Source: Candidatus Latescibacterota bacterium
Lineage (GTDB): Bacteria > Latescibacterota > UBA2968
Assembly: GCA_965198115.1 (NCBI GenBank)
Contig: OZ240241.1
Location: forward strand, 7,456,001-7,520,000
Reading direction: 5' to 3'
DNA: 64,000 bases
Shown: piece by piece, positions 1 through 64,000 of the stretch
Layout: each line of letters opens with the position of its first letter
How positions within the stretch are numbered: position 1 is the stretch's first letter
Notes under the pieces: model-generated
What the model saw: only the letters and a program-made list of their open reading frames with translations
Told to the model about the DNA's origin: nothing
The model's database searches: none
Made by a program: the position numbers and the translations under genes

Positions 1-60
1 GCGGGTTCCCGATTGCAACGACTCGGAGGTAGAAAAATTATGGGATACTCGAAAAAAGGC

Positions 61-102
61 TTGACATCCAAGGAGCGTTCTGACTCGTCTATCCTAGACG
101 AG
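61..102 (+). promoter_or_regulatory. Candidate -35 box and operator palindrome upstream of the adhesin gene
   Basis: TTGACA at 61-66; perfect 8-bp inverted repeat CTCGTCTA-TCC-TAGACGAG at 84-102. Confidence 0.3.
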
Positions 103-224
103 CACCGAGCTTGTAAGTCCGCCGCGCGCGCGCGAACCGCTGCCCGGCTTCACGGCCTGACCTCCCACCGCCCCTTCGAGGTGGAAATCTTCGTTGTTCC
201 ACGGCTGTCGTTCCCGCCGCCGGG

Positions 225-3200
225 ATGTCTCCCTACCTCGGCGCGCTCGCCCGGCGTCTGGTTTTGCCTGCAACGGGTACACTGGCGCTCCTGTTCGCCT
301 TCTCCGTAGAGCCGGTCCAGGCGCAGACGCTCACCACCCTGGTCAGCAATTCCGGTCAACGATTAGTCAGCAGCAACGTAACCATCTCGACGTATGCGCA
401 ACAGTTCACCACCGGGTCGGAGGCGTCCGGCTACACCCTGAGCAGCGTCGAGTTCCTTTACGCCGGCTCAAATAGAGAGGAGTTCGCGGCGTCCCTGTGC
501 ACTGTCATCAGCAGTGTTCCCACGACCGATTGTACGGCGCTCACGGCTGGGGGCACTGTTACAATTGGCTTCGATATCTACAGATCCTTCACTGCACCGG
601 CGAGTACCAGCCTCGCTGCAAGTACGACTTACGCCATCAAGGCGAAGGATCCGGACATAGCCGCCGATCTGATACGTACCCAAGACGACGGCGAGGATAC
701 CGGGGGCGCCGCCGGATGGAGCATGGCGAACGCGTACAACTTTCTGGCGGGGAATACCTGGAGCTTAAATTCAGAAGGCAATTCGCTCGTCATCACCATC
801 AGGGGCTACGTGGGGGTGGTGACCACGACGGAATCGGACGACGCGACGCTGAGCGCGCTGGCGCTGACGGAGGGGACGACGACGACGACGGTCACGCTGA
901 GCCCGACCTTCGCTTCGGGCACGGACGCCTACACGGCGTCGGTGGCCAACACCGTGACCTCGGTGACGGTGTCGGGGACCGCGAACGACGCGGCGAACGG
1001 CGCGACGGTGGCGTACTCGGGCACCGATGCGGACAGCGCGGCCGGCCACCAGGTGGACCTGGACGTGGGTTCGAACACGATCACGGTGACGGTGACGGTG
1101 ACGGCGGAGGACGACAGCACGACCGAGACCTACACCGTGACGGTGACGCGGAGGCTTCCGTCGGACGCGACGCTGAGCGAGTTCCTCATTACCGACTTAT
1201 TAAGCGGGAACCTCCCCAATCCCACTCCGATAGGCACCTGAACTCCGTCCTTCACGAGCGGCACGACGAGCTACACGGCGACGGTCGACAACGACGCTAA
1301 CGCGGTGTCGGTGGTGGCGACCGCGAACCATTCGGGCGCCACGGTGGTGATATTGCCGGCGGATGCGGGCGCCGTTACCGACGGCCACCAGGTGGACCTG
1401 GACGTGGGTTCGAACACGATCACGGTGACGGTGACGGCGGAGGACGGGACGACAACCCGGACCTACACGGTGACGGTGACGCGCGCGGCGGCGACCAATA
1501 ACGCCCCGGAATTCTCCGCGGGCGCCACCGCGACGCGGAACCTCCAGGAGACCGTCGGCGACGCGACCGTGTCGAGCGCGGCGGACTTGGGCGCCGCCTT
1601 CACGGCGACGGACGACGACAGCGACACGCTGACCTACAGCCTGGAGGGGGCCGATGCCGGGAACTTCACCGTCAACGCGAACACGGGCCAGCTCCGCACG
1701 AAGGCGGGGGTGAACTACGATCACGAGGCGAAGTCGAGCCAGGCGGTGACGGTCAAGGTCGACGACGGCAACGGCGGCACGGACACCATCGCGGTGACGG
1801 TCAACGTGACGGACCGGGACGAGCCGCCGGTGAAGCCCGATGGGCCGAGCGTCTCGGCGATGCCGGGGAGCGCGACGAGCCTGGGTGTGGCCTGGACGGC
1901 GGCCGGCAACGCCGGCCGCCCGGCAATCCAGAGCTACGACCTGCAGTACCGCGAGGGGACGAGCGGGAGCTGGTCGAACGGCCCGCAGAACCGGACCGGA
2001 ACCAGCGCGGCGATCAGCGGCCTCGACGAGGAGACGGCCTACCAAGTGCGGGTGCGGGCGACGAACGCCGAGGGCGACGGCCCCTGGTCGGAGCCGGGCT
2101 CGGGACGCACCGCGGCCCCGGGCGGCACCCCGTAGAGGTGACGCTGCAGCTCAGCGATGCGGATGGCTACGTCATCGAGAACCACGGGAACGTGACGGTT
2201 TCGGCGGACCCGGTGGCGCCGGCGACGGCCGGCGACTTCACGCTGAGCACCAACCGGGTGCTGAGCTTCGCCGCCAACGCCACCGCGAGCACCGGGACGG
2301 TGAGGATCAGGCCGGTTGACGACGACGACCCCGAGCCGCACGACGTGGTGACGATCTCCGGCGCCGTGTCGAACGTGGCCATCCCGGACCCCGACGACGT
2401 GACCCTGACCATCACCAACAACGACGCTGAAGCCTTCGACGTCGCGGTCAGCGCACCGGCGGCCGTGGACAAGGACGCGGGGACGGCGGCCGTGACCTAC
2501 ACGCTCACGACCCGGCAGAACAGCGCCCCGGTGATCGACGTGGACATGTCATATGAGCTTGATCGTGCGGAAACCGCCACGCGCGGCGACGACTACACCC
2601 CGCCGGCCGGCACCTCCTACGGTGGACTACTCGTGTTATTCGACAACGTGCCGACCTCGGCGTTCTCCCCCAACGCCGCGGGCACGGCCTGGGTGGCGGA
2701 GCGTTCCTTCACGATCGGCATCGTCGACGACCAGGAAGTCGAGAGGGACGAGACCATCGTGTTCCGAGTCGACACCAATGCGGACCGGTCGCCCGCGCAC
2801 ACCATCACCATCCGCGACGACGACGGCATCGTCCCCGGCAAGCCCACGGGCCTTCAGGCCGCGGCCAAGAGCCAGACGCGGATCCAGCTTGCCTGGACCG
2901 CCCCGGCGGACGTCGGCAGCTTTGCGATCACGGGCTACAGGATCGAGGTCTCCGAGAACGCGGGCTCGAGCTGGAACGTCCTCAAAGGCCACACCGGCAA
3001 CACCCGCGTCGACTATGCCCATACCGGGCTTTCCGACACGCGGCACTACCGGGTGTCGGCGATCAGCGCCGCGGGCACGTCGCGCCCCTCGGGCGTCGTG
3101 TCCGCCACCACCCTTTCAGCGGGCCCGGCCGCGACGAACTCCGCGCTTCCCCCGCCGCAGGACGTGAGAGGGCAGAGCCCAAACTGCCCGGCGAGATTCT

Positions 3201-6200
3201 CTTGAGCTGGTGGAGAAACCCCGACGCCGAATCGCACGCCCTGGTCGATCTCCACCAGTACCGGTACCGCGTCCGCGACGCGAACACCTGGAGTGAGGAC
3301 TGGACCACCGTTAACCAGACGATGATTCCCGCGACGAACGAGATAAGAAACTACAACTCAGTCCTTCTGAAGGATTTGGACGCGGGGACGGCCTACGAAT
3401 TCCAGGTGCGCTCGGTGGACACGGCCGACCGCTACAGCGCGGCTGTCACGGCCTTGGGGACGGCGGTAGGTCAGCAAACGATCTCGATCGAAGCGCCATC
3501 GGGCTCGGTGACCGAAGGAGACCCGCTGCGCTTCACGGTGTCGCGCAACCAGCCCCACGGCACGCTGGACGTCGCGGTACGGTTCAGCGAGACCGGCAAC
3601 ATGCTCCGGCCGGACCAGCGAGGACGCAATTGGTTCTCCAGGATCGTCCGTTTCGGGGACGGGAACGCGACGATACCGGCGGTCGTGGAAACCGTTGACG
3701 ACGGCGACGCGTCCGAGCCGGACAGCGAAGTCACCGCCGAGGTGCAGCAGGCTACTTCCCATCCGCACGGACATCTGTACGAGGTCCACGGGAGGCGGGG
3801 CTCGGCGACGAAAACGGTGACCGCCTCCGGGAGTTCGTCACGCGCGGAGGAATCGAGTTCGGCGCTGTCGGTGGCGGACGCGGAGGCGACCGAGGGTGTG
3901 GACGAGACGCTGGACTTCGTGGTGAGGCTCGACCCGAAGCCGTCGCGGGAGGTGACGGTCGACTACCGGACCGAGGACGGGACGGCGACGGCGGGCTCCG
4001 ACTACACGGAGACGCGCGGCACGCTGACCTTCGCGCCGGGCGAGGACGAGAAGACGGTGTCGGTGCCGATCGCGGACGACGCGGTGGAGGACGACGGGGA
4101 GACGTTCACGCTGGTGCTGAGCAACGCCTCGGGCGCGGACTTCGCGAAAAACGACAACGAGGCGGTGGGCACGATCCGGAACACCGAGACGACGGCGCAG
4201 CCGGACCTGACGGCGTCGTTCGTGGGCGTGCCGGAGGCGCATGACGGCGAGAGCGGGATCCGCTTCCGGGTGGAGTTCAGCGACGAGATCAGGATCAGCT
4301 ACAAGACGCTACGCGACACGTCGTTCACGTTGACGAACGGCGACATCACCGGAGCGCGGCGGGTGGACGGCCGCCGCGACCTGTGGGAGATGACGGTCGC
4401 GCCGGCGCCGGAGCCGTTGACGATCCGGTTGCCGGAGACGCGGGACTGCGCCGCGAGCGGCGCGGTGTGCACCGGCGACGGACGACCGCTGTCGCATTCG
4501 CTGACGGCGACGGTGGCCGTCGCGGCGGCCATCTCGGTGGCCGATGCGCAGGTGGAAGAAGACGACGGCGCGGTGCTGGCCTTCGGGGTGACGCTGGATC
4601 GCGCGGCGGGCGGCACGGTGACGGTGGACTACGCCACGGCCAACGGCACGGCGACGGCGGGGGAGGACTACACGGCCACCAGCGGCACGCTGAGGTTTCC
4701 AGCCGGCGAGACCTCGAAGACGATCGAGGTGGCGGTGCTGGACGACTCCCACGACGAGGGCGAGGAGACGTTGACGCTGCGGCTCTCGAACCCCGTGGGG
4801 GGCCGGCTGACCGACGGCGAGGCGACCGGGACGATCGAGAACCGGGACCCGCTGCCGAAGGCGTTCATGGCACGGTTCGGGCGGACGGTGGCGGTGCAGG
4901 TGGTCGAGCAGGTGGAGGAACGGATCCAGGCGCCGCGCCGGACGGGTTTCGAGGGCCGGGTGGCGGGCCGGGAGCTGCGGCGGGGGATGGAGCGCGAGGT
5001 GGCGCTTGGCTTCCTGAACCGGCTCGGCGGCCTGGGCGGCGCGAACCGATACGGTGCGGGCCCTGACACTCCGATGGCCGGCTCGCCGGCTGGCGGCGCA
5101 ATGCTCGGGAGGCCGGGGCCTTCGGGCGGCGGCCGGCTCGACATGGGACTCGGCTCGATGGGATTCGGCGGCGACAGCCTGCTCACCGGCTCGTCCTTCG
5201 CGCTCAACCGCGAGACCGGCAGCGGCGGCATCCTGTCGTTCTGGAGCCGGGGGGTGCAGTCGCAGTTCTATGGCCGCGAAGGCGATCTGTCGCTCGACGG
5301 CCGGGGTCGCACGACCATGTTCGGCGCCGACTATGCGACCGGTCCGCTGCTGGTGGGCCTGTCTCTGGCGCACAGCCGGGGGCGGGGCGGCTACTCGGGA
5401 GCCGACGCCGGCGTGGTGACCTCGTCGGTGACGGGCCTCTACCCCTGGCTGGGCTACAAGGTGACCGACCGGATCACGCTGTGGGGCGTGACCGGATACG
5501 GCAAGGGCGCGCTGTAGTTGACACCGGGTGAGGGAACAACGCTCAAGAGCGGATTGTCGATGGCCATGGCGGCGGGCGGCCTGCGGGGCGAGCTGGCGGA
5601 TTCGGTGGTGGGTGGCTTCGGGCTGGCCTTCAAGGCCGATGCGCTGTGGGTCGGCACGGGCATCGAAGGCGTGGAGGGTCCGGCGGGCCGGCTGGCGGCG
5701 ACCGCAGCCACGGTAACCCGTTTCCGGACCGGGCTGGAGGCCTCGCGCGGCTACAGCATCAAGCGCAGGTTGTCGCTTGAGCCCAGACTGGAGGTCGGAC
5801 TGCGGCGCGACGGCGGAGACGCCGAGACGGGCGCCGGTGTGGATATCGGCGGCGGGCTGATCGTATCGGACACTCTGAGCGGACTGTCGGCCGACGTGCG
5901 GGTCCGGATGCTGCTGGTGCACGAGGCGGAAGGGTTCCGGGAGCGGGGCGTGTCGGTGTCGTTCAGCTACAACCCGACGCCCCAGACGCCGCTGGGCTCT
6001 TTCTGGCGAGTGACCCCGTCCTGGGGCGGACAGGCTACGAGCGGAGCCGAGGCGCTGTGGGGGTGCGAGACGATGGCGGGAATGGCGCACGGCGGCGCGT
6101 CAGCTGGCAACCGCCTGCAGGCCGAACTGGGCTACGGGCTGCCGGTCGGGAGCCGGCTGGTCGGCACGCCGCGGTTCGGGGTCGCGACCTCGGAGTACGG

Positions 6201-6348
6201 GCGGGACTACCGGCTGGGCTACGGCATGACCCTGCTGGAGCGGGACTCGTTGGGCTTCGAGCTGGGCGTCGACGCGCAGCGCCGGGAGAACCCGCTGCTG
6301 GGCGGCACGGACAACGGGGTCCTGGGCCGGGCCACCGTGCGGTGGTAG
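225..6348 (+). pseudogene. Large surface adhesin/autotransporter-like protein (signal peptide, choice-of-anchor R-like domain, cadherin-like beta-sandwich x2, cadherin, FN3, Calx-beta repeats, C-terminal beta-barrel) broken into 5 ORFs
   Basis: ORFs 225-1241, 1305-2135, 2138-3205, 3202-5517, 5518-6348 form one continuous domain series. In-frame TGA at 1239 and TAG at 5515; frameshifts near 2135 and about 3170-3200. Motifs SDDATLSAL, VDYATANGTATAGEDY and terminal ATVRW. Confidence 0.85.
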
Positions 6349-6483
6349 GAGACACGGTTTCCAGGGAATGGACGCGACGGGCCGGAGGATGTAAGGCGGG
6401 GTCGTACCATCCGGCGTCCTGGACGACCGGAACGCTTCCCATCCCGGAAGTCCTGCCAAGAGCGAAAGGTTCCGGAATGAGCC

Positions 6484-7072
6484 ATGACCCGTCACTACTC
6501 GACCCGGAGCTTCTTCCGGCAGGTGCCGAACGACTTGCTGGCCCGCTACTTCAAACGCCGGGGGTTGCTCGGCGATCTGGACTTTGCGGGATTCGGCGAA
6601 ACCCCATCGGAAAGGCTGTTTGCGGCCTGGCTGGAGCGGTCCGAGGAGGAGCGCCAAGCCGTGGAGGCCGAGTTTCGGGAGATCTTCGAGATGAGCTGCG
6701 AGAAGGGAGTCGCGGCCATCCTGGACGAAGCGCGCTGGCAGTGGCGCGACGATCCCGACGGGCTGAGGGCTTTCGTCGAAGAGTTTTCGGCACTGCCGGG
6801 CCACTCTCACCGGGCCATGGCCACATACCTCGATCACCCGGAATGCTGGACGGGGGCCACGCGGTTCTATCATGCCGACGCGCTGCCCCACTGGCGCAAG
6901 CGCAAGCATTTGGGACACCGGCCGGCAGCGGTGGACGTAGCGAGTCTCGAGCACCTGGCCGACCTGATCCGCACCTATTTCCACAGCAGTGAGGGCCGGG
7001 GCAACCACTGCGTGGTCGAATCCTACCGGCGCAGAGAGCTCGACTACTTCTTCGCCTACCCGGAGGACTTCT
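6484..7072 (+). pseudogene. Conserved hypothetical protein of genomic islands, 3'-truncated by IS256
   Basis: Protein-like ORF MTRHYSTRSFFRQVPNDLLARYF...YFFAYPEDF runs into the IS inverted repeat at 7073. Confidence 0.6.
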
Positions 7073-8502
7073 GGGCAATGTCTTTTTCGCTGTTGAAATT
7101 GGACAGCGGCATGTGATGGTTTCAGGCGGCTGCAGGGCGTCCTTCAACGTTCCCGTCGAGGGCGGCATCGTGCGTCTGAAGGGCGACCACAAGCTTGGTC
7201 ATCTGGCGGTAGCCCTTGAGTCGCCGGAAGCCCCGTTCGGCTTCCAAGGCACCGGCGGCGCTCCAGCGCAGGATCATGCGGCCGCTCTTCCATCGCTTGA
7301 CGCGGCCTGAGAGTTGGCGCAACTGTCCGATCAGGTTTTCGATGACGTTCGTGCTCGAAAGGGTGCGCTCCAGGGAAGATCCACCGAGGCCCAGGCGTTT
7401 GACCGTCAGCAGATCCTCGAGCCCTTCGCGGAGCGAGGCGGCCGCACCGGGGTGCTGCTCGTCCAGGCTCCTCGCCAGATTCTTCAGCATACGCTCGGCT
7501 AGTTCAGGATCTTCGGCTTTGAACGCGTCTTTCAGGGCGCGCTTCACCGACCCCCGCTTGCCCTCCGGCAGCGCGTCCAACACGTTCCGCTTCTTATGCT
7601 CCTGGCATCGCTGGATGAGCGCGCGTCTTCCGAGGACCGACCGCACAGCCCTGTAAAGGGCCTTGCCGCCGTCGATCACCACGAGGATAGCCCGGTCGGT
7701 GGGGAGGCCCCGCTCTACAAGGTCCTCCAGCAGGGCCGTGCAGGTGGCCTTGTTCTCCGTCGCCCCTTCCCAGAGTCCGAGCACGTGCTTCTGGCCTTGG
7801 CCGTCAATGCCCACCCCCGCCACAATGACGTGATCGCCGGCATAGTGGACGCCGTCGAGCATCAGCACTTTCAGGCCCAGCTCGGACAGATCGCGCTCCA
7901 TCAGCGTGGCCAGTTTCCTGGCTGTCCCACGGACGAACCGGCCACTTACCGCGCTCCGACTGGTTCCACGGCCCACAAGGACCTCAGGCACCTCCTCCAG
8001 AGAGCGCCGGTACTTGCGCGTCGACACCCCGACCAGCATCTGTTCGATCGCACGCGCCTCAAGCGGGTCCCTGGCCGACCACGATTCCCAGCTCGGCAGC
8101 GACACCTCTTCCCCCGAGGTCGTCCGCACCCGAGGCCGCTTCACCTTGACCAGCCGCCCACCCAGTACCAGGGAGCTGGGCACATGCCCGCCCCGGTGAG
8201 CCTGTCGCTCTTCCGTGTGCCGATAACGAGGCCCGCACACCTGCGTCCGCTCCGACTCAAGCACCTCAATGACGTGCGACAACCCGGACACCAGAACCGT
8301 GTCCTACAGACTCTCTCGAACGAACGCACCAAGCGCCTGACTCAGTCCCGACTTGACGTTTCCCTGTTGCCGACTTGCTTTCTTACTGACATTCTTACCC
8401 ATGGTGGTAGCTCCTCTTTGATGTGAACTACTTCCCACCCGAATCATGGGATTCGGGCGGAGGAGCCGCCACCCAATTTCAACAATCTAGGAGACTTCGC
8501 CC
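7073..8502 (-). mobile_element. IS256-family element (type A)
   Basis: Imperfect IRs GGGCAATGTC...TGTTGAAATTGG and GGGCGAAGTC...TGTTGAAATTGG; flanks differ, so no target duplication. Confidence 0.85.
7122..8402 (-). pseudogene. IS256-family (Mutator-like DDE) transposase with a nonsense codon
   Basis: Motifs LMLDGV, VIDGGKAL, QRCQEHKKRN, STNVIE. ATG at 8402 with GAGGAG RBS is in frame but interrupted by TAG at 8306-8304. Confidence 0.85.
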
Positions 8503-8640
8503 TGGCAAATGCTGCTCAAGTTTGTGGATTACCTTGAACTTCACGCTGTTCAGATTGCTGTATGACTTGATGATTCGGTGCCAAAGTAAAGAGGCCGCGA
8601 TTCCCATAACAGGTATAAGGGCTTCTGGGTTTTTTCGGAT
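8503..8640 (-). pseudogene. Fragment of a RipA-family small membrane protein (putative defence effector), cut by IS256
   Basis: Manual translation IPVMGIAASLLWHRIIKSYSNLNSVKFKVIHKLEQHLP matches the W..I.SY..LN..KF.VIH.LE..LP pattern of this family. Confidence 0.55.
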
Positions 8641-8829
8641 TCACCCTGCTGACATCAGGCGATCGTCGATGCCACCCTCCTGATCCTTCAGATCCGGGTT
8701 GTCGGGCAACACCTCATTATCGTGGCTGACCGTAACAGAGCACGCAGCCCTAAAGGTAATGGCGTGGTACTTGTCGTGTCCAACAGCTGACAGTGGAAGC
8801 AGAATGGAAGCAGGCAGGGATTAATGCAG

Positions 8830-8868
8830 AACAACGGGTTACATCGTAATGACATAACCCGTTGTTTT
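8830..8868 (+). terminator. Hairpin, possible intrinsic terminator
   Basis: AACAACGGGTTA / TAACCCGTTGTT 12-bp perfect stem ending in a short T run. Confidence 0.45.
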
Positions 8869-8949
8869 ACCATCACCAGCGTCCAACCCTGCCTCGGTGA
8901 CATCTGCGTCACGCTGGTGTAGACCTTTCAACTCGACAGAACCGGGCCT

Positions 8950-9040
8950 GTTGGTATCTAAGGGGCGGCCTCGGTCCCGCGGGCAGCTTGGGGTGACGGA
9001 GAGTGCGTTGCGCTACCGGCTGAAGAAGCTGGAGCAGGGG
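8950..9040 (+). pseudogene. HTH fragment resembling the N-terminus of an IS21 IstA transposase
   Basis: QLGVTESALRYRLKKLEQG helix-turn-helix pattern. Confidence 0.35.
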
Positions 9041-9219
9041 CCGAGGAGCGGGTGGGGGTGGGCCACGACCCCAGCCGCGTAGCCGCCTAAGTCGAGGCGT
9101 GGGTCGACGCGTCCGAGGAGGACCCCCGGGAGATTTCTCATCTCCGGCCTCTTCGCACGAGCAAATCACTGGTCAGCGGTCTCTTTTTGTTACAACGCCG
9201 AGCAGGTCGAGGCGGCCCA

Positions 9220-9680
9220 CAGGCTACTGCAACGCCAAAGCAGCCCAACCTCAAAGCCCCAGAAGGAGCTGTCCCGAGCAGCAATCAATGACGCCTTCAA
9301 GGCTGCCGCCAGGGCGCTTCGCGACCAGGTCAAGAACTGGAACGGACCACGGTTCGAGGAGGCCGTTCGGCAGGCCTTTCGAGACCAAGGCTACGCGATC
9401 AAAGATCATCGACACTTCGACCGCCAAGGGCGGCGACGCCGACATCCTCGTATCGCCTCCGGCAAGTCTTTATGGCCTGTTCCTGCCTGCGGAGATCGCC
9501 GTGCAGGTGAAGTGGAGACAGGGCGTGGACGAGTACGATGAGGAGTCCGTCAGGCAAATCGTCAAGTGGGCGGAATCAGAAGGCAGCGCCGCTGGGAAGT
9601 TCGTGATCAGTTCGGCATCGAGATTCACCGACAAGGCGCGCGAACTGGCGGCTGCGAACAACGTCCATCTGATCGGTGCT
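9220..9680 (+). pseudogene. Mrr-like (type IV) restriction endonuclease fragment, frameshifted
   Basis: FEEAVRQAFRDQGY, frameshift near 9428, then GGDADIL...AVQVK...SSASRFTDKARELAAANNVHLIG (D...QxK catalytic pattern). Confidence 0.7.
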
Positions 9681-9895
9681 GGAGCACGTCTGTCACAGCC
9701 TCCAGACCCAGCGGGATCAACGCCTGGATCACTGATAAACGCGTCTCCAAATCGATGACGTCTGCGTCAACCTTGACTTCCCCATCGCCTGCAAATAGCT
9801 TCTCCATCCTGGGCTCCTTTCTTACGGGTCCTACACGCGTACCCACAACGTAAGTTTGGAGCCCTCTAAGTTTCAACTACGATAGGGACCTCACC
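9678..9895 (-). mobile_element. Left end and N-terminal scrap of a third IS256-type element
   Basis: IR-like GGTGAGGTCCCTATCGTAGTTGAAA followed by RBS and MEK...IQALIPLGLEAVTDVLQ. Confidence 0.55.
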
Positions 9896-10078
9896 ATCAG
9901 GAAAAACGGTAATGGACAGTGTGAAATCAGACATCAATAACTCGGTGGTCATCGTTGAGCCTCGGTATGTTATGTTTTTAGCCATCTCGTTCCTCCCGAG
10001 CCCGAAATGACCGGGAGGCTTCTATAGGATTGTATATAATCCCCCCCCCAAGAGTCAAATTCATGAAGGAGAGTCCGC

Positions 10079-10279
10079 ATGCAGTGCATTTGTCCCGTCA
10101 AGGATTGCGGTGCGGTAATCAACGTTTCGCCATCGAACGATCCAGTCGTCACCCGATTGTGTCACAAGTGCGATTCCATTCTCAACATCAGGATGGCTAA
10201 CGGCAGGGCGTCCAGCATCGAGATCGAATTTTCCCCAAGCCAGGATTGGAAATCGGGCATAAGGACCAAGGGGACGTGA
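10079..10279 (+). CDS. Small Zn-ribbon-like hypothetical protein
   Basis: CPVKDC...CHKC cysteine pairs; AAGGAG upstream of the ATG. Confidence 0.35.
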   Translation: MQCICPVKDCGAVINVSPSNDPVVTRLCHKCDSILNIRMANGRASSIEIEFSPSQDWKSGIRTKGT

Positions 10280-10309
10280 AAAGGGCAAGCCTGCGCGAGG
10301 CGGTTCGCC

Positions 10310-10492
10310 GGTCGGCAGTACCCCCTGCGCTGGATCGAGGTCTTTTACGAAACGCCCCTGGGCAAGATCCTTCACGGCGACGCTCGCTGCTGGCTCTTCA
10401 ACGGCGTTCCCGAGAAGTCGGTCGATTTGATCATGACCTCGCCTCCTTATGGCCTTGTCAGCAAGAAAGGGGGATTATTGGGCCAAGGATGA
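10310..10492 (+). pseudogene. N-terminal fragment of a beta-class N4-cytosine/N6-adenine DNA methyltransferase (M.PvuII-like)
   Basis: Manual translation YETPLGKILHGDARCWLFNGVPEKSVDLIMTSPPYGL with the SPPY catalytic motif; stop at 10490. Confidence 0.7.
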
Positions 10493-10965
10493 GCGTTGTA
10501 TCACCTTGGCCGATGTTGATGTGAATGATTTCCAATCCTCCTGCGTAGCTGTTCCCGATAATTAGCGAGCACGCAAGCAATGCATTCAGCTCCTCATAAA
10601 CCCTCCTTCTCACTGGTCTTAGTTGATTGCCTTAACATCCTGTGTTCCAAAAGCGAGAAGCAGGACGGTGGCTGACACAAGAGCAAATCTGCACATTACT
10701 TCCTCCTGACTTTGCCACATACGCAAAAGGGCGCACTTCCCCAATGGGCCAGTCATCCCACTTCTTGTCCACGTCACCTCCCAAAGGTAACTTACTCATG
10801 CGCATTCATTATCGAAGTCGACTGGCTGGATACGTCCAGTCTGCCAGCAATGGCGGAGTGTATCCAGCCGGTCGAATGCTATGGTTCCGGTCGCTGAAAG
10901 GCCCGGACTGGCCCCAGAAAGTGCGCCCCTCTGTATCCTCAAGATTTCCTCACCTGTTTATCAGA

Positions 10966-11433
10966 TTGCGACCTTTATTTGCTACGTTGGCCGTTTTGAC
11001 TCTCTTTGGAGGCGGCTGCGGCAAAGAAGACCCCATTTCTCCAGACGAGGAGCATTACGAAGCCGAAGGTCTTGTCCTCGTCGACTCGGGAAACCGGTTC
11101 TTCCGATACTTCCAGGGGAAAATCGACGCCGGCGACGGGCGGGTAGACCACCTCGAGGTCCCTCACGGCGAACTCACCAGCCACTGGAGCATCTGGTTCC
11201 TGGATGCGAACGGCGCCGAAATGGCCCCGCCGAGCGGCCCGGCGTTCGAATTCACGTGGGTCATCGGCGATCCCTCGATCGTGGAAGTCGTTCAGGATGA
11301 GGGCGAGGAAGGAACGTTCGAATTCCATCTGCGCGGGCTCAAAGTGGACGAAACCACCATTGTGTTGCAGATTTCGCACGAAGGCCACGCAGACTTCCGC
11401 ACTATCCCGATCCCGGTCCACGTGGAAGCTTGA
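10966..11433 (+). CDS. Lipoprotein, probably a metal-binding partner of the downstream TonB-dependent receptor
   Basis: Hydrophobic leader and lipobox-like GGGC; His motifs EEHYEAEG and SHEGHADF. Start uncertain (TTG 10966 or GTG 10921). Confidence 0.7.
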   Translation: MRPLFATLAVLTLFGGGCGKEDPISPDEEHYEAEGLVLVDSGNRFFRYFQGKIDAGDGRVDHLEVPHGELTSHWSIWFLDANGAEMAPPSGPAFEFTWVIGDPSIVEVVQDEGEEGTFEFHLRGLKVDETTIVLQISHEGHADFRTIPIPVHVEA

Positions 11434-11557
11434 GGTCGAAGGATTGACCCACATTCAATCCGGCAACCGGTTCTTCCGCCACTTCCAGCGGATAATTAAC
11501 GCCAGCGATAGCCGGGTGGACCACGTCGAGTTGCCTATTGGTCTGACCGCCGACTGA
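11434..11557 (+). repeat. Degenerate partial duplicate of the lipoprotein gene
   Basis: EVEGLTHIQSGNRFFRHFQRIINASDSRVDHVELP parallels EAEGLVLVDSGNRFFRYFQGKIDAGDGRVDHLEVP (about 11058-11165). Confidence 0.75.
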
Positions 11558-11703
11558 ACTGATTTCGGTGGTGATCAGCGCACCGTCGCAGTAAACGCAG
11601 AGCAGGAGGCGGCCTAACGGCTGCTTCCTGCTCATTCACAACTTCCGGATTCATTTCTATGCCTGTAAAGCCCGCGGTTGTCTGGACACTCGGGTGAGTG
11701 TAT

Positions 11704-12597
11704 TCAGGCGGCCTTTCGAGTTGCCGTGAGTGCGTTTCTAGCCTGTTCGGGCGTCTTGTAGCCGTGACGTTCGATGATCCACCTGTGGTTGTATCTGTCC
11801 CGAAACTCAAGGAGTGCGAGGCGCAGGTCTTCGATGGTACTGAAGTGTCTAACCCACAGGAGGTTTTCTTTGAGGGTACGGATGAACCGCTCGGCGCATC
11901 CGTTGCCTTCTGGCTCACGCACGAAACTCGGCGATGTTTGGACGCCGAGGAATGCGATCTCGTTCTGGAAGTCGTCAGAGACGTATTGTGACCCGTGATC
12001 GTGTCGGAGCTCCAGTCCTTCGGCGATGTTTTCTTCGAAGCCCCCGAAGTGTTCACGGATGCCCTGTCGGATCGGCTCGAGAGCCTCAAAGCGGTTGGCC
12101 GTCTTGGAGGCGTGAATGCCCACACACTCGCACGTGCAGTGGTCGATCGCGATAAACACGGAGGCTCTGCCCTCGTCGACCGTGGGCGTCACAGTCAGGT
12201 CGGTGCCCCACATCTGATCGGGCTTCTCGGTCGTAATCGTGCCATCGTGGGCTCGTCGTTCGCGACGCCGTCCTGGACGCGCCTGGAGCCCGTTTTCACG
12301 CATCAACCGGCGGACCCGATCCTTTGACGTCCGCATACCGTGAAAGCGAAGCCTGGCCCAGATCTTGCGGTATCCTTCGCCGTGGAAGGGTGACGCGTCG
12401 ATCTCCTGCTGAATGAGGGAGACCAATTCCTCATCGGTACCCGCTCCGACCGGGCCTCGCTTCCGGGGTTGCCGAAGATCGGTTACGGATGAACGACGAA
12501 GCTGGCTGTGCACCGTGGAACGGGGTATCTGCAACACTTTGCACACGCGTTTAATGCTGTAGCGTCTCTCCGTGGAGGGCGAAAGGACCTCACTCAT
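11704..12597 (-). CDS. IS3-like transposase OrfB (rve integrase core)
   Basis: GYRKIWARL, WGTDLT, RHDHGSQYVS, NGCAERFIRTLKE. Confidence 0.9.
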   Translation of the reverse strand: MSEVLSPSTERRYSIKRVCKVLQIPRSTVHSQLRRSSVTDLRQPRKRGPVGAGTDEELVSLIQQEIDASPFHGEGYRKIWARLRFHGMRTSKDRVRRLMRENGLQARPGRRRERRAHDGTITTEKPDQMWGTDLTVTPTVDEGRASVFIAIDHCTCECVGIHASKTANRFEALEPIRQGIREHFGGFEENIAEGLELRHDHGSQYVSDDFQNEIAFLGVQTSPSFVREPEGNGCAERFIRTLKENLLWVRHFSTIEDLRLALLEFRDRYNHRWIIERHGYKTPEQARNALTATRKAA

Positions 12598-14359
12598 TTC
12601 CGCGACCTCCGATGCGCCAAAGGGCGGCGGGCTTCCAGACGATCGATTCTTTGTTGCAGCAGCTCGTTGTCCATCGTGAGCTCGCCAATCTTCGCCTGGG
12701 AGTTCAGGTCAATAGGTGTGTAAAAGAAATCAGGCGGCCATCTTCCCGGCTTCGACCTGCGGTCCGGTTGAGTGTTTCTGATCGTAGACTTGTTGTAGCA
12801 AGTGTGGCGCGGTGAGTTTCCTGAATCGGCTCTCTGCGACCTTGAGCGTACGCCAGATGAGAGCCGTGGCGTTCCTGACTTTCTTGAATCGCCTGGCGGC
12901 GTTTGTGCGAAGCCGAACGGAAGCAAAGGGGCTCTCGACGACGTTCGTGGTTCTCAGGTGTTTCCAGTGTTCCTTCGGGAAGTCGTAGAACGTGACCATC
13001 CGATCCCAGTCTCTTTCGAGCGTCTCCACGGCGGCAGGGAACTGTGAGCGATACCGTGCGGCAAAGCGTTTCCGGAGCTTCTCGGCCTCCTTTTTCGTGC
13101 CGGCATAGGGGATCTGGACGAGCAGTGCGCGGGCTTCAGCCTGTGCACGCTTGGCGACCTTGTCGAGCACGTTGAGGATCTTGTGGTTCCAGCACCGTTG
13201 TTGCCGGCTCTCTGGCCAGACCTGATCAACGGCCGCCCAGATGCCCATATTCCCGTCCGCGGCGATCAGGACAGGATGTTCGAGCCCGCGATCCCGGAGA
13301 TCCCGGAGCACCGTGAGCCAGGATTCTGTAGACTCTCGATAACCGGGTTCTATCGCCAGGATCTCCTTGCTGCCGTCGCTCATCGCGCCGATCACGACCA
13401 GCAGACACGCCTTCTCGCGCTCGAGCCCGGCTTTGACGTAGATGCCATCAGCCCAGGCGTAGACCAGTTCGCGATTATCCAGACGCCTTTCTTTCCAGTC
13501 CTGGAAGTCGACCTCCCACTTCCCTCGAAGACGAGCGATCGAGGTCGGCGAAAGCGGCGCGCCATCACCGAGCAGCGCACGCAAAGACAACTCGAAGTCG
13601 CCCTGGGAGAGACCGTGGAGATAAAGGTCGGGAAGCAGATCTCCAATGGCCCTGGTTCTCCGGGCGAACAGGGGGAGGATGCGGCTTTCAAACCGCTCTT
13701 CCAGACCACGAACCCGGGGACGCCGGACCTTGATCGTTCCGCAGCTCGTCGAGAGACGCCGGGGCTTGCCGTAGCCGTTCCTGTAGCCCCTGGAGCTATC
13801 GACCTCGGCTCGGCGCTCATACCACGACCGGCCCAAGAACGCGGTCGCCTCCTCCTCCAGAATGGACTGGAACCGGCCCTGGATCTCTTCACGGATCCAA
13901 TCGTCAACCGTCTCCCACGTCGGCATGGACTTCAATGGGGCTCTATGCGTATGTTCCTTCACGGCGATCCTCCTTCCCAACCGGGCCTCTCACCCGGTTT
14001 TGTGTGAATCAACTATCTCACGGGAAGGGTAGGGTCGCCCTTTCTCTTTTTCCACACCTTTTGATTATAGCTCTCGCCTGGAGGTCCTTGACCCTCTCGT
14101 CACGCTCGTCGCTCGGACGAGAGCGTAGTGCGGCTTGGGCGCCAGAGTGGAACTGATCGCGCCACTCGCTCAATTTAGCTGCCGTTACTCCCAGATCGCG
14201 AGAGACGCTGTCGAGGCTCTCGCCACGCATCACACGTAATACGGCTTCGGCCTTCTTCTTCACGGAGAAACGACCCTGCGAAGTCGCGCTTGGATCGGCT
14301 GGGCCTCCGCTCGCTCTCGCTCGCTCCGCCCCAACCGATCCCCTGGTAGCCTTGTTCAT
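12594..14359 (-). pseudogene. IS3-like OrfA (HTH) split by IS256
   Basis: MNKAT...RVKDLQA (14359-14074) rejoins KIGELTMDNELL...RRSRK (to 12594) once the IS256 is removed; ATGA overlap with OrfB. Confidence 0.85.
12700..14073 (-). mobile_element. IS256-family element type B, copy 1 (transposase 12730-13980)
   Basis: IRs GAGTTCAGGTCAATAGGTGTG and GAGCTATAATCAAAAGGTGTG; 8-bp TSD TCGCCTGG; 416-aa transposase (WADGIY, QRCWNHK, TTNVVES). Confidence 0.95.
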
Positions 14360-14435
14360 GGTGGACCCTCCTTTTCGACCTACTGTAGGTCAACGGAGTG
14401 TCCAAGAAAACCCCGGGGCGCTGGAATTCATTTCT

Positions 14436-16712
14436 ATGCCTGACAGACCGGAGCCAAAGCGTCTGGCGCCCACTGGAAATGTGAGCGCCCTATTTTCCGG
14501 CAGGTCACGCTTCAAATGGACAGCGCTCGTGCTCCTCAGTCTGCTTTTCTTACCCGGGATCAGCACTGCGAATAAAGCCGTCTTGATCGAAGGATACGTT
14601 TTCGACCGCGAAACTCGGCGCCCGATCGAAAACGTCAACGTCCAGCTCGGCGATCGCGCAGGGGGTGCAACCACCGATGAACAAGGCCGCTTTGCCCTCC
14701 GTCTGTCGCCGGGGGCCTATCGTCTGTCGTTTACGCACGTCGGATATCGAACAACGGATCTTGAACTGACCGTCTCAGGCGCAAGACATCCGATCCTCTA
14801 CGCCGAAATGGCCCCGCTCGCCCTCCAAATGGCCGCGCTCGACGTCGTGGCAAAACGGGCTGAGACTCGCTTTGACGAACGCCAGGAGACGACCGGCGTG
14901 CTCTCAGGCGACGAGCTCCGGAAGAAATACGGCCGCACGCTTGCCGAGACGATGAAGAACGAAATCGGGGTCGCCATCCGCAGCATGGGGCCTGCGCCTG
15001 CCCGCCCAGTCATTCGCGGCCTCAGCGGCGACCGCATACAAATCAACGTCAACGGCATCCAGACCCACGATCTATCCGCCACCTCCGCCGATCACGCCGT
15101 CACCTTGGAACCGTTCAACGCGGAACGCCTCGAAATCATCCGGGGGCCCCGCACCCTGCTCCACACCGCCACCGCCGTCGGCGGCGTGATCAACCTCGTC
15201 AGACACAAGATCCCCCAAGTCCACCCCCGACGCCTCTCCGGCAGCGTAGGCGCCTACGGAGAAACCGTCAACCGCGGCTATCTCTCATCTGTCGCCCTCA
15301 CCGCGCCCTTGGGCCCGCTCGCACTCTATGCCGAAACCACCTACCGGGATACGCGGGACCTGCAAACGCCCATCGGCAAGCTCGACAACACGTCTGTCAA
15401 CACCCGCACCCATACCCTCGGTCTGTCCCACGCCGCCAGTCGGGGCTACATCGGCGCTTCTTTCGATCAATTCGACACCGAATACGGCATTCCGGGCGGA
15501 TTCATCGGGGGCCACCCCAACGGCGTAGACCTAGACATCCTGCGCCGGGTCTTCGACGGCCGGGCGGCTTACCGTTTCGACCGCGGCGTGATCAGCAGCG
15601 TAGAGGCGGGCTTCACGAGGACCTTTTACCATCACCTCGAGTTCGAATCCAACGGCAGCATCGGGTCGGAGTTTTTGTTCCGGGACTACAGCGGCGATCT
15701 GAAGCTGCACCTGAACACGCAGAACCAGAAGCGAAACACCGTCCTCGCCCTCGGCTTTGGCCAGCACGAACTCGAACTGGGCGCCTTTGTCTTCACGCCC
15801 CCGACAAAAGAGCAAAGCGCCGCCATCAGCCTCTATCACGAATTGACCTATCGTCAGATCGAGCTTCAGGCCGCAGCCCGCTACGCCTACACCGCCTTCG
15901 ATCCGCGTCCCAATGCCTGGTCCAACGTCGGCCTGGATGTCGACCGAACGTTTCACACCTGGTCTGCAGCCATCAGCCCGCTTCTTCCCCTCACCGACCA
16001 AGTGATCGCCGGCCTCAGCCTCAGCCGGTCCCAGCGCGTGCCGACAATCGAAGAGCTCTACAACGAAGGTCCGCACTTGGCCGCGTATACATTCGAGGTG
16101 GGCAACGTCCATCTCAATTCGGAAAAAAGCCTCGGCCTCGAGGCCTTTTTGCACTACCTGCAACCGGGCCTCGACCTCGTCTTCATCGGATTCTGGAACG
16201 AATTCGACAGCTACATCGCCCCGCGCAATACGGGTGAAATCAATTTCGCCCAACTCCTGCCCATCTACGCTTCCAACGGCATCGCCGCCCGCATGCGGGG
16301 CCTCGAGATGCACCTTGGGTGGCGCCCAAATGCCCGTCTAAGCCTGGAATTCAACACCAGCTCTGTCCACGGCCAGAACCGTGATGAAGATCTGCCCCTG
16401 CCCGAAATGCCGCCGCTCAAGCTTGTGGGCAGCCTCACCTACCGGCACCCGTGGTTGACGTTGGGTGGGACGTCGGAGCTGATCGCCAGGCAGGATCGCG
16501 TTGACGAATTCGAACAACCCACGGACGGCTACACTGTCTTCGGCATCTACGCCCAGCGCGACATCCTCACCGACCATACCCGCCACAGCCTCATCCTCTC
16601 GGTAGAAAACCTCTTCAACACGGAATACCGCAACCACCTCTCGCGCATCCGTTCCGTGATGCCCGAAACTGGCCGAAACGTGAAGGTGAATTACAAGTTG
16701 TTCCTCTTTTAG
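14436..16712 (+). CDS. TonB-dependent receptor, ZnuD-like (metal uptake)
   Basis: Carboxypeptidase-regulatory-like N-domain, plug RPVIRGLSGDRI...SADHAV...EIIRGP, ELYNEGPHLA, terminal NLFNTEYRNHLS...YKLFLF. The ORF-track start at 14352 lies inside the IS, so ATG 14436 is preferred. Confidence 0.9.
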   Translation: MPDRPEPKRLAPTGNVSALFSGRSRFKWTALVLLSLLFLPGISTANKAVLIEGYVFDRETRRPIENVNVQLGDRAGGATTDEQGRFALRLSPGAYRLSFTHVGYRTTDLELTVSGARHPILYAEMAPLALQMAALDVVAKRAETRFDERQETTGVLSGDELRKKYGRTLAETMKNEIGVAIRSMGPAPARPVIRGLSGDRIQINVNGIQTHDLSATSADHAVTLEPFNAERLEIIRGPRTLLHTATAVGGVINLVRHKIPQVHPRRLSGSVGAYGETVNRGYLSSVALTAPLGPLALYAETTYRDTRDLQTPIGKLDNTSVNTRTHTLGLSHAASRGYIGASFDQFDTEYGIPGGFIGGHPNGVDLDILRRVFDGRAAYRFDRGVISSVEAGFTRTFYHHLEFESNGSIGSEFLFRDYSGDLKLHLNTQNQKRNTVLALGFGQHELELGAFVFTPPTKEQSAAISLYHELTYRQIELQAAARYAYTAFDPRPNAWSNVGLDVDRTFHTWSAAISPLLPLTDQVIAGLSLSRSQRVPTIEELYNEGPHLAAYTFEVGNVHLNSEKSLGLEAFLHYLQPGLDLVFIGFWNEFDSYIAPRNTGEINFAQLLPIYASNGIAARMRGLEMHLGWRPNARLSLEFNTSSVHGQNRDEDLPLPEMPPLKLVGSLTYRHPWLTLGGTSELIARQDRVDEFEQPTDGYTVFGIYAQRDILTDHTRHSLILSVENLFNTEYRNHLSRIRSVMPETGRNVKVNYKLFLF

Positions 16713-17249
16713 AGCGAGACACCTGACGCTGTGACCCGACTTCAGAACGGAATGGCCGTGGCGTCTTGCTGGACGCCGTCTCATAAATGAAACGCGGCCT
16801 TCCTCTCCCAGATTCTGACTCAGGGCACTTTCCCTGCTCACATGGGCTTCCTTGTGACACGTTTTAGTGCGCCTCCTCAACTTCCTCTCCGGCAGATGAG
16901 ATGTTAACGCCCTGCGAACGCTAGCGGCTGTCCTCGCCCACCAGATCGATCTCAAGATCCAGATGCTTGAGCATCGCCATTTGCAGAGCCCGAAGCACCG
17001 GCACGGACTGTTCGGCCGGGTAGGCATCGCGCACGAGGCTTTCAAAGCTCAGGGCCAGGATCATCAGAAACACCTGGTCGTCCCTTGCGCAGATCGTCGC
17101 TTGATCGCAAAACTGGCGGCCGTTGTGGACTCCCTGCCCGCAGTTCCCCCTTTTCCCTCGGCGGTCAGTTCGGGGGTCGCGGTATGCTCTCGGAACGGGA
17201 ATCCTCGGGTTGTGATGTCTGTGAGTGAGATTGCCAGTCGCCCCCGCAG

Positions 17250-17546
17250 CGATGGCCCGCCAAGGAGACCCTGAAGCGGGAGATCAAGGCGCGGAAGAAA
17301 GAGCTTCAGGATGCCCAGCGACGCCAACGCGACAACCTGCAGAAACAGATTCGGCGCGCTCAAGCCCGCATCTCCGCTGCCAAACGCAAGCGCCGCACCC
17401 GCCGCCTGATTCTCATGAGCTCCTACCTGGAGCACGTCACCGGCAACGATCCCGACAAGCGAGATCGCCTCATCAAAGGACTCAGGGATTTCTATTCAAG
17501 TCAAGACGACGGCTATCGTGCCCCTATAGGGGGCGCTGAGCCATAG
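17250..17546 (+). pseudogene. Mobilization accessory protein (MobC/TraD-like) fragment
   Basis: Manual translation LQKQIRRAQARISAAKRKRRTRRLILMSSYLEH...RDRLIKGLRDF: a coiled coil followed by the R..TRR.IL motif; no start codon in frame. Confidence 0.5.
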
Positions 17547-17671
17547 GCAACCTGCCCCGCCTCTTGCTGGCCTGGGGTCTCGACCGAAGCGGTACGGACC
17601 CAAAGCCGCGAGCTGGTTCTAGGGCGCTCGCTTTCCGAGTTCTCTGAGCAATCCGGGGACGCTGGTGCTCC

Positions 17672-17759
17672 CTTTGTGGTTTGTGTGTTGACACATTTAC
17701 CAAAACACGGCAATGTGTTTTAGTGGTTATTTCTTTTCTCAATCAGAAGGGTGGCGTGG
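17672..17759 (+). repeat. 88-bp inverted repeat, copy A (parA promoter and first codons)
   Basis: 87 of 88 bases identical to the reverse complement of 21282-21369. Confidence 0.95.
17688..17716 (+). promoter_or_regulatory. Sigma70-type promoter of parA, probably leaderless
   Basis: TTGACA-17 bp-CAATGT, then 6 bp to the GTG start; no Shine-Dalgarno; ACAC/GTGT motifs throughout. Confidence 0.6.
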
Positions 17760-18382
17760 GCAAAACCACACTGGCAGTGAATGTCGCCGCTGGGTTGGCC
17801 CGTAACGGGCACAATGTCCTTTTGATCGACGCCGACAAGCAAGGGTCCGCCTCTGCTTGGGCGAGCTTGCGCGAGCATACCGATTTCAAGGTGATCTCAC
17901 TCGCCCGCGAAAACATGGCGCGGGATGCGCTGAAACTGGCAGCCGACCACACCTACACCGTGATTGATGGCCCGCCACACGCTGAATCCATTGCTCGCTC
18001 GTGCATTGTGGCGTCTGACCTTGTCCTCGTGCCCATCGAACCAAGCGGCCTGTCTACTTGGGCCAGCGATCTCACCGTCCGTCAGGTTCAGGAAGCACAG
18101 GAACTCAAAATCATCAAATGTTGTTTTGTGGTTTCACGCAAAATAGGGAACACGGTTATCGGTCGCGAGATCCGCTCGATGGCTGCCGCGATGGGCATCC
18201 CGATCCTGGCAAACGAAATCGCCCAGCGAGTCGCCTATGCCGAGAGTCTGACGATGGGCAAAATGATTTTTGAATGGGCACCGGAAAGCCCTGCCGCGAG
18301 CGAGATTGAGAAGCTGACAAAGGAGATTCTAAGTGCATGGTTTCATAAACATTATTACGTATGTCCTGAACATTATTTGTAG
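17723..18382 (+). CDS. parA: ParA/ParF-type partition ATPase; native C-terminus replaced by IS630 sequence
   Basis: NQKGGVGKTT deviant Walker A, LIDAD.QGS, VIDGPP, QRVAYAES. Confidence 0.9.
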   Translation: MVISFLNQKGGVGKTTLAVNVAAGLARNGHNVLLIDADKQGSASAWASLREHTDFKVISLARENMARDALKLAADHTYTVIDGPPHAESIARSCIVASDLVLVPIEPSGLSTWASDLTVRQVQEAQELKIIKCCFVVSRKIGNTVIGREIRSMAAAMGIPILANEIAQRVAYAESLTMGKMIFEWAPESPAASEIEKLTKEILSAWFHKHYYVCPEHYL

Positions 18383-19594
18383 CTTATGTTCTCCTTCAAA
18401 AGGAGGAGAACAATGCCAAGACGTTCGCCTTATGTGGTGCTACTGTCTGAGAAGGAACGGGTCGACCTCGAGCGAATGGCTGGACAATATACGTTACCGT
18501 ATTATCAAGTGATCCGATCGAAAATCGTGCTTCTCGCCGCCGAGGGATTATCCAACAAGATTATCGCCCAACGGTTGGATGTCCCGCGTCCGATCGTAAG
18601 CAAATGGCGTAAGCGCTTTTTCGAAGAGCGTCTTTCGGGACTCGAAGATAGATCTCGTCCCGGGCGCCCGCCCGGTTTTCCCCCCTCAGGTGGTCGTTCA
18701 GATCAAGGCGCTGGCGTGTGAACTACCGAGCGAGAGCGGGATACCGCTCTCGCGGTTCAGCTGTTCCGAGATTGCCGCCGAGGCAGTGCAAAGGGGCTTC
18801 GTTGCCAAGATCAGCGGCGCCACTGTCTGGCGCTGGTTGAACGAGGACGCGATTCGTCCTTGGTATCATCGCTCCTGGATTTTCCCACGGGACCCGGACT
18901 TCCAAACCAAAGCAGGTAGAGTCCTTGATCTGTATCACCGCCAATGGCAAGGAAAGCCTTTAGGGCCGAGGGAATATGTACTTTCTGCCGACGAAAAGAC
19001 CAGTATTCAAGCACGAGCTCGCAAGCACGTTACCCTACCGCCAGCCTCGAACAGAGCGGCACGCGTTGAAACACGAATACGAGCGGAAAGGAGCCCTGGC
19101 CTATCTGGCTGCTCTCGACGTGCACAATGGTCGAATCTTCGGTCTCTGTGAGTCTTCTTCGGGTATCGAGCCCTTCAACCGGCTCCTGAGCCTGATCATG
19201 AGCCGGAAACCCTATTGCTCGGCAAAGAAAGTCTACCTCATCGTGGATAATGGCTCCTCGCACCGAGGGCAAACATGCATCGACCGTATCCAGGGGAAGT
19301 GGCCAAACATCCACCCCGTTCACCTTCCGATCCACGCAAGCTGGCTCAATCAGATCGAGATCTACTTCTCGATCCTCAAACGCAAGGCTCTGACACCTAT
19401 CGAATTTGCATCGCTCGAAGAGCTTGAGGCAAGAATCCTCGGTTTTCAGGAACGCTACGGACGTATCGCCACACCCTTCAAATGGAAGTTCACACGAACA
19501 GATCTCGCGGAGATGATCGACAAACTCAGGTTCTACGATACGCCCTTGGCAAAGTCTGCTTAGAATACGTCACCGTATTTGAGAACAGGAGTAC
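18333..19594 (+). mobile_element. IS630-family element (transposase 18413-19563)
   Basis: HTH orf plus DDE (SADEKT, DNGSSH, SWLNQIE); slippery TTTTCCCCCC near 18676 and a second frameshift near 19070; TAA on both flanks; empty site seen at about 47314-47330. Confidence 0.9.
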
Positions 19595-19600
19595 TAAGCT

Positions 19601-19918
19601 ATGAGCAAGAAATCATTTCAGAGCGTTCCGAAACCAAAAATGCTTACCGATGACGCCCTGGAGTCCTTTGAAAAAGCGGGTCCAGGCCAGGGCCCGGCCC
19701 TTGAAGAACCTCCCCGCAAGAACATCAAACAGGAGAAAACCACTGAGCCGACAAAACGGCTCAGCGTAGATGTTCCGGTCTCCGTCCATCGGCGTTTCAA
19801 GACAGCGTGTAGCGCAACCAGCCGCCAGATGGTCGCTGAGTTACGACACTTGATTGAAGCCCACATATTGGAGCTTGAAAGTGAGATCGGGAGCGTCGGG
19901 CAGGATGACCTCCGCTGA
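19601..19918 (+). CDS. ParG-like ribbon-helix-helix partition protein
   Basis: TKRLSVDVPVSVHRRFKTAC RHH pattern after a flexible N-tail; directly downstream of parA. Confidence 0.75.
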   Translation: MSKKSFQSVPKPKMLTDDALESFEKAGPGQGPALEEPPRKNIKQEKTTEPTKRLSVDVPVSVHRRFKTACSATSRQMVAELRHLIEAHILELESEIGSVGQDDLR

Positions 19919-20069
19919 TGCGGCATTGTCACGTTAGCTTGCTGCTAGTTCGTCGAAGCTCCCTTGCATCCGGTACAGCGTTGACACCTCGGCTTCCTGG
20001 AGAAGGAAAATCGACTGACTTCCGCGGTGTCACTCTCCGTCTCCACCATATGAGGGCCATGCCCACTAC

Positions 20070-21175
20070 ATGATGAAGCGTGACTGGGACCTCCTCTTCT
20101 CGGAGGACGACCTCAGGGCCGGACTCGAGAATCAGCTGAGCCAGGTCGAAGACAAAGTGCGGGCCGTCGATCCTGTGCGATTCGAAACCAGCACCGACGA
20201 CCTCCTTTCAGCCACCATTGCCTCAGAGCTCGTGTTCGCTCCAATCGAGCTGCATGAGGACCAGCTCTCCGTCTCACCTCGCGACGCCAAGGTGGATGTT
20301 TCATACGACCACGACCGCGCTTTCTTTGGCCCCGGTCCGCACTACGTGGATGGATTGGAGGTCACATACAACCTTCCCTTCTCTGGCGACGCGGATCTCT
20401 TCAAATGCAAGCCAAACCAGTACACCTACAATGCACCTCGCGCGGTCCTTCGGCCAGGCGAATTGACCTTCCCCTACGACAGTGCGAATCGTGACGTAGC
20501 AGGGACGAAGAAGTCCTTTGACGACGACCTCACAACGATCAAGGAATGGCTAGGCTGGCAGGCCAGTCAGATCGCGGAATACAACGCCTCACTCGAAGAT
20601 CGTGTACGAAGCGCGGTCATCGCTCGCCGGGCAGAACTCTCCAAGACCCAGTCGGATCTTCAGGCACTTGGCATTCCCATCAAAGGGACCGAAGGACCAG
20701 CTGCCCCCTCGTCTGAACCACCGGCCAACCCGTTGAGCGTCGAGAGACAAAAAGGAAGGAGGCAAGGCGCGAGTATGACGTGGCGCTGTCCTTCGCGGGC
20801 GAGGATCGAGAATATGTAGAGCAGGTTGCCGAGCACCTCGTCAAGCTCGATGTCACCGTGTTTTACGATCGATACGAGACTGCTGAACTATGGGGTGAAG
20901 ACCTCGCGGTCCACCTCGGGAATATTTACTCCCGCGACTCCCACTTTGTGGTCATGTTCGCGTCACGGCACTATGCAGAGAAGGCGTGGCCGAATCACGA
21001 GCGGCAGCATGCCTTGGCGAGGCACCTCAAGGGGCAGACCGGCCGGATACTCCCTGTGCGTATCGACGACTCCGAGATCCCGGGCGTCCCGTCGACAATC
21101 GGTTATCTGGACGCGCGCGCCGTATCTCCAGACAAGCTCGCTGAACTGATTCGCCAGAAGGTGGATGCGCGGTGA
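20070..21175 (+). pseudogene. N-terminal domain of unknown function fused via a -1 frameshift to a TIR domain (putative anti-phage protein)
   Basis: ORF 20070-20819 overlaps a -1 frame reading REYDVALSFAGEDREYVEQVA...VFYD...LWG...FASRHYAEKAWPNHERQ (TIR, catalytic Glu retained). Confidence 0.75.
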
Positions 21176-21281
21176 CAGCCGGCCTCCGTAGCCGGTTACG
21201 CGGTATGTCAGATAACGCCGGGCTCCCGGCACGGGCCTTCACCGGCACTCCTTTCAAAAGGGGCTTCCCAATGAGTGAGAG

Positions 21282-21369
21282 CCACGCCACCCTTCTGATT
21301 GAGAAAAGAAATAACCACTAAAACACATTACCGTGTTTTGGTAAATGTGTCAACACACAAACCACAAAG
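21282..21369 (-). repeat. 88-bp inverted repeat, copy B (second parA promoter and truncated 5' end)
   Basis: Reverse complement of 17672-17759; the single difference makes the -10 box TAATGT. Confidence 0.95.
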
Positions 21370-21487
21370 AGAACCCGACACCTGTACGAATGCGTGTGTG
21401 GCGACTGTCCGGCTGTACGTGATCGGCCCCCCGTTGTGGGCGCAGCAACTGGCGGCGAAGGGCGAACGGTGGACTCTGACCGGCGAA

Positions 21488-21628
21488 GGTTCGGCGGCGG
21501 CCCGGCGGTTCCTTGCGGGCAAGCAGTCGTTGGAGCGGGGCGGTCGGAGAGAGGGTGGGACCCGGACGACCCGACGGCGGACGATGCCGCGCGGAAGCGG
21601 TACGACCGGGCGGTCGAAACCCTGAAGC
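21488..21628 (+). repeat. Internally deleted copy of the hypothetical gene fragment at 40870-41150
   Basis: Shared CCTTGCGGGCAAGCAGTCGTTGG and GGTGGGACCCG.ACGACCCGACGGCGGACGATGCCGCGCGGAAGCGGT.CGACCGGGCGGTCGAAACCCTGAAG. Confidence 0.8.
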
Positions 21629-21715
21629 GGGAGTATGGATCTCTTCCTCCTTGCCCGTCGAGCTTGGACTTGCCCAGTGCGCCCTTGGGGTGGGCGGCGC
21701 AGTCTGCCCTTGGCC

Positions 21716-21830
21716 CTTGCCGCGGCTCCTCAAACGCTTTGACCGCTACGATGCCCTGATCCTCGACGACATCGGCTAGCACAGCCGGGAAGAGATGGAG
21801 ATTCTCTTCGCGCTGCTGTAGGCCGCTCAG
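21716..21830 (+). pseudogene. IS21 IstB helper ATPase fragment
   Basis: LPRLLKRFDRYDALILDDIG*HSREEMGILFALL (Walker B). Confidence 0.65.
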
Positions 21831-22283
21831 AACCCCTCGAGGTGGGCGCTGGCGCTGATAAAGTCCGAACTTGGCCACCGCTTGTAACCCCATTGCTTGA
21901 TCCAGTATCGTTCCCGTAGGAACTTTGACCGATCTCGTTCGAGAACATCCGGCCAAGGACGGGCGCTATCAGCGCCGCCGACGCGAAGAACGCCGGGGCC
22001 TCGCTCCAGAATCTTCATTCTGTCGGTACTGGTAGTGCCGCCAACCTCAACGCTCATGCTTCTCTTTTTGTTGGGGACGTTATGGACGAGACGCGAGGCG
22101 ATTTGCCCGGATTGTTGACCCGAAAGGGGGCAGGGCGTTTGCTGTCCGCAATGTTGTCGAACGCGATGTATAGCTGAGTGAGCGAGATCTTGTAACGGCT
22201 GCCACGAATCACGTGTAAGCCGCCCGCACAACAGCTTTCGCTCGTGGAATAGCCTAGGAACGGCCCTCTATGCTCCACTTCGC

Positions 22284-22613
22284 CTAGCTAGTGAGAACCC
22301 TGTAGAGCAGGCCGAAGACGGTCGTGGCGAGCAGACCTATTAGCGGCCAGATCACCCGCTGTAGAACGTCGATCCGTGCGGTTTGGGCTTTGATTTCAGC
22401 CCGGATTTCGGCACCTTGGGAGTCGATCTTGACTGCGAGGATGTCGATCTGGGCCTTGAGTTCGGTGATCTGGGCTCCAAGGACAGCGATGACGTTCTGG
22501 CTGGCTATTTGGCGGACTTCCTCGATGGCGGCATGGACCACCTGGGGGTCTGGTTTGGGGCTGCTCAGAGCTTGAAAGAGCGCATCGGTAACGGGTTCAG
22601 CCGGGGTTGCCAT
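22284..22613 (-). CDS. Small coiled-coil protein with a C-terminal transmembrane helix
   Basis: ATG 22613 with AAGGAG; heptad region followed by IWPLIGLLATTVFGLLY. Confidence 0.6.
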   Translation of the reverse strand: MATPAEPVTDALFQALSSPKPDPQVVHAAIEEVRQIASQNVIAVLGAQITELKAQIDILAVKIDSQGAEIRAEIKAQTARIDVLQRVIWPLIGLLATTVFGLLYRVLTS

Positions 22614-22745
22614 CAGAAATCTCCTTGTTGGGGGCCAAATCGAACAGTTCTCGATCCCGTATTTCTGATAGTATTTCGCCCCCTCCCGCAAACAACCCGA
22701 GAGAAGTGGCATGGCCGCTCCTGACGCCTGTGCGGAGCAACGCTG

Positions 22746-25700
22746 TCAACCCAGGACCATCGTCTGATTCTTAGACTGCGGCGGCGTATAGGTCAGCCCG
22801 AAGACGTTATCCGTCAGCCATCGCCGGAATCCCTCGTTGTCTGTGAACTGCTTGAAGAGTTGCATGTCGTCGTTGAGCACGGCAGTCATCACGCGCCTCA
22901 GGGCTTCGTCATGCTCGATCCGGGCGTTCTGCCTGTCGGAGTTCTCCCGGGCGTTGCGATAGGCGGTGTCCTCGGCAACCTTGGCCGGAATCTCCTCTGT
23001 AATGAGGCGTCGAACGCGGTCCTCATCCTCCCAGAGGATGTGTCCAAACTGATCGTTGAAGGTCTTGAGGATGTTCGAGAGCCGTTCGAGTTCGGTTTCC
23101 GCCCGGTGTCGGCCGCCGGTGGTCGGTAGCGGCTCGATCTCGGCGTCCTCGTCCGCCAGTTGGACGTGTATCGCCGCCTTCTTCTCGACCCGGTAGCTGT
23201 CCATGTCGATGGACTCGAGGATGCCTTTGGACAGATCCTCTTCCACGGGCGCGGGGAGCTTCGGCACGAGGAAGTTCAGGAAGATCGAGAGCTTCTCCCA
23301 CTCGGCGTTCGTGTACGGCAGGATCGAGGCGAGGAAGCCGTACGCGCGTACGAACGCCTTGCCCTTGCCCTTGAAGTTCACCTGCCCGTCCTCGTCGAGC
23401 TGCTCCTTGTAGACCGCGACGCAGGCATCGAGGATGGGGTCGAGCTGGTCGCGGTCGGCCCCATCCAGGTAGAGCGTCACGAGCCGGTCGACCTCCGCGT
23501 CGGCATACACCTGATAGCCGTCGAGCTCGGCCTTGAGGTCGTGCAGCTTGTTGGGATCGGTTTCCTCGCTGAGGATCGTCGTCCGGTAGTAGTCAGCGAA
23601 CGCCTCCTGGATGGTATCGGCATCGTTCATGAAGTCGAGCACGAACACGTCGTGTTTCTTCGGGTGCGCCCTGTTGAGACGCGACAGTGTCTGCACGGCC
23701 TTGATCCCGGACAAGATCTTGTCCACGTACATGGTGTGCAACAGCGGCTCGTCGTAGCCGGTCTGGAACTTGTCGGCGCAAATGAGGAACCGATACGGGT
23801 CCCGCTGGATCTCGTCGGCGATTCGCCCGGACGGGAAGCCGTTGAGGGACACCTCACTGACCTTCACCTCGCCATACTCGTGCTCGCCCGAGAAGGCGAC
23901 GATGGCCCGGTACGGGCTCTTGCGCTCCAGCAGATACTGCCGGATCGCGTGGTAATACTGGATCGCGCGCTCGATGCCGCTCGTCACCACCATCGCGCGC
24001 GCCTTGCCGCCGATCTTGTTGAGCGCCAGCACCTGTTCGTGGAAGTGGTCCACCATGATCTCGGCCTTGAGCCGGATGGCATGCTCGTGGCTCTCGACGT
24101 AGCGGCGCAGCTTCTTCCGGGCGCGCTTGGTGTCGAACTCGGGATCCCCCTCGATCTTCTTGATGAGCTTGCAGTAGCTCGCGACTGGCGTGTAGTGCCG
24201 CAGCACGTCCAGGATGAAGCCCTCCTGGATCGCCTGCTTCATGGTGTAGCTGTGGAAGGGGCGGTGCCTGGTCTGCCCTTCCGCGTCGTATGCCTCGCCG
24301 AAGATCTCCAGCGTCTTGTTCTTGGGCGTGGCAGTGAAGGCGAAGTAGCTCGCGTTCGGGAGGAGCCTCCGCACGGCCATGATGCGGTTGATCGTGTCTT
24401 CGGTGGTCTCGTCGTCCTCCCCGGCACCCACCTCGGAGAGCGCCATGCTGACCGCTGCCGAAGTCTTGCCGCCTTGGCTCGAATGCGCCTCGTCGATGAG
24501 GATGGCGAAGCGCCGGCCCCGCTGCTCGTTCCCGATCGCGTCGAGGATAAACGGGAACTTCTGCACCGTCGAGATGATGATCTTCTTGCCGCTCTCGATA
24601 AACCTGCGGAGGTCACCCGAGCGGTCGGCATGGCCAACGGTGGCCCCGACTTGGGCGAACTGCTTGATGGTGTCGCGGATCTGCTTGTCGAGGATGCGTC
24701 GGTCGGTGACCACGATGATGGAGTCGAACACCGCCGCGTCGTCCTTCCTGAGCCCGATCAACTGGTGGGCGAGCCAGGCGATGGAGTTGGACTTCCCGCT
24801 GCCGGCCGAATGCTGGATGAGATACCGTTTCCCGGCGCCGTGCCGGCGCGTGTCAGCCAAGAGCCGACGCACCACCTCGAGCTGGTGGTAGCGCGGCCAG
24901 ATCTGCTCCTTCCTCTTCTTGCCCGTCTTCTCGTCCTTGGTCTCGACGATCTGCGCATAGTTCTCCAGGATGTTGGTCAGCCCGTCGCGGGTGAGCAGGC
25001 GCGTCCAGAGGTAGTCGGTCTTGAGGCCGTCCGCGTTGGGCGGGTTCCCGGCACCGTCGTTCCAGCCCTGGTTGAAGGGTAGGAACCACGAGGTCTTACC
25101 CTTGAGGTGCGTGCAGAACCGCACTTCGTGGTCGTCCACCGCGAAGTGCGCCACGCAACGGCCAAACTCGAACAGCTTCTCGCGCGGGTCGCGATCGCGC
25201 TTGTACTGCTCCACCGCGTCCTCGACCGTCTGCTTGGTGAGGCTGTTCTTCAGCTCGAAGGTGGATACCGGCAGGCCGTTAATGAACAGGCCGAGGTCAA
25301 GTGCGCGCTGAGTCTCATCACGGCTGTAGCGGAGCTGGCGCGTGACGGAGAAGCGGTTCTGCGCGTAGCGTTCAGCGGCGGCGGGGTTGCCGGGAGACGG
25401 CGTGCCGTAGAAGAGTTCGACGTGATGCGGCCCGTCCTTGACCCCCTTGCGGAGCACGTCGATGACTCCGCGCCTGCTGATCTCGCCCTGGAGCCGGGCC
25501 AGGAACTTCCGGCGCCCTGGGCCATCATCTTCCAGGTGCAGGCCCTCGAAGGCATCCGGTTGCGTTTCGACGAGGAACGCCAGGAGTTGTGCTAAATCGA
25601 CCGTGTACTCGCGGTCGTAGCCGTTGGGCGCGCCGCAGATCCATCCGGCCCCACCCGAGGGGGAGATGGCTTCGCCTTCCAGATCTGTCTGCGACAATGT

Positions 25701-25775
25701 GGCATCGCAGGGATTGCCGGTCAGAGCGGTGCAGATCAGCCGTTCGAGGCCGCGTTCGCTGGTGTCGGTCGTCAC
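22746..25775 (-). CDS. hsdR: Type I restriction enzyme R subunit
   Basis: DLGLFINGLPVSTFELKN nuclease motif, QHSAGSGKS, IDEAHS, FTATP, TGYDEP, QTLSRLNR. Confidence 0.95.
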   Translation of the reverse strand: MTTDTSERGLERLICTALTGNPCDATLSQTDLEGEAISPSGGAGWICGAPNGYDREYTVDLAQLLAFLVETQPDAFEGLHLEDDGPGRRKFLARLQGEISRRGVIDVLRKGVKDGPHHVELFYGTPSPGNPAAAERYAQNRFSVTRQLRYSRDETQRALDLGLFINGLPVSTFELKNSLTKQTVEDAVEQYKRDRDPREKLFEFGRCVAHFAVDDHEVRFCTHLKGKTSWFLPFNQGWNDGAGNPPNADGLKTDYLWTRLLTRDGLTNILENYAQIVETKDEKTGKKRKEQIWPRYHQLEVVRRLLADTRRHGAGKRYLIQHSAGSGKSNSIAWLAHQLIGLRKDDAAVFDSIIVVTDRRILDKQIRDTIKQFAQVGATVGHADRSGDLRRFIESGKKIIISTVQKFPFILDAIGNEQRGRRFAILIDEAHSSQGGKTSAAVSMALSEVGAGEDDETTEDTINRIMAVRRLLPNASYFAFTATPKNKTLEIFGEAYDAEGQTRHRPFHSYTMKQAIQEGFILDVLRHYTPVASYCKLIKKIEGDPEFDTKRARKKLRRYVESHEHAIRLKAEIMVDHFHEQVLALNKIGGKARAMVVTSGIERAIQYYHAIRQYLLERKSPYRAIVAFSGEHEYGEVKVSEVSLNGFPSGRIADEIQRDPYRFLICADKFQTGYDEPLLHTMYVDKILSGIKAVQTLSRLNRAHPKKHDVFVLDFMNDADTIQEAFADYYRTTILSEETDPNKLHDLKAELDGYQVYADAEVDRLVTLYLDGADRDQLDPILDACVAVYKEQLDEDGQVNFKGKGKAFVRAYGFLASILPYTNAEWEKLSIFLNFLVPKLPAPVEEDLSKGILESIDMDSYRVEKKAAIHVQLADEDAEIEPLPTTGGRHRAETELERLSNILKTFNDQFGHILWEDEDRVRRLITEEIPAKVAEDTAYRNARENSDRQNARIEHDEALRRVMTAVLNDDMQLFKQFTDNEGFRRWLTDNVFGLTYTPPQSKNQTMVLG

Positions 25776-27232
25776 ACCGTAGCCTCCTCGGGGGTGGTGT
25801 CGAGGCCGTCGCGGGGCTCTTCCTCACCGTTGATGATGACTTCAGCCTCGTCGAGCGGCTCCAATTCCTCGACCTCGTCCGGTAGCTGGGCGGCTGACTC
25901 CCGAACGTCGAGCTTGCCGGTGACCACGTCTGCGATGAGGCGGGTACGGTATTCGCGGAGGAGGGAGATTTCTCGTTGAGTTGACGTGGTCGCCGTATCA
26001 AGGTCTGCGGTGGCTTGATCCAAGAAGGACACGATGGCCGCTTGCTCCTCAGACGGGGGCCAACCCAGCAAGATGTTACCGACAGTGTCTGTGTTGAGAT
26101 TAAGTTGGGTTCCAAGCTTTCCAAGCCGAGCGAAAGGAGTACCAGACGCGAAGACCCGATAGAGAAAATCGGCGTCGCCGTTGAACTGTGGGAAGTAGAC
26201 GAACCCGTCGTGGATACAGCACTTGATGCGGGTGATCATCGGTTTTCCCACCGAGCCAGCGATGCTCAGAAACAGTGCGCCTGGTTCGAGCAGCACGCTT
26301 AGCGACTGGCCGAGCACGGAGAGCCGCTGTGTGGTGCGCTCAAGATAGCGGCTGCTGGCCGTAACGTCGGCGATGCGCACCCATGCGTACTCACCATCAT
26401 CGTCAAAGTACTTCGGATCGGCAATGGGCCTGGGTGATGCCCCGCGCTTAACCAGCGACAGACTCTTCACCCGCCGAACCTCCCAATGCTCCGGCACGTC
26501 CCCCAGCCACTCCACACCGGAGGACTTGAGGCGGACGTTGGGGTCGAGGCCGCGCGTGACGGCGCGGTGGATGACGGCCTGCTTCTGCTCCTGCAGCAGC
26601 GTGATCAGCTTCTGCTTGGCACGGATGTAGCGCCGGATGCGCCGGTCGGCGTGGTCGAGGAAGCGGACGATGGCAGCTTGTTCTGGATAGGGCGGAATGC
26701 AGACCTCGAACGTTCCCAGCCTTGTCTCGGCAATCGCTGGATATGCGATACCCACTGCCTCTGCCGTAACGCGGTTTGTGAACGGATCACTCTGGCAAAA
26801 ATAGCTCGTGAACCTCGGGAACGTGCCGCGTCGCGGCGTCAGCACTGCAAAACCGGTTGACGCGACTAGATCATCACCCGTGTGTTCCGCGTGCCAGACA
26901 GCTTTCAGATAGGTCCTCACCGTCGAAACGATCGTATCGCCGGGCCTGACGACACGCCTTGCCCGAGACGGTGAGTTTCCGAATCGAATCCGTTCGGGCT
27001 TTGCGGTCAATCGGCCAGTCGCAACTGACCCGATGTCCAGGTACTCGAATGTGTACTCTGGATCAGTGTCTTCCGACAGGACGAATTCATTGACGTCCAA
27101 CCAGCTCTTGAGTCTCCGCACCTCCCACTGCGCCGGCACCTTTCCCAGCCACTGGACACCGGAGTCCTTGTAGGCCTGGTACGGCTTGAGTGCGCGTGCC
27201 GCGTCGCGGCCGAGTTCACAGGTCGAGTTCAC
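25772..27232 (-). CDS. hsdS: Type I R-M specificity subunit
   Basis: Two target-recognition domains, each opened by K.SGV.WLG.VP..WEV and closed by PP..EQAAIV.FLD. Confidence 0.92.
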   Translation of the reverse strand: MNSTCELGRDAARALKPYQAYKDSGVQWLGKVPAQWEVRRLKSWLDVNEFVLSEDTDPEYTFEYLDIGSVATGRLTAKPERIRFGNSPSRARRVVRPGDTIVSTVRTYLKAVWHAEHTGDDLVASTGFAVLTPRRGTFPRFTSYFCQSDPFTNRVTAEAVGIAYPAIAETRLGTFEVCIPPYPEQAAIVRFLDHADRRIRRYIRAKQKLITLLQEQKQAVIHRAVTRGLDPNVRLKSSGVEWLGDVPEHWEVRRVKSLSLVKRGASPRPIADPKYFDDDGEYAWVRIADVTASSRYLERTTQRLSVLGQSLSVLLEPGALFLSIAGSVGKPMITRIKCCIHDGFVYFPQFNGDADFLYRVFASGTPFARLGKLGTQLNLNTDTVGNILLGWPPSEEQAAIVSFLDQATADLDTATTSTQREISLLREYRTRLIADVVTGKLDVRESAAQLPDEVEELEPLDEAEVIINGEEEPRDGLDTTPEEATV

Positions 27233-27458
27233 GGAGAAGCTCCTCGACGGTCATTTCGTGGTGCTGGGCAACGCTCTTCAGGATGCTCGATAGCGTCTTC
27301 ACCCTGATCGGAGTGTGCAGCGGGATCACCTCATGATGTTCACCGTTGATCTGCGTCGTGATTCGCACGTGGGAACCCCGCTGTCGCACGGTGTCGTACC
27401 CCAGACGTCGAAGCGACGCTTGCAGCGTCGCGCCGCTCACGTTCCGGGGCAACTTCAT
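27216..27458 (-). CDS. hicA: HicA-family mRNA interferase toxin
   Basis: LRRLGY..VRQRGSHVR...EVIPLH...TLSSILK. Confidence 0.85.
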   Translation of the reverse strand: MKLPRNVSGATLQASLRRLGYDTVRQRGSHVRITTQINGEHHEVIPLHTPIRVKTLSSILKSVAQHHEMTVEELLRELDL

Positions 27459-27667
27459 GCCACGAGAACCTCGTCCCGCACGAAGTGCAACCGAATCAAC
27501 TTCGGTCGCGGCATGGTGTCGTCGAAGTAGCAGTCGACGGCCTCCTTGACGTTGCTGCGGATCTCCTCGACAGACTCGCCCTGGGTGTGAATGCCGTGCC
27601 CGAGCGCGCTTGCCGAATACCCGCCGTCTGCTTCGTCTTCGGTGATTTCGAAGATGATCTCAGTCAT
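27455..27667 (-). CDS. hicB: Short HicB-family antitoxin
   Basis: EIIFEITED..DGGYSA...IHTQGESVEEIRSNVKEAV; ATGA overlaps with both hsdM and hicA. Confidence 0.8.
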   Translation of the reverse strand: MTEIIFEITEDEADGGYSASALGHGIHTQGESVEEIRSNVKEAVDCYFDDTMPRPKLIRLHFVRDEVLVA

Positions 27668-30600
27668 GCAGTCGTCTCCCGCTGTTCGCCGCCGCCGAGA
27701 ATCTCGGCCAGCAGCCCTTCCGTCTCCTGCTCCAGCGCCAGAATATCCGCCCGAATCTCTGCCAGCGTCCGCATCGGCTTCGGCTTGTAGAAGTAGCGCG
27801 TAAAGCTGATCTCGTAGCCGACCTCCACACTGTCCGCGTGGTACCAGGCGTCGGCCGCGTACGGCAGGACCTCGCGGCGCAGGAACGCCTCAATGCCGCC
27901 GTCTTCCTGCAACGGGATCTGCTCGGTGTCGCGCAGGTCGGTATCCGGCTCGTACTCAACCACGCGGCACTTGCCTTTTACTGTGGATTCGACCAGACCA
28001 CGGATCGAGTCCGGCTCCATCCTGCCCGGCTTGTGGATCTTCTTGATGACGGGTTCGGCCGCCTCAGCCCGCGTGGCCAATGACGTCTGAAGCAGCTTGC
28101 TTCGCTTGGCCGTCAACTTGACGCCATGCTCGGAGATGTCCGTCTCGACGGCAGCCATGAAGCGATTGAAGTCGAGGTGAGGTCCGGCGCCTAATGCCTC
28201 GGTCACCCGGTCGACGACGTTGGCAATCGGCTCTTCCTGCGCTTCCCTGCATGCGGCGCGGAAGCGCAGGCGTTGTTCGGGAGACAGATCGACGGTCACC
28301 TTCCAATAACCGAAGGCCCGGTTCGGGAAGATCTTGGATTGCTCGGTTTCCTCAAACGCCAGGAACGTATCGCAGATGCGTTGGATGTCCTCCTCCGACA
28401 GCTCGCAGTTCTTCTTGCCGAGGTTCTTGCGCAGCGGCTCGAACCACTGCGTGGCGTCGATGAGCTGCACCTTCCCGCGTCGATGGGAGGGTTTACGGTT
28501 GGTCAGCACCCAGATGTAGGTGGCGATGCCGGTGTTGTAGAACATGTTGAGCGGGAGGGCGACGATGGCCTCCAGCCAGTCGTTCTCGATGATCCAGCGG
28601 CGGATGTTGCTCTCGCCCTGCCCGGCGTCCCCGGTGAAGAGCGAGCTGCCGTTGTGTACCTCGGCGATGCGGCTGCCGAGCGGGGTATCCTGCTTCATCT
28701 TGGAAAGCTTGTTGGCGAGGAAGAGCATCTGGCCGTCGCTGGAGCGGGTCACCAGAGAGTACTCGGGATCGCCCGCATGCTCGATCACGAAGCGCGGGTC
28801 GCGCATGTCCTTCTTGCCGCCCATACGCTCGAGATCGCTCTTCCAGTTCTTGCCGTAGGGCGGGTTGGAGAGCATGAAGTCGAACTCGCGGGACGGAAAG
28901 GCGTCGTTGGAGAGCGTCGAGTGTTCCGGCCCCCCGACGATGTTGTCGGCGGCTTCTCCCTCCCCCTTGAGGAGGAGGTCCGCCTTGGCGATGGCGTAGG
29001 TTTCGGAGTTGATCTCCTGGCCGTAGAGATGGGCGGCGACCTACTTGCCGCGCTGCCCGGCGATCTGCGTCAACGTCTCCTCGGCCACCGTCAACATGCC
29101 GCCGGTGCCGCAGGTACCGTCGTACACCAGGTAGGTCCCGGAGTCGATCCGGTCGGCGACAGGCACGAAGACCAGCTTCGCCATGAGCGTCACGGCATCG
29201 CGCGGGGTCCAGTGCTCGCCGGCTTCCTCGTTGTTTTCCTCATTGAAACGGCGGACCAGCTCCTCGAAGATCGTGCCCATCGCGTGGTTATCCAGGCCGG
29301 GTTGCTTGATCGACCCGTCGCCATGGAGGACCGGGTGAGGACTTAGGGTTTGCCACGAAATAAGTGCTGCACTTTTCAAGGTAATGATCTTACGCTCGGA
29401 GTGTGGACGTCGAAACTCTCCGAACGAAGTATGAAGCCTTGGCTCCGGTGCTGACGGAACGCACGCGTCGTCTGTGGGCCGCCACGGAAGCCGAAGCGTT
29501 GGGTCACGGTGGGATCGCGATTGTGGCTCTGGCGACAGGAATGTCCAGAGAGCGGATCTTTCGTGGCATTCAGGAGTTGAGGTCGGACGAACCTTTGGAC
29601 CCGGCTCGCATCCGGCGTCCAGGCGGCGGTCGTAAGCGGAAGGCCGACACGGACCCGACGCTGTGGCAGGACCTGAATGATCTGGTCGAGCCAACGACTG
29701 CGGGGTCGCCTGACGACAATCCTCTGAGATGGACATCGAAGAGCACTCGCAAACTGGCCGCCGAGTTGCAAGCGATGGGGCATTCGGTGAGCCCCAGGAT
29801 CGTTGCCAATCTCCTGCACGAACACGATTACACGCTGCAGGCGAATCGGAAGACAAGGGAGGGATCTGCACACCCGGATCGGGACGCTCAGTTCGTTTAC
29901 CTCGATGATCGGATTAGCCAGCAGCAGCAGCAGGGCCTTCCCGTTATCTCGGTGGACACCAAGAAGAAAGAGTTGATCGGCGACTTCAAGAATCCTGGCC
30001 GAGAATGGCGACCCAAGGGAGACCCGGAGCGTGTGAAGGTACACGATTTCATAGTGCCTGCTCAGGGCAAGGCGATCCCTTATGGAGTGTATGATCTGAG
30101 CCGTGATGAAGGCTGGGTAAGTGTCGGTATCGATCACGACACGGCCAGCTTCGCCGTGAATGCGATCCGAAGTTGGTGGAAGAACATGGGACGGCCCGCC
30201 TACGGCACTTCGACGCATCTGCTAATCACGGCGGACGCAGGCGGCAGCAACGGCGCCAAGACGCGGCTGTGGAAGTGGGAGCTGCAGCGCTTTGCGAATC
30301 GCACTGGCCTGACGATCACCGTATGCCACTACCCTCCTGGCACTAGTAAGTGGAACAAGATCGAACATCGCCTGTTCTCCTTCATCGCTATGAACTGGCG
30401 AGGCAAGCCCCTGGTCAGCCTGGCTGCAACCGTGAATCTCATTGCCGGAACGACCACTCAAGCCGGTCTCCGAGTACGCTCCGAGATCGACAAGCGACCC
30501 TACCCTAACGGGGTCAAGGTGACCGATGAACAGATGACCCAAATCGATCTCACTCCGCACGATTTCCACGGCGACTGGAACTACACGATCCGGCCAATGG

Positions 30601-31114
30601 CTCAACATTGAGATCGACCGTTTATTTATTCGCGAACCCTAAGGTTCACGTCCGGCGAGAGGAACTTCTCGATCAGCGTGCCGAGGGCGTCGACCTTGGA
30701 CAGGCGGGGAATCTGGTTCCGAAACTCGAACTTCTCCAGGATGTCCTGGACGTTCGGCGAGAAGCCGTCGAGATAGGCCTCGAAGTTGGCCTTGAGCTGC
30801 TGTTGGCTGGCACGGGCCTTGAGATCGCGTAGCGTGAACTTCGAGGTATTGTAGAACGCCTGGCCGGCGGCCTGACGCAGTGCCTGGTCCTGGTGGATGA
30901 TCTTCGCCTTGTCGAGCGAGGTCTTCATCTCCAGCACCGCCAGCGTGCTCGGCTCAAGCACTGCGTCGAGCCTCCGCAATACTGTCATCGGCAGGATCAC
31001 GTCGCGGTACTTGCCACGGACGTAGAGGTCGCGCAGCACGTCATCCGCGACGCCCCAGATGAAGTTGGCGATCCAGTTGAATTGAGGGTGGTCCACGGGC
31101 CTCCTATTTCTCAA
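27664..31114 (-). pseudogene. hsdM: Type I R-M methyltransferase subunit, split by ISAzo13 and a nonsense codon
   Basis: ANFIWGVADDVLRD...DVNL, then IS, then SPHPV...YDGTCGTGGML; in-frame TAG at 29043-29041; NPPY motif. Confidence 0.92.
29346..30639 (+). mobile_element. ISAzo13-family element, copy 1 (transposase 29403-30611)
   Basis: IRs GGGTTTGCCACGAAATAA and GGGTTCGCGAATAAATAA; ISVDTKKKELIG, ADAGGSN, PPGTSKWNKIEHRLF. Confidence 0.93.
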
Positions 31115-31128
31115 GCGCAGCTTCGGCC

Positions 31129-31341
31129 TCAGGGAGATACACGACCTGATAGGTCGGGCTCACAGTGGCCGCGTTGCAGCACGTGGACCATGTAATCGTA
31201 GGTCTCCGGGCTCATCACCACGAGGGCGGCTTCGCCGTTCTGTGTGATGGTCTCGACCGCGCCGTCTTTCACTCTGGCCAAATGGTCTTTCATGTGCTGG
31301 CGAAGGTGGCTGAGTGGGTAGGTGTCTTGCGTTCGGTGCAT
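31129..31341 (-). pseudogene. Phd/YefM-family antitoxin, probably truncated, with no cognate toxin
   Basis: PLSHLRQHMKDHLARVK...ITQNGEAALVVMSPETYD. Confidence 0.7.
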
Positions 31342-31427
31342 CGTAAAAACTCCGTGGTTGTTATGAATATATACTTAATTCAGTATAACACGGCGTTTGC
31401 CGCTGTGAAAACCGAAGAACGGATGCC

Positions 31428-32801
31428 GAGTTCAGGTCAATAGGTGTGTAAAAGAAATCAGGCGGCCATCTTCCCGGCTTCGACCTGCGGTCCGGTTGAG
31501 TGTTTCTGATCGTAGACTTGTTGTAGCAAGTGTGGCGCGGTGAGTTTCCTGAATCGGCTCTCTGCGACCTTGAGCGTACGCCAGATGAGAGCCGTGGCGT
31601 TCCTGACTTTCTTGAATCGCCTGGCGGCGTTTGTGCGAAGCCGAACGGAAGCAAAGGGGCTCTCGACGACGTTCGTGGTTCTCAGGTGTTTCCAGTGTTC
31701 CTTCGGGAAGTCGTAGAACGTGACCATCCGATCCCAGTCTCTTTCGAGCGTCTCCACGGCGGCAGGGAACTGTGAGCGATACCGTGCGGCAAAGCGTTTC
31801 CGGAGCTTCTCGGCCTCCTTTTTCGTGCCGGCATAGGGGATCTGGACGAGCAGTGCGCGGGCTTCAGCCTGTGCACGCTTGGCGACCTTGTCGAGCACGT
31901 TGAGGATCTTGTGGTTCCAGCACCGTTGTTGCCGGCTCTCTGGCCAGACCTGATCAACGGCCGCCCAGATGCCCATATTCCCGTCCGCGGCGATCAGGAC
32001 AGGATGTTCGAGCCCGCGATCCCGGAGATCCCGTAGCACCGTGAGCCAGGATTCTGTAGACTCTCGATAACCGGGTTCTATCGCCAGGATCTCCTTGCTG
32101 CCGTCGCTCATCGCGCCGATCACGACCAGCAGACACGCCTTCTCGCGCTCGAGCCCGGCTTTGACGTAGATGCCATCAGCCCAGGCGTAGACCAGTTCGC
32201 GATTATCCAGACGCCTTTCTTTCCAGTCCTGGAAGTCGACCTCCCACTTCCCTCGAAGACGAGCGATCGAGGTCGGCGAAAGCGGCGCGCCATCACCGAG
32301 CAGCGCACGCAAAGACAACTCGAAGTCGCCCTGGGAGAGACCGTGGAGATAAAGGTCGGGAAGCAGATCTCCAATGGCCCTGGTTCTCCGGGCGAACAGG
32401 GGGAGGATGCGGCTTTCAAACCGCTCTTCCAGACCACGAACCCGGGGACGCCGGACCTTGATCGTTCCGCAGCTCGTCGAGAGACGCCGGGGCTTGCCGT
32501 AGCCGTTCCTGTAGCCCCTGGAGCTATCGACCTCGGCTCGGCGCTCATACCACGACCGGCCCAAGAACGCGGTCGCCTCCTCCTCCAGAATGGACTGGAA
32601 CCGGCCCTGGATCTCTTCACGGATCCAATCGTCAACCGTCTCCCACGTCGGCATGGACTTCAATGGGACTCTATGCGTATGTTCCTTCACGGCGATCCTC
32701 CTTCCCAACCGGGCCTCTCACCCGGTTTTGTGTGAATCAACTATCTCACGGGAAGGGTAGGGTCGCCCTTTCTCTTTTTCCACACCTTTTGATTATAGCT
32801 C
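31428..32801 (-). mobile_element. IS256 type B, copy 2 (transposase 31458-32708)
   Basis: Near-identical to copy 1; 8-bp TSD CGGATGCC. Confidence 0.95.
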
Positions 32802-32996
32802 CGGATGCCCTGGTTCTGAAGCTCGGTCTGCGTGCCGTCGACCTGCCCGCCAACGAACGCCCCGATACCGAGTGGGACTGTCGGGGTACTTTTGCGGCAC
32901 CGGAATGGGCAGGGAGAGAGGGGAGCCGTCTGGCAGGATGGGACTAGCCTTCCCTTGTCTTGAATCGAAACCTTTGCGGCTCAAGATGATCTTCAT
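32802..32996 (-). pseudogene. N-terminal fragment of an Nmad3-like (nucleotide-modification-associated domain 3) protein
   Basis: MKIILSRKGFDS...SPILPDGSPLSLPIP is the characteristic N-terminus; cut by IS256. Confidence 0.65.
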
Positions 32997-33177
32997 CGCT
33001 CGCGAAGGCCCTCCATCATGGCCAACCCCCCAAAAGCTCCCAAAAAGTCCACAGTAGCCCGCCCTCGCTCAACACCGCCGTGATCTCGTCCGTCATCTGT
33101 CCTTCGGTCACAATCTCATCCCTTTTTCATCAAAACGTGCAGCTCTCTCCCCCAGTATTCAAAAAAAGGGAAATGCG

Positions 33178-33739
33178 ATGAGTTCGGTAGTTTGGGACAG
33201 AGACAACCTGGTCCAAAAAGTCGGAGGCAACGTCGAAGAACTGGGGCAACTGGGGCATGTGAAGTACGACCAGCACTCGAACGAGTACGTCCTTTGGCTT
33301 AAGGACACACGCGACGTGTTCCAACAAAGGATACATACGAGGCGACTCCTTCCCGTCGATGAAGGATGCCAAGCAGCACGCCACTCTCTCCAAGTCCGCT
33401 TGGCTTTTGCACTACATTGTGATGGTCGGCCTGCGCGACGACGGAAATAAAACCGGCGAATGGGCGCAACTGGAGCCAGGTACGCCGTTCCATCTATTCG
33501 AGCCCCTTCGACGACGCAGGAACGGGCGCCTACTACCGGCTGGCCTGCGGAATCGTCACGGCACGAGACGGCTTTGTCATCGACCTCGATCCGAGTGCCT
33601 GCTGGATCGCATTGAAACGTTTCTTGATAACCGACTGAGCGACACCAGAGGTCAAGAAGCGTCTCGGTCTGAAAGAGAACTAACGCCTAGCGAGTTGCTG
33701 CGGCTCGGCGCGAACTCCGCGCGGCCACGAAGCGGTTAG
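33178..33739 (+). pseudogene. Hypothetical protein, frameshifted
   Basis: ORF 33178 (RBS-like AAGGGA) appears to continue in the overlapping frame GYIRGDSFPSMKDAKQHA... Confidence 0.35.
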
Positions 33740-33977
33740 CGGATTTTCGTCACCAAGATTCTCTATCGGCCCTTCCCCTTTCCCCTCGTGCCGTAATTCC
33801 GGGGTGCCGGCATCAGCGGAGGTCATCCCTGCCCGACGCTTCCGATCTCATTTTCAATCATTAAATCCCTCGTTCCGAACCGGAATACATTCGACCGTAG
33901 AAGACGTGTGCGGAACTCGGGGACCCCAAAAGCACCATCCGCTTGCTGCAGCGCAGACTCCCAGGAACGTAGCCGGC

Positions 33978-35645
33978 TCACGGCGAGAAATGGTAAACCA
34001 CGGGCAACTGCGCAGGGTCTGTGATGGCCGAATCCGTGTGGTGGTAGATGTTGACGCGCCCGGTGCCGCAGTCACCGAAATCGTCGCAGGAGAGTACACC
34101 GATGATGCCCTGAAAGCCGGACGTCGCCGCGATTTCCTCGCGTAGCGCAGCACGGTCCACATACAACTTGCCGCCCTCCTCCACCGCAACGGAGTTGATG
34201 GCGCTGAGCAGCAGCGATGTCGCGTCGTACCCGTGCGCCCAGTAAGGAGAGCCAGGAGACTCGCCGTACGTGGATTCGAACGCGGCAAGAATCTCGTCCG
34301 CGTTCTTGCCGGTCGCAACATTGGTGCTTAAGTCACCGGACGCATCCGGCCCTGCAAAGTAGATGCCCTCCGACTGCGGTGTGCCGAGGAACTCCGACAC
34401 AAGGAGGGCCGCGTCCGTGATGAGCGTCGCGCCTTCTAGGCCGTTCACCTCCCTCACCTGCTCGGCAAATGGCGAGCCTTCCGATTCGAAGAGCGGGAAG
34501 AAGATGCCGTCTGGCTCGACTGCTGCGAATGCCGCGAGGACGTCCGTCATGTCTATGTCGCCCTTCTCAATCTGGGCGGTGCCCACGATCTCGCCGCCGA
34601 GAGCGCGGAACGCATTACCAAACGCGATGGTGAGGCCCGTGGTGTACGGGTCGCCGTCGTCGATGGACACCATGCGTTGCAGGCCCAATTCACTGTATGC
34701 GAAGTCCGCGACCGCTTGCCCCTGATAGAGGTCGTTGCTGGCAGTGCGGAAATAGCCGGGGTGGTAGTCGGGACTCGCGTTGCCGGCGAGGTCAGACGTG
34801 AGCGCAGGCGATGTGTTGGACGGCGAGATCATCACCAGACCCGCCGCGCTGAGCAGCGGTGAGGCCGCCACCGCCGAGCCAGAACACAATGTGCCGACAA
34901 CGCCCGGTACCCGCGGGTCCGCGATGACTTTCGCGGCGCTTGTGCGTCCGCCCTCCGGCGAACACATGGCGTCTATTGACTCGCCGAGTTCGATCTCGTG
35001 ACCGTGGATGCTGCCGAAGTCTCGGATAGCTAACTCGATGCTGTATCGCAACGATGTAGCAATCGACGGCACACCGGTGTGTGCGAGCAACGAACGGATC
35101 TGCACGGCCTCGCCCTCGCCAACCTCGACTGCGCCGAGCGGCCCAGCCTCAAAGCTGCCGACCGGAATCGCTTCCGGCGCCCCGAACAGAAGCGATGAAC
35201 CCGTCACGCGCGCCTTCCCTCCAACGGCCAGATCGAGCAGCACCTCATACCCGCCGTTGATCGGGATGCTCGACCACCTCCCCAGCAGGTTTCCGTCCTG
35301 CCACGCACGTGCCTGGTAGTAACCGGTCGCATTTTCACCAAGCGCCACCCGCGCCCGGCCCGCCTCATCCGTCGTGTCCGACCACGCATACTGGGCCGAC
35401 CGCCCGGAGATAGATCGCGAGAACTCCACAGCCGCACCGGGCACAGGCATCCCATCTTCGCGCACCGTCACCACCACCACGGCCTGCGTCACGCCCCTGT
35501 CGACAGCCGCCTTGCTCAAGGACCGCCTAACCTGCTCGCCAGCCCCCTGACCCCCCTCTGACACCGTCACACGCTCGCTGCCACAACTCCATAACACCCC
35601 GCCGGCAAGCACCACCACAATCACACGACGAAAACTTCTCGACAT
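33978..35645 (-). CDS. Branched-chain amino acid ABC transporter substrate-binding lipoprotein with an extra N-terminal beta domain
   Basis: ATG 35645 with AAGGAGG; lipobox LWSC; VVGTLCSGS, MISPSNTSPALT, YFRTASNDLYQG, HGYDA. Confidence 0.88.
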   Translation of the reverse strand: MSRSFRRVIVVVLAGGVLWSCGSERVTVSEGGQGAGEQVRRSLSKAAVDRGVTQAVVVVTVREDGMPVPGAAVEFSRSISGRSAQYAWSDTTDEAGRARVALGENATGYYQARAWQDGNLLGRWSSIPINGGYEVLLDLAVGGKARVTGSSLLFGAPEAIPVGSFEAGPLGAVEVGEGEAVQIRSLLAHTGVPSIATSLRYSIELAIRDFGSIHGHEIELGESIDAMCSPEGGRTSAAKVIADPRVPGVVGTLCSGSAVAASPLLSAAGLVMISPSNTSPALTSDLAGNASPDYHPGYFRTASNDLYQGQAVADFAYSELGLQRMVSIDDGDPYTTGLTIAFGNAFRALGGEIVGTAQIEKGDIDMTDVLAAFAAVEPDGIFFPLFESEGSPFAEQVREVNGLEGATLITDAALLVSEFLGTPQSEGIYFAGPDASGDLSTNVATGKNADEILAAFESTYGESPGSPYWAHGYDATSLLLSAINSVAVEEGGKLYVDRAALREEIAATSGFQGIIGVLSCDDFGDCGTGRVNIYHHTDSAITDPAQLPVVYHFSP

Positions 35646-36059
35646 AACGACCTCCTTACGTTTCCCGAGGACCTGCGGCTCGGTGGCCCCCAAGGGGAGC
35701 CTTTGACGACCTGACAGAGCGTGCACCTGTAGCGCCGAACCAGCTACCTCCACCCGTCAGTCACCTGGATCGACAGCCTCGGATCGCCCAAGCCTCGGCA
35801 TCAAGGGTAGGTCCACAGGCTCAACCCGCCTTGGCAATTTTATGGCCCGCCACAGAAACGGACAAGCCATATGTCGCTTGACCGTTCTGCAAGACCGAGA
35901 CGCCCGCTAACAGCCTGGTTCTGTGCAGCCCTACCTGTCCCGGCCGATCACCAGCTCACCACGCTTGAGCTTCAATCCGCCGGCGTCGTCCTTCCACCTC
36001 GCATGCGTCACGAGGTAGTTGACAACAGGGCACAAAAAAAGAGAGGAGGGCCAAAAAAA

Positions 36060-37479
36060 GGCTATATCCGGATCTCTCAACGAGATGAAGTGGGTGAAGG
36101 TGCCGTGGTTCCTGGCATGGGGGCGCGGTTAGCGTGTGCGGAACCTCTTCGGAATCTGCTCAGGGATGTTTATGTCTCCGACGGTAAGGAAGATCATATC
36201 GTTGAATGCGTCGAGTGTGCGGAATCCGCTGGCTCGGTTCTTGACGATTTGGACGATTCGGTTGAGGCCTTCGGCGATGGCGTTGGTAAGACGCGTGTTC
36301 ACGAATGCGAGGACGCCGAAGAAGTGCTGTCGCAGGGTCCTGACGAACTTTCGCAGGGGTTCAAGTCGACTTCTGAGTGCGGACGTCGTCCAGCATTTCA
36401 GGAAGCGTTCGGCAGCCCAGGGCGCTTTGTATTCCCAGAACTGCTCGAACTCGTCCTTGAGTCTCCAGGCTCTATAGATTCGGTAGTTCGCCTTCTCCAG
36501 TGCTTCGAGTGTCCGAGTATCCCCTCCGGAGCGTGTCGCTGAGTGCCGGTAGAGGAGCCATCGGAGGCCCTTCATGGCTTTGCGCTCATCCGGGGCAGCT
36601 TTACGCCACTGGTCCTTACGGACCTCGTCAACGGCGGCATTGAGAGCCTTGACGATGTGAAAGCGATCGAGGACTAGCTTGGCATTCGGACAGTGTTCCT
36701 GGATGGCTCCGATGTAAGCTTCGCTCATGTCGCAGCAGGCCCACCCGATCTTGGATCTCCGGTAGGGACTGAGAGCCTCTGTGAAGAACCGATCGATCGT
36801 TTTACGCGCCCTGCCGCGGCCAACCCACACCACGCAGGAGCGGTCCAGATCGTAAACGAGCGTGGCGTACCTGTGACGCTTGGCGTAGGAGATCTCGTCG
36901 ATCCCGATGGTTTTGAGCCCTCGGATACGATGACCTTCACGAAGCCGCGTGATGGATCGGTGACGGAGATCCGACAGCGTCGAGGCAGAGATGCGCAGTA
37001 ACTCGGACGCCGCCTTCTGCGTCATGGTCTGGCAGTAGCGCAGCATGGCATACTCGAAGCGATACGTCACCCGAGAGAACCGCTCCGCCCACGGAATCTC
37101 CTCGACCACACGACCGTGGGTAGGACACCGAATCTCCCGAGGATGGTAGAGAAGCCAGACCCTCCACCCGCACACCGGAATGTCACGCCACCGACGCGGA
37201 TGGGGCATTGTGCGGACGATTTTACCTCGACGGCCGCACTCCGGACAACAACAACCATTCTTATGTGGCTTTACGGCGATGACGAAACAGCTTCTCCCCT
37301 CAAACCACCAGCTGACAACACGGAACCCCTTGAATCTCAGCAGTTTCGATAGTAATCTGCTCCCGGTCATAGGTCGCACCCCCTTCGCTTTGATTGTCCT
37401 ACACACACAACCAAGCGTAGGGAACGATCTATGACCTTGTCATTCTATAGTTTCACCGTTGAGAAACCCGGATAGAGCC
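36060..37479 (-). mobile_element. ISL3-family element, copy 1 (transposase 36129-37406)
   Basis: IRs GGCTATATCCGGAT and GGCTCTATCCGGGT; 8-bp TSD CAAAAAAA; CPECG zinc finger, IGIDE, CDMS, DRFH, TNAIAEGLN. Confidence 0.95.
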
Positions 37480-38128
37480 CAAAAAAAGGCGGAGGGGGAC
37501 CCGGAGAAGACACCCTCCACCTAAATACGAACGATGTCAGAAATCCGCGCGTTGGCTGTCAGGCGTGCTGACCTGATTTGTGCTTGGTAGCACGTTTCGG
37601 AATGTCCTTCAACGGCTCCGGGAGGTTCGCTCCCCGAACAATGAAGGGGGCAGTCCTGGTCGGCTATAGTTCGCCTGATCGGAAACGTGGGACACTAGGG
37701 GGTGTCCCACCTAATCGACATGAAATGAAATCTGCAGATCGACCTTCTCGAGCGCCAGATCAACGCGATGTGGAGCACCGGGGAGAGCAGCGTCAAGGCT
37801 CGGCTGCGGCCGTGAACCGGAAGTCCCCCGAGGATCGTCTCCCGATTCCAGCCCTCCTGGTCCATGTCGGACGCCCAAAGACGCTTCGATGAGACGGATG
37901 TACGACTCGACCTGCCCCCGGAGCCTCGCCGGTTACCGTGACATCGCTGCCGGAAACACTCGAACGGTCCGACGTACGGCAAGCGGCGGGCTCAGACGTT
38001 GCGTGCTACTCCACATACACACGAAGCCGGGGCTATGTGCGTCACCTGGCCTGGTGAACAAGTGTTCGAAGGGGACGCGACAGAGAGCTCCGTTGCCGTA
38101 GGTCACATCCTGCCAGATTCCCTCCAGG

Positions 38129-39915
38129 TCAAAAAGAGTCGATGCGCCAGGTATCGGTCCCCGGAATCCGGCTGGCACTGAAGTTGTTGATCGTGATTCC
38201 CGTCCCCGCCGTGATAAAACCAAGCCGACCTTGGCCGGTGGACAGAACCTCGAAACGATCGGAGCCGACGGTGCACGACTCCCCCGGGCTCAGCACCTGT
38301 CCCACCTCGCACGCACCGGCGGACGTAGTTGCGGCAGCTACCGTGATCCCGAAGCGGATAATGAATCTGTCGCCGTCAGCATCGGTTACTGTGTAGGCGT
38401 ATTCGGCGCGCGGTTGAGGAGCCGTTGGCGTACCGCTGATCGTGCGAGTGGTCGGGCTAAATGTCAGCCCGCCCGGGAGCGCCGGCGTGACGCTGTAGGT
38501 CAGCGGCGGGTTTCCCCCGGACGCGGCCGGAAGGGTTACGTTCACTGCCTCGCCGACGGTGAACTGTTCGCCGGGGTTGGTCGTCAGCGAATGGCCCGCC
38601 GTGAAAGAGGGCGAGACATCGTCAGGTCCTACGACACCGTTGGACCCGAAGGCTCCTGCGAACATAATGAAATCAGTGAAGCCGATATCACCGCTTCCGT
38701 CGAGGTCGAAGCGGGCTTCGAATCTCCCGTCGCCCTCCCTCGCACCGAATACGAGGGCGAATTGTAAGAAGTCCGAAAAGCCGACCGTTCCGTCTCCGTT
38801 GAAGTCAGGCGTGAGCGGAGCCGGACCTGCGCCTCCGACCGTCGTTTCGAAGATCCGCAGGCTGTAGTCACCCGCATTGGAGAACGAGGATACATTGATG
38901 AGGTACGTGTCCGCTTCGAGGACCCCTCAGAATCCGGCTGTTCAAGCCTTCGTCATCGTCAAAGGCGACAAAGGTGAAGGAGCTGGCCTGTTGCGGGTCG
39001 TCAGTTGCGTGCAGCTCGAGTATGGGATCGAAGTTCTCGGAGGCCAGATCGAATCGAGACGGTCGTGGACTGGTCGAGCGTGAAGACGTAGTAATCGACG
39101 GCGCCACTCGCTGAGAGCGATCCGGTCACCGTAACGCCCAAGGATATCGGGTTGACCACAGTGGGTATTGCCTCGACCTGAAGGGTGTAGACGCCGCCGC
39201 TCCCGGAGGCGGATAATACACTGATCAGGTAACGGCGGTCAGGTTCAGGCTAATCTGAGAATTCAGCCCCAAGCCGTGGTCGTCGTTGGACGCCAGCAAA
39301 TTCGTGGGGCCGGCTTCGTCGGGGTTGCCCGTGTCGAAGAGACCGAGGAAGGTGTCGAAATCGTCGGACGTGAGGTCGGTGATCAGGGTGGCGTCCGTTG
39401 TGACCGTCAGTGTGTAGAAGTCTACTCCCCCGCTGGAGAGGACGCCCGTCACAGTCTGCCCGGGGACGATTACCTCGGCAGGCTCCCCACCGGCCGCCCC
39501 TTCTGACACCATCAGTTCGTAGGCGCCCGACCCGCTCAAAAAGGCAGATGCACCGATCAGGTAGGTACCGGGGGCCAGGGTAAAAGTAATCTGAGAATCC
39601 AACGACAGACGGTGGTCGTCGTTGGAAGCCAGCAAGTTCGCCGGGCCGACTTCGGCGGGGTTGTCCGTATCGTAGAGATCGAGGAGGGTGTCAAACTCAC
39701 CCGAGGTGAGGTCGATGACCAGTGTGGCGTCGGTGGCTACCGTCAGTGCGTAGAAATCTACTCCCCCGCTGGAAAGGATGCCCGTCGCAGTCTGCCCGGG
39801 AACGATCGAACCCACCACCTCTCCAATGGCAGCGGTCAAGACGGCCGTTTCACTCACCTGAAGGGTGAAAGGTCCCGAGCCAAAGAAGGCCGATACGGCG
39901 ATCAGATAGGTCTCT
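38129..39915 (-). pseudogene. Secreted/surface protein remnant: PPC-like repeats, dockerin/EF-hand pair, Ig-like (He_PIG) domain; 5'-truncated and frameshifted
   Basis: Repeated DFY.LTV...DLTS..FDT.L.L...ASNDD...SQI units; PDFNGDGTVGFSDFLQF...FDLDGSGDIGFTDF; LPAASGGNPPLTYSVTPALPGGLTF. Confidence 0.75.
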
Positions 39916-40138
39916 CGACGCGAGTGTGCCGCAAATGGCCCGCCGGGCAGCCCACGCATATTTTGACGTGACTTCGGGGTCTGCGTCGATTTCTCTTGGT
40001 TCGGCCCCCGTGATCCTCCTGAGCACGCGGCCACTGAAACGGCTCGACCGTACGACCCTGTGCTTTCCCTTTGGCGAGCACGCCAGGCGAGCGAGCTGTC
40101 CGTCGGGCTTCGTCCTTCTCCAAGGGAGTGTTTATGTT

Positions 40139-40825
40139 ATGAATTCGGTAGAAATTCTCGGCTTGTTTGCGTGGCTCGAAGAGAACGACCAGTCGTTGGA
40201 TCTCGGTCTTATTCGAGACGTTCTTCAGCAAAATCAAGAACCTGTTGACTCCAGTCATCAAAAAGCAATCAGAGATTACACGGCCAGGAGTGTGGGGATA
40301 CGAACTACTCTCGACCCGGATGATGACAGGAACACCTTGAATCTGATCTGGGGGACGAAGCTCGTCGACGACGAAGATCTCGATGATTACTTCACTCGCC
40401 GAACTCTGGCGGATATTCCTTGCTTTGTTCAAAGGGTCAGGAAGCTTGCGACGATCGAGAGGATCGACGTCCCGCCCAGCGAACGAATTGCGAAATACTT
40501 TAGTCAAGCGAGCGGTTGCTTTATTCACGGATTTCACGCCGCAGTCGTGGTCCTGTCGAGAGCAGTTCTGGAGTTTGGCCTTGAGGAAAGGCTGGCACAA
40601 AAGGACCTTCTGGGGAGCACGAAGCGAGACGAGGGCTATCTGAAAGACCTGATCAACTGGTCCGGTAATTGTGGGATCCTGCCGCGAAATCTTGTGGCTC
40701 CAGCACATGAAGTCAGGAAAAGAGGAAACGGTGCCATACACGGAGCTGCCTCTACAGAGAAGGAGGCAGAAGAAACCATCGGGCTGACCGTCAAGATTCT
40801 CACAGCACTATACGCTGAGGCATAG
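40139..40825 (+). CDS. DUF4145 (HEPN-like) domain protein
   Basis: YFSQASGCF..G...AAVVVLSRAVLE...L..LI...HEVRKRGNGAIH; ATG 40139 after AAGGGAG. Confidence 0.75.
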   Translation: MNSVEILGLFAWLEENDQSLDLGLIRDVLQQNQEPVDSSHQKAIRDYTARSVGIRTTLDPDDDRNTLNLIWGTKLVDDEDLDDYFTRRTLADIPCFVQRVRKLATIERIDVPPSERIAKYFSQASGCFIHGFHAAVVVLSRAVLEFGLEERLAQKDLLGSTKRDEGYLKDLINWSGNCGILPRNLVAPAHEVRKRGNGAIHGAASTEKEAEETIGLTVKILTALYAEA

Positions 40826-40869
40826 CGGCTGGACTAATGCCGAATTTGAACGCTGGACAAGTCAGACAC

Positions 40870-41338
40870 GTTCGGCGGCGTCGGCCCGGCGGCCCCTTGC
40901 GGGCAAGCAGTCGTTGGCTGGCCGAATCGTGACCGGTCTCGAATACCGTCTTGGCGCACGGTGGGACGGCAAGCTAGGCATTGCCCCGGACCTTCGTCCG
41001 GACAGCGGCAAGACCGGACCCGGCCCGGTGGTCTTCGTCGGCTGGCGCGAGGTCCTGAACTTGGTGGGCAATTGGTGGGACCCGAACGACCCGACGGCGG
41101 ACGATGCCGCGCGGAAGCGGTTCGACCGGGCGGTCGAAACCCTGAAGGGGTACTTCGTTTCCCCGGCGCCGGGCCATGAGGCGGCCGCGGGCGATACGGT
41201 CGAGATTGTGGCGCGTGTCCGTGGCAGTCGAGCCCATCGGGCCGGACTCCAGGTTCGGGCGTCGGCCCGGTTCGTCGAGGCGGCCTGGCTGGCCATCAGA
41301 AAGATGGGCAAGGATTCGGCCCCGTGGCGCTGACCGAC
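40870..41338 (+). pseudogene. C-terminal fragment of a hypothetical mobile-element gene, present in partial copies elsewhere in the window
   Basis: Protein-like frame GLEYRLGARWDG...DDAARKRFDRAVETL...RASARFVEAA; repeats at 21488-21628 and 42698-42727. Confidence 0.5.
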
Positions 41339-41419
41339 TACACGGGGAAGCCCAAGACGAGTTCACGCGATTAAACGTTCCCCCACCTCTCTAAGATTTT
41401 GGCCTGCCTCCCTTTCGCA

Positions 41420-41562
41420 TCATGGCGCGGGTGGGACTCCCATACCCCCTCCTTGACCGCCTTCGGTGCGAACAGTGCGACACGCTTGCCTTCGTGAAGG
41501 ATGAGCTGCTCGATCAGCATCAAACCGACGAAGGTCTTGCCGAGACCCACGCCGTCGCAGAG
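41420..41562 (-). pseudogene. SNF2-like helicase fragment (Walker A region)
   Basis: LCDGVGLGKTFVGLMLIEQL..HEGKRVALFAPKAV. Confidence 0.6.
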
Positions 41563-42093
41563 GGAATCCAGGATTTCGCGGCCGGGGCGATCGAGGATAA
41601 GAAAAGACAACGGTCTGAGGATGCGCCCGCCGACGCTGCGCCTACGCCCGCCACCGAGGATGCGCCCACCACCGCAGAGGGGGAAACCGATGAAGGAACA
41701 CGCCAAGAAGGAGGACCTGGACAGCTTCGGGTTGATGGCGATCGATCACTGGAAGGAGTATCTGCCACGGAAGTTCAAGGCCCTGAAGGAGGCGGGGACA
41801 CTGATTCAGAGCGCCTACGAGGCCCAGGAGAGGACGAAGGATCTGGGGGTGCATCTGCACGAGCAGGGGATGCGGATGCACAACGGGATTCGGATGCACG
41901 AGGCCAAGGAACTGGCTCTGGCCGAGTGGATATTGCTCCCGGCCGAGGAGTAAAGGGCGAGAACTTCACGGCTCCTTCCGGCTTTGAGGCCGAGATCGAA
42001 AAGGGCGGTCAGAAAACCAAGTATCGCAAGAACGTGGCCGCCATTTCACTCCTGAAGGTGCTGGAAGCTGAAAATCGCGTAGCTACTCTTTAG
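41563..42093 (+). pseudogene. Fragment of a DarB-like methylase/helicase polyvalent protein (linker and start of the methylase module)
   Basis: Low-complexity linker followed by GGQKTKYRKNVAAISLLKVLEAENRVAT. Confidence 0.6.
41690..41953 (+). CDS. Small TnpV-like protein nested in an alternative frame of the DarB-like fragment
   Basis: RBS GAGGGGG, ATG 41690; FGLMAIDHWKEYLPRKFKALKEAGTL...AQERT...AKELALAEWILLP. Confidence 0.55.
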   Translation: MKEHAKKEDLDSFGLMAIDHWKEYLPRKFKALKEAGTLIQSAYEAQERTKDLGVHLHEQGMRMHNGIRMHEAKELALAEWILLPAEE

Positions 42094-42829
42094 GCGTTAG
42101 CAGGAAGGCGGGGCGATGTTTCATCGGAGCGTTACGCCATGCAGGTTGTCCGGTGCGCGTGACTGTCCGCCAGTCGCTTTGCCGCCGTATGCAGTGGGGT
42201 GAGGCCGTCTTTGGCCATCGTTCCTTCCCGCCAGTTCGGATTGCCCGAGGTCTTGGGGGGGTCCGGCAAGATCGATCCCCCTCTTGAGTAGGTTTCTCGG
42301 CACGGGCTTCTCAAGCAGATCGGGGTACTCGCCGAGCACTTTCTGTAGCCAGCCTCGAGCGCTCTCCACCATCCCCTCAACGTCAGCCGCCGTCTCATCT
42401 TTCCATGTCCCGGCTCTACGACCGGACTCCTGTCCGAGAGGCATCGTGTCCGGTGCCCCCCGACTCCACAGAGGCGCGTTGACGGCTTGCCGGCCCCCCC
42501 CCAAGCCGATCGGCGCTCCTGAGCGCCCTCAAGACCCTTCCCGGAGGGCCAGGGATGGCCACAGCACGATCACGGGCCAATAGATGCCCACGCGCGAACC
42601 GAAGACGGCAATCACCCCGCGGGCCAGCATCCAGTCTTTAGCGCTCCGGGTCAACTGATCGATCAGGCAGCACTGCTACCCCCAGAAAAGGCGGGCGAGG
42701 ATTCGGCCCCGTGGCGCTGACCGACTGCTCCGGCCCAGAGAGCGCGAGAGAACTTCACTGCTTTGAGGGTGTCGAGGATGTCCGCGTTTGACCAAAGAAT
42801 GTTGAGTCGAGCAGGTGATGACGCGCGGT

Positions 42830-42863
42830 AGGCCCCCCGGTCGAAACCGCGACCGGGGGGCCT
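42830..42863. terminator. Strong GC-rich hairpin
   Basis: AGGCCCCCCGGTCG / CGACCGGGGGGCCT 14-bp perfect stem with a 6-nt loop. Confidence 0.45.
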
Positions 42864-44022
42864 GAAAAGCTTTTTGAATGTGGTGTCAGGAGGTAGGGAT
42901 GTTTTCGGAATTCGAGGTGGCCAAGGATCAGCCCGTTTGGAATGATTGGAACCATTTTATAGAGTGACGCCGCATTCTTTGGCCATTCTTTTCGTGTCCT
43001 GGGATGCCCGCAACTTCAAGCCTGCCACACAGATGCGTCGCACTCGATGTGTTTGTCGGTGAGCGTCATAGAGGCGTTCCAGAGCGTTCCAAATTCCGGG
43101 CTTTTCCGATGCCCGAATATAGGGCCTTTGCCACCAGGGGAGAAGGAAACAGCCCCCTTTAGCCCCCTTGGAATCAATTTAATGGGGAATCGAAATTACC
43201 GGACGACGATCGATGCCCGAAAGGCGCTACGGGACTGCGTTTTTCTGCTTTTTGACGCTGGACGGGATCTAGATCGTCCCTCAAAGAGTCGCGTTCCAAC
43301 CCGATGCCCGAAAGACAGGACTTTTGCCAGACGGGGACAGGGAAACAGCCCTTTGAACCGATTAATGGCCGGCCGAAATTAGAAAACTACCAGAGGATCT
43401 ACATTGTGGGAGTTACGAGAGGCGGCTTGCCGGACCCACCAGCCCACCCAACCGGCCTACGAAATCCCCGCCCTCTATCGCATTGTCGTCCACCTTATCT
43501 CTCTTGAGCGACCGCTAGGAGGTCTAGGCGACTGAGTAGTCCCACCGTGATCGTCGCTTGGAGTCCCAGAACACGAAGGCGCTTAGCAGCTCCTGGGCAG
43601 GTTCAGAATGCAGTAAAGTCTTTGTACGCAATCCGCCTCAGCCTTCGACCCGCAGGGCACAAAGTAGCATGTGTCGTCCAGAGCACTGTCCTTGAGCCAC
43701 AGGAGGATGCCAACCTGGATGACCAGATGACGCTGCATGGTTTCTGAGCGATGCGCGCATACGATTCGGGACGAGGAGTTGGCCGGCTTCATCGAGCACC
43801 AATTGACCCAAGCGGTCCAGCGAGTCCGAGGCCGGCCCGCGACCACTCCGTTCGTCTCCGTCCTTCCGCTTCGCCGCCGCATCCCGTGTTGCCGTGGCCT
43901 TGCTCACGGCGTCGCCACCGTTGAGCGCCAGCAACTCGCGGCGGCCACCGCGGCACCGAGGCGTCAACGCACCGGCACCACGTCGGGAACCGGGCGAGCG
44001 GTCCATCCGCGATGCGGCTAAA

Positions 44023-46782
44023 CTAACGGCCCCATCCGTACCCGAGCCGCACGTAATAGTAGGCGCCGTTGAAGCCCCACGGCGTGTACTCGCTGTATTT
44101 CTCGCCGACCGACATCGCGCGCGCGCTCTCGTCCGGGTAGGCGTTGAACACGTTCTGGCCACCGATGGTCAAGTTCGCTCCGGCGCCGAGCGCGATGCTC
44201 GCCTCCAGGTCGACAAACGGTCGGCCGTCGAAGAAGCCCTGATCAATTCCGCCGGACGGCAGGAACGACTCGGCAAAGCCGCTGTCGTAGTCGTACCAGC
44301 CGCCGAAGTAGTTCAGCCGGCCGACAACGCTCACCCGTGCGATCTGCTGGGTCACACCGATGTTCCAGCGGGTCCGCGGCAGCGCGTAGGCGTACTCGGT
44401 CAGACGCCGGTCGTTCAGCAGCCCCATCTCGTTGTCGGTCACATCGGTGTCGGTGTAGTTGAAGACGGCGCTGATGGTCGTGTTGCCGCGTAGCGCGAGC
44501 GGCGTGAAGGTCGACACCAGATCGATCCCCTGCGACGCGGTGGAGAACGCATTCGTGAAGAACCGGAACCGCCGCAGGTCGCGGGCGGCCGTCACTCCCG
44601 ACGCCAGCAGACCATTGATCTCGTCTGCCGTAAGCGTGAAGTTGCTCGTGATTCCGATGCGGTCGGACACGTTGATCCGGAAATAGTCGGCCGTGAAGCT
44701 GAACTGGTCGGTGCCGAAGACGACGCCGACGGCGTAGTTGATCGATTTCTCCGGGGCAAGCGGGACGCCGCCGCGCAGCGCCGCCAGCGGCGAGGTCGAC
44801 GGGATGGTGCCGTTGTTGACCAGATCGCCGAGCGCGGGGTCGAAGATGGTCGAGATGTTGAATCCGTTCTGCTGGCCCGGCGTCGGGGCGCGGAACCCGC
44901 TGCTCGCGCTGGCGCGCAAAAAGAGGAAGCGGGCGGCGAGCTTGCCATTCACCGTCGTGCCGAAATCCTCGAAGCGCTCGATGCGAACGGCTGACCCGAG
45001 CGTCCATTCTCCCTCGGTGCCGGCCAGCTCGAGATCGCCGTAGGCCGCGACGTTGCCGCGGCTCCAGGTCCCCGCAGCCATCGGCCCGTAGCCGAAGAAC
45101 CCGTTGGACCCGGCCGAGAAGCCCTGTCCCCGGCCGTAGGGGCCGACCGTCCACGACTCCGGATCGCCGGCCTGGGTCTCGTACTGCTCGTTCCGCCATT
45201 CCGCGCCGGCTGCGATGTTGATCATCTCGGTGGCGGCAAAGGAGAAGTCGGCGTTGAGGCCGACAGCCCGCTGCCGGTTGCTGCCGAGATTGAACGCGGT
45301 CGGCGTATCGGGGCCGAGCGAGGCGTTGACCGTATTCCTGATGAAGAGGTCGGTCTCGTGGGCGCCGAAAGAGGCGCTCACGTCCCAGTTGAAGCCGCCG
45401 GCGGTGAAGCCGCGGACCCCGCCCACCACCGACATGTCCTGCGCTTTGCCCCCGAAGCTCGGCGTGAAGCCGCCCGGGAACAGCTCCCGGAACGAGAAGC
45501 AGTTCGGGTCGTCGAACACCTGCTGCAGGGCAACCGGGTCGGCCACGTTGTTGGTAATGGCCACCGTCGGGCAGTTCGCCGAGCCCGTCCCGTTCGCCGC
45601 CAGCACGTCGCCGATCAGCAGCGTCTTACCCCTGTCGGCGCTGAACACACTGCCGCGGGTGTTCGGGTTACGGAAGAAGAAGCCGCCGGTCACCTTCTTG
45701 CTGGCATAGTTGGTGTGGGCGTAGACCTGCACGCTGGCGTCGGAGGTATAGCCGAAATTCCCGAAGAGCTTGAGGTCGTCCTCAATCTCCGGCGAGCCCC
45801 AGACCTGCGGCGTGTCGGACCACACGTCAGCGTTGCCGGCGGCGATGAGGGCGATCGCGTCGTTGCGCGGCGCACTCCGGTTGGTGGGGTTCGCGCCGCC
45901 GTACTCCAGGCTGAGGTTGGCGAAGCCGCTGGCGCCGAGCGGCAGACCGACGTTGGCGGCCACATTCATCGCCTCGCCGTCGCCGTCGCGGTACCTACCG
46001 GTCCCGTACTCGAAAGCGCCGCCGGAGGCCGCATCCTTGAGCTGGAAGTTCAGCACGCCGGCGATCGCGTCCGAGCCGTACTGCGCGGCCGCCCCGTCCC
46101 GCAGCACTTCGACCTGCCGCAGCGCGATGGCCGGGATGGCCGAGATGTCGGGTCCCTGCGAGCCGAAAGCCACCCCGTTGCCGCCGTGCCAGTCGATGAT
46201 CGACGAGCGGTGGCGGCGCTTGCCGTTGATCAGAACCAGCGTGTGGTCGGGAGCCAGGTTGCGCAGCATCGCCGGCCGGACGACCGTCGAAGCATCGCTG
46301 ATCGGCTGGGCGTTGACGTTGAAGGACGGGACAACCGTCCGGAGTTGATCCTGCAGGTTGACGGTCCCCTGCCTGGCGATGTCCGAAACCGGGATCACGT
46401 CCACCGGGACCATCGACTCGGTCACGGTGCGGGGGCGGGTGCGGCTTCCCACCACAATCAACTCGTCGAGCGCGAAGACCTCCACCTCGAGCTGGATGTC
46501 CAGATTGAGGGTCTGGCCCGCTGCAACCGTCACCTCCTGGGTGTGAAGACCGAAGCCGAGGAGGCGGATCTCCAGCGTGTGTGTGCCCGCGGCCACGCCG
46601 GAAATCGAGAAGGCGCCGGTTGCCGCCGTGTAGTCCACCAGTCCCAGCGCGGGAATATCGACCCAGGCGTTGACGAGTCCCTGTCCGCTTTCGACATCGC
46701 GAACGTTTCCTTCAATCGTGCCTTGGCCGAAGGCGGCAGTAGGAACGACCAACAGTAAGATGGTCATGAGCGCTCTTCTCAT
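44023..46782 (-). CDS. TonB-dependent receptor
   Basis: Signal peptide, N-terminal extension, plug LRNLAPDHTLVLINGKRRH...EVLRDGAAAQYGSDAIAGV, terminal GFNGAYYYVRLGYGW. Confidence 0.92.
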   Translation of the reverse strand: MRRALMTILLLVVPTAAFGQGTIEGNVRDVESGQGLVNAWVDIPALGLVDYTAATGAFSISGVAAGTHTLEIRLLGFGLHTQEVTVAAGQTLNLDIQLEVEVFALDELIVVGSRTRPRTVTESMVPVDVIPVSDIARQGTVNLQDQLRTVVPSFNVNAQPISDASTVVRPAMLRNLAPDHTLVLINGKRRHRSSIIDWHGGNGVAFGSQGPDISAIPAIALRQVEVLRDGAAAQYGSDAIAGVLNFQLKDAASGGAFEYGTGRYRDGDGEAMNVAANVGLPLGASGFANLSLEYGGANPTNRSAPRNDAIALIAAGNADVWSDTPQVWGSPEIEDDLKLFGNFGYTSDASVQVYAHTNYASKKVTGGFFFRNPNTRGSVFSADRGKTLLIGDVLAANGTGSANCPTVAITNNVADPVALQQVFDDPNCFSFRELFPGGFTPSFGGKAQDMSVVGGVRGFTAGGFNWDVSASFGAHETDLFIRNTVNASLGPDTPTAFNLGSNRQRAVGLNADFSFAATEMINIAAGAEWRNEQYETQAGDPESWTVGPYGRGQGFSAGSNGFFGYGPMAAGTWSRGNVAAYGDLELAGTEGEWTLGSAVRIERFEDFGTTVNGKLAARFLFLRASASSGFRAPTPGQQNGFNISTIFDPALGDLVNNGTIPSTSPLAALRGGVPLAPEKSINYAVGVVFGTDQFSFTADYFRINVSDRIGITSNFTLTADEINGLLASGVTAARDLRRFRFFTNAFSTASQGIDLVSTFTPLALRGNTTISAVFNYTDTDVTDNEMGLLNDRRLTEYAYALPRTRWNIGVTQQIARVSVVGRLNYFGGWYDYDSGFAESFLPSGGIDQGFFDGRPFVDLEASIALGAGANLTIGGQNVFNAYPDESARAMSVGEKYSEYTPWGFNGAYYYVRLGYGWGR

Positions 46783-47325
46783 CGCATGATCCCCTGGAAG
46801 CTTTGGACGTGGCAAGCAGTTCGATCAGCTTGCCCTCTGAAGTTTATCGTAGAACCGGAATTCCCAGATCTGAAAGGAAAACGGGGGTTCGAGGATAGTT
46901 TCTCGTCGACTGAGCGGGCTACGCGCGACGGAATCCGTTCCCGTTGCCCCCGTTGCCATCGATCCTCCTGATCTTACCGGTCAGCGTCTGGAGACCCTCG
47001 AAACCGTGAACCTAACGCTGGGCACTCGGTTTGAAGTACACTCCGAGCCTCCCATGACAGCCCTGCGGGACGCTGGCCAGGACGTGGAAAGACGACGATT
47101 TTTAGGCTTGGGTCGAGTGGCCTCACGTACTCGGTCGACGAGCTCAAGAGGCGTCTCCGTCCCATCGAACCTCGAAAATATACACAGCGCCGACCCGACG
47201 CACGGAAAGCACCCGACGCTTGCGATCGGGGGACGTTGAAGTCCAGCGGTGAAGCAGAATCCCGCGACGATCCCGGGCTATTCGCGTTGTCTCCGAAGAC
47301 AGCTGCACGTGACAGATTCTAAGCT

Positions 47326-47533
47326 ATGAGCAAGAAATCATTTCAGAGCGTTCCGAAACCAAAAATGCTTACCGATGACGCCCTGGAGTCCTTTGAAAAA
47401 GCGGGTCCAGGCCATGGCCTGGCCCTTGAAGAACCTCCCCGCAAGATTGTCAAGCAGGAGAAAACCACTGAGCCGACAAAACGGCTCAGCGTAGATGTTC
47501 CGGTCTCCGTCCATCGGCGTTTCGAGACAGCGT
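47326..47533 (+). pseudogene. Second, truncated copy of the parG-like gene, fused in frame to IS256 sequence
   Basis: Near-identical to 19601-19808 with a few substitutions. Confidence 0.9.
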
Positions 47534-48144
47534 TGCTTCCCGACCTTTATCTCCACGGTCTCTCCCAGGGCGACTTCGAGTTGTCTTTGCGTGATATGGG
47601 CATCTGGGCGGCCGTTGATCAGGTCTGGCCAGAGAGCCGGCAACAACGGTGCTGGAACCACAAGATCCTCAACGTGCTCGACAAGGTCGCCAAGCGTGCA
47701 CAGGCTGAAGCCCGCGCACTGCTCGTCCAGATCCCCTATGCCGGCACGAAAAAGGAGGCCGAGAAGCTCCGGAAACGCTTTGCCGCACGGTATCGCTCAC
47801 AGTTCCCTGCCGCCGTGGAGACGCTCGAAAGAGACTGGGATCGGATGGTCACGTTCTACGACTTCCCGAAGGAACACTGGAAACACCTGAGAACCACGAA
47901 CGTCGTCGAGAGCCCCTTTGCTTCCGTTCGGCTTCGCACAAACGCCGCCAGGCGATTCAAGAAAGTCAGGAACGCCACGACTCTCATCTGGCGTACGCTC
48001 AAGGTCGCAGAGAGCCGATTCAGGAAACTCACCGCGCCACACTTGCTACAACAAGTCTACGATCAGAAACACTCAACCGGACCGCAGGTCGAAGCCGGGA
48101 AGATGGCCGCCTGATTTCTTTTACACACCTATTGACCTGAACTC
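47534..48144 (+). mobile_element. IS256 type B remnant (5'-truncated with an internal deletion)
   Basis: LPDLYLHGLSQGDFELSLR joined to MGIWAAV...GKMAA; right IR ends at 48144. Confidence 0.9.
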
Positions 48145-48285
48145 TACTTCCGAACCCAAACAACGTCATACTTGCACTCCCATACCGTGTGACGTAGACT
48201 CCTTACGTTGTTCATTAGAGAGCCTTCCTTCCGTGTGCTTTGAGCGGTCCACGGCAAGGGAGGCTCTTACATATTTCTGGAACTG

Positions 48286-48326
48286 TCAAACTCTGGGAGT
48301 CTCCCCGGCAGAGCCGGGGGCTTACC
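48286..48326. other. Hairpin resembling an IS200/IS605 end; may also terminate the BCCT transcript
   Basis: GAGTCTCCCCGGC-AGA-GCCGGGGGCTTACC. Confidence 0.4.
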
Positions 48327-48335
48327 AAGGTTTAG

Positions 48336-49889
48336 TTAACGCGCCCTGCCCGCCGTGCTTGCGCGCAGGACCTTCCAGGTGCTGTAGCACATGGCGATCA
48401 GCACTAGCGCGAAAGGGAGGGCGGTGGCGAGGATGGCCGCCTGCGCAGCCACGAGGCCGCCTCCGAGCAGCAGCGCGATAGCGACGACCCCCTCGAAGGC
48501 GCACCAGAACACGCGCTGGGCGACCGGCGCCTCCAGCTTGCCGCCGGCGGTGATGGTGTCGATGACCAGCGATCCGGAGTCGGAGGAAGTGACGAAGAAC
48601 ACCACCACCAGCACGATGCCGATGAACGACGTGACGCTCGCAAGCGGCAGCGTTTCCAAAAGCGCGAACAGCGCGATCTCCGGCTGCTGCGCCTGCACCG
48701 CGGCGATCACGTCGGGATAACCGCTGTCGACATACTGCGACACCGCGGTCCCGCCGAAGGCGTTCATCCAGAACGCGATAAACAGCGTCGGGATAACCAG
48801 CATGGAGGCGATCAGTTCGCGTACCGTCCGGCCGCGCGAGACTCGAGCGACGAACAGGCCGACGAAGGGGGACCACGAGATCCACCAGGCCCAGAAGAAG
48901 GTCGTCCAGCCGTGCATGAAGTCGAAGTCCTCGCGGGCCACCCAGTTGCTGAGCGGTCCGATCTCCGCGAGATACTGGCCGAGGCTGGTCACGGTGCCGA
49001 TGACGACATGGAGCGTCGGCCCAACCGCCAGCACGAACGCCAGCAGCAGCAGGGCGAGCAGCAGGTTGGCTTCGCTCAGCCGCTTGATCCCCTTGTCCAT
49101 CCCGCTGACAACCGACGCCAGCGCCATGCCGGTGATGCCGACGATCAGCAGCACTTGGGTGGTGTCGGTCGCCGGCACGCCCCACAGGAGGGCCAGCCCC
49201 GCCGTTACCTGTTTGGCACCCAGACCGAGCGACGTAGCCAGCCCGAAGAGCGTGGCGAAGACGGCGAGAGTGTCGATGCCGTGGCCGAACCGGCCCCACA
49301 CCGCCTCCCCCATGAGCGGATAGAACGCCGACCGCAGCGTCATCGGCAGGCCGAGGTTGTACGACGCGAAGGCGATCGACAGCGCCACCAACGCGTAAAT
49401 GGCCCACCCATGGATTCCCCAGTGGTAGATGGTGCTGGCCATGGCGAGGCGCGCCGCCGCCGGGTCGTCCGCATCAAGACCGAGCGGCGGTTGCAGGAAA
49501 TGCTCCACCGGCTCCGACACCCCGAAGAACATCAGACCGATACCCATCCCGGCGGCGAACAGCATGGCGAACCAGGTCGGTCTGGAGTAGTCCGGCCGGG
49601 CACCCGCGCCGCCCAGGCGCACGCTGCCAAGCGGCGACGCCACCAGCAGCAGGCAGAAGAGCAGGATGAAGTTGCCCGTGCCCATGAGCACCCAGTCGAA
49701 GGTTGACATGAGCCACGCGCGCAACGCCACGAAGGCGGCCGCCGCCTCGGCCTGGAACGCCAGCACTCCGGCGGCGAACGCGATGATGCTGAGGCTGGAG
49801 ACGATGAAGACCGGATTGTGCATGTCTAGGCCGAGGAGCCGGACGTTATCCTGACCCAGCTTGTAGTCGGTCTTCGACATCGTAGCCAT
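48336..49889 (-). CDS. BCCT-family (betaine/carnitine/choline) transporter
   Basis: WFAMLFAAGMGIGLMFFGVSEP, WTTFFWAWWISWSPFVGLFVARVSRGRT, FFVTSSDSGSLV. Confidence 0.95.
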   Translation of the reverse strand: MATMSKTDYKLGQDNVRLLGLDMHNPVFIVSSLSIIAFAAGVLAFQAEAAAAFVALRAWLMSTFDWVLMGTGNFILLFCLLLVASPLGSVRLGGAGARPDYSRPTWFAMLFAAGMGIGLMFFGVSEPVEHFLQPPLGLDADDPAAARLAMASTIYHWGIHGWAIYALVALSIAFASYNLGLPMTLRSAFYPLMGEAVWGRFGHGIDTLAVFATLFGLATSLGLGAKQVTAGLALLWGVPATDTTQVLLIVGITGMALASVVSGMDKGIKRLSEANLLLALLLLAFVLAVGPTLHVVIGTVTSLGQYLAEIGPLSNWVAREDFDFMHGWTTFFWAWWISWSPFVGLFVARVSRGRTVRELIASMLVIPTLFIAFWMNAFGGTAVSQYVDSGYPDVIAAVQAQQPEIALFALLETLPLASVTSFIGIVLVVVFFVTSSDSGSLVIDTITAGGKLEAPVAQRVFWCAFEGVVAIALLLGGGLVAAQAAILATALPFALVLIAMCYSTWKVLRASTAGRAR

Positions 49890-50239
49890 ATAGTTTCGTC
49901 AGCGTTGCTTCAGAACAGACCAGCGACAAGCCTGACTTAGTGTTGCAATGTGGGCACTTAGTGGTGAAGTGTTTGTCGGAGAGAACCTGCAGATCGTTGG
50001 CGCTGTTTAATACTAAGAGTCATCGGATTTTCGCTCTCCCGTTGTAGCCTTTAAGTGTAGGACAAACCGCACATACACGTAGCCTCTCACGGTAACCGGG
50101 CAAGTTTCATGCCCTACTCGCCCACTGGGGGTACGCGCGCCAATCGGGCTCACTTGGGAGCCATAGCGGGATGGCATCTGTGGACTAGGTCGCGCTGACC
50201 AATTCCGTGGCCCCGGAAATTGTGGGGGATATCCCCAAC

Positions 50240-50545
50240 CTATTCTTTTTCAAAGCCCTGGCTCGTGAACTTCAGTGTCCGGCTGTTCTCCGTGACCGTG
50301 CGAACGACGTGATCAGGGGCTCCGGACGGAACCTCGGCTTCTATCTCGAGGGTCACCGTGACCTTAGCTCCTACCAAGCCGGAAAGATGCGCGATCACCT
50401 CGTCCGCGATCCGGCTCGTGTCGCGGCCTACCCTCGCGGAATCAAGCGTAGCAGTCCCATGAAACCGCGTAGGTTGCGGCGGAGGTGAGCCCGGCGGAAC
50501 CTCCCCGGGACCCGATCCTCCTTCGTCCTGCCGATGCCAAGACCC
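50240..50545 (-). pseudogene. C-terminal fragment of a DUF499-type ATPase
   Basis: Manual translation [74 protein letters not shown]. Confidence 0.65.
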
Positions 50546-50840
50546 GCTGCGATCTCATCCGCCAAATCATCGCGCATCGGACTCCTTGGGCGGCTGCCGA
50601 CGAACTCGATTTGCTTGAATTCCCAGTGGCTGTCCTCACCAAGGCTGAGTTGGCGTCTGATTTCTCCTTCGCTGTAGGTCATCGGTCGCCTCCAAACCCA
50701 AGTGCCTCCAAATTGACCTTGGTGGCGGTCTAGCCTCCTGCCTTGGGCCTGCTGCTCCCTCAACTGAGAGACGAGCCGTTTCATCTTGTCCTCAAACGGC
50801 TCCCCGTCGTCCTCCCGGGCTTCCGCACCGACGTAGCTAG
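50545..50840 (-). pseudogene. 3' end of a second hsdM joined to the 5' end of an AlbA_2/Schlafen-domain gene
   Basis: [25 protein letters not shown], then [23 protein letters not shown]...DLADEIAA (ATG 50682). Confidence 0.7.
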
Positions 50841-50982
50841 CGACCGGGGGTGAGCACATGGCCGTGCTTGCTCACTTTGTGGTTTTCTCATATTTAGCCA
50901 TACCCACCGCCATCGCTCTGCCAGCGCCCACGCCGGGCAACGGCTGAAAACCATCACGGGAAGGGGGCGTCCTTGTGGTCCG

Positions 50983-53604
50983 TCAGAAGGAGACGGTCAC
51001 GGTCATGGATATCGTCCGGGGCGCGCCCAGCCAGGCAGCGTTCTCGGTGATCGCGGACAGATAGGGGCTGTCGAGTACGTTGTTCGCCACGATCGAGAAC
51101 TCCGTCGCCCGGAACAGATCGCTCAACGCTTCGCCGCTGAAGCTGACGTAGGCGTCTACCACCCAGTAGGCGTCGGTGTACCAGTCCGCCGTCAGACTGA
51201 CGCGGCGCGATGCCGTGTATTTCGCAGACAGCCCGCCACCCAGGGGTCCGGTGCGGTCGAGGGACACGACCCACAGCCGAGGCGGCACGCCCGTAACGTC
51301 GGTACCCGGGACAATGCCCTGGCTGGCGTCAACGAGCGGATCGTCGGTCCCGACGTATTTAGAGTCGTTGAGCGTGAGAGCGGTGTAGAGCGATGTCCGA
51401 CCCGGCATCGCTACCGTGGCGGCCAACTCGACACCACTCGTTTCGATGCCGCCCGCATTGAAGTAGGCCCCTCCTCCGGGGATGAGGTAGTTGGGTCCTG
51501 CGGGCGTCTGCGGGCCAAGGTAGAAGATCCGGTTGTCAAAATCGATGGAATATAGGGTGGCGCTCAAGGTGAGCCGCTCGCCGGAGTATTGAACCCCGAC
51601 ATCGATGTTCGACGCGGTCTCGGGCTCGAGAAGGTCCAAACTGGCTCCCGGGACCTCGAGCAACGTGCTGCTGATCGCCCTGAAGTTCTCGGCGTAGCCC
51701 GCGAACAGGTCGAGGCCCTCGACCGGCGTCTCGTAGGTGACGCCGCCGGAGAAGAGCAGCTCCGAATCGGAATCGACACCAAGGTCCCGATCAATGCCGA
51801 ACTGGTCCTCGCGCGACACGGAGACAAGGTACTGCTTGACGCCGCCGACCAATTCGAACGGGCCGAAGTACAGCGTCTTCTCCACATACCACTTGAACAC
51901 GTCCTGCGGAAAGTCCCACTCGTACTGGTGCCAATAGGCCTGCTCGTCCCACTTGAAGTTGAGCGCAGGGTCCAGCATCCGGTGCCAGTCCCGGCCGAGG
52001 TCGCGCCGCGAGTCCTCGTACCAGATGCCCGCGCGCAGTGCGCTGCCCCCTCCCCCGCCGAACGGAACGAACCACTCTGCGTCGATGTTCGCGCCGAGGC
52101 GATTCTTGCCGTAGTGGCTGTGGCGGTACGACTGTACCGCGGTCGCCCCCGGGTGGCATGCCGGGTCGACCTCCGGGCCGCCCGACCCATAGTAGTTGAA
52201 GATGTAGGACGACGTGCATCCCGGCACGGGTCCAACGGCGACGCCGTTGCTGTCCACGAAGCCGATTACTCCGAGCTGGCCGCCGCCCCGCACCGGCGCA
52301 CGGCCCGCCAGCTCCGACTCCGGTCCATCCCCGTCGTCCGCCACGTCCACGATGTAGGGAGGCAACCAGTCGCCGCGCCCCGAGTTGCGATGGTGGTATG
52401 CGCCCGCGCTCAGGGAGACCGACTCGCTGACGGACCAGTCGGCCTTGAGGTAGGCGAACGTGTTCTTGCGCCGCGTCTGCCAGCCGGGCCGGTAGAACTG
52501 GTTCAGGTAGGGCACGCCGGGCCAGTGGCCGACCAGCCGGTCCCAGCGCGGATCGGCCCTGAAGTCGGCCTCGCCGTAGAGCCTTTGGTAGACATCCTCG
52601 TGGATGTCGTCGTGCGAGATGTAGCCGGTGAGATCGAGAGGTCCGTGCGAAGACACGATCTTGGCGGCGAGGTGCTCCCGCTCGTTCCTTGCGGAGCCCT
52701 CCATCCAGTCGGTCGCCTCCTGCCGGACCGCGGCGACCCAGGCCCGCGTCGTGCCGCCGAACAACGATCCGGTCTCGACACGCGCGGCGAACCGCTGGCC
52801 CTCGTTCTCGCCGATCGTGACGGACGCCGTGTGGCTCTGCTCGACCGCCGGGTCGGCCGTCAAGAAATTGAGCGTGCCGCCCAGCGCCTCGACCGACCGG
52901 GAGGCGATGTCGGCGGTCCCCTGCGACACCTCGACCCCACCGAGGTTCATCGGGTCGACGAACCGGTTCGCCTTCGCGCCGCTCCAGTAGTCCGACGTGC
53001 CATTGGGGAATCCGTCGATGGTGGTACCGATCTGTGCATCGTTGATGGTCGACTGGAACCCGCGCATGACGACGTTGCTCGACCAGTCGTCAAAGGCGTA
53101 CGCGTCCCCCTCTTGGACGGACACGCCGGGAAGGTTGTCGATCACCGACGTCACAGCGGTGATGTTCGACTGCTGCCTGATCATCGGCTCCGCGACGAAA
53201 TTGCGCGCGAAGACCGTGGACTCCTCCGCCACCACGCTGATTGGATCGAGCAGGGAAGCGGGCTCCAGAACGATCGGGATCGTTTCGACTGCACCCGCGC
53301 GGACGGTGACCCAAAACTCCCAGGGCGCATAGCCGAACAGGGTGGCGGTCACGAGGTGGTCGCCGGCCGCGAGACCGGTGAATTCGTATGTGCCGTCGGC
53401 TTCCGTGACGACTTCCGCGTCCACGCCGGAACCGGTCGCCGTCACCAGGACACCGGGCAAGGCGTTGCCGAACACGTCCACGACCGTGCCCCTGATGGTT
53501 CCCGTCGACTGGGCGGTCGCCGGCGGTGCGGCTAGCAGTAACAGCAGCGCGGCGCGGCCACAGACAGCAGCGATGAGGCAAAGGCCCCTTGACGAAATAG
53601 GCAT
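50983..53604 (-). CDS. TonB-dependent receptor
   Basis: Signal peptide, carboxypeptidase-regulatory-like domain, plug NLPGVSV...MRGF...IDGFP, PETASNIDVG, terminal GAPRTISMTVTVSF. Confidence 0.92.
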   Translation of the reverse strand: MPISSRGLCLIAAVCGRAALLLLLAAPPATAQSTGTIRGTVVDVFGNALPGVLVTATGSGVDAEVVTEADGTYEFTGLAAGDHLVTATLFGYAPWEFWVTVRAGAVETIPIVLEPASLLDPISVVAEESTVFARNFVAEPMIRQQSNITAVTSVIDNLPGVSVQEGDAYAFDDWSSNVVMRGFQSTINDAQIGTTIDGFPNGTSDYWSGAKANRFVDPMNLGGVEVSQGTADIASRSVEALGGTLNFLTADPAVEQSHTASVTIGENEGQRFAARVETGSLFGGTTRAWVAAVRQEATDWMEGSARNEREHLAAKIVSSHGPLDLTGYISHDDIHEDVYQRLYGEADFRADPRWDRLVGHWPGVPYLNQFYRPGWQTRRKNTFAYLKADWSVSESVSLSAGAYHHRNSGRGDWLPPYIVDVADDGDGPESELAGRAPVRGGGQLGVIGFVDSNGVAVGPVPGCTSSYIFNYYGSGGPEVDPACHPGATAVQSYRHSHYGKNRLGANIDAEWFVPFGGGGGSALRAGIWYEDSRRDLGRDWHRMLDPALNFKWDEQAYWHQYEWDFPQDVFKWYVEKTLYFGPFELVGGVKQYLVSVSREDQFGIDRDLGVDSDSELLFSGGVTYETPVEGLDLFAGYAENFRAISSTLLEVPGASLDLLEPETASNIDVGVQYSGERLTLSATLYSIDFDNRIFYLGPQTPAGPNYLIPGGGAYFNAGGIETSGVELAATVAMPGRTSLYTALTLNDSKYVGTDDPLVDASQGIVPGTDVTGVPPRLWVVSLDRTGPLGGGLSAKYTASRRVSLTADWYTDAYWVVDAYVSFSGEALSDLFRATEFSIVANNVLDSPYLSAITENAAWLGAPRTISMTVTVSF

Positions 53605-54025
53605 GGAGACGACTCTCCCCTCGGTTGTAGGATCCCTGGAATACCGCCGCCGATTGGCTCATTCATTCGCTGATGCTCATCGTGGGCACGGCTAGGGCAG
53701 GTGCATTTAGATATGCAGGGAAGGCCTTCCCTCGATAGACCTCTCTCATCTTCTGGCGTATCGTGTCATGTGCCAACCCTCCCACATTCGGGTTAAACAG
53801 AGGTGGCTTCCCACCTAGTCCCGGTACCACATCGACCCGCTTCTCTGCCGGTACGGTTTCGATCGATTGCCGCAGATCACCTGGGCCGGGCTTAGGACCC
53901 CACCGGCCTCGGGGAGAGCATGTAGTTAAAAGATTCATATGTAGTAAAAAATGGGAATTACATATCAAAGTTACCAACCGCGACCGGGGAAAGGGAATCC
54001 AGCGGTTTAAGGGTCAAACATTGAC

Positions 54026-54055
54026 TTGACTTTGTATACCTTGATGGTATACAAT
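54026..54055 (+). promoter_or_regulatory. Sigma70 promoter overlapped by an operator palindrome
   Basis: TTGACT-18 bp-TACAAT; perfect inverted repeat TTGTATACC-N5-GGTATACAA at 54032-54054. Confidence 0.55.
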
Positions 54056-54459
54056 TTCTCCCGGCAAGCCAATTGTTGCTATTTATAAGCAGTCAAGGGC
54101 GAACTCTTAGCGGAGGAAGGGACCACAAATGGACTGGAGAAATCCGTCGGTTGTTTACGCCATTGTCTGCCTTTGCTGCCATAAAATTAGAGGGGGGATC
54201 ACATGGTAGATCGCATACTGGCCTACCGTCCTCATGTGCGTCAGGCCGCAGCACGAAATGTCGGCCCGTTTGTTGATGTAATCGACGCCGTACTCGAACT
54301 CGGTGCGTACGAAAAGCTGTGGTCCGCACATAACGCGACTTTTAAGTCTATTGCTGAAATATTTGCGAAGCATCCTAATTCTCGTTCGTCCGATTTCGTA
54401 GAAGAAAAATGAAGCACGCAAAATCGGCCAACGTGTTGTAGCTAAGTTGCGCCAGCGAG

Positions 54460-55833
54460 GAGTTCAGGTCAATAGGTGTGTAAAAGAAATCAGGCGGCCA
54501 TCTTCCCGGCTTCGACCTGCGGTCCGGTTGAGTGTTTCTGATCGTAGACTTGTTGTAGCAAGTGTGGCGCGGTGAGTTTCCTGAATCGGCTCTCTGCGAC
54601 CTTGAGCGTACGCCAGATGAGAGCCGTGGCGTTCCTGACTTTCTTGAATCGCCTGGCGGCGTTTGTGCGAAGCCGAACGGAAGCAAAGGGGCTCTCGACG
54701 ACGTTCGTGGTTCTCAGGTGTTTCCAGTGTTCCTTCGGGAAGTCGTAGAACGTGACCATCCGATCCCAGTCTCTTTCGAGCGTCTCCACGGCGGCAGGGA
54801 ACTGTGAGCGATACCGTGCGGCAAAGCGTTTCCGGAGCTTCTCGGCCTCCTTTTTCGTGCCGGCATAGGGGATCTGGACGAGCAGTGCGCGGGCTTCAGC
54901 CTGTGCACGCTTGGCGACCTTGTCGAGCACGTTGAGGATCTTGTGGTTCCAGCACCGTTGTTGCCGGCTCTCTGGCCAGACCTGATCAACGGCCGCCCAG
55001 ATGCCCATATTCCCGTCCGCGGCGATCAGGACAGGATGTTCGAGCCCGCGATCCCGGAGATCCCGTAGCACCGTGAGCCAGGATTCTGTAGACTCTCGAT
55101 AACCGGGTTCTATCGCCAGGATCTCCTTGCTGCCGTCGCTCATCGCGCCGATCACGACCAGCAGACACGCCTTCTCGCGCTCGAGCCCGGCTTTGACGTA
55201 GATGCCATCAGCCCAGGCGTAGACCAGTTCGCGATTATCCAGACGCCTTTCTTTCCAGTCCTGGAAGTCGACCTCCCACTTCCCTCGAAGACGAGCGATC
55301 GAGGTCGGCGAAAGCGGCGCGCCATCACCGAGCAGCGCACGCAAAGACAACTCGAAGTCGCCCTGGGAGAGACCGTGGAGATAAAGGTCGGGAAGCAGAT
55401 CTCCAATGGCCCTGGTTCTCCGGGCGAACAGGGGGAGGATGCGGCTTTCAAACCGCTCTTCCAGACCACGAACCCGGGGACGCCGGACCTTGATCGTTCC
55501 GCAGCTCGTCGAGAGACGCCGGGGCTTGCCGTAGCCGTTCCTGTAGCCCGTGGAGCTATCGACCTCGGCTCGGCGCTCATACCACGACCGGCCCAAGAAC
55601 GCGGTCGCCTCCTCCTCCAGAATGGACTGGAACCGGCCCTGGATCTCTTCACGGATCCAATCGTCAACCGTCTCCCACGTCGGCATGGACTTCAATGGGG
55701 CTCTATGCGTATGTTCCTTCACGGCGATCCTCCTTCCCAACCGGGCCTCTCACCCGGTTTTGTGTGAATCAACTATCTCACGGGAAGGGTAGGGTCGCCC
55801 TTTCTCTTTTTCCACACCTTTTGATTATAGCTC
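54460..55833 (-). mobile_element. IS256 type B, copy 3 (transposase 54490-55740)
   Basis: Near-identical to copies 1 and 2; 8-bp TSD CCAGCGAG. Confidence 0.95.
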
Positions 55834-56657
55834 CCAGCGAGTTCGCGGCTGGTTCAATATTCGCTTACGCGGTGATTTCGAATATCCAAAATGCTTACTA
55901 GGTGTTACGGCTTACGATAAATTCCCGCCCAGATTACGCTATTCGCATTCTCACGCACCAAGAACTGACGACCGGAGATAAGGGAGGATGAACTCTCTGG
56001 GCGTTCCGATGTAAGACCGCGCCCTTTTCATTTTCCCACACGCGCGAGAAATAGGCTCTCGAACCGCGAAAATAGCGCGTTTCGACCGATTGGGCTCAAG
56101 ACGTGGCCAGGCCAGGTCCCAGCGGGCATAGGGGGGGTGGAAACGGTCAGCTCTCTTTTGGACACCGGTTGAGACTCCACTCTTTCACTAATCCGTCCTA
56201 ATTTTAGTTCCGGAGGGCGCATCGCGGCCGTTGTCGACGAAAGGGGGTTTTTCAGGTGTCGGAAACACTTAAACCAGTGCAAAAACAAGAGCTTGCGTCT
56301 GTCGACAAGGCGGCTTTGAAGGTGCTTCCCGAAAATGGCGAAGCGGGGTAGAAAATCGGCCGTCTCCCTGGCGGTGCTGCCGGTCGTGGACCCGTCGGAG
56401 GTCGAGAGCGTTTCGCGTCCCGATCCCCCGGAATGTGCCAAACGCGTTCGCGTAAAGAAAGGGACATCAGGCGTAGGTCCGACAACCGCTTTTGGCAGTT
56501 GCGCCTTGTAAGTACTCCTATGGCACTATGTCGCATGGCCGCCAGATCTTAGGCGACCCTCATTAGGGAACGGTCTCCACTGTTAACCGTATTGAAACGA
56601 TTCTGCCTATTTTGCGAATAGCTTAAGCCGGGCGGAGAATTATCGCAAGGCGTCACA

Positions 56658-57628
56658 GCATAGGGGATCTGGACGAGCAGTGCGCGGGCTTCAGCCTGTG
56701 CACGCTTGGCGACCTTGTCGAGCACGTTGAGGATCTTGTGGTTCCAGCACCGTTGTTGCCGGCTCTCTGGCCAGACCTGATCAACGGCCGCCCAGATGCC
56801 CATATTCCCGTCCGCGGCGATCAGGACAGGATGTTCGAGCCCGCGATCCCGGAGATCCCGGAGCACCGTGAGCCAGGATTCTGTAGACTCTCGATAACCG
56901 GGTTCTATCGGCAGGATCTCCTTGCTGCCGTCGCTCATCGCGCCGATCACGACCAGCAGACACGCCTTCTCGCGCTCGAGCCCGGCTTTGACGTAGATGC
57001 CATCAGCCCAGGCGTAGACCAGTTCGCGATTATCCAGACGCCTTTCTTTCCAGTCCTGGAAGTCGACCTCCCACTTCCCTCGAAGACGAGCGATCGAGGT
57101 CGGCGAAAGCGGCGCGCCATCACCGAGCAGCGCACGCAAAGACAACTCGAAGTCGCCCTGGGAGAGACCGTGGAGATAAAGGTCGGGAAGCAGATCTCCA
57201 ATGGCCCTGGTTCTCCGGGCGAACAGGGGGAGGATGCGGCTTTCAAACCGCTCTTCCAGACCACGAACCCGGGGACGCCGGACCTTGATCGTTCCGCAGC
57301 TCGTCGAGAGACGCCGGGGCTTGCCGTAGCCGTTCCTGTAGCCCCTGGAGCTATCGACCTCGGCTCGGCGCTCATACCACGACCGGCCCAAGAACGCGGT
57401 CGCCTCCTCCTCCAGAATGGACTGGAACCGGCCCTGGATCTCTTCACGGATCCAATCGTCAACCGTCTCCCACGTCGGCATGGACTTCAATGGGGCTCTA
57501 TGCGTATGTTCCTTCACGGCGATCCTCCTTCCCAACCGGGCCTCTCACCCGGTTTTGTGTGAATCAACTATCTCACGGGAAGGGTAGGGTCGCCCTTTCT
57601 CTTTTTCCACACCTTTTGATTATAGCTC
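56658..57628 (-). mobile_element. IS256 type B, 3'-truncated copy
   Basis: Matches copy 1 from the left IR through LVQIPYA, then unrelated sequence. Confidence 0.92.
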
Positions 57629-58326
57629 CGTCTTGGTACAACTTTGATGTTTAAGACTGTCGACAGGGCGAAAGGCTGCCGAGAGTTTACGTGGATTCAC
57701 CCGGTAATCCAAAACCATCTCACCCCCTGGATGGAGATGAATTCGCTCGACACAGGCGTGGATGATGGCCTTGCGCATTCGAAACTGCTTAAGCTGATCC
57801 TCTGAGTACGTTGCCTGCTTGACGAGAAAGGGGGGAACGGTCTCTTCCAATAACGACAAGATTCCATCGCCCGCAAACGTCAGCGCGTGGGCGAGACTAT
57901 CCTTAAGTGCGTCGGCCCCCTCGCGCGCATCCAGCTTGGCAGTTATCTGATGAATCTCTTGATCCAGGTGCGAGCCTTCCCCTTCGATCCTGTCCACTTG
58001 CTTCTGATACCGGATACCCGTCAGCCGCCCGGACACATACGCATCGTCTGCCCTCTCAAGCTGGCCGGTAAGACCGTCCCTCTTCTTTTGCAGCCTTTCG
58101 AGTCGCTGTGCCATCGCCTCTGCGTCACCCGAATCGAACTGCGACTGCCAAATCTGCAAGATTTTCTCGGGCTTCATTAACATCCGATGAACCTGTCTAC
58201 AAACTCGCGTGTTCACATCCGAGATTTTTTGGCTGGGCGCGCTGCACCTCTTACCGAACTGCTCGAATCTGGCGTTGCAGTAGAGGCGTCCGTCGATCAG
58301 ATTCGACCTTTGGCTGTAGATCCCGC
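57629..58326 (-). pseudogene. C-terminal half of a large serine recombinase (Zn ribbon and coiled coil)
   Basis: YCNARFEQFGKRC, coiled coil with DAYVSGRLT...Y, RKAIIHACVERIHL. Confidence 0.7.
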
Positions 58327-58445
58327 TCGGTAGCTGGGGAGGTTGAGCTCCAGGATCACGCAGTGATGCACGAGACGGTCGATGGCCGCGGCCGTGGTCA
58401 TCTGGTCCTTGAAGATGTGCTCCCACTTGGAGAAGGGCAGGTTGT
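58327..58445 (-). pseudogene. IS21 IstB C-terminal fragment
   Basis: Manual translation NLPFSKWEHIFKDQMTTAAAIDRLVHHCVILELNLPSYR. Confidence 0.8.
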
Positions 58446-60912
58446 GTCCTTACTTCGGGGAGATCGTCGGGCACGATCCCTACCCGTGGCAGCGGTGCTT
58501 GTATAGAACGTTTGTCGAAGGGAGTGTCCCCAAAGCCTTGGACATCCCGACCGGCCTGGGCAAGACCCTCTGCGTACTTCTCTTCCTGCTCGCACGGGTC
58601 CGGAATACTGCACTCCCCACGCGGGTCATTTACATCGTCGACAGACGCGCCATCGTAGATCAGACGGCGACCGCAATCCGGACATGGATTGAACGCATTG
58701 CCGAGTTGCCAGAACTCGCGGGTGTGCTCGACGCGAGTTCGGCATTTTCGTCCGATCTTCCCGTCCAGCTCGGCATTCTGCGGGGCGGCTTAGCGGACGA
58801 TGGGGAGTGGCGAATCGATCCGGCCAGACCGGCGGTCGTGGTCGGCACTGTCGATATGATCGGTTCCCTCCTGATGTTCTCAGGTTACGGTGACGGACGA
58901 TCACGCCGGCCGATGCACGCGGGACTTCTTTGCCACGACAGCCTCGTCATGCTGGACGAAGCCCATTTGTCACCGGCGATGGGGGTACTCATCCACACCA
59001 TCAATCGGCTCCAAGGCCACCGGAAGTTCCAGACCATGACGCTGTCGGCGACGAGCACCGATATCGATACCGAGAGCGTGTTTCAACTCCTTGTCGAGGA
59101 CAAGGCCAATCCTTCAGTTCGTAGTCGCCTTCACTCGGTCAAGAGACAGAGTCTCCATCAGGTCGAGAAAACCACTGATCGGATCGGTCGCATTTGCGAG
59201 GTGGCCACCGCTCATGAATCTGGCTCCGTCGCGGTGTTTACCCGAAGTGTCGCGGATGCCGAGAAGATTGCCGTGAAGCTGATCAGTATGCTCGACGATG
59301 GCTCCGAGCGCGTCGCACTACTGACGGGGACGCTCCGCGGAAAAGAACGCGCCGAGCTGGCAAATGGAACGGTCTGGCGGAGCTTCCTTCCGAATCGGGA
59401 CCGTGACGCGAGTACAGCCTCCGTCTACCTCGTGATGACCTCGGCCGGCGAAGTCGGAGTCGATCTGGATGCCGATCACGGTGTCATGGATCTCAGCACT
59501 CTCGATTCGATGATTCAGCGCGTTGGCCGAGTGAACCGGATGGGCCTGACTGAGGCGGACGTTGCGGTCGTCTTCACGGGGCAAGAGGCGCGGGAGTCAC
59601 CGCAAGCGCCGAAGATGCACACCCGAAGACTTGCTGCGGCTCGTACGAAAACACTGGAAGAACTTCGGCGGCTTCCCGACCTTTCTCCAGCGACTCTGGG
59701 AGGCCTCGACAAGCAAGTCCTTGAAGAGTGCTTCGTGCCGCCTTCCCGGCCCGCGCGACTGCACTCGGAAGTGGTCGAGGCATTCGCGGCGACGTCCGCG
59801 ACACTGCAGCTCCCCCATGTCTCGATCTATCTGCGCGGAGTGTCGGATCAGCCCGACCCGCCAGAGAGTTTCCTCCTCTGGCGCTGGGACGTGCCGCATC
59901 TAGTCCGGCTCGGCAGCGATGCGGCTGCGCAGGCGATCGCTTTCTTCCGGCCGAGCGCCGATGAGGTCGCTCGTGTCCCGGCACGCCTTGCGAGGGACTT
60001 GGTCCTGTCCGCGCTTGAACGTCAAGAGGGGAGGGGCTTCCTCTGATCGTGGTCGAACCGGGAGGCGATGTCTGTGCTATCTTCTTGAAGCGCAAGGACG
60101 AACTCTCTTCGCTCAACTACGCGACTGTTGTTCTGCCAACTGCCGCCGGAGGTCTGGAACCCTCTGGCCTCCCCTCGAATTCTGCGAGGGACGAGGTCTC
60201 CGACGTAGGCGACAGTGATGCTCGGGTTCGTTATGTGAACGCCAGTAGTGCTGGGGATGTCGACGGCGAGGAGAGTGAACAGGCACTTCCAGCTTGGTTG
60301 GATCAGGCCACCGAGCTTCGGGTTCCGTTGCATGGCGTCAATGAAGACGACGTCGAGGAACGTTTTCTGGTCTACGCACTCCGCCGTTCCGATCCAGCAC
60401 TCCAAACCACTGAGAGCGATCTGGCCTGGCTCGGGGCCTCTATCCAGACCGTGGACGAGCACTGCGCTCTTGTCGGCGACGCCGCTCGACGGATCGGCGA
60501 GGCGCTCTCACTCCCCGATCATGAAATTGATGCATTGGAAGCAGCCGGACGCTGGCATGACCGCGGAAAGGCGAGGAGGGTGTGGCAACGGGCTGCCGGA
60601 GTTCCCGCCAATGGTCCCCTTCTGGTGAAACCGAGGAAGGGGTATTTCCGTCCGGCGTTGCTCGGCGGTTATCGCCATGAGTTCGGCTCTCTCGCCGAAG
60701 CGGCGCGGAAGATCCCGAACAAATCGCCCAATCGCGAGCTCGTCTTGCACCTGATCGCCTCGCACCACGGCTGGGCACGGCCAGGCTTTCCCCAGTCTCG
60801 ACAGTGGGACCCGGATGTTCCCTCCGCGTTGAACCGACGGCTCGCCATCGAGGCAGCGAACCGCTTTGCAAGCCTTCAGGCCGAGTATGGGCCGTGGCGA
60901 CTCGCATGGTTA
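58446..60912 (+). pseudogene. cas3: Type I-G (I-U) CRISPR helicase/nuclease Cas3 with C-terminal HD domain; start lost, frameshifted, 3'-truncated
   Basis: PYPWQ, DIPTGLGKT, YIVDRRAIVDQ, LRGG, GTVDMIGS, DEAHL, QRVGRVNR; frameshift near 60044; HDRGK, GYRHEFGSL, LIASHHG; cut by ISAzo13 after WRLAWL. Confidence 0.88.
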
Positions 60913-63635
60913 GGGTTCGCGAATAAATAAGGCTATATCCGGATCTCTCAACGAGCTGAAGTGGGTGAAGGTGCCGTGGTTCCTGGCATGGGGGCGCGGT
61001 TAGCGTGTGCGGAACCTCTTCGGAATCTGCTCAGGGATGTTTAGGTCTCCGACGGTAAGGAAGATCATATCGTTGAATGCGTCGAGTGTGCGGAATCCGC
61101 TGGCTCGGTTCTTGACGATTTGGACGATTCGGTTGAGGCCTTCGGCGATGGCGTTGGTAAGACGCGTGTTCACGAATGCGAGGACGCCGAAGAAGTGCTG
61201 TCGCAGGGTCCTGACGAACTTTCGCAGGGGTTCAAGTCGACTTCTGAGTGCGGACGTCGTCCAGCATTTCAGGAAGCGTTCGGCAGCCCAGGGCGCTTTG
61301 TATTCCCATAACTGCTCGAACTCGTCCTTGAGTCTCCAGGCTCTATAGATTCGGTAGTTCGCCTTCTCCAGTGCTTTGAGTGTCCGAGTATCCCCTCTGG
61401 AGCGTGTCGCTGAGTGCCGGTAGAGGAGCCATCGGAGGCCCTTCATGGCTTTGCGCTCATCCGGGGCAGCTTTACGCCACTGGTCCTTACGGACCTCGTC
61501 AACGGCGGCATTGAGAGCCTTGACGATGTGAAAGCGATCGAGGACCAGCTTGGCATTCGGACAGTGTTCCTGGATGGCTCCGATGTAAGCTTCGCTCATG
61601 TCGCAGCAGGCCCACTCGATCTTGGATCTCTGGTAGGGACTGAGAGCCTCTGTGAAGAACCGATCGATCGTTTTACGCGCCCTGCCGCGGCCAACCCACA
61701 CCACGCAGGAGCGGTCCAGATCGTAAACGAGCGTGGCGTACCTGTGACGCTTGGCGTAGGAGATCTCGTCGATCCCGATGGTTTTGAGCCCTCGGATACG
61801 ATGACCTTCACGAAGCCGCGTGATGGATCGGTGACGGAGATCCGACAGCGTCGAGGCAGAGATGCGCAGTAACTCGGACGCCGCCTTCTGCGTCATGGTC
61901 TGGCAGTAGCGCAGCATGGCATACTCGAAGCGATACGTCACCTGAGAGAACCGCTCCGCCCACGGAATCTCCTCGACCACACGACCGTGGGTAGGACACC
62001 GAATCTCCCGAGGATGGTAGAGAAGCCAGACCCTCCACCCGCACACCGGAATGTCACGCCACCGACGCGGATGGGGCATTGTGCGGACGATTTTACCTCG
62101 ACGGCCGCACTCCGGACAACAACAACCATTCTTATGTGGCTTTACGGCGATGACGAAACAGCTTCTCCCCTCAAACCACCAGCTGACAACACGGAACCCC
62201 TTGAATCTCAGCAGTTTCGATAGTAATCTGCTCCCGGTCATAGGTCGCACCCCCTTCGCTTTGATTGTCCTACACACACAACCAAGCGTAGGGAACGATC
62301 TATGACCTTATCATTCTATAGTTTCACCGTTGAGAAACCCGGATAGAGCCATAAATAAACGGTCGATCTCAATGTTGAGCCATTGGCCGGATCGTGTAGT
62401 TCCAGTCGCCGTGGAAATCGTGCGGAGTGAGATCGATTTGGGTCATCTGTTCATCGGTCACCTTGACCCCGTTAGGGTAGGGTCGCTTGTCGATCTCGGA
62501 GCGTACTCGGAGACCGGCTTGAGTGGTCGTTCCGGCAATGAGATTCACGGTTGCAGCCAGGCTGACCAGGGGCTTGCCTCGCCCAGTTCATAGCGATGAA
62601 GGAGAACAGGCGATGTTCGATCTTGTTCCACTTACTAGTGCCAGGAGGGTAGTGGCATACGGTGATCGTCAGGCCAGTGCGATTCGCAAAGCGCTGCAGC
62701 TCCCACTTCCACAGCCGCGTCTTGGCGCCGTTGCTGCCGCCTGCGTCCGCCGTGATTAGCAGATGCGTCGAAGTGCCGTAGGCGGGCCGTCCCATGTTCT
62801 TCCACCAACTTCGGATCGCATTCACGGCGAAGCTGGCCGTGTCGTGATCGATACCGACACTTACCCAGCCTTCATCACGGCTCAGATCATACACTCCATA
62901 AGGGATCGCCTTGCCCTGAGCAGGCACTATGAAATCGTGTACCTTCACACGCTCCGGGTCTCCCTTGGGTCGCCATTCTCGGCCAGGATTCTTGAAGTCG
63001 CCGATCAACTCTTTCTTCTTGGTGTCCACCGAGATAACGGGAAGGCCCTGCTGCTGCTGCTGGCTAATCCGATCATCGAGGTAAACGAACTGAGCGTCCC
63101 GATCCGGGTGTGCAGATCCCTCCCTTGTCTTCCGATTCGCCTGCAGCGTGTAATCGTGTTCGTGCAGGAGATTGGCAACGATCCTGGGGCTCACCGAATG
63201 CCCCATCGCTTGCAACTCGGCGGCCAGTTTGCGAGTGCTCTTCGATGTCCATCTCAGAGGATTGTCGTCAGGCGACCCCGCAGTCGTTGGCTCGACCAGA
63301 TCATTCAGGTCCTGCCACAGCGTCGGGTCCGTGTCGGCCTTCCGCTTACGACCGCCGCCTGGACGCCGGATGCGAGCCGGGTCCAAAGGTTCGTCCGACC
63401 TCAACTCCTGAATGCCACGAAAGATCCGCTCTCTGGACATTCCTGTCGCCAGAGCCACAATCGCGATCCCACCGTGACCCAACGCTTCGGCTTCCGTGGC
63501 GGCCCACAGACGACGCGTGCGTTCCGTCAGCACCGGAGCCAAGGCTTCATACTTCGTTCGGAGAGTTTCGACGTCCACACTCCGAGCGTAAGATCATTAC
63601 CTTGAAAAGTGCAGCACTTATTTCGTGGCAAACCC
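60913..63635 (-). mobile_element. ISAzo13 copy 2, with a 1-bp insertion in the transposase and ISL3 nested in its right IR
   Basis: Reverse complement of 29346-30639; extra base near 62583; flanks are unrelated genes (cas3 and gdh). Confidence 0.92.
60931..62350 (-). mobile_element. ISL3 copy 2 (transposase 61000-62277)
   Basis: Same 1420-bp length and IRs as copy 1, with several substitutions; 8-bp TSD ATAAATAA. Confidence 0.95.
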
Positions 63636-64000
63636 TTGGCAGAGTGGAAGCCCACGTTACCCAGGCCCTGGACGATGACGCGCTTGCCTTCGAGCGTGCC
63701 TTCGAGCCCCGCTCGTTTGACGTCTTCGGGATGACGGAAGAATTCCTGAAGCGCGTAGAAGACACCTCGCCCCGTGGCCTCGACGCGCCCGTCGATGCCA
63801 CCCTGGCTGACGGGCTTGCCCGTCACGCACGCGATCGCGTTGAGGTCGTGGGGGTGCAGCATACGATACACGTCAGCGATCCAGGCCATCTCACGCGTAC
63901 CCGTGCCCATATCGGGCGCCGGCACGTTTTCGCTTGGGCTGATGTATTCCTTCTTGATGAGCTCCTGCGCGAAACGACGGGTGATGCGTTCGAGCTCGAA
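63636..64000 (-). pseudogene. gdhA: Glu/Leu/Phe/Val dehydrogenase, truncated by ISAzo13 (5' part lies outside the window)
   Basis: [41 protein letters not shown]. Confidence 0.85.

Follow-up and report, generated by a model that had tools for sequence, protein, structure and literature searches.

PDC-S54 (model PDLC05036) is a PADLOC candidate consisting of a single gene, in which an N-terminal domain appears from the sequence to be joined to a PD-(D/E)XK-type nuclease, a term that reflects the present reading of a KTD...ECK motif and is not a database label. The candidate is described as derived from genes embedded in restriction-modification (R-M), BREX and DISARM loci (10.1101/2024.01.29.577857), and the main text of that source does not use the name 'S54'. 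Of 32 TIR systems tested in E. coli, only 12 are reported to be protective, and in the presence of a phage protein TIR-II, TIR-V, TIR-VI, TIR-IX and TIR-Retron reportedly cause death or arrest (PMC11350192). In AbTir, E208 is described as essential, W204 and K202 as contacting the substrate, and the position of W204 as affecting cyclic products; its NADase activity needs, or rises with, self-association, in which an N-terminal coiled coil is involved (10.1101/2022.05.07.491051). A study of prokaryotic Schlafen fusions counts, by its own account, 558 unannotated groups (PMC13056530).

The gene considered here lies in a 64,000-nucleotide stretch of DNA from a Candidatus Latescibacterota bacterium, referred to as the window. 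It is the TIR-armed form of the catalogued candidate PDC-S54, broken in this copy. A literature search returned no paper naming 'PDC-S54' and no title or abstract opening that describes a fusion of the N-domain with a TIR domain; a recent description under another name may exist. The preliminary description had presented the gene as a candidate undescribed system, which holds in part: the N-domain is already catalogued in the PDC-S54 candidate, whereas PADLOC 2.0, Pfam and NCBIfam contain no separate model for the TIR fusion.

The fusion gene and its one-base break

As read in the window, the upstream ORF (20070-20819, + strand) encodes 249 aa, comprising an ordered domain of about 205 aa, a Pro/Ala linker and an unrelated tail; the domain, with the motifs quoted earlier for it, and the linker are thus present as first described. 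The N-terminal domain (residues 1-205; 20070..20684, + strand) corresponds to the front half of PADLOC PDC-S54. In the 368-aa fusion, the linker (20685..20764, + strand) is rich in Pro/Ala and then in Lys/Arg, and model confidence is lower at about residues 201-220. A complete TIR domain in the -1 frame was recovered as TIR_2 (20765..21175, + strand, including the stop codon; PF13676, E 7e-18), closest to AbTir/TcpB. The TGA previously seen in the TIR frame is located at 20714..20716 (+ strand) and sets the upstream limit of the break. The putative catalytic glutamate, placed earlier in WPNHER, belongs to a K-A-W-P-N-H-E motif (20981..21001, + strand) that by alignment is equivalent to AbTir K202/W204/E208, and the Glu of WPNHE (20999-21001) aligns with that of WTNYE in AbTir. 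As written, the window product would stop at 249 aa without a TIR domain.

The natural product is a single in-frame chain of N-domain, linker and TIR. Residues 1-206 as query returned 73 homologues, 56 of which carry TIR_2, most of these being 363-379 aa long; the best is 91% identical and has 368 aa. The intact in-frame fusion occurs at 37 distinct genome or metagenome loci (38 rows, L120 repeating L017), in Gemmatimonadota, Acidobacteriota, Planctomycetota, Bacillales and others. When the window gene (1106 nt) is aligned with the intact gene of locus L003 (1107 nt), 41 substitutions and a single indel are found. The indel is a C missing after 20728, where the window has CCC (20729..20731, + strand) and intact copies have CCCC. 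The extra C is present in all eight public runs compared, out of 20 listed with the gene, the eight being assembled contigs and not raw reads; a 94%-identical genome copy has it too, and this copy and all eight runs encode one 368-aa protein. The window gene almost certainly descends from a 368-aa gene by the loss of one base, in the DNA or in its assembly, and many other bacteria carry that gene intact.

The preliminary description had taken the -1 frameshift as a biological join at CAA-AAA-G, which would imply programmed ribosomal frameshifting that yields an N-domain-only protein and the fusion at a set ratio. The heptamer itself is there (CAAAAAG, 20748..20754, + strand), between the TGA at 20714 and the start of the TIR domain; one further record, P0015, has its break in roughly the same position and into the same frame, and the family includes N-domain-only proteins. 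The missing base, however, maps to 20729-20731, 17 bases upstream of the heptamer, and CAAAAAG is found in just one of 33 intact linkers and not in L003. Slippery sites of the -1 type follow the rule X-XXY-YYZ; in the upstream frame the motif reads CAA-AAA-GGA and the heptamer A-CAA-AAA, which does not fit the rule. Nine broken relatives (L012, L018, L022, L026, L029, L032, L035, L141 and L172) break at scattered positions, in or near the linker only in L029 and L032, and no out-of-frame junction is conserved at one slippery site across homologues, 37 distinct loci being in frame. The single indel against L003, the C in eight of eight runs, the rarity of CAAAAAG and the scattered breaks together make programmed recoding extremely improbable; the candidate site was rejected on the position of the break and the count among intact linkers, and the heptamer is read as a by-product of Lys/Arg codons. 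As a separate observation, the unrelated homologues L026, L035 and L172 share a frameshift at a G run in the Leu-Trp-Gly codons of the TIR domain (around TIR position 44-52), which reflects either an error hot spot or recurrent inactivation.

The deletion in the window copy is somewhat better explained as a real, recent pseudogene, and an assembly error retains a considerable, though less than even, chance. The genes rpoB, rpoC, secA and valS are unbroken in the genome (4 of 4 checked), so the assembly is not generally frameshifted. These four intact essential genes, the IS-rich genome and the damaged hsdM nearby favour real decay. Near-full copies of four IS elements number 133, 74, 66 and 17 in the window's genome (G000). 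Decay is likewise favoured by the close clade, in which 15 of 31 clusters are partial, several of them on long contigs; the same count indicates that the gene is often lost or mis-assembled. Pointing to an error instead, the lesion is a slip in a short homopolymer, in an assembly made up of a single contig. The six runs that cover position 20054 show another one-base difference there, and the gene is otherwise undamaged, its TIR part differing from L003 by mostly silent codon changes (9 synonymous, 4 non-synonymous). The P0015 break at about the same place fits a pseudogene or an error alike, and so could the 96 minority gap positions found in 349 kb of copies of the four IS elements. The window's own flanks are absent from every run listed with the gene.

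Two further observations concern the same material. The IS load is heavy, with 290 near-full copies of four elements in a genome of 8.4 Mb, compared with a size of 5.6 Mb for one congeneric genome listed. Expression of the gene was considered on the basis of two RNA-labelled runs and set aside, as related copies are present there as contigs, which is no demonstration of transcription.

The N-terminal domain as a portable module

The N-domain model is confident (pLDDT 96, pTM 0.86): besides three short helices it has a beta part of four strands and, at its C-terminal end, one continuous helix of 57 residues (143-199). No match to the N-domain was obtained in Pfam, NCBIfam, PDB sequences, Foldseek PDB or BFVD. 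In VIA-align, the best Z score was 7.6 (77 aligned residues, rmsd 3.7), which lies in the range of common helical arrangements, and the ESM Atlas yielded only unnamed clusters of 170-204 aa. Profiles of SAVED, STING, cNMP-binding and APAZ domains gave no match in the N-domain (Pfam, PADLOC), and no fold match to nucleotide-sensor domains appeared either, an absence from fold lists that does not exclude kinship. The modelled domain thus matches no solved or viral fold, which does not by itself prove that the fold is new.

N-domain residues 4-211 match positions 3-209 of the 410-position PDLC05036 profile (E 9e-44), and the intact homologue P0002 matches the same model with E 3e-43. The nuclease half of PDC-S54, the rest of the profile, is missing from the TIR form: the match stops at profile position 223 and the C-terminal half is TIR_2. 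Homologues P0070-P0073 match the whole model from end to end (E 7e-139 to 3e-166 and 5e-119), in agreement with the preliminary description, which placed this domain elsewhere on a PD-(D/E)XK-like nuclease.

A profile built from nine N-domains was searched against 1.84 billion representatives, clustered at 50% identity. With E values up to 0.001 accepted, 4,478 clusters were recovered, and with a limit of 1e-10 there were 2,887; nuclease, TIR, AlbA_2 and stand-alone forms are among them. In the best 150 of the 4,478 clusters, a set biased towards the query, the tails are nuclease-like in 44, TIR in 27 (23 by BLAST and four by eye and profile), Schlafen AlbA_2 in three and a domain of unknown type in one; 39 proteins end within 15 residues of the N-domain, and in the remaining 36 the tail is short or could not be assigned, with an apparent frameshift in many. 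On an N-domain tree of 44 rows, which omits stand-alone and truncated rows and subsamples the nuclease and main-clade TIR rows, the TIR label needs eight changes, at least four of them forced by well-supported branches, and the AlbA_2 label needs two. The TIR rows come together as a single group in 0% of the 200 bootstrap trees, in a bootstrap that had not fully settled. The N-domain has gained TIR repeatedly and is a portable module, found also with a PD-(D/E)XK-type nuclease, with other TIR clades and with Schlafen AlbA_2; no fusion to a cyclase was seen. The effector swap on a shared N-domain that had been foreseen for this gene is therefore borne out by these tails and label changes, and N-domain/TIR fusions are common among its homologues. 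The repeated joining to a DNase, a Schlafen nuclease and TIR domains is most simply understood if the N-domain is the sensor and its partners are effectors, and a role as sensor or oligomeriser is likely.

Within the phylum of the window, the N-domain was found in 10 of 168 genomes, and the other nine carry no TIR in the fetched loci; in the phylum of the L017 genome it was found in 8 of 401, by a search that scored few candidates per genome. Such a patchy distribution is expected of a mobile gene. Longer fusions of 558-2000 aa were not returned by the search, which is weak evidence, as a TIR form of 597 aa (P0110) does exist; this protein has three parts, the N-domain, a TIR domain and a part of unknown type. 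In P0130, the N-domain is fused to a helical domain of about 170 aa without a Pfam match. Viral contigs gave eight matches, all to TIR only and none with the N-domain, and phage records gave two weak N-domain matches.

On two plasmids, a stand-alone N-domain gene of 201 aa abuts a gene of about 1035 aa with caspase and DEAD/H-helicase parts (L205:5001-8713, NZ_CP133114; L206:5001-8718, NZ_CP126308). The flanks of this pair hold TIR-TIR-caspase and 4TM effector genes on one plasmid and Upx and TIR genes on the other, and stand-alone N-domain and caspase-helicase are a possible two-gene defence system. Of 17 plasmid records that carry the caspase-helicase, most have no detected N-domain. A fixed partnership with the stand-alone N-domain was rejected: the two genes were seen together on two related plasmids, and two other caspase-helicase loci have no such gene annotated upstream.

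Genomic setting and defence context

The gene is part of a mobile segment (20022..21228, + strand) shared with other samples, in which the matches have loose ends at 20022 and 21228 and other DNA lies beyond both ends. Upstream in the window (17681..19918, + strand) are a parA gene (PF13614/PF01656) and, following it, a weak ParG-like ORF (E 0.073); between the two, at the parA 3' end, is a pair of IS-type transposase ORFs (18386-19563, named from sequence). Just after the fusion gene, at 21282..21372 (- strand), 91 nt of the parA 5' end (17669-17759) recur in inverted orientation (98%). The gene had been described as cargo behind a plasmid-type par operon; parA and a weak ParG-like ORF are indeed upstream, but the segment has other flanks in the eight runs and in L003, those of L003 resembling those of the runs, and the par operon is thus a recent landing place. 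A stretch of about 35 nt just upstream of the gene (19989-20027) is found, with varied flanks, in many other contigs of all eight runs, and may be a dispersed repeat or a cassette end.

Further along the window, starting 1.6 kb beyond the gene, is a type I R-M locus (22746..31114, - strand), which the preliminary description does not mention. Its hsdR and hsdS are whole, and its hsdM is split, by an IS at 29403-30611 and by a stop codon in frame at 29041-29043. Between hsdS and hsdM (27216-27667) are small toxin-antitoxin-like ORFs, presumably HicAB-like. A type I-G Cas3 (58382-60927, + strand) is split into two ORFs in different frames. Elsewhere in the genome, an 87-nt piece of the same N-domain gene (L002; G000:C1:7740418-7740504) sits in a region that shares an ORF with window positions 21299-21625. 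Distinct from the true rpoBC are two ORFs of 1116 and 1055 aa (G000:C1:1427585-1430107 and 3369365-3370930), each of which matches RpoB in part and RpoC in part and is possibly a single-chain RNA polymerase of phage or element type.

The distribution of the gene is patchy, it often stands by itself, and the motifs around several relatives suggest integron cassettes with a single gene. An RYYYAAC motif within 60 nt of the stop codon was found at 7 of 33 intact loci, compared with 66 of 1,850 random windows (3.6%) and 13 of 117 TIR-only loci, a count in which a TAA stop raises the chance rate. Thirteen loci picked for inspection showed attC-like ends or hairpins in L022, L126, L127, L128 and L131, and GTTRRRY 37-44 nt before the start codon in L009, L126 and L128. 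L126 has both cassette ends and a 98-nt hairpin, and L022 a 109-nt hairpin. The cassette layout of a single ORF, an upstream GTTRRRY and an attC after the stop is thus found in relatives, in a test that operates at the motif level without an attC covariance model. In the window copy, inspection by eye of about 130 nt after 21175 revealed no RYYYAAC ... GTTRRRY arrangement, the motif script found no attC-like end in the near-identical L003, and no integron integrase was identified beside the cassette-like relatives. Integron cassettes also carry non-defence cargo. Two preprints, as far as their main texts go, report that integron cassettes encode anti-phage systems, and the term 'TIR' is absent from both main texts (Kieffer et al., Darracq et al.).

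Defence-like genes were detected in the fetched flanks at 11 of 34 relatives' loci (L003, L008, L010, L015, L017, L018, L032, L126, L130, L135 and L146), a count made without a background control and leaving out a generic kinase match at L035. Neighbours were scanned with Pfam (140 of 183 ORFs) and with PADLOC (65 locus ORFs), and four ORFs from L003 were scanned in addition. The other 23 loci have no defence-like neighbour among the scanned ORFs. No partner gene recurs across the 34 loci in the scanned ORFs, except for short pAgo and TIR-APAZ genes in two Pyrinomonadaceae. In these (L015:5142-9107 and L032:4571-9139), the fusion gene stands directly behind an operon of short pAgo and TIR-APAZ type and a 137-aa ORF, and in L015 a second TIR gene follows immediately; both pAgo operons have a TIR-APAZ-type gene of their own.

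In the window, no match to ThsA, CD-NTase or Argonaute was found among 69 of 90 ORFs of at least 150 aa, and profile searches of the whole genome recovered no SIR2_2 (type I ThsA), Piwi or SMODS domain, which upholds the earlier statement that these partners are missing. The features that would define known multi-gene systems are accordingly absent at the scopes searched: no Piwi in the genome and no APAZ or PNTD match to either ORF for SPARTA; no ThsA in the 69 window ORFs or the scanned neighbours for Thoeris; and no CD-NTase or PycC in the 69 window ORFs for CBASS or Pycsar. With no recurring partner and with cassette-like relatives, the gene appears to work alone, as the single-gene view had it.

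Proposed mechanism and comparison with known systems

The TIR domain keeps the catalytic motif of AbTir. Its sequence aligns over about 97 residues with 7uwg, 4lzp and 8g83 (E 2e-7 to 5e-7), the nearest solved sequences being AbTir, TcpB and PdTIR. The full-length model of the intact homologue P0002 (pLDDT 83) has fold matches to TIR only, with PdTIR 3h16 at Z 11.6 (rmsd 3.0, 124 aligned residues), and KxWxxxE (K305, W307, E311) is invariant in 53 of 53 homologues.

The intact gene probably has an anti-phage function, as far as can be read from its domains and relatives. Points against it are that just 12 of 32 TIR systems protected when tested in E. coli, that 23 of 34 relatives' loci lack a defence-like neighbour among the scanned ORFs, and that integron cassettes can carry non-defence cargo. 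The main reading, with a probability of roughly 0.55 for the whole chain of steps, is that it encodes a one-protein sensor-effector that would kill the infected cell by destroying NAD+. The N-domain would recognise a phage product or a state of infection, and its 57-residue helix may bring several chains together, by analogy with the coiled coil of AbTir. TIR active sites would form across neighbouring chains, the clustered domains would cleave NAD+ to ADPR or a cADPR isomer, and the resulting fall in NAD+ would lead to abortive infection.

Other readings share parts of this scheme. The TIR domain could instead be a signal synthase of the Thoeris kind, with the N-domain detecting infection and the TIR product, a cADPR isomer or a different ADPR conjugate, switching on an effector whose gene lies elsewhere. 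The invariant Trp equivalent to AbTir W204, a position that affects cyclic products, the weak ThsB matches (PADLOC, E 1e-4) and the place of the gene just behind short pAgo and TIR-APAZ genes in L015 and L032 speak for it; yet apart from that pair no partner recurs across 34 loci, the genome has no SIR2_2 domain, single-gene cassettes occur among the relatives, and the nuclease and Schlafen swap partners are themselves effectors. Signalling is distinctly unlikely, and a solitary, cassette-like gene favours direct action.

A non-phage toxin module with the same sensor-effector layout, triggered by stress or by plasmids (addiction, anti-plasmid action or a DNA-damage response), is unlikely as well, but deserves somewhat more weight. 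Plasmids and sites next to mobile elements are among the places where the gene occurs, defence neighbours are missing from many TIR-fusion loci, and the window copy lies inside a par-bearing element. This is countered by the lack of any recurring antitoxin-like partner, by the original identification of the family inside defence loci, and by two plasmids on which stand-alone N-domain genes are surrounded by genes of Thoeris-like, CBASS-effector and Upx type. TcpB-type proteins of pathogens dampen animal TLR signalling, and a similar host-directed role in sponge symbionts would agree with TcpB being among the closest solved relatives and with near-identical copies in Ca. Palauibacter poriticola and sponge-metagenome runs. 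Such a role is nevertheless quite improbable. For many of the genomes and metagenomes that have this fusion (Acidobacteriota, Planctomycetota, Bacillales and others), nothing in the titles suggests an animal host; the domains with which the TIR is swapped are nucleases, and no secretion signal is seen by eye.

The frameshift is a lesion of little importance, and it is the N-domain family that counts. Repeated fusion to three known types of immune effector marks the domain as a likely sensor of an undescribed kind, and recasts the PDC-S54 candidate, so far a nuclease of defence loci, as a family of modular receptors. A bolder proposal stands at even odds: the 205-aa domain would be a general phage sensor of new fold, present in thousands of lineages with at least three effector chemistries (DNase, TIR NADase acquired several times and Schlafen RNase), possibly with the caspase-helicase as a separate protein, and the TIR fusion would be a so far undescribed immune receptor, encoded by one gene, which depletes NAD+ and spreads in the form of an integron cassette. 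If this is true, the TIR fusion offers an easy readout for what the whole PDC-S54 family detects. The TIR form is the handiest member, with NAD+ loss and a single catalytic Glu as an on/off readout for phage triggers.

Compared with known systems, the window family has in common with Thoeris, the TIR effectors of CBASS and Pycsar, and SPARTA a TIR domain with a catalytic Glu, but the partners of these systems (the SIR2 protein ThsA, the SMODS cyclase and Piwi) are absent from the window's genome. AbTir, TcpB/BtpA and PdTIR (7uwg, 8g83, 4lzp and 3h16) are the closest solved TIR proteins; the equivalents of K202/W204/E208 and G174 are kept, and a long helix precedes the TIR domain in both groups. 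The likeness is limited to the TIR domain, as the helix of the window family, unlike the coiled coil of those proteins, belongs to a folded 205-aa alpha/beta domain that is shared with nucleases.

TIR-II, TIR-V, TIR-VI, TIR-IX and TIR-Retron of E. coli are one-gene TIR defences, as is proposed for the window family, but are short TIR-only, TIR-TPR and TIR-RT proteins, which sets them apart from the N-domain fusion as far as their description goes (PMC11350192). Prokaryotic Schlafen fusions, as that study presents them, combine an effector with diverse phage-sensing domains, and the N-domain is likewise found with AlbA_2 in three proteins; their characterised sensor is a C-terminal Ig-like domain, in contrast to the N-terminal domain of the window family (PMC13056530). 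The nearest likeness of all is to PDC-S54 (PDLC05036), which has the same N-domain of about 205 aa and the same single-gene layout of linker and C-terminal effector, its PD-(D/E)XK-type nuclease being replaced by TIR_2 in the window family.
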